Origin: Octopus vulgaris
Taxonomy: Eukaryota
Length of the DNA stretch: 64,000 bases
Assembly: GCA_951406725.2 (NCBI GenBank)
Contig: OX597833.1
Location: 52,514,001 to 52,578,000 of the forward strand
Direction of reading: 5' to 3'
The notes beneath the pieces were generated by a model. The model did no database searches. It saw only the letters and a program-made list of their open reading frames with translations, and was not told where the DNA came from. Position 1 is the first letter of the stretch. Every line of letters starts with the position of its first letter. This document shows positions 1-64,000 of the stretch, one piece after another. Made by a program: the position numbers and the translations under genes.

Positions 1-210
1 ATGGTTGAAGGAATTTGGGACTGACGGAAATTCAGACAGGATAATACAGAAAAACCACACTGCTAGGAACCACAAGGATCCCAAGGAAAGTGTTTGAAAA
101 CTGAGCTGAGGAAAGAATCCCACAGGAGAATTATTCACTGGTTGTGTCTCGTTCCTTGGACTGTGAAAGTGATACATGATCTATGTGCGATATGGATATA
201 ATTATAATAA
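1..210 (+). mobile_element. 3' end of Dong/R4-clade non-LTR retrotransposon (degenerate)
   Basis: With one extra A removed, 44-104 reads IQK-TTLLGTTRIPRKVFEN*, matching the IQKxxLLGTxxILRxxL C-terminus of R4/Dong RLE proteins; followed by a short UTR and ATAATAAT tail. Confidence 0.6.
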
Positions 211-444
211 TGTCTGAGAAATCACTGGCCACGTATTCTGGGGCAGGATGTTAACGATTTAAACGACTTCAGCACTTGACATCTACTTAATTTACCTTCC
301 CCGGAAGGACGAATGCGTTAAAGAACGGGTTAAACCCTTTGCCCCCCTGGTGAGAGCTGAACTAAAATTGTATAAGATCCTAACTAAAAACCGGAAGGCA
401 TTTTGTTCACTGCTTTAACGATTCTGTTGTCGATTACCTTAATG

Positions 445-800
<356 letters not shown>

Positions 801-801
<1 letters not shown>

Positions 802-995
802 GGTTCAAATTTTGCCACAAGGGCAAACATTTTGGGGGAGGAGGTGTGTTGATTATATCGGCCCCAGTGTTCAGCTGGGTCTTATTTTATCGACCCTGAA
901 AGGATGAAAAACTAAGCTGACCACAGCAGAATTTGAACTCAGGACGTAGCGACGGTCGAAATACCGCTAAGCATTTAGCCCGGCGTGCTAACGAG
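801..995 (-). mobile_element. Nin-domain SINE (family A), partial
   Basis: Reverse complement of the family A body (ctgagttcaaattc...tcatcctttc..ggtcgataaa). Confidence 0.75.
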
Positions 996-1013
996 TATTT
1001 CAGCTCAGCGCGT

Positions 1014-1014
<1 letters not shown>

Positions 1015-1061
<47 letters not shown>

Positions 1062-1095
1062 CGATGATGATGATGATGATGATGATGATGACGAC

Positions 1096-1136
<41 letters not shown>

Positions 1137-1173
1137 CGATGATGACGATGATGACGATGATGACGATGATGAC

Positions 1174-1224
<51 letters not shown>
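1015..1224. repeat. (GAT/GAC)n microsatellite
   Basis: Direct inspection; the source of the poly-D and poly-M ORFs. Confidence 0.95.
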
Positions 1225-2076
1225 ATATTTTAGTTACAAGATCTACATTTTTTAGTAGAACAGATTCGTCGATACTGGCGACCTCATTCTGCGACTGGAA
1301 CTTTATTTTATTGATCCTGAAAGGATTAAAAGGATGGTCGACTTCAGGGGAATTTGAACTCAGAATGTAAATTGTCTTAAAAAGACTACGAACTATTTCT
1401 TCTGATGCTCTACCGATTGTGCGACAGGTCTATGCCTTTGAATTACAACTACAATCCATCCTATGAGTTTCACGCAATTTCTGTCTACCCAATTTCACTC
1501 AGATGGCCTTGGTTGGCCCGAGGTAACAGAGAAAGACATTTATCCAAGATGACCTGCAAAGGGATGGAATCCCAGATCTCGTAATGGCGAAGCTAACTTC
1601 TTAACTATTTGGTAAAGCTGCGTCCAGGATTCAACTTCAACCTCAACAAATTTTAGCAAGAACTGAAGTAATACGAAAATCTATGGAACGTTAACAAATA
1701 AGAAGAGAATATTTTGATAAGGAATATCGACAATGAATAGAAAAAACCCGCAATCGAGAATGTTCCACATAAGAATCGCAGCACCTGGACAGTATTTGGA
1801 AGAAAAAACAAATGAAGAAGAAGCCGCAAAACACTACAGAAAATGAGCTATTGGTGAACAATAGGAAATGATGACGAACCAAGTTTCTTGTTAAAATATC
1901 TATAAGAATACACAAAGTATGTGCAAACATATTCCATGATAAATGATAATACAGAAAACTCTACACGGAAGAGAAAAAGTCTCCTAATTCCTGAGTGTGG
2001 CGAAATAGCTATCGCTGTCTAGCTAACAAGTTTCCTTCGTAACTAAATGTTTGGGGATTTGGTGCCGCTCTAAGAA

Positions 2077-2456
2077 GCACTCCGTCGGTTACGACGACGA
2101 GGATTCCGGTTGATCCGAATCAACGGAACAGCCTGCTGGTGAAATTAACGTGTAAGTGGCTGAGCACTCCACAGACACGTGTACCATTAACGTAGTTCTC
2201 GGCGATATTCAGCGTGACACAGAGAGTGACAAGGCCGGCCCTTTGAAATACAGGTACAACAGAAATAGGAAGTAAGAGTGAGAGAAAGTTGTCGTGAAAG
2301 AGTACAGCAGGGATCACCACCATCCCCTGCCGGAGACGTAGTGGAGCTTTAGGTGTTTTCGCTCAATAAACACTCACAACGCCCGGTCTGGGAATCGAAA
2401 CCGCGATCCTATGACCGCGAGTCTGCTGCCCTAACCAACTGGGCCATTGCGCCTCC
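2077..2456 (-). mobile_element. tRNA-derived SINE family B (OR-like), full length
   Basis: Head ggaggcgcaatggcccagttggttagggcagc with A/B boxes; 15-bp TSD tttggtgccgctcta at 2058-2072 and 2464-2478; near-identical to 32816-33193. Confidence 0.9.
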
Positions 2457-3276
2457 ACGAGGGTTTGGTGCCGCTCTATGAAACCGTTGGCAAGCAACTT
2501 TTACGGTTGCATCGGGTCGACTAAAGCCTTGTGAACTATATTTGATAGACAATATCTGTGTAGCAATCCGTCGTAGAAACCACCCGGTATTTGAGTGGCT
2601 TTCTCGAAGTCCAGTCTATTACAGACATACAAGTCGGATACAGTGAGGGTTACTATCAAATAAGGGTCATAAGCACTGCGCTTCTACCCCTGACTAAGCG
2701 ATTAAAAGAATAAAAAAAACAAGCCTGACGAAACTCTAAGCCCCGAAATCTGGTGACACTTAAATTGCCTACGTCATAAAAAGCTTTAACTGTAAAATAT
2801 AAAGAAAGGGCACTAAAACAGTTCGTATGGTTGCAGACAACAATTATTGATTAATATTGCTATTCACAAAGAATGTAGGAGAAAGAAGAAATTGAGGCTT
2901 TAGTCAGAACACAAGAGGTTCAAAATTCACGACAGATCTTTCAGTAACATTTTATTGATGCATTCTAAGTTTAAATCATGGCCAAAACCCGCCATCGTCA
3001 GGTAAATTTTAGAAATATAAACACTTAAGGAAGAAATAGTGGATGACCAGGTCTCCAACAACTACATATCATGCAGTGACAGCGTTAGGAAATTTTGGCG
3101 CGAAATTGGGATTCCGTAAAGAAAAATCTGTTTCTCACAGACTCCAAAAGAGCATGAAAATCAATAGAAAATTGGTTTGACGTTACGGAATTTCCCTTAT
3201 CGAAGCCCGTTCAGGGGTGCAGCGCTTCCGTAACGCAGTGTATGCCTGTATATATTTGAGTGTATTGCGTAAAACT

Positions 3277-5400
<2,124 letters not shown>

Positions 5401-5757
5401 TATGTAAAAACTGATCGTGTTTTCTTTGCCGTTCACCCCTTAAATCCAGGCTGGTAGGTACATATCCCCGTCACTCCAGTAACAAGGGTTATAAGCTGAA
5501 CGTTATTCCAGTGCAGATTTTGCAAGTACCTTTTACTCTGGTCCACAACTGTCTTCTTTCCTTTTTTCTTTTTCTTACAACATCTACATCACGTGACCAT
5601 CTGACTTCTATAACACATGATGTTCATATTTTAGCGCTTCAAACAAGAATATAAATTAGCTTCGATGTTAGCTTGGTTGTTGTTTTTATTTTATTCTTAA
5701 ATATCACCAATAATCTTTTGCTTATTATATTCCAATATATTCATCTTTATTTGTTAA

Positions 5758-6140
5758 CTAGCAGTATCGCCCGGCGTTGCTCAGGTTTGTAAGGGAAATA
5801 ACTATAAAGCATTTTTAGAGAGTTATAGCCAAAAAGCAGCAAAAAAATGGAAAAAAATGATGGTAAATTTTTTTTTTTAGTTAAAAAGGTGGAGTTGCGT
5901 CCCCTAGACAGTTTGTGGTTCGTGTTTCTGATTGTCGACCCCATGTCGAATTTATCGATTTTTTTCAGAACTGGGGGAACTTTTCAAAATTTTCGCTGCG
6001 TTAGTTTTGAATTATGGCATTGGGCTATGTGTGTGTCAAGTTTCATCAGAATCGGTTGAAAGCCGTGGTCAGGGTGAGGGTACAAGCAAACAGACACACA
6101 GAAACACGCACAGACAAACTGCCGTTTATATAGAGAGAGA
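5758..6140 (-). mobile_element. Non-autonomous Helitron
   Basis: Minus strand begins TCTCTCTCTATATAAA and ends with a GC hairpin (cctgagcaacgccggg) then CTAG; inserted between A and T with no TSD; terminal ~65 bp shared with three other copies. Confidence 0.75.
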
Positions 6141-6371
6141 TATCTTCTTCCCTTCTTTCTCTATCCCACTTTGCTCTAGCTATCTTACCTTTGCTCAAGC
6201 TACCTTATCGTGCTGTATAAGAAGATAGTATCTAAAGAATATTCTTTGGTGGTTGGCAATCTGGTGATTAATGTTTGCGGTTTTGGTTGGGCAAAGCCCG
6301 CAAGTTATCATTTCATTATTCTTTTTTGTTTTCGTGTAGAGTTCTTTCATCATAGAACTGCACGTGTTCTA

Positions 6372-6557
6372 GGCGCAGGTGTGGCCGTGTGTTAAGTAGC
6401 TTGCTTACCAACCACATGGTTCTGGGTTCAGTCCCACTGCGTGGTACTTTGGGCAAGTTTCTACTTCTACTATAGCCTTAGGCCGACCAAAGCCTTGTGA
6501 GTGGATTTGGTAGACGGAAACTGAAAGAAGCCCGTCGTATATATGTATGTGTATATG

Positions 6558-6594
<37 letters not shown>

Positions 6595-6800
6595 CTGTGT
6601 GTCTGTGTTTGTCCCCCCACCCAAAATCGCTTGACAACCGATGCTGGTGTGTTTACGTCCACGGCAAAAGAGACCGATAGAATAAGTACTAGGTTTACAA
6701 AAAATAAGTCCTGGGGTCGATTTGCTCGACTAAAGGCGGTGCTCCAGCATGGCCGCAGTCAAATGACTGAAACAAGTATAAGAGTAAAAGAGTAAAGAGA
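6372..6800 (+). mobile_element. SINE family C (tRNA head, CORE-like tgggcaagt, internal microsatellite, CR1-like tail)
   Basis: ggcgcaggtgtggccgtgt...ggttcagtcccactgcg...internal (TA)/(TG)...ggcggtgctccagcatggccgcagtcaaatgactgaaacaagt plus agagtaaa repeats; many copies in the window. Confidence 0.85.
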
Positions 6801-7208
6801 GTGTTAACAGATATCGTGTAAAGAGAGAAGACATTCTCTGATCACAAAATATAACGGCGATGTCAGCAGGTTCGATGCTGTGAGAACGTATGGAGAGGTA
6901 AAAAGATACATTGTCAGTTTTCTCGCTGTTCTGCGTGCATTCCATGAATTATTATTAGTTTGAAAGACATCAGGACGCACCAGAAAATAAGTTGTTTGCT
7001 GATTTCGATGAACAAGAACCAATAATTTTATAGATTCACTGAACTGGTGGTAGCTTTCTTTGAGGAGACAGACAAGAAGGTCGAAACACCTTGATGCCTC
7101 AAAATCTTACATTGAATAGTATCCCTTTATGAAACTAAGTCGTCTAAAGGGAGGACATGTTCTCCAGAGGCCAAATACAATATTGATCAGCATATACACG
7201 TTCGGATT

Positions 7209-7992
7209 GACGGCGAGCTGGCAGAAACGTTAGCACGTCGGGCGAAATGCGTAGCCGTATTTCGTCCGCCGCTACGTTCTGAGTTCAAATTCCGCCGAGG
7301 TCGTCTTTGCCTTTCATCCTTTCGGGGTCGATAAATTAAGTACAAGTTACGCTCTGGGGTCAATGTAATCGACTTAATCTGTTTGTCTGTCCTTGTTTGT
7401 CCCCTCTATGTTTAGCCCCTTGTGGGTAATAAAGAAATAGGTATTTTGTCTGTCGTTACGTTCTGAGTTCAAAATACCGCCGAGGTCGACATTGCCTTTC
7501 ATCCTTTCGAGGTCGATAAATTAAGTATAAGTTACGCTCTGGGGTCAATGTAATCGACTTAATCCGTTTGTCTGTCCTTGTTTGTCCCCTCTATGTTTAG
7601 CCCCTTGTGGGTAATAAAGAAATAGGTATTTCGTCTGTCGTTACGTTCTGAGTTCAAATTCTGCCGATGTCGACATTGCCTTTCATCATTTCGAGGTCGA
7701 TAAATTAAGTACAAGTTACGCTCTGGGGTCAATGTAATCGACTTAATCCGTTTGTCTGTCCTTGTTTGTCCCCTCTATGTTTAGCCCCTTGTGGGTAATA
7801 AAGAAATAGGTATTTTGTCTGTCGTTACGTTCTGAGTTCAAAATACCGCCGAGGTCGACATTGCCTTTCATCATTTCGGGGTCGATAAATTAAGTACAAG
7901 TTACGCTCTGGGGTCAATGTAATCGACTTAATCCGTTTGTCTGTCCTTGTTTGTTCCCTCTATGTTTAGCCCTTTGTGGGCAGTAAAGAAAT
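7209..7992 (+). mobile_element. Nin-domain SINE (family A) with three extra tandem ~184-bp body copies
   Basis: Units start at 7257, 7441, 7626 and 7810; Nin motif gaggtcgac.ttgcctttcatcctttcg.ggtcgataaattaagta; TSD atata(c/t)acgttcggat at 7192-7207 and 7993-8008. Confidence 0.9.
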
Positions 7993-8453
7993 ATATATAC
8001 GTTCGGATATGCCAAATTCTATTAAGAGAAATACATACCTCATTGTTTGCGTTCTCACACCTCTTGAAATATTATCAATTTCGCAGCCATCAGCAGGCAA
8101 ATGATTTTTCTGTAGATATCTATAAACAAGGGTGAGTACTCTTTTTAACGCATTGATCTAAGGAGGTCGTTGACTGTATAGAGACACATAATACGGTTCA
8201 AAATTCACCTTATATCAGTTAATCAACTGTGTTATGAACACACATCGTCTAGAAGAAGAAAATGTTCCCTGATGAGAAAATAGAACTGTGATTTAACGTA
8301 TTCATGTTCGAATCTGCCAGTGCGTATTAAGAAAGAATAGATACGTTTTGTTTGGAATCTCGCTGTTCTGCGTGCACCTCATCAAGTATTTGGTGAGGCT
8401 TTCTTTCGCAGTGGTAGCTTTCAAGCTGTGAGGCTCTTTATAGGTGTATGTAC

Positions 8454-8491
<38 letters not shown>

Positions 8492-9086
8492 ATGTGTGTG
8501 CGATTGTGTGTTTCTGGGCAAGGTAAATTTTTTTCCTTCGTTTTACCACAAACCAAGCACTGTTTGACTCAACTAACATTCCAACGTCTGTGGAATACGC
8601 AGTATGAAGTATAATTATATTATTTGGCTATACACACACATGCGAACGCGTGCACACACACACACACAAGCATACAGACGCAAGCACACATACGCAAGCA
8701 CACATATATACACACACGCACATACACATGCACATAAATATGCACATACAAAAATCGTAGAATACCTGCATATGTATCATATAATTTTTCCCCTCTCTCC
8801 TCCTATTTCCCCATTATATATATATATATATAAGTTTAACAATTAAGGATAATCTCTTAATAAGGGATCTTAACAAGAAATTATCGGGTAGCTAGCGTGA
8901 AAACCTCATAAAAGAATCCGAAAATAATTTTTTTCTTTTGAACAAATTAATTATATCTATATTGTATAGAGGGCATTATTACACATAAATGCCTCACACT
9001 AGGAGGGACAAAGTCATTACTACCAAAATTATACTAATCATACCCAAATGCAGTTTTTCAAAGCAAGACATTTAAAAAATGAATTT

Positions 9087-9144
9087 AGTTCTGTATCACC
9101 GTGATTTCACATACAACTTGCGTCTAATGATCGTCAGCAGAACT
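9087..9144 (-). ncRNA. Type I hammerhead ribozyme motif (family 1, copy 1)
   Basis: Reverse complement: AGUUCUG-CUGACGA-stem II (U.U first pair, CAU/AUG, GAC-GCAA-GUU)-GAAA-UCACGGUGA-UA-CAGAACU. Confidence 0.75.
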
Positions 9145-9566
9145 GATTCTGAACACATCATAAATAAACTACCAACCTTACGTAGCGAAGACGAACAGAC
9201 AACTGCTCACTCCGGCCAAGCACATGGAATGTTTATAAATCATATATCCGGTAAATGGCGGGCTTTTTACGAACTGCATGTCGGGTAATGAAAAGTATTT
9301 CAGAATAAGTTTAACAATTAAGGATAATCTCTTAATAAGGGATCTTAACAAGAAATTATCGGGTAGCTAGCGTGAAAACCTCATAAAAGAAAAGAATCCG
9401 AAAATAATTTTTTTCTTTTGAACAAATTAATTATATCTATATTGTATAGAGGGCATTATTACACATAAATGCCTCACACTAGGAGGGACAAAGTCATTAC
9501 TACCAAAATTATACTAATCATACCCAAATGCAGTTTTTCAAAGCAAGACATTTAAAAAATGAATTT

Positions 9567-9624
9567 AGTTCTGTATCACCGTGATTTCACATACAACTTG
9601 CGTCTAATGATCGTCAGCAGAACT
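9567..9624 (-). ncRNA. Type I hammerhead ribozyme motif (family 1, copy 2)
   Basis: Identical to 9087-9144, 480 bp further along. Confidence 0.75.
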
Positions 9625-10153
9625 GATTCTGAACACATCATAAATAAACTACCAACCTTACGTAGCGAAGACGAACAGACAACTGCTCACTCCGGCCAAG
9701 CACATGGAATGTTTATAAATCATATATCCGGTAAATGGCGGGCTTTTTACGAACTGCATGTCGGGTAATGAAAAGTATTTCGGAATAAGTTTAACAATTA
9801 AGGATAATCTCTTAATAAGGGATCTTAACAAGAAATTATCGGGTAGCTAGCGTGAAAACCTCATATGAGGTTTTCACGCTAGCTACCCGATAATTTCTTG
9901 TTAAGATCCCTTATTAAGAGATTATCCTTAATTGTTAAACTTATTCCGAAATACTTTTCATTACCCGACATGCAGTTCGTAAAAAGCCCGCCATTTACCG
10001 GATATATGATTTATAAACATTCCATGTGCTTGGCCGGAGTGAGCAGTTGTCTGTTCCTCTTCGTGGCCCCTAGTGGGTAATAAAGAAATAGACCATTGTC
10101 TGTTCGTCTTCGCTACGTAAGGTTGGTAGTTTATTTATGATGTGTTCAGAATC

Positions 10154-10211
10154 AGTTCTGCTGACGATCATTAGACGCAAGTTGTATGTGAAATCACGGT
10201 GATACAGAACT
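10154..10211 (+). ncRNA. Type I hammerhead ribozyme motif (family 1, copy 3)
   Basis: agttctg ctgacga tcattagacgcaagttgtatgt gaaa tcacggtga ta cagaact; predicted AUA cleavage after 10204. Confidence 0.75.
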
Positions 10212-10627
10212 AAATTCATTTTTTAAATGTCTTGCTTTGAAAAACTGCATTTGGGTATGATTAGTATAATTTTGGTAGTAATGACTTTGTCCCTCCTAGT
10301 GTGAGGCATTTATGTGTAATAATGCCCTCTATACAATATAGATATAATTAATTTGTTCAAAAGAAAAAATTATTTTCAGATTCTTTTCTTTTATGAGGTT
10401 TTCACGCTAGCTACCCGATAATTTCTTGTTAAGATCCCTTATTAAGAGATTATCCTTAATTGTTAAACTTATTCCGAAATACTTTTCATTACCCGACATG
10501 CAGTTCGTAAAAAGCCCGCCATTTACCGGATATATGATTTATAAACATTCCATGTGCTTAAGTGAGCAGTTGTCTGTTCGTCTTCGCTACGTAAGGTTGG
10601 TAGTTTATTTATGATGTGTTCAGAATC

Positions 10628-10685
10628 AGTTCTGCTGACGATCATTAGACGCAAGTTGTATGTGAAATCACGGTGATACAGAACT
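10628..10685 (+). ncRNA. Type I hammerhead ribozyme motif (family 1, copy 4)
   Basis: Same motif 474 bp after copy 3; predicted cleavage after 10678. Confidence 0.75.
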
Positions 10686-10842
10686 AAATTCATTTTTTAA
10701 ATGTCTTGCTTTGAAAAACTGCATTTGGGTATGATTAGTATAATTTTGGTAGTAATGACTTTGTCCCTCCTAGTGTGAGGCATTTATGTGTAATAATGCC
10801 CTCTATACAATATAGATATATATATATATATATATATATAAT

Positions 10843-10882
10843 GGCGGTGTATCAGCATGGCCACAGCTCTGAGCAGAAACTT

Positions 10883-10885
<3 letters not shown>
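10843..10885 (+). mobile_element. Isolated CR1-like LINE/SINE 3' tail in (TA)n
   Basis: ggcggtgtatcagcatggccacagctctgagcagaaac resembles the tails at 21660-21700 and of SINE family C. Confidence 0.55.
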
Positions 10886-10943
<58 letters not shown>

Positions 10944-11003
10944 TTAATTGAAAAGCATTTATCAGAAAGAAGCCCACCCTAAAAAATATTCTATGTCTTG
11001 GAC

Positions 11004-11067
11004 ATAGAGTAACCAAAGGCTTCGCATACACAAAGCAAAGCCTTGCGAACAGCTCGTCAGACTCTAT
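11004..11067 (-). ncRNA. Degenerate type I HHR in the Neptune 3' UTR (family 2)
   Basis: Reverse complement: AUAGAGU-CUGACGA-GC...GC-GAAG(A to G)-CCUUUGG-UU-ACUCUAU. Confidence 0.6.
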
Positions 11068-11135
11068 ATAAATACAAAATTTAAAATACGTACGTCACAT
11101 ACGCGATGAAGCGCTCAGAGCTCGAGGAATAAGTC

Positions 11136-12159
11136 TTAACAAGAAAACGTTAATGAGGGCCGGTTTCTCCTCTGAATCAAAGGGAAAAAAGCCCTTATAG
11201 ATCCAAAGAAGCCTATGGGAGATCCAATTTTCCAGTAAGTAGCGCTTGAAGTTGATACATTTAGAAAATGCTTTTTACGACTTTTTAATGTGCCAGGTTT
11301 CTTATAGTCCTTAAGAATTTTGGCTCTCTCCGCGATACAGATCTTGCAACGGCCACTTCTATTAATATACGAGCCCGGATGATCAATTAATTTCTCCCTT
11401 ATATCACACGGAGTCCTTTGATCTTTGAGGTGCCATACATGGCGGGCCAGGGACGTGGCTAACTCTTTCCGGGACTCTGAATGATGACTGGTGATTAAGT
11501 AAGAAAACGTCACTTGAACGAAGTACTCGCAGAACCAATACATTTATTTACACACGTAAGATGTGTCCCTATTCGCATCACTGGAAACATACGGCGCGGG
11601 GCTGGTCCTCCTGTCGTTGTCAAAGATAAATATTTGGTCATCTTCTGAGGTGGCGGAACTGGGAACAGCGGATACCTCCTCCAAGTCGCTGATCCTGGAT
11701 AAGTCATTATTTCGAGGTGCGGCGTTTGTACTGGTGGTAACATATATTGCGGGCTTGGTCAATCTATCTGTTTCTATGGTTTGTTCAAAATCCGTGGCTT
11801 TGTCACCGGGGTCTTCAGGGACGCTTTCTATGATGCTGATCCCGGATTGGTCATTATCTCTGGGCGTGGCAAATGTATTGGGGTGAGAACTGCTTAATCT
11901 GCAAATAATATTGCTGTCTGATGGTACATTACTGTTGTTGTGGATATCAGGTCTGGGTTTCAGCATAACTTCATAGATGACCCCTTCAGCTTCGCATCGG
12001 CCTCCTACTGGACAGTTATTATATTCTCTGAAAGAGCAACCTGCCTCCTCCATTTTATTGTGGGTACTTACTAAAATGTATTTTTTATGACAGGTGCACA
12101 ACTGAAGGAGACTCTTGGGTTCTGTTTGTTAAATGAATGCCTGTATCTATGTGTGTGCA

Positions 12160-12198
<39 letters not shown>

Positions 12199-12470
12199 GA
12201 GAGAGAGAGAGACAGAGACAGAGAGAAACGTTTTTCTATGAATCTAAGGAAAATCTTCCCCACACAGGTTTTGAAATTCGGTGAGAAGAGTGGAGCAAAC
12301 GAAACCACATTTCTGCGGCGCTTCCTTTTCCGGCTGCTAGGGCCTGGCATGTAGGGGATGCTGTCCTTAAACCCACTCGATGACAGTGCCTCATCGTAGT
12401 AGGGGGTAGCGGCGTCGAAAATAGCTTGGCTTGAGGAAAAATTGTAGATCCTCTTGTTTATCCGGCCGCC
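11136..12470 (-). pseudogene. Disrupted PLE polyprotein C-terminus (GIY-YIG endonuclease)
   Basis: Pieces lie in ORFs 12147..12350, 11544..12101, 11510..11743 and 11136..11543; frameshifts plus a microsatellite at ~12150-12225. Confidence 0.8.
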
Positions 12471-12543
12471 TCGTCAATAACACACGGACACACATACTCG
12501 TGCTCTCGATCGAACTAGTATTATATATATATATATATATATA

Positions 12544-12847
12544 CTAGCAGTATCGCCCGGCATTGCTCGGGTTTGTAAGGGAAATAACTATATAAGCATT
12601 TTTAGAGAGTTGCTTCCCTTATATAACCCGAGCAAAAATCATTAAAAATGCGGAAAATGATGGTAATTTTTTTAAAATCGTAGACTCATCGTAGACGCGC
12701 GCTAATACCCAGAAGGGCTCGATATGAATGACGACTATAAGATACCCGCTTTTGGTTAAATTGCACCGCAAAGTGTGAGAGTAGTTAGGAATTTAACACG
12801 GAGGAGACAGAGTCTCACACACACAACTTCAATTTTATATATAAAGA
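12544..12847 (-). mobile_element. Non-autonomous Helitron
   Basis: Minus strand 5' TCTTTATATATAAA; 3' hairpin cccgagcaatgccggg then CTAG; A|T insertion site. Confidence 0.8.
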
Positions 12848-12919
12848 TATAACCTCTCGTATGCAATTCAAAGTTTGTTATATTCTATCAGTTACCCTTC
12901 TCAAAAATATATTAGACAT

Positions 12920-13055
12920 AAATTCCGCCGAGGTCGATTGTGCTTTTCGTCTTTTCAGAGCCGATGAAATAAGTACCAGTTAAGCACTGAGAATGATATA
13001 ATCGACAAGTCCCCTCTCCGAAAATGTCAGGTCTTGTGCCTATTGTAGAAAGGAT
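12920..13055 (+). mobile_element. Family A SINE, 5'-truncated
   Basis: aattccgccgaggtcgattgtgcttttcgtcttttcagagccgatgaaataagtaccag. Confidence 0.7.
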
Positions 13056-13124
13056 GTATTAGACTTAAAGAACTGTGTACTAAATGATGTAAAGTTAAAA
13101 TTACCTTCACGAGTGATACCGATT

Positions 13125-13345
13125 CTTAAGGGCCGGTTTCCCGGATTCAATGGTGTATAAACTCACCACCTGGACGGAACACCGGTCAGTCGCAAGATTA
13201 CCCATCTTTGCCAGCTGAGTGGACTGGGGCAACGTGAAATGAAGTGTTTTGCTAAAGAACACAACATGCCGTCCAGTCCAGGAATCGAAACGACAATCTT
13301 ACGATCCTGAGTCCAACACCCTCTAACCACTGAGCTACGGACGTC
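13125..13345 (-). mobile_element. tRNA-derived SINE (head D, Meta-like tail)
   Basis: Reverse complement of the head gtagctcagtggttagagggtg...ggttcgattcctggac; tail ggtgttccgtccaggtgg...gaaaccggccctta. Confidence 0.7.
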
Positions 13346-13821
13346 TACTACTAAATGAGGTTCGTTAAGATGTTTTGCTTTCTGAAGAAGAAAGTAAGGA
13401 AAGACTGAAAGGCAATTGTACAAGAAACACTTTCAAAACATTTGTAATTAAAATTCGAAGTTAATTTAGCGTAAGGAAAACTAATGTTGCTACTAACAAC
13501 ACGCATTCTTCAAAATAGCATGTTACACACACAAACGCGCGCACACACACACACACACGCACAAACACAAGCACACACACACACAACACACACACAAACA
13601 CACATACAAACACACGCACACACACACAAACACACACAAACACACAGACACACACAAACACACAAACACATACAAATACACACACACACAAACACGCACA
13701 CACAGACACACATGCATGCATGCATACACACACACTCACACACATGTCTATAACTAAATAAATATATGTATATTTACATATATATATATATATATACGTA
13801 TATACGTATTTATATATATAC

Positions 13822-13906
<85 letters not shown>

Positions 13907-14228
13907 AGTGTATGCCTATACACATGTACATATACATGATTCGACAATTGTACATGGTGTGCATGCGCGTGTACTTGACTATGTGTATCAGAGTGCGTGG
14001 GTGTGTGAAGAGAGACAGATATTTATCAATAAGTACAGTAGTGTACAGTAACATATTATTTGGTTAATTATCGTAGATCCCTCTCCAATTTCAAACAAAA
14101 CAATCAGTTAAACATTAAAGAAGAACAATTAGCTGCGGAATGCTCAATTACTGTTATTCCTGAGATAACAATGACAAGTTCCATTTCAGAGGCAAGCAAC
14201 CATACACTGTAACTGTGTATGTGATTAG

Positions 14229-14284
<56 letters not shown>

Positions 14285-14310
14285 TTGTGTCTGATTACGT
14301 GCATGATTAC

Positions 14311-14344
<34 letters not shown>

Positions 14345-14502
14345 GCTCAAACACACACACACACTCACGCACGCACACACTCACACGCAGACGTAATATG
14401 TCTTGTGTGTACAGTTAGACGTACGACCGCTACTGTTAATTCTAGAGTTTCATGCCGATTTTCATCAGCCAGCATGGTTTTCGGTATAAGTGCGGCAAAT
14501 AT

Positions 14503-14563
<61 letters not shown>

Positions 14564-14761
14564 TGTGGGCCAAAAGTTGTTATACACTATTTAAATTAAC
14601 TTATTTTCTATGATGGAATTGTAAATTGTAACAATTACTTAAGCGTACTCCGTGACATAATCGCGGCACAATTTGAACCCAGAGCTAGTTTTTTCGAACT
14701 GTTGGAACTCATTATGCTTTGGTAGTAAGAGACTACCTTGACAATACCTTCATTATGCTTT

Positions 14762-15073
<312 letters not shown>

Positions 15074-15382
15074 GGAGGCGCAATGGCCTAGTGGTTAGGG
15101 CAGCGGACTCGCGGTCGTAGGATCGCGGTTTCGATTCCTAGACCGGGCGTTGTGAGTTTTTTTTTTAGCCAAAGCACCTAAAAGCTCCACGAGGCTCCGG
15201 CAGGAAATGGTAATTCCTGCTGTACTCTTTCACCACAACTTTCTCTCACTCTTTCTTCTGTTGGCCTGCTCGCTTAGCCAGCGGGGTGGCGTTATTTGAA
15301 GGCTAAAACAATGCGAACGCATTGTGACCAGCCATGTGTAACTACATCTGATAGCCTGGTCGGTCACGGTGATCACGGTGAT
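15074..15382 (+). mobile_element. SINE family B head with a third tail type
   Basis: ggaggcgcaatggcctagtggttagggcagcggactcgcgg head; tail ...gatagcctggtcggtcacggtgatcacggtgat. Confidence 0.8.
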
Positions 15383-15479
15383 ATATTTAAATATATATAT
15401 ATAAATATATATATATATGGAAAGAGACAGACAGACAGACTGACAGACAGACAGAGACAGTGAGAGACAGAGAGAGAGT

Positions 15480-15996
15480 AAGAACTTTGCTTCCCAACTA
15501 TATGGATCCGAGTTCAATCCCACTGTACTGCACCTTGAACAAGTGTCTTCTACTATAGCTTCGGACTGACCAAAGCTGACCAAAGAGTGATGATGGGATT
15601 CAAACACAGACACACATATAAAGATATATAGGGAGAATTCATGAAAAAGACAAAAAGCGAAGACAAGTGGTGTAGACAACAAACAGATGTATTAGTATAA
15701 CGTTCAGGAATTGAAAAAAGTATTTTCCGTTTCGAGCCTACGCTCTTCCACAGAAAGGAACACAGAAAGAAACAAAGAGAGACAAAAAAAAGTGTGTAGT
15801 GGCTGCCGACCTATCATAGCGACATGCATTTACGACGTGCTTGTTTCAGTTTCCGTCTACAAAATCCACTCACAAGGCTTTGGTCGGCCCGACATTGTAG
15901 TAGAAGACACTTGCCCATGGTACCACGCAGTGGGTTTGAACCCGGTACCATGTGGTTGGGAAGCAAGCTTCTTTCCACATAGCCATGCCTGCGCCT
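15480..15996 (-). mobile_element. Two partial family C SINEs with an intervening PLE-like remnant (15628-15800)
   Basis: 15830-15996 is a reverse-complemented family C head; 15480-15600 is a plus-strand head fragment. Confidence 0.6.
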
Positions 15997-16475
15997 ATGC
16001 AATTGTACAATTTTACAATACTACATGTTACAATGCTATTCTTTTCCCTCAGTACGTTGTTAGTACTTAATTTATAGCAGAGAGTAATGAGCTTGATTTT
16101 TCAAGATATATAGATTCAGATGTTTTAACATGTCTCTTTTGTATTGAATCGGTATAGCAACTTACGATATAGGATTATCCCTATAAGGTGTAAAAGACAA
16201 CAAGAAACGTCGTCATCAGGAAGGTATCCAGCGGTTAAGACACCGCGTCAGAGAAAGAACCTTGACGTATGCGATTAGAAGATTTTCATGCTTCCCTTGA
16301 AAATTGAGCCCTGCTTCTTTGGAGAAAAAGGCCATAAAAAGAAATCGAATGAAAAGTGATAATCTACACCAATCTTCGCTACTTTCTAAGCTTGTATAAA
16401 AGAACATTCCACTACGACATGCAGAAATTTATGTAACGTATCTAATCCTTCAACAGTGTAAGTGTTTATAAAGCA

Positions 16476-16770
16476 CTAGCAGTATCGCCCGGCGTTGCTC
16501 GGGTTTGTAAGGGAAATAACTATATAAGCATTTTTAGAGTTACTTCCCTTATATAATAGCAAAAAATGTATTAAAAATGGGAAAAAATTATGGTAAATTT
16601 TTTTTCAAATCGTAGACTCATCGTAGACGCGCGCTAATACCCAGAAGGGCTCGATATGAATCACGACTATAAGATACCCGCTTTTAGTTAAACTGCACCG
16701 CAAAATGTGGGAGTAGTTAGGAATCTAAATCGTAGGAGACAGACACACAACTTCACTTTTATATATAAAG
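16476..16770 (-). mobile_element. Non-autonomous Helitron
   Basis: Same family as 12544-12847; ctagcagtatcgcccggcgttgctcggg end. Confidence 0.8.
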
Positions 16771-17943
16771 CATTACTTTAGCGACTTCTGTTCTTACTTG
16801 CAGGAAACAGTGAAACAAAGTAGCTACTTTTGAGCCGCCCTGTACATATGCTTACATAAAGCCATTCGTAGTTTTGAACAAATGATCACCATTAGTGATC
16901 ATTTTCTATCCACCGCGAAAGTTTTAACTAATAAATGGCTAACATTTTTACTTACTACATAATGAATATCCTGTATCCTGAAACATGTTCATATATATTT
17001 ACATATAGAAAAAGTTAAGAGATTCCACATGAGTAAATCGATGTTCAATACAGCTGAAGGTACTTGGAGATTTTTATCACGAATAGAAAGCGAAAATATT
17101 TACATTTTTATTAAAATATTATCATAAGAGATGCAACCAGTTTCAATTGTTTTAAGAGGATTTATTTATGTAATACACAAAAGGAAAATAATAAGATAAA
17201 TCAATTAAATCTGTCATTTAATTTATTTTAATGAATTTTCCCTTCTCTTATCGCATGACTAAGTTTAATTCTTTAATAACTGAAACCGGTAGTCAACCCT
17301 GATGCCTTCCTTCAAATATAGAGTATTTAGAATCACATTTCATTGAATGAAGTGTGATTTAAAAGATTATTGTGCTACTAATCTTAGCCACCACCAATCT
17401 TAGAGGTGGAGCCTCTAGGATTGCATGGCTGTTATAATTATCTGGTGTTGATTTAAAAGATATACTCCCGGTTATAATAGAAACACTTCCCGCTTAATAA
17501 TTTGACCGTGAACCAATTATCAAGAGATCCTGCTGCAATTGTTTTTATAGTTAGGTGTGTTGGCATAAACCACCGGACTTTAGTAATTTAAGTCTGACTA
17601 ATTGGTCTGAGGTATCTAGTGCGATGCCCCTCTGTTCTTAGTTCAAAACTCACCAAGACGTACTAGGGGTTTTATCTCACCAGGGACGAGCAAGTTAGTG
17701 TAGATACGATACGGGGGTCAATTTAATTGAGTCTTATCTCGCACAGTTACAAAAGAAATTAGATTTATATATCTTGCCAAATAATTTTTTATTGCAGTAG
17801 TAATGGTGCGCGGCGGTGGAGGTAGCGGTAGAGGTGATGATAATGGCGGTGGTGGTTGTGGTAGTAACTACTGTTATTGTTGTTGTTATTGCAAATATCA
17901 GTTGATATTGTTGTTTGTAACTCCGTGAAAAATCACCAATTTT

Positions 17944-17979
<36 letters not shown>

Positions 17980-18061
17980 GTTATCATCATCATTATCTTG
18001 TTGTTCTTCTTCTTCTACTTCTTATCATTATTGCTGTTGTTGTTGTTATTATTATTATTAT

Positions 18062-18200
18062 CATTCTATGTTTGACTTTTGCTTTGTCTGTACAAGTTGG
18101 CTCCAAGTCTCACCCAGAGACCTCAAGAGACAACAGGTTGGAAGTTCTGTGCCATATATTTGGGGTTATTTTTTTTTTCTTTTGGTCTTGTACTAGTGAA
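18062..18200 (-). mobile_element. Dong/R4-like 3' UTR fragment beside (TAA)n
   Basis: Reverse complement ...tctcttgaggtctctgggtgagacttggagcc...aaaagtcaaacatagaatga then (taa)n; UTR layout like the 35359 copy. Confidence 0.45.
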
Positions 18201-18280
18201 TGTCTAATACATAAAAATAAAATTAAAAAGAAAAAATTAAATAAAAAAAAGTTTGTTTTAAACCTTGGGATTACATAGAG

Positions 18281-18351
<71 letters not shown>

Positions 18352-18579
18352 CAGTAGTAGTAGTAGTAAGGCGCCGAGCAGTGTGGCCGATGTAACCGAT
18401 TCCCCATTGTTACTGACTTTGCCTTTCCATCCCATCGAGTTCGATAAAATAAAGCACCTGTTGATTACTGGAGTCGATATGATCCACAAGCATCTTCCCC
18501 ACTAATTGTGCCTTTCGTACAAATAATAATAATAATAATAATAATAGTTCTTGTTTCTGTTGTTGTTGTTGTTGTTGTT

Positions 18580-18915
18580 GTCCTGCGCGCGTACGCGAAA
18601 GCAGAGTATTGCAGTCGCTTGTCTTTGTCTGTGTGTTTGCAAAATTAATGGAAAACAGCTAAACAGATTTTCACCAAATTTGGTATAAATACTCATAGGG
18701 TAAGTGGCTTGAAGTCATTAAATTTTAGCTCAATTATCTTCAAAACTGGAGAACAGGTGAATCAAAACGTTTTTCTTTTATCTCTTTGTTACATATGCAT
18801 GAATGACAAACAGGGGAAATAACTCCTGATGTTATTTGGTTGAAATATCAATTCGTCTGAGAATATAATTTTCAAATTAAATTTTATTTTATCCTTGTGT
18901 GCGCGCAGGGTATGC
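18580..18915 (+). mobile_element. Possible DINE-1/Helentron-associated (HINE)-like element
   Basis: GC hairpin near each end (cctgcgcgcgtacgcgaaagcag; tatccttgtgtgcgcgcagggta), gtct/gtgt stretch and aacagattttcaccaaatttggta core. Confidence 0.4.
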
Positions 18916-18951
18916 ATCATCCCTCATTTTTTTCATCACCATCACCATCAC

Positions 18952-18996
<45 letters not shown>

Positions 18997-19045
18997 GTTC
19001 ATCATCATCATCATCATCATGTTCATCATCATCATCATCATCATG

Positions 19046-19085
<40 letters not shown>

Positions 19086-19086
<1 letters not shown>

Positions 19087-19491
19087 GGCAGAATCGTTAG
19101 CACGTTGGCAAAAATGCATAGCGGTATTTCGCCAGTCGCAACGTTTTGAGTTCAAATTCCGCCGAGGTCTACATCGACCCCAGTGTTTCATTGGTGCTTT
19201 CATCTTTTTTTTTTGAGGGGGAGGGCGATAAATTAAGTACCAGTTGCGTATTGGAGTCGCCTTAATTGACTGGCCTCCTCTCCCCCAATATTTCAGGCCT
19301 TATGTCTATAGTAAAAGGGATTATTATTATAATCATTATCATGGCAGAATCGTTAGCACGCTGGACGAAATGCTTGGTGGTGTTACGCCCGTCACTACCT
19401 TCTGAGTTCAAATTCTGCTGAATACGGGGTCGATGTAGACGACTATTTCCATCCCTCAAAATTGCTGCCTTTGTGGCAAAATTTGAAACCC
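19086..19491 (+). mobile_element. Two deleted family A SINEs between (ATT)n tracts
   Basis: tggcagaatcgttagcacg heads at 19086 and 19342. Confidence 0.7.
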
Positions 19492-19654
<163 letters not shown>

Positions 19655-20552
19655 CATTATTATTATTATTATTATTTGACGAATTACACCACCTGGGGTA
19701 TAATATACGGTATGAACGTATATATAGTTTGGGATTGGATAGGGGTCTGAACAAATACAGTTGACAAACCTAATTTTTTGTTTATTTTGTAATTTTTCTT
19801 TCTTTTCTATTTTGCTTTTTATTTTTTTTCATTAGTTTATTTGTTTTGTTTTCTTTTCTGTCTTAATATTTTCAACAGATGATTGCATATATTTGTCTAG
19901 GGATTCTTGGTAAATTCTACAAATTAAGAAATTTAATAAACCTACACTCCCCGAATAACTAAATCTAAATCTGCTTACCCGCCTCACACATCTTCTCTCA
20001 ACATTTGCTATTAATCAACTGCTTTTTCTATACCCTTGGTAATGGAAAGGAAAACGGAAAAGACCTGGAAAAGAGGATCGAGTACAAATGCTGGCATTTT
20101 TTTACCCTTTTTTCCAATTCCCATTCACGACTTAGGGACCCTCTGTGTAACCCATATTGAATTGTAGATGCATATCTCAGTAAACTTATTCAAATACTCT
20201 GTAAAGGTCTCGGTCGCATTGTCTGTTATTCTTTCTCATTTATTTAGACATTGTGAAATACTTCTCCCTGGCTCTCCTCCCTATTTTCCCTCCATATATA
20301 ATATAACACAATATATGTGTATGTGTGCCTGTGTGTATGTACGTGTGTGCGTATATATGTGCTTACACATTTGCATGCGTGTCTCTATAAATACGCATAT
20401 ATTACGTACATTCATATACGCTCACATGGATAACAATGTGCGTATAGAATTTTTGGATGTATATATGCATGTAGAAAGTAAGTATATATTCGTATATATA
20501 TACGTGTATACACATATATATATAGAGAGAGAGATAGAGGGGGAGAGAGAGT

Positions 20553-20614
<62 letters not shown>

Positions 20615-21025
20615 TACATACATATATATATATATGTATGATGTATGTATGTATGTATGTATGTATGTATGTATGTATGTATGTATGTATATGTATTATA
20701 CTTTATTGTGTCTGGGGAGAGTCATTCTCTTTTAAGGCCTTATTACTTAACACACACACTGGTTCGATTTCCACTCATTTACTTTTGTTTTTAAACTTTC
20801 GTTGCTTCCTGCAACCATTTCAATAATAATTGATTTTGTCACTTATCAGAGGAGCGTTCATTTTGTTTGTTTTAGTGCATTTGTGTGCGTCGGTGTGCAT
20901 GTGTATACACATATGTGTGTATGTATGTATACATACATACATGCATACATACATACACACACTCATACATACATACATGCATACATACATACATACATAC
21001 ATACATACATACATACATACATACA

Positions 21026-21059
<34 letters not shown>

Positions 21060-21430
21060 CATACATACATACTTAAATACAGTCCTCAAATCCTCATAGA
21101 ATAATTTTCTCGCTTAGATTTTCTTGGTTTTGAGTCACAAGGATACTTCACATTGGACTTCTTTATAATTGATTACTACGTCAACTGATAGCCGAGTCCG
21201 TAGAAGGAGCTTATTGTAGCAACTGCACTATTCTCAAAATCCATATGTTATACTACTTATACAGCCATGGTGGGCACAATAAGTAGAAAATATGGATTCA
21301 GAGAATAGTGTGGCTGCCACAGTAAGCTCTTCCCATAGAATCAGCTATCAGTTCACACAATAATCAATTAGAAAGATGTGTAACATAAAGTAGTTACGTA
21401 ACTGAAAGTTCAGAAAATCCGAGCGCCAAA

Positions 21431-21464
<34 letters not shown>

Positions 21465-21522
21465 ATATGTATATGTATAATTTATACATATATACATATA
21501 TTAATAGATATCATATATATAT

Positions 21523-21716
21523 AACTCGACCTTTTACTACCCAAGGTCCTGGATGAATCAATATCCAGGCAGGAAACTGAAGAGGGCAGCAGTGTCGGAC
21601 TCTCTCCTTCACCAAAAGCCAATCACATAAAATTGGCCGTTGAAAAGGTGATTACACAAGCAGTGCCCCAGCATGGCCGCAGCCTTAGGGCTGAAACGTA
21701 TAAAACAATAAAAGAA
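21523..21716 (+). mobile_element. 3' fragment of a CR1/L2-group LINE
   Basis: LDLLLPKVLDESISRQET/KRAAVSDSLLHQKPIT* (LDxxLxxVPDEP...RAAxSNSL motif) plus tail gcagtgccccagcatggccgcagccttagggctgaaac. Confidence 0.65.
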
Positions 21717-22324
21717 CTTTCGTATATGCACATAGACACAGAATGAGTGTGTATGTGGTCCTGGGTTAGTAAGTCCAAATTAAACGCGCTCTTTCATCCT
21801 GGGAGTATAAAGGCGAATTTACTATAGATTCCTATATATCGGTCCTAAATATTAAACGCAGTGAGTAATTAGTAGAGAAAATGTTTCCCTAGTGTCGTTA
21901 AAATTTGAAGGTAGCAAACAAGGGAGATAACAAAAATCCAAGTTAAAGTTAATAAAAGTTTGAGCAAAGAGAATGCACATGGGAGTGTATCTTGTCGTTA
22001 GAGCCAAATTGATGATACTGAAAGCAAGGGTCATGCATTTTAAGTGATTAGATTGCACCAAAGAAGACGTATTCAACCAAGCTGGTGAAACTAAAGAGTG
22101 ATAAAGTAGATAATAGATATAGAAGGAACGTAGTAATATATACTGTGAGTATCAATATCGCGGCTGAGACTGTACACATTGGGGAGCTTACTCTATACAA
22201 AATACATACATATAGACATACATACATACCTACATAGAGACAGATAGTCAGACAGACAGGCAGGCAGACAGGCAGGCAGACATACAGACAGAGAGATAAG
22301 ATAGATATATATAGATAAACAGAT

Positions 22325-22477
<153 letters not shown>

Positions 22478-22499
22478 CAGACAGATAGATAGACACATA

Positions 22500-22841
22500 T
22501 TCTTTTATTCTTTTACTTGTTTCAGTCATCTGACTGCGGCCATGTTGGAGCAGTGTTTTTAGTCGAACACATCGACCCCACAACTTATTCTTTGTTTGCA
22601 AGCTTAGTAGTTACTCTATCTGTCTCTTTTGCAGAACCGCTATGTTACGGAGACGTAAACGCACCAACATCGGTTGTCAAGCGATGGTGGGTGGGAACAA
22701 ACACAGACGCACATATATATTTATATAATACAAAATGGGGCAACAAAACATCCAGATAGACAATACAAAAAAACACGGACGGGTCATTCGAAGCCTTTTA
22801 TGTTCAGTCAAGAACCAGATCATTTTCGCAATTTCGGCTGA

Positions 22842-22894
<53 letters not shown>

Positions 22895-22975
22895 GACCTG
22901 CTTCTTTCAGTTTTCGTTTACCAAATCCACTCACCAGGATTTGATCGGCCTGAAACTATATTAGAACACACTTGA
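22500..22975 (-). mobile_element. Family C SINE with an insertion in its internal (TA)n
   Basis: Tail 22500-22710, head 22894-22975, unrelated 22728-22846 between them. Confidence 0.75.
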
Positions 22976-23536
22976 CAACGACGGACGAAATAATATACTT
23001 CACCTGCGTCCCTCCTTTCAATGCAAGGTATGAAATGCCGACTCACGATATAGAAAAAAAAAAGCTGATAATAAATCAGCCTTCAATATGACTATTTCAT
23101 TTCTACGTGAGATAACTTGGAAAAGGTTACATACATGCCATATGTACCATGCTATATGGTTTTGTTCTTAAAAAAATAATCCTTCTGGCAGTTCTCATTA
23201 AGTAATCTCCAGTTATAAGTTAATAAGTTACGAGTTATCACGGAAAATTACGAGAAGCTAAAATTACTTTCTGATATAGATTTAATTAACTTGTATGATC
23301 TATGTATGTTATATCATTTTTCTTGAAGTCTAATTACCAAAGCCACACCAGCAGGTGATTTATATTGCATTTGACAGTTATATAAACAGTCTGATTGAGA
23401 CACACACACACACACATACACACATACATACATACATACATACATACATACATACATACATACATACATACATACATGCATGCATGCATGCATGCATACA
23501 TACATACATACATACATACATACATACATACATACA

Positions 23537-23601
<65 letters not shown>

Positions 23602-23850
23602 GCACACATACACACACATACACACGCAGACACACAAACCCACACACATATATGTATGTATTCATGCATTTGTGTATATGTATGTTTGGCTGTCCCTATG
23701 TCGGTACGCATGTATGTATTATATCAGGTAGGGACAACCTCTTTCGGAAGCAGTCCGCGGGAGACATGGTTATTTTTTAAGTGAGAGGCACTAGTATGAA
23801 ATTTCACACACACACACACATGTCTTTATAGTTAATTAATAAAACATATA

Positions 23851-24080
23851 GGCGGCAAGTTGGCAGAACCGTTAGCACGCCAGGCGAAATGCGTAGCCGT
23901 ATTTCATCTGCCGTTAATTTCTGAGTTCAAATTCCGCCGAGGTCGACTTTGCCTTTCATCCTTTTGGGGTCAATAAATTAAGTACCAGTTACACACTGGG
24001 GTCGATGTAATTGACTTAATTCGTTTGTCTACCCTTGTTTGTCCCCTCTATGTTTAGCCCCTTGTGGGCAATAAAGAAAC
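23851..24080 (+). mobile_element. Family A Nin-SINE, full length
   Basis: 16-bp TSD aattaataaaacatat at 23834-23849 and 24081-24096. Confidence 0.9.
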
Positions 24081-24164
24081 AATTAATAAAACATATGTCA
24101 CAAAAGAAGTACACTTTAAAGAATAGAGCACAAATTGTTAGAACAAAATATTTTATATCTTCGA

Positions 24165-24230
24165 CATAGAGTTACCCAAGGTTTCGTGTCCATAAGCCAA
24201 GGCCCTGTAGACAGCCCGTCAGAATCTATG
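24165..24230 (-). ncRNA. Degenerate type I HHR (family 2) in a PLE 3' remnant
   Basis: Reverse complement CAUAGAUU-CUGACGG-...-GAAA-CCUUGGG-UA-ACUCUAUG; homologous to 11004-11067. Confidence 0.5.
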
Positions 24231-24402
24231 CAAAGACAAAAATATAAAATTTCTACATCGCGGACGTGAGGAAACGCTCAGAAATCCTGTATGCGTATCC
24301 ATATATATATATATATATAATGATATTAGGGAGTAAATCCAAACTTACAGGGAAAAATTAGATTTAGAATTAAATCTAATTTTATAGTATAAATATATAT
24401 AT

Positions 24403-24594
24403 ATTAAATTAGAGATAAAACCACTATTAGGCAAATCAAACAGTGAAAATCATAAACCAATTCATAGAAATAAAATTAATTAATAAAAAATATATAAAAA
24501 ATATAAAATTCAAGATTTAAATCATTTAAATTTAAAGTTAAAATTTTAAAAATTATTTAAATTAATAATTTATACTTATAAATTTTTATATATA

Positions 24595-24631
<37 letters not shown>

Positions 24632-24755
24632 TATAATTTAAATTTTGAATTTTATATTTTTTATATATTTTTTATTAATTAATTTTATTTCTATGTATTG
24701 GTTTATGATTTTCACTGTTTGATTTGCCTAATAGTGGTTTTATCTCTAATTTAAT
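24403..24755. repeat. AT-rich fold-back (120-bp arms) in (TA)n
   Basis: 24403-24522 is the reverse complement of 24636-24755. Confidence 0.85.
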
Positions 24756-24791
24756 ATATATATATATATATATATATACACTCACACGCCT

Positions 24792-24866
<75 letters not shown>

Positions 24867-24876
24867 TATATATAGG

Positions 24877-25188
24877 AGCACTCCGTCGGTTATGACGACG
24901 AGGGTCCCAGCTGATACAATCAACTGAACAGCTTGCTCGTGAAACTAACGTGCAAGTGGCTGAGCACTCCACAGACCCGAGTACCCTTAACGTAGTTCTC
25001 AGGGAGATTCAGCGTGACACAGTGTGTGGAAAGGCTGGTCCTTTGAAATACAGGTACTACTCATTTTTGCCAGGTGAGTGGACTGGAGTAACGTAAAATA
25101 AAGCGTCTTGTTCAAGGACACAACGCGTCCCCGGGAATTGAACTCTCGACCATACGATCGTGAACTGAATGCCCTAACCGCTAAGCCA
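24877..25188 (-). mobile_element. SINE head D with family B-type tail
   Basis: Tail gcactccgtcggttatgacgacgagggtcccag is shared with 2077; different head gtggcttagcggttagggcattc. Confidence 0.8.
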
Positions 25189-26140
25189 CTCTCTTTCGCA
25201 CACACACATACCCCACACACACACACACATATATATGTCTAAGTGTGTGTTATGTGTTTATATATATATATGTATATATCAAGCAGTTGTTTCAACTACT
25301 TCTCATCAGGTAAAATCGATATCGATCGCAAGTCAACTCTCCCTGAAATTATCATTGATGGTGACCTTAATACAGAGTTAATCCTTCAGCTTTCTCTCTT
25401 TCTCTCCATCTCTCCTTCCCTCTAATTCTCCCATTCTCTCTCTTTTTCTCTCTATCTTTTTCTTGTCCGATGTCAGCACCAGAGAAGCTGAAACACGAAC
25501 CGTTAACCTCTCAGATGGTTGTTAGGTATCCTATCGTCTTAGACAAACAAGTACAGCCATGCTACGATACGACCAAATAGATGTAAGGAAAAAATATTCA
25601 ATGACTAAGATATCTGACATCCTCTCACTGCTCGGTTTAGGTATTCGGTCCAGGTATTGTATTGATCCGGTTCTAAATATAGATATTCCTTTTGCGTATA
25701 TATTTGTCTCTTGAATAACCATAACAGACAGTATAAAAAGCAATGAAGGTAGGCATAAACAAACACATGGACATACAAAAACACCGCTAATAATTCAAAA
25801 CGCCAATACACTCGCTATGTTTCGACTTCGATTGCATATGATACGCTATACGTACTGAGATACACACTTAGAAAAAATAAATATTTCATCGATTATTAAC
25901 AGGGAAATTTAAATGATAATTACCGAAGTAAATTCTATCCTAACATACATACGCATACTTATACACATGTGTGTATGGTGAGAGATAAATCTATCGGAAA
26001 CTGTAATTAAAACAGTCATCCTATTTCTATTTTAATTCAATTCATCGATTTTATTTTCGACTTTTCCCCAAGCTTTTACCGAATTTCTACAGTGCCGTAT
26101 TAGTTTCTTTCCCGTCATATACATACATACATACATACAT

Positions 26141-26220
<80 letters not shown>

Positions 26221-26989
26221 CTATTAAAATAAGCAATACGACCGAATATAAAAGACGAATCAATTTAGTCGAAATATAATGATTTCCTGGGGTCAAGTAA
26301 AAGAGATATGCGATGTGATGGTAATATCTGTGATAAGGAAGAATCTGAGGCTTATTAAATAATTTTTGATGAGTTTAACATCAGTCGCGTTCGTAGTTAA
26401 TGAGAGGAAGTTGAAATAGGACTCCCATTAATTAGCCATTTTCCACTTCATGTCTTTTTTTTTTTAATTTGCTTTTTATTTCTTTTATTATTTTCTTTTT
26501 TTTTTCGTTTCTGTGTTTTTGCACATCTGATTATGCTTTGTACTACAGTCTTAGGTTCTTTTCTGATAGATATCTATCTGTCTATTTGATTATCTCTTAG
26601 TTTGCATATCTGTCTGTCTGTCTGTTTGTCTACTTGTCTACCTCACCACGTACACGACAGTCTTTCTATCTGTCTGTGTCGTTTAGTTCAAGACATTCTA
26701 CCTGCCTGTCTGCCTTCTTCAGTGATTGCATGCTTCTCTCTACGGCTGTCTGCCAGCTTGCATTCCTCTGTATCTGGTTATTGTTAATCAGCACGTATAT
26801 CTATCCATATGCTTAAATATATACTATAATTTCCCCATACACACACACAGAAATACAAACATACGCACATGATACTAGCTCATACGCACAAAGCAGTATA
26901 TCTGTGTGTGTGTGTATTCCTTTATTCCTTTATTCCTTTACTTGTTCCTGCCATTTTGAACGACGAATTAACAAAATTCCTTTATTTTA

Positions 26990-27072
26990 TTTTCGACATA
27001 TGTTTCGAAGGCTGCATATTCCTAATTTCGAAGGAATAAGGGGTGCATTATGCCGCCTTCTCATCAGGAAAA
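26990..27072 (-). ncRNA. Canonical type I hammerhead ribozyme (family 3, mirror copy)
   Basis: Exact reverse complement of 27132-27214. Confidence 0.88.
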
Positions 27073-27131
27073 GTAAGGAACTTATGTCAGCATCAAGATG
27101 CACAAACTTGATGCTGACATAAGTTCCTTAC

Positions 27132-27214
27132 TTTTCCTGATGAGAAGGCGGCATAATGCACCCCTTATTCCTTCGAAATTAGGAATATGCAGCCTTCGAA
27201 ACATATGTCGAAAA
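27132..27214 (+). ncRNA. Canonical type I hammerhead ribozyme (family 3)
   Basis: UUUUC-CUGAUGA-GAAGGC..GCCUUC-GAAA-CAUAUG-UC-GAAAA; GUC cleavage after 27209; palindromic stem III ACAUAUGU. Confidence 0.88.
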
Positions 27215-27257
27215 TAAAATAAAGGAATTTTGTTAATTCGTCGTTCAACTCCATTCC

Positions 27258-27308
<51 letters not shown>

Positions 27309-27432
27309 GACGGGCTTCTTTCAATTTCTGTCAATCAAATCTACTCACAAGGCTTTGGTCGGTCCGAGGCTATACTTGAAGACGCTTGCCCGTATCCAGG
27401 CTATACTCCAAACACTGAATTGTTTCCTAAAA

Positions 27433-27550
27433 GTGATGACGTCACTGGTGCCAAGCTGTATCGGCCCCTTTGCCTTTCCTTTGGCGACAACATCGGTGGC
27501 GTGGAAAAGGGGGACTGGTATGCATGGGCGAGTGCTGGCCTTCCATAAAA
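27433..27550 (-). mobile_element. RTE-clade LINE 5' UTR-like fragment
   Basis: Reverse complement aaaggcaaaggggccgatacagcttggcaccagtgacgtc resembles RTE leader motifs (from memory). Confidence 0.4.
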
Positions 27551-28541
27551 GCAAACCCTATGTATGTATGTGTGTATGTATGTATGTATGTATGTATGTA
27601 TGTATGTATGTATGTATGTATGTATGTATGTATATGTATGTAGTTTTGTTTTATGTATGTATGGAAAATTTTGCAGGTTTGTATATGACTGAATGTATGC
27701 ATGTATGTATGTATGTATGTATGTATGTATGTATGTATGTATGTATGTATGTATGTATGCATGTATGTATGCATGCATGCATGTACGTATGTATGTATGT
27801 ATGTATGTATGTATGCATGTATGTATGTATGTATGTATGTATGTATGTATGTATGTATGTATGTATGTATGTATGTATGTATGTATGTATGTATGTATGT
27901 ATGTATGTATATATATATATGTATGTATGCATCTATGAATGTATGTGTGCAGATTTGCAATTTTTGTTTTATGTATGTATCCTTATGCATATAGTTGCAT
28001 GTCTAGAGACGCGCTATATACTTAAATGATAAACTTCTAGAAAATTTTACAGATTTTTATATGAATGAATACATGCATTCATGTATGTATGTATCTATGT
28101 ATGTACGTATGTATGTATGTATGTATGTATGTATGTATGTATGTATGTATGTATGTATGTATGTATGTATGTATGTATGTATGCATATAGTTATGTATGT
28201 ATGACACTAAATACGCATGAGACTACGTATGTATAACATACATCACTATTATGTTGAATAAACTTATGGATACCTAATAATCAATTAGTCTATCTTACTA
28301 TCTCTCACTCTCTCCGTGACACCTCCCTTTTTCTCTGTCGCTGCCCACCCTACCTGTCAATCTCGGTCTCTAGTTCTATGTCGTCCGTATCTATTAGCCA
28401 GGTTACTGTCGGTGCATTGGCAATGAGCGAAAAAGTCAAAGCGTCTACAGTGCATGTTGTCTGAGAGAAAATACACATGAGACCCCCGGTATGGGTATTC
28501 GGTGTAATTGACTAAGTCTGTTTAGTCATGGTATGCAATAT

Positions 28542-28588
<47 letters not shown>

Positions 28589-29044
28589 GACAGACAGACA
28601 GATAGACAGACTGACAGACAGACAGACAGACAGACAGGGAAGAGAGGGTAGGTCAGAAAGACAGACAGACCGAGATATTTGCTACATTCTAACACATTTC
28701 ACTGTAATTAATACATAAGAGATTTGAAGATATATAAAACATACTTAAACACGCGACAGGCTAGACATGGGCATACGCACGTATACATATAAGGACATAT
28801 TTACTCGCCAGAATCACACAAATACACACGCGCGCATACATACACACATACACACGCGTGTATATGTATTCACACACGTAGATACGCAGTCATAGAGATA
28901 CATCATAAAATACACTGATACACATGCACTTACATACATACATATAGATAGATAGATAACATACAAACAGACATATACAGACACATTTACATGCACGCAT
29001 ACATATAGATATACATCTTACCCATACACACACATACATATATG

Positions 29045-29270
29045 TTTCTTTAATACTCACAAGGGGTTAAACATAGAGGGGACAAACAAGGACAGACAAA
29101 CGGATTAAGACGATTACATCGACCCCAGTGCTTAACTGGTACTTAATTTATCGACCCCGAAAGGATGAAAGGCAAAGTCGACCTCGACGGAATTTGAACT
29201 CAGAACGTAGCGGCAGACGAAATAAGGCTACGCATTTCGCCCGGCGTGCTAACGGTTCTGCCAGCTCACC
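29045..29270 (-). mobile_element. Family A Nin-SINE
   Basis: Full reverse-complement copy. Confidence 0.85.
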
Positions 29271-29532
29271 TCCTCACATCCGCAGACATGTACCTGCTTA
29301 TTCTATGAAGCTTTATTCTCATTGGTTAATTATCCAATTCGATAAATGATAACGTAGCGCCACATTAAACTTTATTCCTTTTTTGTTGTTACTGTTGTTG
29401 TTATTATTTTCATTCTCTCTACAATCTTATCCAAGCTGACCTCTGACCGAAGGTCTCCTAGCCCTGACTTTTCCGTTCTATTTCTCAGTTTTGGTGCATC
29501 CATGAATATAACAAATATGTTTTTATCTTTTA

Positions 29533-29916
29533 CTAGCAGTATCGCCCGGCGTTGCTCGGGTTTGTAAGGGAAATAACTATATAGGCATTTTTAGAGAGTT
29601 ATAGCCAAAAAATAGCAAAAAATGCATTAAAAATGGAAAAAAAATTATGGTAAATTTTGTTTTAAATCGTTGACTCATCGTAGACATTTTTAGAGAGTTA
29701 CTTCCCTTAGCGAAAAAATGCATTAAAATGGAAAAAATTATGGTAAATTATTTTTAAAATCGTAGATTCATCGTAGACGCGCGCTAATACCCAGAAGGAC
29801 TCGATATGAATCACGACTATAAAATACCCGCTTTTGGTTGCACCGCAAAATGTGGGAGTAGTTAGGAATCTAAATCGTAGGAGACAGACACACAACTTCT
29901 CTTTTATATATAAAGA
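29533..29916 (-). mobile_element. Non-autonomous Helitron with internal duplication
   Basis: Same termini as 12544; the catttttagagagtta...tcatcgtagac block occurs twice. Confidence 0.8.
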
Positions 29917-30117
29917 TAAGTTTCAAGACAGCAGCCCAGTATGGACAAAGTCTAATGGTTGAAACAAGTTACAGATAAAAGATAGCATTCAGTGTGTCCT
30001 TCATTTCTTTATTGTTTTAAGACGGTAAAATGTAGTTTAATGGAATTTCGGCTTCTATTTCTAGCAAAACGAGCGGCTACGAAAAGACTCTGTTATGGCT
30101 CATTTTGATTTCACAAT

Positions 30118-30420
30118 GGAGGCACATGGCCTAGTGGTTAGAACAGCGGACTCGCGGTCGGTCGAGGGATCGCGTGTTCGAATCTCAAACCAGGCGGTGT
30201 GTATGTTTATGAGCGAAACACCTAAGCTCCACGCGGCTCCGGCAGAAGGTAATGGCGAACTTCTGCTGACTCTTTCGCCACAACTTTCTCTCACTCACTC
30301 CTGCATCTTGCAGCTCACTTGCGACGGACCGGCGTCCCGTCCAGGTGGGGAACCTATACGCCAAGGAAACCGGGAAACCGGCTCTTATGAGCCAGGTATG
30401 GCTCGAGAAGGAACAAACAA
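30118..30420 (+). mobile_element. SINE family B head with Meta-like tail
   Basis: 14-bp TSD cattttgatttcac at 30101-30114 and 30421-30434. Confidence 0.9.
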
Positions 30421-32029
30421 CATTTTGATTTCACGGGTTACCATTTCTCCATCTGCTTCATCTTTAAGGTCTGACTTATTCGCGGCTTTACTCTTATGGT
30501 TTACCCTGTCACACATTGAGATACAAGTGGCAGTGTGATGGAAGATCTGAAAAATTTTACGATGACCATTATCATCTATTTTTTTTTTCATAGAAGGAAA
30601 GCTGTGAGAAGGGCAGATAACATTTTGGTACCAACCCATCCGAGACTAACCATAGTTTTATGATACAAACTTCTTGATTTAAAATAATCTAAATAGAAAC
30701 CACCAATCAAAACTTCATTTTAATTTATGTTTCAAACACCACCTTAATAATGACTAAGTTATTTTACTAAATTCTTCTATATTCAAAATATATTTAAACA
30801 AATGCTGTGTGTCATTAGAGAAATATGATAAGAAAAGTGTGTGTGAACATAAGATGGTCTCTACCTTCGTAAACTTATCAAATATGTTTTAAAAAGAATT
30901 ATATGGTTTGAATGCCAACTCTATTTTGTTTTCTCATTAATAAAGACAGCAGGAGTGGAGACAAAATATTCGTTAATATTTGTGGGTGAGCAGGGGGTTA
31001 GTATTTGCCTCTTAGAGAAACACAGTTCCTGCACAAGAATGTAACAATCCTAAATTAACAACAAACGCAGGCAGGGGTCGCGTTGATGTGTTGGCAGATC
31101 ATTAGAGCGTAGGCTAAAATACATCGTGACGCTTGCTCCGAACCTATACATTATCAGTTCAAATGTCGCTAAAGTCAATTTTGCTTGTTCATCCCTTTCG
31201 GGATTGGAACAAATATTACCAACATAAGAAGATCGAATCTGGTGCCTTGCAATATTTTTTGGTACACTGAGTTCTGTGTTCAATTCCTACCATGACGTAC
31301 TTAGGTGATAAACTAAATCCATCGTCAGATTTAATACTACCAGCATCTTGAATACTTCGGGGCTAGGTCTCTGGTTTGAGGACATCTTCCTGTCAATTGC
31401 ACAAGCTGCGTAATATCTCATGGGCACTGCTTTCCATCCTGACTAAAAGATGAAAATAAATGCCTGATATGAGTAGCAGAGGTGAATCTTTTGAGTATGT
31501 AAGAATAAAGGATGGCAGAGAAAATACACAAAACAGCAGTGGTTGTTATTATTGATGTATTCCGTTTAAACCTAGTCATGCAGACCTGTTTTGAATTCAT
31601 TCCAGCCACGATTACTTTATGCCTTTTACCCTCGTTTATGAACGTAGGGAGTAAGTGGTGAGATTTTGGTAGCTATTTCTTGCAGGTCAAACGACTAATC
31701 AGTCTCTTTTACGATGGTTCAAGTTCGTTGTGCATGAGGTAGTATCAGAAAGAGAGAGCGGGGAGGCGACCAACAGACAGACAGACAGACAGGGAGATGG
31801 TTTACATTAAAAGAGCAACAAGATTTGAAAAATGGCCATGAGATTAGATTTAAAGCAATAAACATTTACAGAAATTTGGATAGATTAATATCTCGTGTTA
31901 GAAATGTTATTTTGAAGCCATTTATCTGTCAGTTGTTAAAGATCGTTTGATAAACCCCTGAACACTCGTAAAAAAAACTTACGAATTTTACGACAATCTG
32001 GAGGACTGCTTAATATTCTCCATGTTACT

Positions 32030-32223
32030 TATTTCTTTATTTTATACGTGTACCAGTCAGTAGACTGCGGCCATGCTGGAGCACCACAAGTACTTTTCTA
32101 TAAAGCCTGGTACTTAACCTATCAGTCTCTTATACCGAAAGGTTAAGTTTCGGGGATGTAAATAAACCAACACCAATTGTCATTTGGTGGTAGGACACTT
32201 ACACACACACATATATATGTATG

Positions 32224-32266
<43 letters not shown>

Positions 32267-32404
32267 GTCTGTATGTATATATATATGTATATAATAAGAT
32301 TAAGATTAATGTAAAAAATAAATAACACTGAAGCAAAGTAACACCAAATATATAGTGCGTGTGTTTTTATTGGCTAAACTGGCAAAATGACCATTCCTAA
32401 ATAT

Positions 32405-32461
<57 letters not shown>

Positions 32462-32560
32462 ACAGGCTTCTTTCAGTTTCAGTCAACTAAATTCACATAC
32501 AAGGTTTGGTCGGCCCGGAGTACGAGTAGAAGACAGTTGCCCAAGGTGTACTCAAAAGGT
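32030..32560 (-). mobile_element. Degenerate family C SINE
   Basis: gactgcggccatgctggagcacc tail and ttctttcagtttc head pieces. Confidence 0.6.
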
Positions 32561-32815
32561 CCCTGTATAAGGGCTGTTTAAGGATGATGAGCAAAACACA
32601 CATGTTCCCGGAGGTGAATTATTCAAACCTCCAAAGAATTCCTCTCAACACATGGATATGATGCTCCCCCCCACTACTTCTGCTGGTGATCGGAGATGCA
32701 CATAACATCACACATTAAGGTTCGTGCTCAACTGGTTATGGCTGAGCAACTGATAAGCAACTTACGGGTATGCATAACGATACGTTCGTAATACTCGTTC
32801 TTACTACCTAGCAGT

Positions 32816-33193
32816 GGAGGCGCAATGGCCCAGTGGTTAGGGCAGCGGACTCGCGGTCATAGGATCGCGGTTTCGATTCCCAGACCGGGCGTTGTGAGTG
32901 TTTATTGAGCGAAAACACCTAAAGCTCCACGAGGCTCCGGCAGGGGATGGTGGTGATCCCTGCTGTACTCTTTCACCACAACTTTCTCTCACTCTTACTT
33001 CCTGTTTCTGTTGTACCTGTATTTCAAAGGGCCGGCCTTGTCACTCTCTGTGTCACGCAGAATATCCCCGAGAACTACGTTAAGGGTACACGTGTCTGTG
33101 GAGTGCTCAGCCACTTACACGTTAATTTCACGAGCAGGCTGTTCCGTTGATTCGGATCAACCGGAACCCTCGTCGTCGTAACCGACGGAGTGC
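32816..33193 (+). mobile_element. SINE family B, full length
   Basis: Near-identical to the reverse complement of 2077-2456. Confidence 0.9.
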
Positions 33194-33237
33194 TTCCATC
33201 CAACTGTGAATGAACAGACATGTAATGAAAGTAGGTC

Positions 33238-33643
33238 TTTACTCTTTTCTCTTTTACTCTTTTACTTGTTTCAGTCATTTGACTGCGGTCATGCTGGAGC
33301 ACCGCCTTTTAGTCGAGCAAATCGACCCCGAGACTTATTCTTTGTAAGCCCAGTACTTATTCTATCGGTCTCTTTTGCCGAACCGCTAAGTGACGGGGAC
33401 GTAAACACACCAGCATCGGTTGTGAAGCAATGCTAGGGGGACAAACACAGACACACAAACACATACACACATACATATATATATATATATATACATATAT
33501 ACGACAGGCTTCTTTCAGTTTCCGTCTACCAAATCCACTCACAAGGCATTGTGACACTTGTCCAAGATGCCACGCAGTGGGACTGAACCCGGAACCATGT
33601 GGTTGGTTAGCAAGCTACTTACCACACAGCCACTTCTGCGCCT
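33238..33643 (-). mobile_element. Family C SINE
   Basis: Near full-length reverse-complement copy. Confidence 0.85.
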
Positions 33644-34304
33644 ATATGTCACATTCGTCTTTCTTCAGATAGTGTATCGAGAAGCACTACATTATAATGC
33701 ATCTATCCTCTTTCGAAGCAAAATTACATACACCTATTATAACATATTGAAAACATGGTGATTCTGACAGACACTTGAGGGTTTTGTGTCTTCGGCCAAC
33801 TTGATTCAATTCTGGTTACACAATACGATAAGAACTGGCGACATTTCAACTGGTAGTTCCACGCCCTTATCGGCTTAACCAAGATTCTGAAGTGCATCTC
33901 CTTTTGAAATAATAATTTAATTATAAAAGTTCAAATAAAAATTTCGCCACTCCAATTGTTTATTTAGCAATGAAGAATACATTATTTTAATTACTAAAAC
34001 ACGAACACTAAGAATCAATTAGATGTTTGTTTTATATAAATAAGATCTAAAGAGAAAAAGTTTTTAAAAGATTTTTTCGACTAGCCGCATTAATTAATTA
34101 AAATTTAGAAAGCTTAATGACTTCTTTCACGACCCGTTAATAGAATATTATATTTCTCGTCAAGTATTTCTTTTTATCATAGTTTTGAACTACAATATAT
34201 TTTGCTTTAATTGGGGAGTTTTTCTTACTCTTTATGTTGCTAGATTGGCTGTTGTTACTGGTGTTATTATCAAAGACTTTGTTGTTGTTAAACTATTTTC
34301 TTTA

Positions 34305-34652
34305 CTTTTTATTCTTTTATTTGTTTCCATCATTTGACTGCGGTCATGCTGGAGCACCGCCTTTCGTCGAACAATTCGATCGATCCCAGGACTTATTCCT
34401 TGTAAGCCTAGTATTTATTCTATCGGTCTCTTTTGCCGAAATGTTAAGTTACGGTTGTCAAGCGATGTTGGGGGAGGAGAAACACAGATACACAAACACG
34501 CACACACATATATACACATATATATGACGGGCTTCTTTCAGTTTCTGTCAACCAAATCCACTCACAAAGCCTTGGTCAGCCCGAGGCTATAGTAGAAGAC
34601 ACTTGCCCAGTCTGCCATGCAGTGGAACTAAACCCGGAACCATGTGGTTGGT
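34305..34652 (-). mobile_element. Family C SINE, head truncated by a LINE
   Basis: Ends abruptly at catgtggttggta where the LINE fragment starts. Confidence 0.8.
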
Positions 34653-34654
34653 AG

Positions 34655-35100
34655 GGCTCTCATTGAGTTCTTCAAGTTTCATTTGAAAAGGAAACAGAGT
34701 GAAGAGGAGAGTGCTGTCCTCGAATGAGTTTATTGAAAGTTGCGAAAATGGCAAGTGCAGATGGTACCTCTCTAAGTGTAGACCTGTGAGACGGAGAGAA
34801 AGAATTGGAGAGGGCACTTGCACTTGGGGCTTCAGGGAAATCTTGGACAGTGGGGTTCATCGATTATCCCAAGAGGCCTTCCTATATCAGGAAGGCCACA
34901 TCTCAATCATCGTCTCCGCCACTTTCTTCTTAACATTTGTATGCTATACATTTGTCCCTTCTTTTTCAGTCTATACCGTTATAGTTTCTTTTATTACTTT
35001 CCTTTCTTTATCACCATTTCATTATATGTTAATACCCCACACTTTATGTCAGTATTTGCATTGTCCCCTCCTCCTTCGCCTTGGTGGCAAATAAATGGAA
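34655..35100 (+). mobile_element. 3' fragment of a Tx1/L1-like LINE
   Basis: LIEFFKFHLKRK/VKRRVLSSNEFIE/KVAKMASADGTSLSVDL* then a UTR ending ttgtcccctcctccttcgccttggtggcaaataaa before (ATC)n; clade assignment from recalled resemblance. Confidence 0.5.
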
Positions 35101-35121
35101 TCATTACCATCATCATCATCA

Positions 35122-35194
<73 letters not shown>

Positions 35195-35202
35195 TATTAT
35201 TA

Positions 35203-35578
35203 CTTTTTTTTTCTTCTTTCAAATTTGCTTCCATTTCTTGCCGAGTGTCTTCCCGACTCCTAGGGCAAAGAAACTCATAGTATACATTGGTAGGCCATTA
35301 AACCAAACTCAATAGTTCGTTCATTTTTTTTTTTAAGTTAAATTATTATTATTATTATTCAGTAGTTTTATTTTTATAGCGTGCTTTCACTTCACTACCG
35401 AGCGCAGCTCTGTGTGCCTTGGGTATGTGCTGTGATTTGTTGTGATGCTCTGATGGTTATTGTATGGAAAGTGTTCTGTGTAGGATGTTCGCAGTGCCTA
35501 GTAGTGCAATTTTTTTGTATGTTATATGTGTTTGTAAGTCCTGGTGTTTTTGTTATGTATTTGTCTGAATATTTTTAT
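35203..35578 (-). mobile_element. Two tandem Dong/R4 3' ends within (TAA)n
   Basis: 35457-35578 reverse complement reads KYSDKYITKTPGLTNTYNIQK/IALLGTANILHRTLSIQ*; a second UTR-only piece at 35203-35325; TAA tracts on all sides. Confidence 0.7.
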
Positions 35579-35649
35579 TATTTTTATTATTATTATTATT
35601 GTTGTTGTTGTTATCATCATCATCATCATCATCATCACTATCATTACAG

Positions 35650-35850
35650 TGGTGAGCTAGCAGAATCGTTAGCACGCCGTACGAAGCGCTTAGCGGCATT
35701 TCGTTCGTCTTTACGTTCTGAGTTCAAATTCCGTTGAGGTTTGCTCTGCCTTTCATCCTTCCAGGTTCGATAAAATTAGTACTAACTGAACACTGGGGAC
35801 GATGTAACCGACCTAGTCCCTTTTCTGCGAAGTCACTGGCTGGCTTTGTT
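35650..35850 (+). mobile_element. Family A SINE, diverged
   Basis: ggtgagctagcagaatcgttagcacgcc head plus Nin-like body. Confidence 0.7.
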
Positions 35851-36101
35851 CCAAAACTCCGGATGATAATGCCAGCATTGTATTTTGCAATCAACAGATT
35901 CATTTGGCTAATCCCAGGTAAAATTAAAATCATGATTGTCGTCATTGTGACTTCATAAAATCCATTCCTGGATTAAATTCATGCAAATAGATGCAGCTTT
36001 GCTTCTTTAATTGTTTTTATTTATTTTTAATCCTTACCTTCAAGCTCTCAAACATCTAAATCGATGTGAGTGACCATAACTGTCATTGCTGCTGCTGCTG
36101 T

Positions 36102-36381
36102 CTTCTTCTGCTTCTTCTTCTTCTTCATCTTCTTCTTCTTCTTCTCGTCCTTCTTCTTCTTCTTCTTCTTCTTCTTCTTCTTCTTCTTCTTCTTCTTCTT
36201 CTTCTCGTCCTTCTTCTTCTTCTTCTTCTCCTTCTTCTCCTTTTCCTTCTTTTTCTCCTTCTCCTTCTTCTCCTTTTCCTTCTTCTTCTTCTTCTTCTCC
36301 TTTTCCTTCTTCTTCTTCTTCTTCTTCTTCTTCTTCTTCTTCTTCTTCTTCTTCTTCTTCTTCTTCTTCTTCTTCTTCTTC
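36102..36381. repeat. (TTC)n polypyrimidine microsatellite
   Basis: Direct inspection; the source of the poly-E/K/S/F/L ORFs. Confidence 0.95.
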
Positions 36382-37336
36382 CAATCAGGACTCACGCCAT
36401 TAGCCACAAAGAATAATCTCTAATTCGAGCCTACTCTAAGCTACTAAGAATGTGTGCGGCAACTTGAAGACCCACCCAATACACGCGATAGACTGGCGGT
36501 TGCACGGGTGCGAAAGCTACGTTGTTATCCTCATTCTGTAAACGGTGGCTTTTAACGGGTGGAGAGCTGACCATCCATGGGTACAGAGGATTCGCAATCT
36601 AGACTAGGGTCTGAAAGTTTACTACACCATAGTGGGTTACACGATGGTTCCTCTGCTTTGTGGCAGAAGTAGGAAGAAAGATTGAGAGAAAGTTGTGGTG
36701 AAAGAGTACAGCTCTGATAGGCTGTATGCAATTGAGTTCATTCCAGGAGTCCGAAACTCTTGTGGGAAAAAATATTTCGTATCCGGGACGTTGTGATTGC
36801 GAACGAATATTTTTAACAATTCGGCTATAGTTCCGCTACATGTCAAGTAATAATTCCTTATAAGTAAAGATAGCTTAAATATTGTAGTCTTAGCTCTGGA
36901 AAAAAACAAAAGATGGGATGCTTTTAATTCTGAGCGTGTGCTCTCTGATCGGACCTTGGGTTAAACAACAAGTGTTGGTATTTTACAATATTTAAAAGGA
37001 ATGTAGAAAAATCGTAACAAGAATTTCCAAATTGTGGGGAGAGTTATTTAAATTCCACATAAACTAACTTTAAATCAATAGATAACATCTCGCTATCCGG
37101 CGTCTTTCTTAAAACCTTGCCAACAATGGAAGCTAGAAAATATTCCAGATATTTTCGAAATAGTTTGAAAGATTTCCAAACATGAAAAAAAAAATGAATA
37201 AATAAATAAATAAATAAATTTTAAAAGTAAGTCAAACGTCAATCACGTTCAATAAAATTATTTCTGATTTAGAATTTTTAAGAAACCTTTTTGTTGGTGC
37301 TGTTAATATATTGAGTGTATTTCTATTTTTATTTTA

Positions 37337-37874
37337 TTGGGTTGTCCGGAAAGTTAGTGCCGATTTTTAAAGGAAAGAAAAAGGTCAATAAATACTTGCC
37401 GTTACCCAAGCTTTACCAGGTGCTCATGAACGACAGATTTTGACAGGTTGAGGCTTTCTGCCAATTCTTGAGTTGTGCAATGTGGGTTATTCTCAATTAA
37501 TGACTTGATTTGGTCATCATCTGTAGTGATCGCTCTTTATCAATAAGGCTACAATCGCCAGCTCGGAACCTTGCGAACCACTTCCGAACACTTCTTTCCG
37601 ATAAAGAAGCATCACTGTAAACTGCGAATATTTCTTTGGTTGCTTGGGAGGCATTTTTCCCTTTACGGAAAAAGAAAAGCATCAAGTGCCGAAAATGAAC
37701 TCTCTTGTCTTCCATTTTAAAGGGTTACTGAATTAACACAGGCTATAGGAACATAAACCTCCTTCCACGAAAAGATAGCTTAAACTGTGCTCTAAATGGA
37801 GGTGTAGTCAAATCCTATTTTATGGACTCAAACATGTTCTAAAATAAAGGTAAGCTACTATAAATGGGCACGAA
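37337..37874 (-). mobile_element. Internally deleted mariner element
   Basis: MEDKRVHFRHLMLFFFRKGKNASQATKEIFAVY...VRKWFARFRAGDCSLIDKERS (HTH N-terminus); TIR TA|ttgggttgtccggaaagttagtgccgattt at 37337 with partial mate aaatgggcacgaa at ~37862. Confidence 0.8.
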
Positions 37875-38248
37875 TACGGCTTTATGAATCTTTTGGTTCC
37901 AGAAAAACTATTGATCCTTTTTGTACTCTAATGAAACTGAATATTTCATGAAGTTGGTAACGGCTTAAAGCAATCAGTGAATTGATTGTTCATTCAGTTA
38001 GGAGAAACTAAGAGGACGATACTGCTTTTTTTTATTTTGTTTTTTTTTTTACATTATTTTTTTAAATTCCTAATTGAAACCATTTTTTACCTCGCATACA
38101 ACTGTAATATTATGTGAAACCATATGAATTTTACTTTCTCTAGTTTGACCTTATCACAAATTTTTACTGGGTTTTCCAAAACAGCAGATAATAATTATAA
38201 ATAGAGAAGTAGAGGATTTTGTCAAAGCAGATTTTGTTTGTTTATTTA

Positions 38249-38328
<80 letters not shown>

Positions 38329-38329
38329 A

Positions 38330-38380
<51 letters not shown>

Positions 38381-38829
38381 CATTATTATTATTATTACAT
38401 GTAGGTAAACATTGCGCACCCAACAAGAAACACTTTCTTACAAGCAAACAAAGTCGAGATTTCGCAGGAAGCTCCCTTCTGCCATGTTTAATGTCATTGC
38501 AGGCAATGATACGAACAATACAAGTTAACAAACCGGTCTTCTTTACGACACACAATCACATTAAATAGGAAAACTTAAATCTAAGCTCTTTTCATAACAA
38601 AATGCATTTGGTTATGTTTTTATTTTGTGATAAACAGTCCAATAACTAAGTTATACATGGACATATAGATGTAGGAGTGGCTGTGTGGTAAGTAGCTTGC
38701 TTACCAACCACATGGTTCCGGGTTCAGTCCCACTGCATGACATCTTGGGCAAGTGTATTCCACTAAAGCCGCGGGCCGACCAAAGCCTTGTGAGTGGATT
38801 TGGTAGACGGAAACTGAAAGAAGCCCGTC

Positions 38830-38901
<72 letters not shown>

Positions 38902-39120
38902 AAAAGGTAATAAAATAAATTATTATTACCGGTGATTTTATTACCTTTTTACTATGTTTACATATTACTCGATACATTTGTTCGTAGACCCTATACCAGA
39001 ACCCTCTCTGTTTGTCGGGTATGTTTTGCGTCTGCGCAATGGTCTGAAAAGTTAGAGAATGCAAGTCGGTAGAACCGCTCATGCTTCTAACGATATGTAC
39101 TTCTAGGATAACAAAGACTG

Positions 39121-39193
39121 CTTACTGAAAAGTCTAGCCTTGGCAGATAAATTATATTTTTCTGCTAAAAAAAAGACGAAACTGCAGTATAAG
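39121..39193 (+). ncRNA. Type I HHR with one core mutation (family 4) in element 38897-39297
   Basis: CUUA-CUGAAAA(G8 to A)-GUCU..AGAC-GAAA-CUGCAG-UA-UAAG; the element starts with a 20-bp inversion (38897-38916 / 38935-38954). Confidence 0.65.
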
Positions 39194-39294
39194 ATGAGCC
39201 GAGTTTGTAAACGTTTTTGATTTTCATTTCATTGAATTTATCCACTTTTTGTGTATCTAGTACTTGCTTCTTCTTTTAGAGGCCTTTTAATGTA

Positions 39295-39346
<52 letters not shown>

Positions 39347-39347
<1 letters not shown>

Positions 39348-39573
39348 TTTATTTAAAGCAGCAGAAAATTCAACAAAATCTGTTACTCTGAGTTTCTCGT
39401 TGCCGCTCATCAAACAGTTTTTGCTACCAAAAACTGTCTGATGAACGGCAACGAGGAACTCAGAGCAACAGATCTTGTTGAATTTTCTGCTGCTTTAAAT
39501 AAAGCATATTACTCTACCACTGGTATTTGAGTACTCTTTTTTCCACCTTGTTTCGCATTTATGTGTTTACTCC

Positions 39574-39575
<2 letters not shown>
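39347..39575. mobile_element. Fold-back (77-bp arms) with degenerate minimal HHRs (family 5)
   Basis: 39347-39423 is the reverse complement of 39428-39504; the arms imply CUGU-CUGAUGA-stem II-GAAA-CUCAGAG-UA-ACAG, each with different lesions. Confidence 0.7.
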
Positions 39576-39666
<91 letters not shown>

Positions 39667-40014
39667 TTGTGTGTCTGTGTTACTTCCCCCAACATTGCTT
39701 GACAACCGACGCTGGTGTGTTTACGTCCACGTAACTTAGCGGTTCGGCAAAACAGACCAATAGAATAAGTACTAGGCTTACAAAGGATAAGTCCTGGGGT
39801 CGATTTGCTCGACTAAAGGTGGTGCTCCAGCATGGCCACAGTCAAATGACTGAAACAAGTAAAAGAGAGCAAAAGAGAATATATGCAAATATATAAAACA
39901 TTTAGCGATCAGTGTTGTATGAAACTTGCATTTATAGTTGTTATTTAAGAATTCATTTCTGATTTTTTTTTACTAAGACTGTTTTATATCAGAATATTCA
40001 TAATGTGTGTGTGT

Positions 40015-40057
<43 letters not shown>

Positions 40058-40060
<3 letters not shown>

Positions 40061-40275
40061 GGAATTTCGTCGTTTACGACGACGAGGCTTCCAGTTGATC
40101 TGATCAACGGAACAGCCTGCTCGTGAAATTAACGTGCAAGTGGATGAGCACGCCACAGAGACGTGTACCCTTAACGTAGTTCTCAATGAGATTCAGCGTG
40201 ACACAGAGCATGACAAGGCTGGCCCTTTGAAATTATTATCGTGAGCCAAATTCTCTAATCACTAAGCCACGGGTC
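40058..40275 (-). mobile_element. Partial SINE (B-type tail)
   Basis: acgacgacgaggcttccagttgatctgatcaacggaacagcctgctcgtg. Confidence 0.75.
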
Positions 40276-40512
40276 TTGCATAAAAATTGAATGGGGTATT
40301 AAGTCACAAGAATACTCAGAGGGGTACATGCGATAAACGATTACAAATGCGTTTCCTTGGCCGTTCTTATTTCAGTATCAATGAAATTTGTATCGATGAA
40401 GTATTGGAATTGATCTAATCGACAATATTACTTCCACAAAATTTTGTAACTTTCTACCAATATTAGAAATAATTATACAATTTGCAGGGCATCGGTGTTA
40501 TTGAAGATAACG

Positions 40513-40927
40513 ACGGCGAGTTGTCAGAAACGTTAGCACACCGGCCGAAATGCTTAGCGGTATTTCGTCTGTCTTTACGTTCTGAGTTCAAATTCCGCCG
40601 AGGTCGACTTTGCCTTTCATCCTTTCGGGGTCGATAAATTAAGTGCTAGTTGCGTATTGGGGTCGTTCTAATTGACTGGCCCCATCCCCAAAATTTCCGG
40701 CCTTGTGCCTTGAGTAGAAAAGGAAGATAATGTTTTCTGTGCAAAAGGCATGACTTTGTGATAAGCAGCTTTCTTCCCCAACCATATGGTTCCGGGTTCA
40801 GTCCCACTGCGTGGCACCTCGGGCAAGTGTCTTCTACTATAGCCGCAGGCCGACCAAAGCATTGTGAGTGGATTTGGTTGACGGAAACTGAGAGAAGCCC
40901 GTCGTGTATATAAATCTATATGTGTGT

Positions 40928-40958
<31 letters not shown>

Positions 40959-41170
40959 CTTTTGTGTCTGTGTTTGACCCCCCCACCATCGCTTGACAAC
41001 CGATGTTGGTGTGTTTATGTCCCCAAAAGTTAGCAGTTCGGCAAAAATGGACCGATAGAATAAGTATTAGGCATACGAACAATACACTCTAGAGTCGATT
41101 TCTTCGACTGAAGGCCGTGCTCCAACATGGCCGCAGACAAAGGAGTGAAACATGTAAAGGAGTAAAAGAG
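40513..41170 (+). mobile_element. Family A SINE (40513-40725) followed by family C SINE (40745-41170)
   Basis: Both match other copies in the window. Confidence 0.8.
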
Positions 41171-41480
41171 TAAATTACAGACAATCGTTCATTTAAATTT
41201 AAATGTGGAGTATAAATTTTTTGCTGCAATACGAAGAAATATCGGTATACACTATTTTTTGGCAATTTAGTGATAGCCTTGTCATTCAAATTATATACAG
41301 GAATGTTTTAGTGAGCAGGCATGCGTATGCGTATGTGTTTGTGCACGCGCGCGTCGTGTTCCATATTTCTGGCTTTCTTTTGAGAATATTCAATAACATT
41401 GATTACGGAGATAGAATAAAACGCTTTAAGTGATACATGTAAGTAGGACGAGAATATTTCTCTCTTTCACCCTGACGACG

Positions 41481-41523
<43 letters not shown>

Positions 41524-41565
41524 TTATCTATCTTTCCCCATCCATCTATCTATCAATCTTTCTCC

Positions 41566-41616
<51 letters not shown>

Positions 41617-41657
41617 CATCCGTCTGTCTATCTATCTATCTATATCTTTCTCCTTCC

Positions 41658-41719
<62 letters not shown>

Positions 41720-41812
41720 TTATTTACCTATCTATCTGTCTGTCTGCGTTTCTGTCTCTTTCTCTATCAATCAATCAGTCAATCAATTAATCTATTTATC
41801 TATCTGTCTGAG

Positions 41813-41844
<32 letters not shown>

Positions 41845-42126
41845 CCAATCTCTATCTATCTATCTATCTATTTGACTTTCTCCTTCTCTCTGACTCTATC
41901 TCTCTCTCACTATATATATATGTGTGTGTGTGTGTATGTATATATATATAGATATATATATATATATACAAGGAGAGAGAGAGAGAGAAAGAAGGAGAGA
42001 GAGTGAATGTGAAAGAGGGATTGAGAAAGTAAGAGGGAGAATGAACAACTGAGTAAGATTGAATTATATAGTGTGGAAGTATTGATCAATTCATTGTGAC
42101 TGAATGAAAGAAGAAAGGAAAAAACA

Positions 42127-42162
<36 letters not shown>

Positions 42163-42487
42163 AAACGAGAATTGTTTAAAAAAAATGAAGGGAGACTTTG
42201 CGGAAACATTGGTTTGGAATACTGAGAAATAATAGGAACTAAACGAAAGACAAATCTGAAGAAAAAAGATAGCAAGTGTTGATATGCGCTTGTGTTTTTT
42301 TTTATGTCTGTGAGAACGTGTTTATGTTTGTGGAGAGAGATAAACAGATGAGTTGAGGGATGGAAACATACGTATAGATAGATAAAAAGATAAATAGAGA
42401 GATAGATAAATAGATAGACAGACAGAGACAGACAGAGACAGACGTAGAGAGAGACGGACATATAGACAGACAGACAGACAGACAGAC

Positions 42488-42518
<31 letters not shown>

Positions 42519-42597
42519 GAGAGAGATAAAGAGATAGAGAGATAGACTGATAGACAGACAGACAGACAGCCAGATTGATAGATTGATAGATAGATAA

Positions 42598-42637
<40 letters not shown>

Positions 42638-42638
42638 T

Positions 42639-42697
<59 letters not shown>

Positions 42698-42844
42698 TCA
42701 GACAGGCGGACGGACTGACGGACGGACAGACAGACAAGCAGATAGATAGACGGACGGACAGACAGACAGACAGATATACAGGGAGACAGACAGATAGATA
42801 GACAGACAGACAGATAGACATATAGATAGATAGATAGATAATAA

Positions 42845-42899
42845 GTTTCTTTATTGGCCACACAGGGCTGCACACAGATGGAACAAGTTACAAGGTAGA
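42845..42899 (-). mobile_element. Tx1/L1-like 3' tail inside (GATA)n
   Basis: Nearly identical to the reverse complement of 46584-46638. Confidence 0.65.
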
Positions 42900-42907
42900 T
42901 AAGATAG

Positions 42908-42965
<58 letters not shown>

Positions 42966-44699
42966 GCAGCGGCAGAGTGAGAGAAAGTGTATGGTAAATT
43001 GAATGAGAAAGATAAACGATCTGGAACGGAGGGAAAACTAAAGAGAGTAAATATCTCTTGAATTTAGCTGAACATTCATTGCATTGAACCAAATATACTT
43101 TTAGGAAACAAGAAAAAAAAAATGCATACAAATTGCGAAGCAGTGTATAAAATGAAGAAAAAAAAAATGTAAAGCGAATAAATAAATATGCAGAAGTAAT
43201 CAAAGTAAAGGGAAAAAATCACGGGACAAAATGGCCGTTTGAATAATGGAAATGGCGGTAAAACGACTGTTTTGCGCAAACTGTTTAGTCAGCTATTAGA
43301 CACTGCATTGAGCATCATCAGAGCGGTCTCTTATGTTCGGTCAATAAACGAGAATAGAAACAATGTGTGTGTGTGTGTGTGTGCGTGTGTGTGCGTGTGT
43401 GTGTGTGTGTGTGTGTAGGGGGGGTAGGGGTGTAGGAGTGTGTGTGTGTTTCTGTGTGCTTGGGGAAGTCTGTGTGTGTATATGTGTGCGTATGTATGCC
43501 TGGTGAGTTTGTGCTTGTATGTGTGTGTATTTGTATGGGTGCTATGTGTATATGTGTGTGTGTCTGTGTCTGTGTGTAGGGGTGTGCGTGTGTGTCTGTG
43601 TGTAGTGGGGGTGCAAGTGTATGTGTGTGCGTGCTTGTCTGTCTGTGTGTGAAAGGGGGGGGTGTATATGCGTGTGTGTATGCTTGGAGAAGTCTGTGTG
43701 TGCATATGTGTGCGTATGTGTGCATGGTAAGTCTCTGTGTTTGTATGTGTGTGCTTGGGGAAATCTGAGTGTATGTGCATATGTGTGTGCATATGTATGC
43801 CTCGTGAGTATGTGTGTCTGCATGTATGTATTTGTGTGAAAGTGTATGTGTGCGTATGTATGCCTAGTAAATCCGTGTATCCACATGTGTGTATGTATGA
43901 GTGTGCTGTGTGTAGTGTGTATGTGTGCAGTGGATATGGCTGTGATTGTGTGTGAGAAACAGCGAGAGGGAAAGAGAAAGAGAAAAAAAGAGAGCGCGGG
44001 GTGAAGATTCCAAGAATCAGGGTGGGTGGGCAAGGCTGAGAGGCGTTGGGTGTACAGTAAACAAACATTGGCGAGGCGGGTTTTTGCATGCTATAATCGC
44101 AATTGGTAATCAATGGCGTTTAAAAATCAGCAGTACTTGTTTGCCCATCGTCAACACATTTTCAGAATTGGTGTTCCTCTTCGACCTTCTCATGCTAACC
44201 ATTCCATATTGACGCGTTTCTTCTGTATCACTTTTGACATACGCGGACTCACGCTCTCCTCTACTCCACATCCCACATGCGTAGACATATAATACGTATC
44301 TAATACACACATACACACAAACACATATACAGACACATGCATATGCGCATATATGCATACACAAGCTGTATCTCATACACGCACACGTACAACTACTATA
44401 TATATATACACATACATGTAAGCAGATACACATACGGACACAATATTTGTTGCCAATCTCAGCATCAGTTGCCACGCGTTTGCTTGCGTATGTTTATTTC
44501 TTGGTAGCCATTTTTTCTGTTATATTTGTTAACATCAAATATCAGAACAATATGGAGTCGAATGTACAAACACACGAAATGGCGTGCAAACACACACAAG
44601 CATACACACAGACACACGCACATGTGAATACACGTACACACATACATGCACACATACGAATGTGCATACGCATACAATCATATATATGTACCTAATTAT

Positions 44700-45330
<631 letters not shown>

Positions 45331-45574
45331 TTAAATCGCACTGGGGTCGATGTAATCGACTTAATCCCTTTGTCTGTCTTTGTTTGTCTCCTCTATGTTT
45401 AGCTCCTTGTGGGCAATAAAGAAATATATATATATACACACACACACACTCACATATCTATATATTGAAGAGTTTAATCGAATAAATCAATTCCAGTACA
45501 TTTTTAGAGCCTCATATTTATTCTATCGATACACTTTGTCGAACTACTAAGTTACTAATAATAAGTTACTCGAA

Positions 45575-45803
45575 GGCGGCGAGCTGGCAGAACCGTTAGC
45601 ACACCGAGCGAAATGCGTAGCCGTATTTCGTCTGACGCTACGCTCTAAGTTCAAATTCCGCCGAGGTCGACTTTGCCTTTCATCCTTACGGGGTCGATAA
45701 ATTAAGTACCAGTTACGCACTGGGGTTGATGTAATCGACTTAATCCGTTTGTCTGTCCTTGTTTGTCCCTTCTATGTTTAGCCCCTTGTGGGTAATAAAG
45801 AAA
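45575..45803 (+). mobile_element. Family A Nin-SINE, full length
   Basis: 15-bp TSD aataataagttactc at 45557-45571 and 45810-45824. Confidence 0.9.
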
Positions 45804-45842
45804 CAAAAAAATAATAAGTTACTCTCTCTCTCTCTCTTTCTC

Positions 45843-45914
<72 letters not shown>

Positions 45915-46034
45915 ACTACCTAGCTAGCGAGCTAGATTTTCTATCAAGCAATCTCCCTATATTCCCACCTAACTATATAACTGTTTATCTATCACTTAAT
46001 TATTCAACACTCTATAGAGCTGTTTAGCCAACTA

Positions 46035-46273
46035 CATGCTTGGCCAAAAGTCACCCAACAGTAAATGAAAAATTCCCTAAATAGTTAAAATTCAATTTTA
46101 TTTATCTTTTCCGATTATGAATGTTTAATAATTGAATGCTGTGAGTTAAAATCACGGTTTCTGTTTCTTTCTTTTTTTTTTTCAACATTTGCCTATTTAT
46201 TAGCGAAGTGCCATAGAAAATAATTTTTTGCTTGATTCTTGATTTAATGTTAAGTGACTTTTGGCCAAACTTA
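46035..46273. mobile_element. Tc1/mariner-type MITE
   Basis: TIR core ttggccaaaagtcac (46040-46054) / gtgacttttggccaa (46254-46268); TA on both flanks; AT-rich interior. Confidence 0.7.
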
Positions 46274-46431
46274 TACATGTCATTCTATTTTTGTATGTAT
46301 GTATGTATGTATGTATGTATGTATGTATGTATGTATGTATGTATGTATGTATGTATGTATGTATGCGTGTATGTATCTATGTAGGTAGGTCGGTATCTAG
46401 GTAGATAGATCTATCTATCTATCTATCTATC

Positions 46432-46640
46432 TTTTTTTTTCTTCTTTTTTCATTTTTCTTTTCTTTTGTTCCTTTTCCCATTTTTCTTTTTTCTTTTTTT
46501 CTTTTTTTGTTCTTTTTTCCCTTTTACGATCCCTTTTGATCGAAAACCTACGCCACCTTTTTTTTCTCCCCCAAAAGAAAAGCTCTACCTTGTAACTTGT
46601 CCCATCTGTGTGCAGCCCTGTGTGGCCAATAAAGAAACTT
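46432..46640 (+). mobile_element. Tx1/L1-like LINE 3' UTR in (TATC)n
   Basis: T-rich UTR ending ttgtcccatctgtgtgcagccctgtgtggccaataaagaaac, with TATC repeats on both sides. Confidence 0.6.
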
Positions 46641-46677
46641 ATCTATCTATAGATGGATGATATATATATATATATAT

Positions 46678-47160
46678 ATCAACAATCAAGGAACGGCCAT
46701 AATAGGCCATTCACCCACTAGAAATAACAGCCAAAGCTTCAACCGCAAATAAAAGTTAATTCTGTAAACCAGGAGAAAATTTAAAAAACTGAAAATATCG
46801 TGAAAATATCTGTTCCGACTTGGGCTATTTCTTACTGAAGAATCTGAGGGCCTGTGGAAGATTGGCTTGATTTAATTTAATCAGGTTAGTTTACCATTAA
46901 TCAGCAGATGAAACGGTATATCGTATAAGAAATTACAGGGTAAATGTTTTTTAAATTTTCTCCTGGTTTACAGAATTAACTTTTATTTGCGGTTGAAGCT
47001 TTGGCTGTTATTTCTAGTGGGTGAATGGCCTATTATGGCCGTTCCTTGATTGTTGATGTTGAACTTAAAAATGGTCTATGACTTTTTAATTTTTTCCTAC
47101 TAGGCCGCTGGTGGCAAAAGAATTCTACAAAATTCTTTTTGCCACCCTATATTGATTAAT
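46678..47160 (+). mobile_element. PLE-like fold-back element (112-bp arms) in (TA)n
   Basis: 46678-46789 is the reverse complement of 46946-47057; HHR in the spacer; (TA)n on both flanks. Confidence 0.85.
46827..46933 (+). ncRNA. Canonical type I hammerhead ribozyme (family 6)
   Basis: AUUUCUUA-CUGAAGA-AUCUG..CAGAU-GAAA-CGGUAUAUCG-UA-UAAGAAAU; GUA cleavage after 46925; long stem II. Confidence 0.85.
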
Positions 47161-47198
47161 TATATATATATATATATATATATAAATATATATATATA

Positions 47199-47304
<106 letters not shown>

Positions 47305-47696
47305 ATGTCTATCTATCTATCTATCTATCTATCTATATATCTATATATCTATCAAGCTGACTAACAATCTAAGTAATTAACTATTTAACATAATAAGTAG
47401 CTACCAATCTCCCAATATTCAGCTAATCAACTTGATTGAGAGTATTAATACCCCGATATCTCGCCACCCTTATCTGTAACCTTTCACCGAAAACCTTAAC
47501 CTCTTTGCCCCCAGGTTTCCTAAGCTTCCTCATCCCCTCATTCAATGCGATAACGCACACCCACCTATATCATTCATGTGAACACGTCATCCAATTACCT
47601 TGGCATTACACACTTAAATTTAGTTGCTAGCGACGCAGATAGCTTTGTATCTCGACATATACACGCACATATATTATCTATTTACCTATATATTCT

Positions 47697-47914
47697 TTTA
47701 TTCTTTTACTTGTTTCCGTTATTTGACTGTGGCCATGCTGGAGCAGCGCCTTAAAGGGTACTTATTTTATCCTGTTCTTTTTTGTCCAAGGGCTAAGCTA
47801 TATGTACGTATGTGTGTATTTGTGTGTGTGCGTGTGTGTATGTGTGTGTGTGTGTATTTGTTCCCCCGCCACCGCCATCGCTTGACAAGCGATGCTGGTG
47901 TGTTTATGTCGACG

Positions 47915-47949
<35 letters not shown>

Positions 47950-48110
47950 GACGGGCTTCTTTCAGTTTCCGTCTATCAAATCCACTCAAGAGGCTTTGGT
48001 TGGCTCGAGATTATAGTAGGAAATATTTGCCCATAGTGCCACACAGAGGGGCTGAACCCGGACCATGTGGTTGGGATGCAAGCTTCTCACCACACAGCCA
48101 CGCCTGCACC
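47697..48110 (-). mobile_element. Family C SINE
   Basis: Reverse-complement tail and head present. Confidence 0.8.
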
Positions 48111-48611
48111 TGTTGTTCCCTCGCCGTTCTCAAAAAATAGCGTTCGTAAAAGTTTTTATCTCGTTCGGCTTAACAGCCCTTCTTGTTTGTGTTGCTGTTA
48201 TTCTCCTTGTCCTGTCTTTTACTGTCCTGTTTTTGTTAAGATTTTTACCCCTCCGCAAAAAAATCTCAAATTTTATTTAATTTGATTTTCGCGGGAAGGA
48301 TTGTTTCATTAAAGTCATGTATCGCCTTGACCTTCGAAACGTGGAGTAGATGAAACAAAGGCGACTGAAAAAGGGGAATTTTCCTTGTTTTGTATGTCCT
48401 GTACTCTATTTTTTCGTTGTTTAACAAAAATGTCCATTTCCTTGGTTTTGTGTTTATGTTTTCGTTTATCATTGTGTTCGACGTTTTGTTTGGTGTCCTG
48501 TACCCATATATGCATGTATATACACATGTAGAGGTAGGTACGTACATATATGTATGTATATATGCATATGTTTTATTTGCTTATTAATTTATTATATATA
48601 TATATATATAT

Positions 48612-48830
48612 ATTCTTTTATTCTTTTTATTGTATCAGTCATTTGAATGCGGCCATACTTTAGCACCGCCTTTACTCGAAAAAAATGACCCCAGTATTTA
48701 TTCTTTGTAAGCATAGTACTTATTCCATCGGGCTTTATTGACGAACCGCTAGGTTAGAGGGAAGTAAACACCAAAACATCGGTTGTCAAACGATGGTGGG
48801 GGGACAAACACAGACACAAAAATACATAGA
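48612..48830 (-). mobile_element. Family C SINE tail half
   Basis: cagtcatttgaatgcggccatactttagcaccgccttta...ggggacaaacacagacac. Confidence 0.75.
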
Positions 48831-48892
48831 TATACACACACACATAGATATGTATAGACATCTATGTATGCATGTATATATATATATATATA

Positions 48893-49122
48893 AACTTAGA
48901 TAAATTTTGACGAAAGATTGGTCCTGGTCATGTCTAACTTAATAGCTCCACCTGGCGAGATTTTTTTAAATTATTGTAAAGCCAAGTTTCCTGGTATCAT
49001 GGTCCATTCGAGTAGGGAATTCTTATTGAGTGAGTTGTATCCGGGTATAAGTGGCTCGTATTCTTTGAAGAAATTTGTCCAGATTCCGTTTAAAGCTAAT
49101 TAGATCCTTCTCCTCTTTGGTC
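48893..49122 (-). mobile_element. 3' fragment of a second CR1/L2-group LINE
   Basis: Reverse complement [38 protein letters not shown] (FKxxLDKFLxxIPDEP..GY...NSL motif) with a small deletion. Confidence 0.65.
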
Positions 49123-49222
49123 CGTCCGTTTCGGCAGGGTCTGTTGAGGAAACAAAATCGTGTTGTTAGTGTAGTCATGTGTTGTGTTTTTCCATTTATC
49201 TACCAATCAATTTATCTATCTA

Positions 49223-49287
<65 letters not shown>

Positions 49288-49330
49288 GTATATGTATGTA
49301 TGTATATATATGTATATATATATGTGTACG

Positions 49331-49365
<35 letters not shown>

Positions 49366-49462
49366 ACGTATATATATATATGTATATATATATATGTACG
49401 TATATATATATATATATATATATATGTTTATTTATATATATATATATATATATTCATATATG

Positions 49463-49559
<97 letters not shown>

Positions 49560-49920
49560 TATATATACATATATATATAATTGTCTGTTCACCTATCCAT
49601 GCATCTATACATGAATATACCTATCAAGCTATCTATTACACAGACACACACACACACATACAGATACACACGCACACAAACACACACACAGACACACACA
49701 CACGCACACACATACAAACACACACACACACGTATACAGAAACACACACATATTCGTTTAACATTAAATGCATTTTCAGATAATTCACAACTATGGAGAC
49801 CAGCTAATGTATTTGTATATAGAAAGACATATTCACGCAGAACGACAAAGGAACATGTGATATATATTCCTTTTGCCTCACTGCAGCTGCAAAACTGCGA
49901 TACATAAAAGGAATAATACA

Positions 49921-49955
<35 letters not shown>

Positions 49956-50463
49956 GTCTTTGTATCTGTCTGTCTATCTATCTATTCACATATATCTTAT
50001 CTATCTATCTATGTATCTATCAGTGTATTTAATCATACTTACATACATACATACACGCACACACAGACAACCCCCACACACACACACACACATCGAAGTC
50101 ACTGCCAATATTCGTGATTAAGAAAAATATATCAATGTATGTATACAATATCTGTGTGTGTGTGTGTGTGTTGTGTATGTACACATATATATGGATATAC
50201 ATGTATAATGCATATATATTTATATGTATATTAACATATATATTTATACGTATACATATATATATATATGTACGTATATATATATATATATATATATATA
50301 TAAGATACATATACACACACAAAATAAGAAAATGGAGAAATACACCTTAATCAATAATATGTATTAACTTTGTTGGGTGCTTTACTGGCAGTATATTGGA
50401 TATATGTTATCCCATGGTGGGTTGCACTCACAACCCCTGTCTCAATTCATATATATATATATA

Positions 50464-50581
50464 TACTTTATTAAAAAGCAGCAGAAATATCACAAAAACT
50501 GTTACTCAGAGTCTCACATTCCCGTTCGTCGGACAGTTTTGTTAAATTCTTTTTTCCACCTTGTTTCGCATTTATCTGCTT

Positions 50582-50586
<5 letters not shown>
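50464..50586 (-). mobile_element. Decayed family 5 HHR element in (TA)n
   Basis: aaagcagcagaaa...ctgttactcagagt and ttttttccaccttgtttcgcattt are shared with 39347-39575. Confidence 0.65.
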
Positions 50587-50663
<77 letters not shown>

Positions 50664-50817
50664 GGATCATACATATAACACGAAGCACAGGCAAAAATTT
50701 GACTAGAAAGTTACATAAGTACAATGTTATGCACATGCATACACGCACGTATGCACGCACACACACATGCAGTCATTCGCACATATATGTATGTGCATAT
50801 GTGTGCATGCATATGCG

Positions 50818-50848
<31 letters not shown>

Positions 50849-51024
50849 CTGTGTGTGTGTATTTTTGTATGTATGTATGTATGTATGTATGTATGTATAT
50901 ATGTATGCATGCATATTGATAGATAAATAGTTGATCTGCTATATTTGCTCCGTCGATTGAACAAATATGACACACACAAGCACTCACACATATATTTGCA
51001 TACATACATATATGCATATTTGTG

Positions 51025-51070
<46 letters not shown>

Positions 51071-51638
51071 TTATTGATATATTTACAAATATAGATATAT
51101 ATGTATACATATATACATATGTGCACATATGTGTTGATATACGTATGTAGGCATATATATACACACACACATATATATATATATGTATATATATATGAAT
51201 GTATATGTGTATATATATATAGATATATACATATATACACACACAAACACACACTCACAAACATACATACATATATACATAGATAGATAGTTTGATAGAT
51301 ATATACACACATACTTCCATATATAGAAAGATAGATATACACACACATCAAGTATATATGATAGATATTAAGTGGTACAGAGATTTGTATAAGCGCAGAC
51401 ACACAGACACGTACACACACGCAATAGAACATGCATATGGTTGTATATATATAACTCTGTGTGTATATTTGTAAACACATAGACACACACGCACATTTAT
51501 ATTTATTGATTTATCTATGGATAGATATATATTTATATAAATATGTATACGTGTATATATATATATAATATATATATATATATATACATATATATATGTA
51601 TATATATATATAAATATATATATAAATGTATATATATA

Positions 51639-51730
<92 letters not shown>

Positions 51731-51866
51731 CTTTACGTACACTGATTTGTTCTGCTTTTTTATATTTAACCTACAGTCTCTTATGTGGTGGTTTAATAAA
51801 GTATGTGATTGACTATTATCTGGTAATTGATATTTGATTTAGATGTATTTCTCCATTTTCTTATCT

Positions 51867-51918
<52 letters not shown>

Positions 51919-52417
51919 GTGAAAGATGATATATGTTTATATAAATATACAAACGATATGCATGCAATATAAAAATATAGCATATATACACACAAGAACA
52001 GACACATTATTCTATGCGTGCGAGTGTATGTGTGTATGCGTGAGGTGTATGTGTTTGTGTGTGTGCACGTGATGTATGTGTTCGTGTGTGTGCATGTGGT
52101 GTATATGTTTGGGTGTGCATCTGTGTGTGTGTTTGCGTGTGTGTGTGTGTAATGATTAAGCATATGACACGAACATGTCTATCATAAACAAGCATACGGG
52201 TTCATACAAATAGCAGAATGCACAGGTAGAAATGTTAGTAATACGTACAAAAGGACAATGTTATACACATTCATACACTGGCTCGCCACACATACGACCA
52301 CTTACACGCACGCACACAAACACACACTCATGCACGTGCACACACACGCACATACCATCACACACACACACACACATACACATACACATATGAGTACACA
52401 CATGAGTATAAGTTTTC

Positions 52418-52568
52418 TGAAAATTCAGAAAAATTGTAGTACATGCGTATAAGGAGGGATGACCACTAAGTGGACATCCAATATGCTAGAAAAATATCAT
52501 CATATTGGATGTCCGCTTACTGGTTATCCCTTCTTATACGCATATAATACAATTTTTCTGAATTTTCA
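52418..52568. repeat. Imperfect fold-back (68-bp arms)
   Basis: 52418-52485 is the reverse complement of 52501-52568, with several mismatches. Confidence 0.8.
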
Positions 52569-52933
52569 CATTTTTCTATATGCTAGGCTACTGGTTTTAA
52601 ATTGATGTTAATTAAATTAATATTCAATTTATCACCCTCATTATTTAAATTCATATATATATATACATATACATACACACAGACATACAGATATATATAT
52701 ATATATATATAGATATAGATATATATGTACATATTTACACAAGCAATTAATATATACATTAATAATTAATTTTGCTGCCCGAGACGTGATTGTCTGATGT
52801 ATTGTGGAGATTATTATTTACTGAGTGAAACGAAGTTATTATAACAAGAGAGAGCTGAAAATATAGAACACGATTTCACTCAGACATAATACACTTATAT
52901 GATTATAGATAGAGACATAGATACATACATACT

Positions 52934-53061
<128 letters not shown>

Positions 53062-53070
53062 GTATATATA

Positions 53071-53112
<42 letters not shown>

Positions 53113-53376
53113 TATATATATATACATATATATGCATATACATATAAATATATATATATATATGTATATATATATGTGCACACAGATACACAGATACACA
53201 CACACACACATATATATACATATATATATATATATAATATATATGTATATATGTATATAACATATATAATATATAATATAATATAATATATATAATATAT
53301 ATATATGTATATATATATGTACGTATATATATATATATAATATATGTACGTATATATATATATATAATATATGTAC

Positions 53377-53440
<64 letters not shown>

Positions 53441-53803
53441 GTATATATATTTATGTATTTATGTGTGTTTCGGTTTGACTCCAGCCTGATCTTTAGCTCC
53501 GGCGTTGGCGTTCTTATGTCCCTGTAATCAAAAAAGCAGAACAATCGAATAAGTACCAGATTCACGAAGAATAAGTGCTGCAGTCGATTTCTTCGGCTAA
53601 AAATCCTGAAATAGGTAATAATAAAAAAAAAGGATATATGTGTATATGTGTGTGCGTGTGTCTGCGCGCACGTGTGTCCTATGCATATATGCACGCGTGA
53701 ATATATGTATGTATATGCATATAAATGCATATATGTATATAAATATATATGCGTATGAATACATATATTTGTGTGTTTGTGAATGCATGTATATATATAT
53801 ATC

Positions 53804-53835
<32 letters not shown>

Positions 53836-54124
53836 CAAATATATATATATATATAAATGCGAATATAGTTTCATGTAGATGCATATACACACGTATTTAT
53901 ATGTAAGAATATATAAGTATATATTTGTATATATATATGTGTGTGTGTGTGTATATATATATATAATACATATGTATATATATATATATATATATATAAA
54001 TAAGAATATCTATATATGTCTATATATATGTATATATATTATATTTATATATATTATATATATGTATATGTATACATATATATATGTATACATATATATA
54101 TACGTATACATATATAAGTATATA

Positions 54125-54178
<54 letters not shown>

Positions 54179-54217
54179 TATATATATTGACAATTAGTTA
54201 ATTAATCATTAATTAGT

Positions 54218-54265
<48 letters not shown>

Positions 54266-54299
54266 TTATATTTCAAATTCATGCACATGTAAGCAGAAA

Positions 54300-54680
54300 T
54301 GCAGGTGTTGCCGTGTTGTAAGGGGCTTCTTTCCCGGCCACATGGTTCCGGGTTCATTCCCACTGCCTGACACGTTGGGTGAATTCCTGCTACTCTAGAC
54401 CTGGATTTGGTAAACGAAAACTGAAAGTAGTTTGTCGTATATGTGTGTGTACTTGTATCTATATGTGCATCTTTGCCTTTGTGTGTGACCCCAACCATCG
54501 GTCCACGACCGGTGTCGGTGTGTTTATGTCCTCGTAGTAAATCGGTTCGGCATATTTTTCTGACAAAAATAATAGGTTTTAGGAAAACAAATCCTTGGGT
54601 CCATTTGTTCAGCTTCCAAATCGGTGCTCCAGCATGGCCTCAGTAAAATGCGGAAACAAATATAAGGTAAAAATTAAAAG
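54300..54680 (+). mobile_element. Diverged family C SINE
   Basis: ccacatggttccgggttcattcccactgc...ggtgctccagcatggcctcag. Confidence 0.7.
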
Positions 54681-54716
54681 ATATATATAGAAATATACGT
54701 ACATGTATTAACGCGG

Positions 54717-54800
<84 letters not shown>

Positions 54801-54958
54801 TTTCTTGTATTTTATAATGTATATATACGCAATATATACTGCAGAATTCACGTACACACGAACACATACACACACACACATAAATAGACATACATATTTT
54901 ATATCTTTATATCTGTATATGTATATATACATGTGTCTATATATATATATATATATAT

Positions 54959-55072
<114 letters not shown>

Positions 55073-55102
55073 TATATAGACATATATATACATGTATATA
55101 TG

Positions 55103-55142
<40 letters not shown>

Positions 55143-55224
55143 AATATATATGTATACATATACCAATGCGCGCATACACATACATACATTCATACATATA
55201 CATACACATACACAAACACACATA

Positions 55225-55263
<39 letters not shown>

Positions 55264-55604
55264 AGAGAGAGAGAGAGAGGGTGAGAGAAATTGCTTGAAA
55301 GGTAGTGACAGATTGGTAGATGCATCTATCTCACATACGTATACATGCATACACAAATACATGTCTACATATACAACAATACGTGATTGTGCTTGAGCGA
55401 GTGTGCGTACCATTTTGCATTTGTATGGCTACACCAACACGCATACATACACACACACATATACTCATTCATTTACTTATTTGCACACCCCATATCCTTC
55501 TGTCTCCTCCATCTTTTGTCACGATTCTCACTAATCATTACTTCCCTTTATATACCTCCGCTCCTCTCATTGCATTCAAACCCATTCCGTTCACCCTGTG
55601 TTAT

Positions 55605-55640
<36 letters not shown>

Positions 55641-56302
55641 TCTTCACTCCTTGCCTCACAACCCTTCCAAGTAGACAACGGTGACCTAACCCAAACCTCG
55701 AGAAAGCACAGTAGTGCTACGTAAATATTTAACTTCCGGAAAAGAATTGATGCGGACATCTGATGATATTACGTTGATTTCCGTAATCAGACGGAGACTA
55801 CCGGATGCTGTGTATTAATGTTGCAGTTCTCATTGTTATTGTTGTAGTTGTTGTTATTTACACCCAGGTCAACTTTGAACGTGCTGACCTATTATCAACG
55901 ATGTTCCACCCATGGACACCCCGTCTCATTTTATTTTAAATGACTGTGTATCTTGGACTGTTGTATATGATATGCCCATCTCTCTATGCGACAGGTATTG
56001 TGTGGTTTGAAAGGAGATGCGTTTATCCTTCCGAGGAGATGCTGTTATCATACAGAAGAACCGATATTCGAGTTACATTAAGTTAATTTGTTTTAAGGAA
56101 CCGCCACAGAAGTGGCCAAAATTTAAGGAACGGAAATTTTGTCGTTGGTCAAGCAGAACTATGATTCGGCCAGCATTTTTTAATGTTGGTGTATGTGTGT
56201 TTGTATGCATATGTACACACACAAATATGTATAAACGCATTCACATGCGTGTGTGTATGCATTTATGGACATACATATGTATGTATATCTATCTATCTAT
56301 AT

Positions 56303-56340
<38 letters not shown>

Positions 56341-56480
56341 TAATAAATAAAATATATGCATACATACATACATATATGTACGTACCTACATCTACATGTA
56401 TATATACATGCATATATAAATATATATGCGTGAGTCGATTCGATTCGATTCGTTCCGTTCTTATTCTCCAAGTACTGTTT

Positions 56481-56528
<48 letters not shown>

Positions 56529-57082
56529 TGTGTGTGCGTGTGTGTGTGTGTAATCATATATACACACATATACATATGTATATACGTTTGCATACACGTA
56601 CACATATGCATGTGGAGGCGCGTGGCTTAGTGGTTAGGGTTTTGAGCTCATGATCGTAAGATTGTGGTTTCGATTCCTTATGAGCCTGGCATTGCTCGAG
56701 AAGGAAGAAGGAACATATAAGCATGTGTATGTGTGTATGTGTGTATGTATGTGTGTTTGTATGTGTGTGTGTGTGTATGAGAGAGAGAGAGCAGGTTAAA
56801 ACAGAAAATTCAGTTAAGTTTTTTTCTTTTATTTATAACATTATAAATTATAACCCTTGTACGTGTTCCACTGGCGTATACAGGTATGCTGAGCGGTAAT
56901 CGTTACATTGACAATGGTAAACTCACTTTTAAATACCAGATCTTCGATTTATAACCTTTCAACTGATTATACCATAAAATTTTACTTTTACATTCCTCAT
57001 GCCTAGCAAAACGTCTGACGCCACTCCCAGCCCAACCCACCAATCTTCCTCGACTCACCATTTCTATTATTCCTATTCTTGA

Positions 57083-57442
57083 AGCAAGGCACTTTATTTC
57101 ACGTTGCTCCAGTTCACTCAGCTGGCAAAAAATGAGTTGTACCTGTATTTCAAATGGCCGGCCTTGTCACACTTTGTGTCACGCTCTGCTAGGGGAAGGT
57201 GGCGAACCCTGCCGTACTCTTTCACCACAACCTTCTCTCACTCTTTCTTTCTGGTTCTGTTGTACCTATATTTCGAAGGGCCAACCTTGTCACACTCTGG
57301 GGCACGCTGGATCTCCCCTGAGAACTACGTTAGGGGTACGCGTGTCTGTGGATTGCTCAGTCACTTGCACGTTAATTTCATGAGCAGGCTGTTCCGTTGA
57401 TCGTATCAGCGTGGACCGTCGTCGTCGTAACTGACGGAGTGC
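57083..57442 (+). mobile_element. Chimeric SINE (D body, B body, B tail)
   Basis: Duplicated tgtacct.tatttc.aa.ggcc..ccttgtcacact segment. Confidence 0.7.
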
Positions 57443-57756
57443 TCCTATTCTTGAAGCAGACTCTTACTAATTTTCTTAGCATTTTCAATAGTCCTCTCGC
57501 TAAATTTCAACATCCCAAGCTGTTAACAGAATCCCAGTTAATTGTGCTAAACTTAGCACATCATCTATACTCTCAATACTAACCGCATTGTTTTGTGAGT
57601 GCGATGTTTCTTGCCTTAGGCAGGAGGCAGTTGGAAACCTCTGTTTCTAGTCTAAAGCAGGATGCATTCGGAAACCTCTGCAGATTTTAGCTTCTAACTA
57701 TAATCTCCAGTTGAATTAGGCATCCTTTCCATTTGTAATTCTTGTCACGATACATG

Positions 57757-58045
57757 CATCGTTAAAGACGTACGCCCCCAAATGGGTATATTAACCGAAT
57801 AACTTGTGGTCCCATAGCGAGATTATGTGTGTACTGTGTTCATAAATTAGAGTTGTTTTCGAAGAACATGTATCCCAGAAATGTCTACAATATCATATGA
57901 ACATCGTTAAAGTCATACAGCACCAGGTGGATATATTAACCGAATAACTGTGGTCCCATGACGAGATTATATTAGTTGTTCAGACTTAATAACATAAAAT
58001 TGTTTTGGAAGAACAAACATCCCTGCAATATATTGTCTAATATAT
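57757..58045. repeat. Diverged 145-bp tandem duplication
   Basis: catcgttaaag...tatattaaccgaataac..tgtggtcccat..cgagattat starts at 57757 and 57902. Confidence 0.75.
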
Positions 58046-58924
58046 ATCGGTAGGGTAACCGGTACATTTATCTAATTACTACTTCAGATGTTTAATTAGT
58101 TAATTAGCCGGAATAAAATATTGTTTATTCAGTAGTAGATATTTAAATTAAGACACAAGGAGAAAAGGAAAAAGCGAAAGAGAAGAACAAAGAGGACGAA
58201 GGATTTGCCTCTCGAAAAGTGTCTCTTTTACATCTATGAAATGTATCCAGAAACTTGAGAGTAAGGAGGAACATAACAGGCAGATAATGAAGGGATAATG
58301 GTGCACGAATCTAAATGAACGGTAAACTTATTTTATACACATTACATAAAAAGGTGAAACAGAAGCCGCAGATTCTCGTGTCTATAAGATGAATAAACAA
58401 CGTGAGTATCCGGAGTTCGTCGCTTGTCGCCAGCATTCCGCTGTGTCCAGTCTACATTCATGTAAGCAGATATACCCAAGCGTTATATTTCATCGCCGTA
58501 AATAACTGTAGAACCTTGTAATATCGACGAATATTTCGTTATCTTGCCGTGCTACGTTTAGCATCCTTATGACACTATGGATAGATGGAGTATTAAGTTT
58601 GACTGGTTAGTATCCAATCTCAGATACAGACACGGAGGAAGCCAGGTTGCAAAGCATAAAAAACAACTAAGTGTCATTTCTCAAATGATATGGCGTTTCC
58701 GGTGTGATTATTCATCAATAGTTGGTTATTTTTAAATGTTGTATTTGTTCACACTAGTGTTTAATTAGTCGACAGGAAAGAAGATATATATATCCTTCGA
58801 TTAATGCTGCTTAAAATCGGAGGTATTATTTTAATATTTTAATCATGAGAAAAAAATAATGCCCATGACACTTTACAAGGACTTCTGAGACTTGTCGGGG
58901 GAAAGGAGAAAATTTATAACCGGC

Positions 58925-59235
58925 ACGCAGTCGGTTTTGACGACGAGGGTTCCAGTTGATCCAATCAATGGAACAGCCTGCTCAAGAAACTATCGCACAA
59001 GTGGTTGAGCACTCAACAAACATGCATACCCTTAACGTAATTCTGAGGGAGATTCATCGTGACACAGTATATGACAAAGCTGGCCCTTTGAAATACAGAT
59101 ATAATTAATTTTGCCAGCTGAGTGGGCTGGAAACACGTGAAATAAAGTATCTTGCTCAAGACCACAACAAACCACCGAGAATCGAACTCAGGACCTCACG
59201 ATCATGAGCCAAATACTCCTAACCACTAAGTCATG
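58925..59235 (-). mobile_element. SINE head D with B-type tail
   Basis: Homologous to 24877-25188. Confidence 0.75.
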
Positions 59236-59524
59236 TTTTTTCAAGGAAGTTTATGACAAACTAGAGACATAACCCGAATGTTTGCAATAGTCTGGATTTT
59301 GCTACAAGAGCGCAGAACACCAGCCGATTGTATTAAATTGAACAACAGATTAAGCTTATTATTCAAGTAAAGTACAGTAGGATTTGAACTCAAAATGCAA
59401 TTATTTCACAGTTCTATATTTAAGAAATGAGAAATTATGTACATTATATATATTATTTACATTATTTGCATTATTTGCATTATTTACATTTGATGGATAT
59501 TTGTCCTCATCTTGTTTGTTGTTA

Positions 59525-59568
59525 ACACAACGTTTCAGCTGATTTACCCTCCAGCCTTCTTCAGGTGT
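59525..59568 (-). ncRNA. Minimal type I HHR (family 7) in PLE-like remnant 59408-59622
   Basis: Reverse complement ACAC-CUGAAGA-A-GGCUG..CAGCU-GAAAC-GUU-GUGU; stem III reduced to the AACGUU palindrome. Confidence 0.65.
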
Positions 59569-59618
59569 CTTGAGGAAATTTCGAACCTGGGTTCTCTCAT
59601 CCCTAAGGTAGTTTTCGA

Positions 59619-59651
<33 letters not shown>

Positions 59652-59725
59652 TTTTATTATTATTATTAGTAGTAGTAGTAGTAATAGTAGTAGTAGTAGT
59701 AGTAGTAGTAGTAGCAGCAGCTGCA

Positions 59726-59803
<78 letters not shown>

Positions 59804-59981
59804 TTGTTATTATTATTATTATTTGAGGCGGCGAGCTGGCTTTCATCCTTTCGGAGTCGATCAGATAAGTATCAGATGAGTACTGAAGTCGATGTAATCC
59901 CATAATTTCAGGCCATGAGCTTACAGTAGAAAGGATTGCTATTTGGCGTAAATATATATATATATATAACTATACGTAACT

Positions 59982-60032
<51 letters not shown>

Positions 60033-60224
60033 TTCATCATCGCTATTGTTATTATCATGATGATGATAATCATCTCCATCGTTTGTCGTCGTCTTCATGG
60101 CTATCACTACTATTCTCCTCACCTCCTCCTCTTCATCTCCTCACCTCCTCCTTCTCCTCTTCACCTCCTTCTCCCTCTCACCTTCTTCTCCTCCTCACCT
60201 CTTCCTCCTCCTCCTCTCCCTCCC

Positions 60225-60255
<31 letters not shown>

Positions 60256-61857
60256 GTCATCATCATCATCATCATCATCATCGTCGTCGTCATCATCATC
60301 ATCATCATCATGGTCAAAACATTTCCTATAAGTCCCACCCCACCTCCTTTACTCTTGTGTCAACATTATACTCTTTCCAAACACTCCCTACCCCTCATCT
60401 CTGATTCTCTCATTCTCTCACACACTCTCTCACCCTCTCTTTCTCCCATCCCAACCACCCACCCACCCCCATCTCCCACACACGTCCCACCCTTATTCAT
60501 AGTGATTGACATGCACTAACACGTCCTATATTTTTAGAAGGTCATTTCAGAGTCTGGTCGTTTCTGAACACCCTGACCTCACGCGCTCATTTTCCTGTCT
60601 CGGTTCATCTTACCTGCGCCACGTATCCTCCCACTCAATGACTAAACATCACCAACACCACCACCACCACCACCGCCACCATCGTCACCAGCTCCCACTA
60701 CCCTACCTACTGCCACCACCACTACCACCACCGGCACCGCCACCTCACCAGCTGTCTTTGCTTTGCTTATTCAATAAATACTTCACTTCCACTTTTCGCA
60801 CCTATAACAACCACAATCAACACCACACCACCACCACCACCACCGCCATCAATACCACACCGCCACCACCACCACCACTGCTATCGCCACCACAACCACC
60901 ACCACTACTATCATCATCACTACCATGATTCCATCACTACTACCATCACCAGTAACACCAGCATCAGCATCTCCACCATCACCATCATCACCATCACCAT
61001 CATCACCATCACCATCACTCCTAGAACAAAGCGCGTCCCTAAACCCTTAACCACCGTCCTCGGTATAACTTTCTCTAAAGCTGCAACCTATCACCACCCC
61101 AACCATTCCCATCAAATCCCCTATTACCATCATCACCATCACCAACACCACAATCCTCAACTTTGGTAGCAGCATCTGCGTTATCTTCATCGTCATCATC
61201 ATCATCAACATCATCATCATCATCATCATCATCACCATCATCATCGTCGTCGCCACAGCTACCTCTTAACGTCGAGAATTTGATTCCATTAAATTCTTAT
61301 TTTTGTTCTAAGGTGACTGAATAAACCTGTTTTGATCTCAAAGACCGCCGACAACGAGGAGACAAGAATTGGAACACAGCTGGATCTAAGTAAGAGTCCT
61401 GCTTTTTGGCCTGTCTTCCTCTTTTGACACCTTCTGTCAGATTCTCCAAAAACACCCAGCGATCTTTCTTATCACTGGCGGGTGAAAGCAGTGCTTGGTG
61501 GAAGGACACCTTACAAAGATTGACCCTGTTGGACTGAGAACTTGGCAATTCTGTGCAGCACAGCTCTGTTGCAGTGACTTTGTACTATATCTCACTTTCG
61601 TAATAAGTTTGATCCGTGAAACCAAAATGCTGGGGCCGGAAAATATGATGTGATTCTGATCATTGCAATTGGTCACTACCTAAATTTATTTACGCGGTGA
61701 TTTTCCATGCTTCTAGCACTTCTGCAATGAAAGCCAATTCCCCATCATGATCTCTTATGGTATTATAACTACCATAAATTCTATTTTTACCGCAAATCTC
61801 GCTAATTCATTCTCAAGCAACGACTAAGTCAACTACGAAAATTGCTAATTCTGTCAT

Positions 61858-62166
61858 ATTGTTGCTTGTTCCTTCTCGAGCCATACCTGGCTCATAAGGG
61901 CCGGTTTCCCGGTTTCCTTGGCGTATAGCTTCCCAACCTGGACGGGACACCGGTCCGTCGCAGGTGAGCTGCAAGATGCAGGACGAAAGAGTGAGAGAAA
62001 GTTGTGGCGAAAGAGTCAGCAGAAGTTCGCCATTACCTTCTGCCGGAGCCGCGTGAAGCTTAGGTGTTTCGCTCATAAAACACACACACATCGCCCGGTC
62101 TGAGATTCGAACCCGCGATACCTCGGCCGCGAGTCCGCTGCTCTAACCACTAGGTCATGTGCCTCC
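61858..62166 (-). mobile_element. SINE family B head with Meta-like tail
   Basis: Near-identical to 30118-30420; ctaattctg on both flanks. Confidence 0.88.
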
Positions 62167-62167
62167 A

Positions 62168-62640
62168 CTAATTCTGCCTTAAACGTAGTTAATTCTACTA
62201 CTAAAATTATTTATTCTTCCTCAAATTCCACAAATTCTACAAAAATTACAACTAATTCTACGATAGACTATTGATTCTACTTAAAACACTGCTAATTGTA
62301 CTAAGGACCCTACTAAGTCTACTCAAACACAACTAATTCTGTAGCAAACACCACTTATTCTACTACAGTCAGCACTAATTCTACCATAAACCCCGCTAAA
62401 TCTACCACAAACACCACTAATTCTACCAAAAAACGCTTCTTACTCTTGCACAAACATCAGTAATTTTAATACAAACATTAGATATATTGCAATTAATTCC
62501 AGTTCTGCTACAATCATTGCTAATTCTACCACAAACTTTTATTATTCCTACCATAAACATCTCTATCCTATTACTAAGTGAGAGTTTACCACAAAATCCA
62601 ATAGCACCATCACCTATTATTTTATGAAGGAATTCCATAA
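62168..62640. repeat. Degenerate ~21-bp minisatellite (ctaattctac.acaaacacca)
   Basis: Recurrent taattctac motif, also at 61780-61855 before the SINE. Confidence 0.6.
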
Positions 62641-62783
62641 CAAAACACCATTAAGTTAATCATACTTCATGGCTTGAGTTGCTAAGTCTGTCGTGTATCT
62701 TACACACACCATCTTCACGTAGAAAGAACACCGCAGATAAACAAGAAATACAATAAAATGAGATGCTAAAACATTTGATTGTA

Positions 62784-64000
62784 CGAGGGACGTTCAATAA
62801 GTAATGCCTCTGACCCACTTGCAGTTGTTTGATCTAGCTGCATGTGCAATCATTTATATCTCTATAGAGTAAGTGGCAAATTACAGCTCTGAATTAATTG
62901 TGGTTTCTGATTTACAGGTGTTTGAACCGAGTCAAGTGTGAAATGGAGCCTGTTGAGTGTCGAGCAGTGATCCGGTTTTTGTATTTGAAAGGACGCACAC
63001 CACGGGAGACTTTTGATGAAATGAAAGTAACTTATGGTGATGATGCCCCATCATATGACCTTGTAAAACGCTGCCATCGTGAATTCAAACTCTGTGGAAC
63101 TCTGTGGAAACAGCTCCCAGATCTGGTCGCCCCTTCTGCCATTGATGAGGCATCTGTCCGTCAAGTTGAGGCTGCCATTTTCGAAGATCGACGCATAATT
63201 ATTCGCCAAATAGCCCATGAGTTCAAGATTAGTACCGGGTCTGTGGAAACTATCATTCATGACCATTTGCATATGCAAAAGGTGTCTGCCAGATGGATTC
63301 CCAGGTTGCTCACACCTTTCCAGAAGCAAGAACGCGTCCAGTGCTCGAGGGTGAATTTGGAGATGTGCCAAGAAGATGAGTTAAAATTTTTCAAAAGACT
63401 GATTACACAGGATGAAACCTGGGTCCATCACGATGATCCAGAGACCAAAGCCCAGTCAATGCAGGGGAAGCACCGTGACTCACCCCCTCCAAAGAAGGCA
63501 AGGGTGCAGCCCTCCTCTGGCAAGGTCATGCTCACAGTCTTCTGGGACCAGGACGGAGTAGTGATGACAGATTTCCTGGCAAAGGGTACCACAATTGCAG
63601 GAACCTATTATGCTTCACTTTTGAGGAAATTAAGAGAAGTTATCAAAATCAAGAGGCGGGGCAAGATCAGCAAAGGCATCCTCCTCCTGCAGGACAACGC
63701 TCCGGTCCACAACTCGCTTGTCGCCAGATCAGAAGCACAGGCGTGCGGCTATGAACTCCTCCCCCATCCCCCCTACTCTCCTGACCTTGCACCCTCTGAT
63801 TTTCACCTCTTCCCAGTCATGAAGTTGTTTTTGAAAGGAAAGCGTTTCCCAGATGATGCAGCCTTGATTTCTGAAGTCACGTTCAGGTTGGAGGACCAAG
63901 CTGGGGTCTTCTACAAAAACGGTCTCCAGAGCTGCATCAAACGATGGGAGAAATGCGTAACTCTGGGTGGTTCCTATGTAGAAAAAGACTAATAACTGTG
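62784..64000 (+). mobile_element. Mariner (DD34D) transposon, 3' TIR outside the window
   Basis: TA|cgagggacgttcaataagtaatgcc 5' TIR followed by the transposase ORF. Confidence 0.92.
62943..63992 (+). CDS. Mariner transposase, 349 aa (irritans-like), probably defective
   Basis: MEPVECRAVIRFL HTH, WIPRLL, TQDETW, LQDNAPVH-x34-D and HPPYSPDLAPSDFHLF; compensated frameshift at ~63090-63133. Confidence 0.85.
   Translation: MEPVECRAVIRFLYLKGRTPRETFDEMKVTYGDDAPSYDLVKRCHREFKLCGTLWKQLPDLVAPSAIDEASVRQVEAAIFEDRRIIIRQIAHEFKISTGSVETIIHDHLHMQKVSARWIPRLLTPFQKQERVQCSRVNLEMCQEDELKFFKRLITQDETWVHHDDPETKAQSMQGKHRDSPPPKKARVQPSSGKVMLTVFWDQDGVVMTDFLAKGTTIAGTYYASLLRKLREVIKIKRRGKISKGILLLQDNAPVHNSLVARSEAQACGYELLPHPPYSPDLAPSDFHLFPVMKLFLKGKRFPDDAALISEVTFRLEDQAGVFYKNGLQSCIKRWEKCVTLGGSYVEKD

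Follow-up and report, generated by a model that had tools for sequence, protein, structure and literature searches.

An ORF-free hammerhead repeat of Octopus vulgaris as a probable non-LTR retrozyme with a PLE-like insertion footprint

The window, a 64,000-nt stretch of the Octopus vulgaris genome, contains two runs of head-to-tail, hammerhead-bearing units that face each other across a palindromic centre. This arrangement raises the question of what kind of element the array represents and which machinery inserted it. Penelope-like elements (PLEs) have been proposed as helpers of animal retrozymes on the basis of common hammerheads, co-occurrence and pLTR homology. We conclude that the array is probably a protein-free, hammerhead-bearing non-LTR retrozyme insertion, likely copied in trans by a PLE at a (TA)n target from two fixed sites.

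The array and its hammerhead motifs

The features of the locus are collected in Table 1. Unit starts in the window lie at 8830, 9305 and 9785, spaced by 475 and 480 nt, in the same register as the 8832, 9307 and 9787 of the original prediction. With units numbered from the first base 3' of the predicted cut, the left arm consists of a partial unit (~190-480), a full 480-nt unit (9573-9094) and a terminal part running to unit position 269 (the long end, A). The right arm comprises a partial unit, a full 474-nt unit (10205-10678) and a terminal part running to 136-142 (the short end, B), given as a range because the TA tract overlaps it. The zero-spacer inversion previously proposed was borne out by 192 perfectly matching base pairs on each side; its centre is symmetric, at unit position ~189-190, and the two arms can be aligned over ~960 nt. 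The expected (TA)n tracts flank the array on both sides, and the units are ORF-less as described, the longest ATG frame of the left arm being 69 aa. The structure thus stands as first drawn, except that a 39-nt insert in the right arm and the fixed nature of the outer ends, which are the two ends (A and B) of a whole family, had been overlooked. The insert resembles the 3' end of a 185-bp SINE-like repeat, four tandem copies of which lie at 7257-7993 of the window and which we take to be an octopus SINE.

Table 1. Features of the array and its surroundings in the window
Feature	Position	Strand	Remarks
(TA)n target, left	8815..8831	none	
Array left arm	8830..9864	minus (hammerhead sense)	
Tail	8830..8957	minus	~130 nt, unit positions ~137-269; terminates the long arm, absent from the short-arm end
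Type I hammerhead motif	9087..9144	minus	predicted cut after 9094
Type I hammerhead motif	9567..9624	minus	predicted cut after 9574
Perfect palindrome	9673..10056	none	192 bp per side of the zero-spacer centre 9864/9865
Array right arm	9865..10820	plus (hammerhead sense)	
Later insertion, right arm	10047..10105	plus	39 nt (10057-10095) between two 10-bp target duplication copies
Type I hammerhead motif	10154..10211	plus	predicted cut after 10204
Type I hammerhead motif	10628..10685	plus	predicted cut after 10678
(TA)n target, right	10810..10840	none	
Neighbouring PLE, decayed, 5'-truncated	10942..12473	minus	RT thumb, Zn-finger linker, broken GIY-YIG
Hammerhead-like motif of the neighbouring PLE	11002..11069	minus	in 8 of its relatives; unrelated to that of the array

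The four type I motifs were found where they had been placed and are identical, combining a 7-bp stem I, CUGACGA, U10.1.U11.1, GAAA, the AUCAC-G-GUGAU stem III and an AUA triplet. Their predicted cuts are 480 nt apart on the minus strand and 474 nt apart on the plus strand. The U.U at the base of helix II has a tolerated counterpart in the axolotl HHR_Amex2. Stem III was computed at +0.8 kcal/mol as a hairpin and -11.9 kcal/mol as an intermolecular duplex, a difference that in prediction favours cleavage in the dimer and makes plausible the earlier suggestion that the palindromic stem III promotes dimeric cleavage. In the window variant, the monomer is predicted to adopt a minimum-energy structure other than the hammerhead, and stem I has a competitor in a local hairpin. 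The predicted 480-nt circle (GC 33.8%, 65% paired) folds at -122.4 kcal/mol versus -92.5 +/- 6.0 kcal/mol for shuffled sequences, 0/60 of which were that low; the hammerhead is not formed in this fold. Transcripts of the array are predicted to cut themselves, most readily in dimeric form, into monomers of 474-480 nt, some of which would circularise.

A generic hammerhead scan of both strands of all 64 kb returned the four motifs and one poor candidate near 27,100. The latter was called on both strands within a perfect inverted repeat (27051-27153; ~45 bp per arm, short spacer) that carries a CUGAUGA motif on each strand, and is no convincing hammerhead. An Rfam search of the window called the array hammerheads neither at the gathering threshold nor at E<=5, and its miRNA matches in the array were dismissed as merely the palindrome. 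Elsewhere, the window contains an open 364-aa mariner/Tc1-type transposase frame (62898-63992, plus) and a weak tRNA-like match (59167-59240, minus; 32 bits) that is probably a SINE head.

A dispersed family with two fixed ends

The window array is one insertion of a young, dispersed, ORF-free repeat family. When the unit was used as the query, 40 of 1,604 candidates were scored and contained 221 matches, while a hammerhead pattern search found 401 exact intact cores, including 45 exact copies of the window's own variant, against 0 for a control pattern. Near-identical sequence is also present in sequencing runs of four organism labels. In total, 158 loci were mapped. Besides the window, whole-unit similarity supplied 38 of them and exact junctions the others, 79 of type A and 40 of type B. 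The set includes every one of the 100 A junctions listed (of 127) and, on contigs C1-C8, 40 of 63 unpaired B junctions; two of the loci (L142 and L162) have common flanks and are probably a single event counted twice. ORF-free arrays, which the original prediction had asked to be sought genome-wide, are therefore widespread, reaching ~12 units, and a palindrome is how members of the family usually insert, rather than something peculiar to the window locus.

An older related subfamily (L230-L259; L137, L150, L159 and L164), ~75-85% identical to the unit, shares its short end with the young family and shows canonical G10.1-C11.1 pairing; in one of its forms the full hammerhead is the minimum-energy structure. 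In a set of 16 related variants from young and older subfamilies, whose relatedness inflates the shuffle control, 93.8% of cells in the hammerhead pairing can pair, as against 25-37% in slid controls. Two-sided changes occur in 5/18 hammerhead pairs, four of them in stem I and one at the stem II base, where the U.U of the young form corresponds to G-C or A-U in older ones; stem III is nearly invariant. Substitutions in the hammerhead core number 3/1,656 compared with 552/70,733 elsewhere in the unit. Judged from these alignments, the predicted hammerhead fold is conserved across subfamilies.

The arms end at two fixed positions, ~269 (A) and 136-142 (B), with 127 exact junctions into (TA)n for A and 186 for B. 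On contigs C1-C8, for which both junction lists are complete, 24/24 end pairs within 10 kb are A+B and outward-facing, where a hand calculation puts the chance of such a pair at ~0.48 each. Two-armed elements are A+B in 62/74 cases of a first batch, the other 12 having one odd end, and in 31/33 of a later batch. This gives 93/107 overall, with no A+A (0) and no B+B (0) and with one end at neither site in 14/107. The proportion was 20/25 among two-armed elements picked without regard to their ends. Two members of the odd-end class, L041 and L129, are A+B elements interrupted by later insertions. One-armed insertions terminate at A or at B, while 5' ends and centres of arms are variable. Fixed 3' ends together with variable 5' ends and centres indicate 3'-anchored reverse transcription from two internal sites rather than random permutation, so that the earlier phrase 'permuted tandem copies' has to be corrected: the copies are not freely permuted. 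The proposed mobilisation by a PLE, on the other hand, agrees with the insertion footprint of two fixed ends, inverted arms and a (TA)n target. A clear target-site duplication was seen only at L134; elsewhere the TA tracts would hide them.

An arm of the interrupted L041 (contig C2, ~63.534-63.539 Mb) harbours an apparently intact LINE (L041:2456-7743). It sits at unit position ~388-393 with a short overlap resembling a target duplication, and its frames encode 495 aa with a weak zinc-knuckle match and a 1,133-aa endonuclease-RT-zinc finger protein.

Neighbouring and intact PLEs

The original prediction had also pointed to a Neptune PLE close to the array. A real PLE is indeed there, but it is decayed, its coding remains start ~445 bp from the array, and it is unrelated to the unit in sequence. 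It was rejected as a parent or helper because of this decay, the lack of DNA similarity to the unit and its different hammerhead; the neighbouring PLE is a bystander outside the array. Pfam assigned no family to two of its three pieces and gave a sub-threshold match for the third. A 100-150-aa Thr/Asp/Asn-rich low-complexity insert separates its GIY and YIG halves (11544-12000, minus) and is common to five relatives (L072, L076, L087, L088 and L090).

With the RT of a relative of this PLE as the query, a different, intact and very young PLE family was found. Its unit measures 2,590 bp and contains an open frame of 717 codons (708-aa protein); copies are 98-100% identical, with more than 100 near-identical RT copies among the matches listed. 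Its ends, P1702 and P1769, run into (TA)n and define a 67-nt tail. In 20 loci (L171-L190) chosen mostly for tandem or inverted RT matches, 14 of the 18 elements with both ends visible are long+short, one is long+long (L178) and three have an odd end. A deviant hammerhead-like motif (CCGAAGA plus a GUU triplet) lies upstream of both ends, and this order, the motif followed by two ends, is common to the intact PLE and the retrozyme unit. Among 1,011 relatives recovered for the 708-aa protein, none of the 120 that were listed carries a name, so the clade label depends on the CxC-x5-C motif of its linker, which is of the Neptune/Nematis kind; 'Neptune' is the name we presume to apply.

A blastn comparison of the intact PLE with the 480-nt unit gave no significant DNA similarity (best E 0.32). 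Homology of the unit to the pLTR of this PLE was likewise rejected, the local alignment being equalled or exceeded by 246 and 47 of 300 shuffles. The two agree only in short motifs at the two ends, which are partly forced by the TA target. Their partnership is therefore argued from footprint, target and age, and we put the intact PLE forward as helper of the retrozyme family at about even confidence.

Formation of the arrays, alternatives and known systems

In the mechanism that we favour, the PLE reverse transcriptase/endonuclease would nick both strands of the (TA)n target, with synthesis starting from site A at one nick and from site B at the other. Both cDNAs would halt at variable points. 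Their fusion through the 5' ends, in many cases where a small hairpin or palindrome lies, would then yield a head-to-head array. An alternative to this dual priming is a single priming event followed by fold-back of the cDNA (self-priming), after which cutting or resolution at the other fixed site would produce the second end. A cDNA that copies itself leaves one arm contained in the other, and the short arm is contained in the long arm in 60/93 A+B elements, the window locus among them. Symmetric centres, found in 16/62 elements of the first batch (shuffled mean 1.5, maximum 7 in 10,000) and in 9/31 of the later one, are far more frequent than independent stops predict, and the window element is again one of them. 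Self-priming has also been proposed for PLE palindromes (PMC3846280). However, neither arm is contained in the other in 25/93 A+B elements (18/62 and 7/31), which are not explicable as simple fold-backs from either arm and for which two priming events are needed. Moreover, A-only and B-only one-armed insertions both exist, so each site primes alone. Single priming with fold-back is the less probable of the two, but it may apply to a subset that includes the window locus. Fold-back or hairpin-guided joining does operate in a subset of elements, and the window copy, compatible with fold-back, was made either in that way or by two priming events.

As to the template, 70 of the 82 arms reaching position 10 read through the cleavage site, so the template was continuous there, either as a circle or as an uncut multimer. 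Under the latter alternative, the same element and PLE machinery would copy an uncut linear multi-unit transcript, and unequal exchange would later enlarge or homogenise the arrays. Units differ by 1.2 substitutions within a locus versus 6.5 between loci (99 units, 39 loci, leaving aside the rearranged pieces of L034 and L065), in agreement with a single kind of template per insertion. Of the locus-private variants, 'private' meaning among the 39 loci so that unsampled donors may account for some, 8 occur in every pass (6 of these in both arms), 9 in some passes and 62 in one. In the 12-unit array L051, private variants recur in 13 of 13 passes, the opposite arm included; such a pattern is unexpected from unequal exchange within one arm, and this uniform array is most simply explained by a circle. 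Conservation of the hammerhead across subfamilies also speaks against a route without circles. The nine patchy variants and a unit of another lineage in the mixed L034 point instead to later turnover or multimer templates. L044 has a variant confined to one arm, and the 2.6-kb coding PLE likewise forms tandems. The dominant substrate of an anole PLE was unprocessed RNA (PMC11167929), and Li et al. 2026 favour local amplification, with 8/9 of their dimers uncleaved (bioRxiv 10.64898/2026.07.22.740005). We regard the circle-free route as a serious minority possibility and lean slightly towards a circle as the template of multi-unit arms.

An apparent pile-up of 5' ends at the cleavage site (12/82 stops in positions 1-10 vs a 5.9% background; p 0.003, one of ~24 bins) was rejected: about half of it consisted of over-extended alignments at a hairpin near 6-50, and positions -2..3 held only 5/72 (p 0.11). 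At least half of the unit's words are present in 19/24 listed sequencing runs (9 studies, 4 organism labels), none of them recorded as RNA. Contigs of runs guessed to be RNA cover the unit irrespective of transcript level, strand, ends or circularity, and such contigs could equally result from carried-over DNA, the repeat being multicopy. In five runs (X1, X5, X7, X13 and X16), cleavage-junction contigs are often of the L051/L057/L099 lineage variant, uncommon in this assembly, which may reflect a species difference or one active donor.

Two further explanations concern the nature of the element itself. The unit could be no more than the pLTR belonging to a coding PLE, with the arrays as truncated debris, given that hammerhead, tail, inversion and target are all PLE-pLTR-like and that Xenopus retrozymes are homologous to pLTRs (Li et al. 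2026, bioRxiv 10.64898/2026.07.22.740005). Yet the units are directly consecutive, with no frame between them, and with the 708-aa protein of one PLE type as the query no match adjoins an arm in any of the 158 loci (nearest 445 and 532 bp) or occurs in the older subfamily (0/30 loci). The pLTR-debris reading is thus improbable and largely refuted, in keeping with the retrozyme-type element of the original prediction. Even less probable, to the point of being very nearly dismissed, is a palindrome created artificially by the assembly or by fold-back of long reads, or a passive satellite in which the motif arose by chance. Zero-spacer palindromes are a familiar long-read artefact, and none of the contigs compared spans the window locus. 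Nevertheless, deletions and an insertion bounded by a target duplication of its own set the two arms apart, so they had separate histories and the array is no read artefact; in addition, the family obeys its end rule at ~100 loci and the motif covaries.

The retrozyme reading agrees with published descriptions. Metazoan non-LTR retrozymes, reported in coral, mussel and axolotl (Cervera and de la Pena 2020, PMC7229834) and in vertebrates (Li, Clavereau and Pollet 2026, bioRxiv 10.64898/2026.07.22.740005), likewise consist of tandem units that lack ORFs and carry a single type I hammerhead apiece. They share the low GC, the well self-paired predicted circle, the weak helix III favouring dimers and the co-occurrence with PLEs. 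The 480-nt unit exceeds the 150-450 range of the former source but lies within the 51-972 of the latter. In the text consulted, these sources do not describe several features of the octopus family, whose short arrays are dispersed, have fixed ends and head-to-head arms and lie in (TA)n targets; 'inverted' has 0 occurrences in the main text of PMC7229834. Whereas cleavage and circles are known for metazoan retrozymes, the octopus family is known here from DNA sequence and predicted folds.

EN+ PLEs (PMC3846280, PMC8557442) likewise show partial tandems, an inverted 5'-truncated copy, a tail confined to one end, palindromes where the copies invert, targets that are AT-rich or microsatellites, and a hammerhead upstream of two ends. 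The octopus unit differs in having no ORF and a tail of ~130 nt rather than 30-40 nt, and its one-long-one-short rule is backed by a count over 107 elements. The anole Poseidon PLE has two internal RT start sites, its RT, a predicted dimer, nicks and extends both strands, and insertion in vitro is possible without hammerhead cleavage (PMC11167929). Chlamys non-autonomous elements such as MRC1 are also non-coding PLE dependants with multicopy head-to-tail insertions (PMC8557442). Their 3' ends resemble those of their autonomous partners, whereas the octopus unit is nearly without similarity to its candidate helper, and the clade of MRC1 lacks the canonical hammerheads that the octopus family has.

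One-sided pLTR tails, junction palindromes, dual RT starts and the retrozyme-PLE link have thus been published (PMC11167929, PMC3846280, PMC8557442, PMC7229834 and PMC7761336), so that the element class, the tails, the inversions and the dual start sites are already in print. A literature search that took in few subscription papers turned up neither an account of an octopus retrozyme nor one that counts a one-long-one-short rule. What is new is a family member among animal non-LTR retrozymes that behaves like a non-autonomous PLE, with a countable PLE footprint and a candidate active helper.

Together, our results show the whole PLE insertion footprint in a family without any ORF, and the strict one-long-one-short rule limits the models for PLE tails and inverted pLTRs. 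An intact PLE of the same genome follows the same two-end rule at the same target, whereby protein, RNA, two start sites and target can all be named. Speculatively, and with more doubt than confidence, we hypothesize that a PLE RT dimer acts on a single ribozyme-made 480-nt circle, carrying out rolling-circle reverse transcription from both sites at once, one per nicked (TA)n strand, with the intact 2,590-bp PLE recognising the circle by structure and not by sequence. If this were true, the octopus genome would hold a matched, currently active pair of helper and retrozyme.
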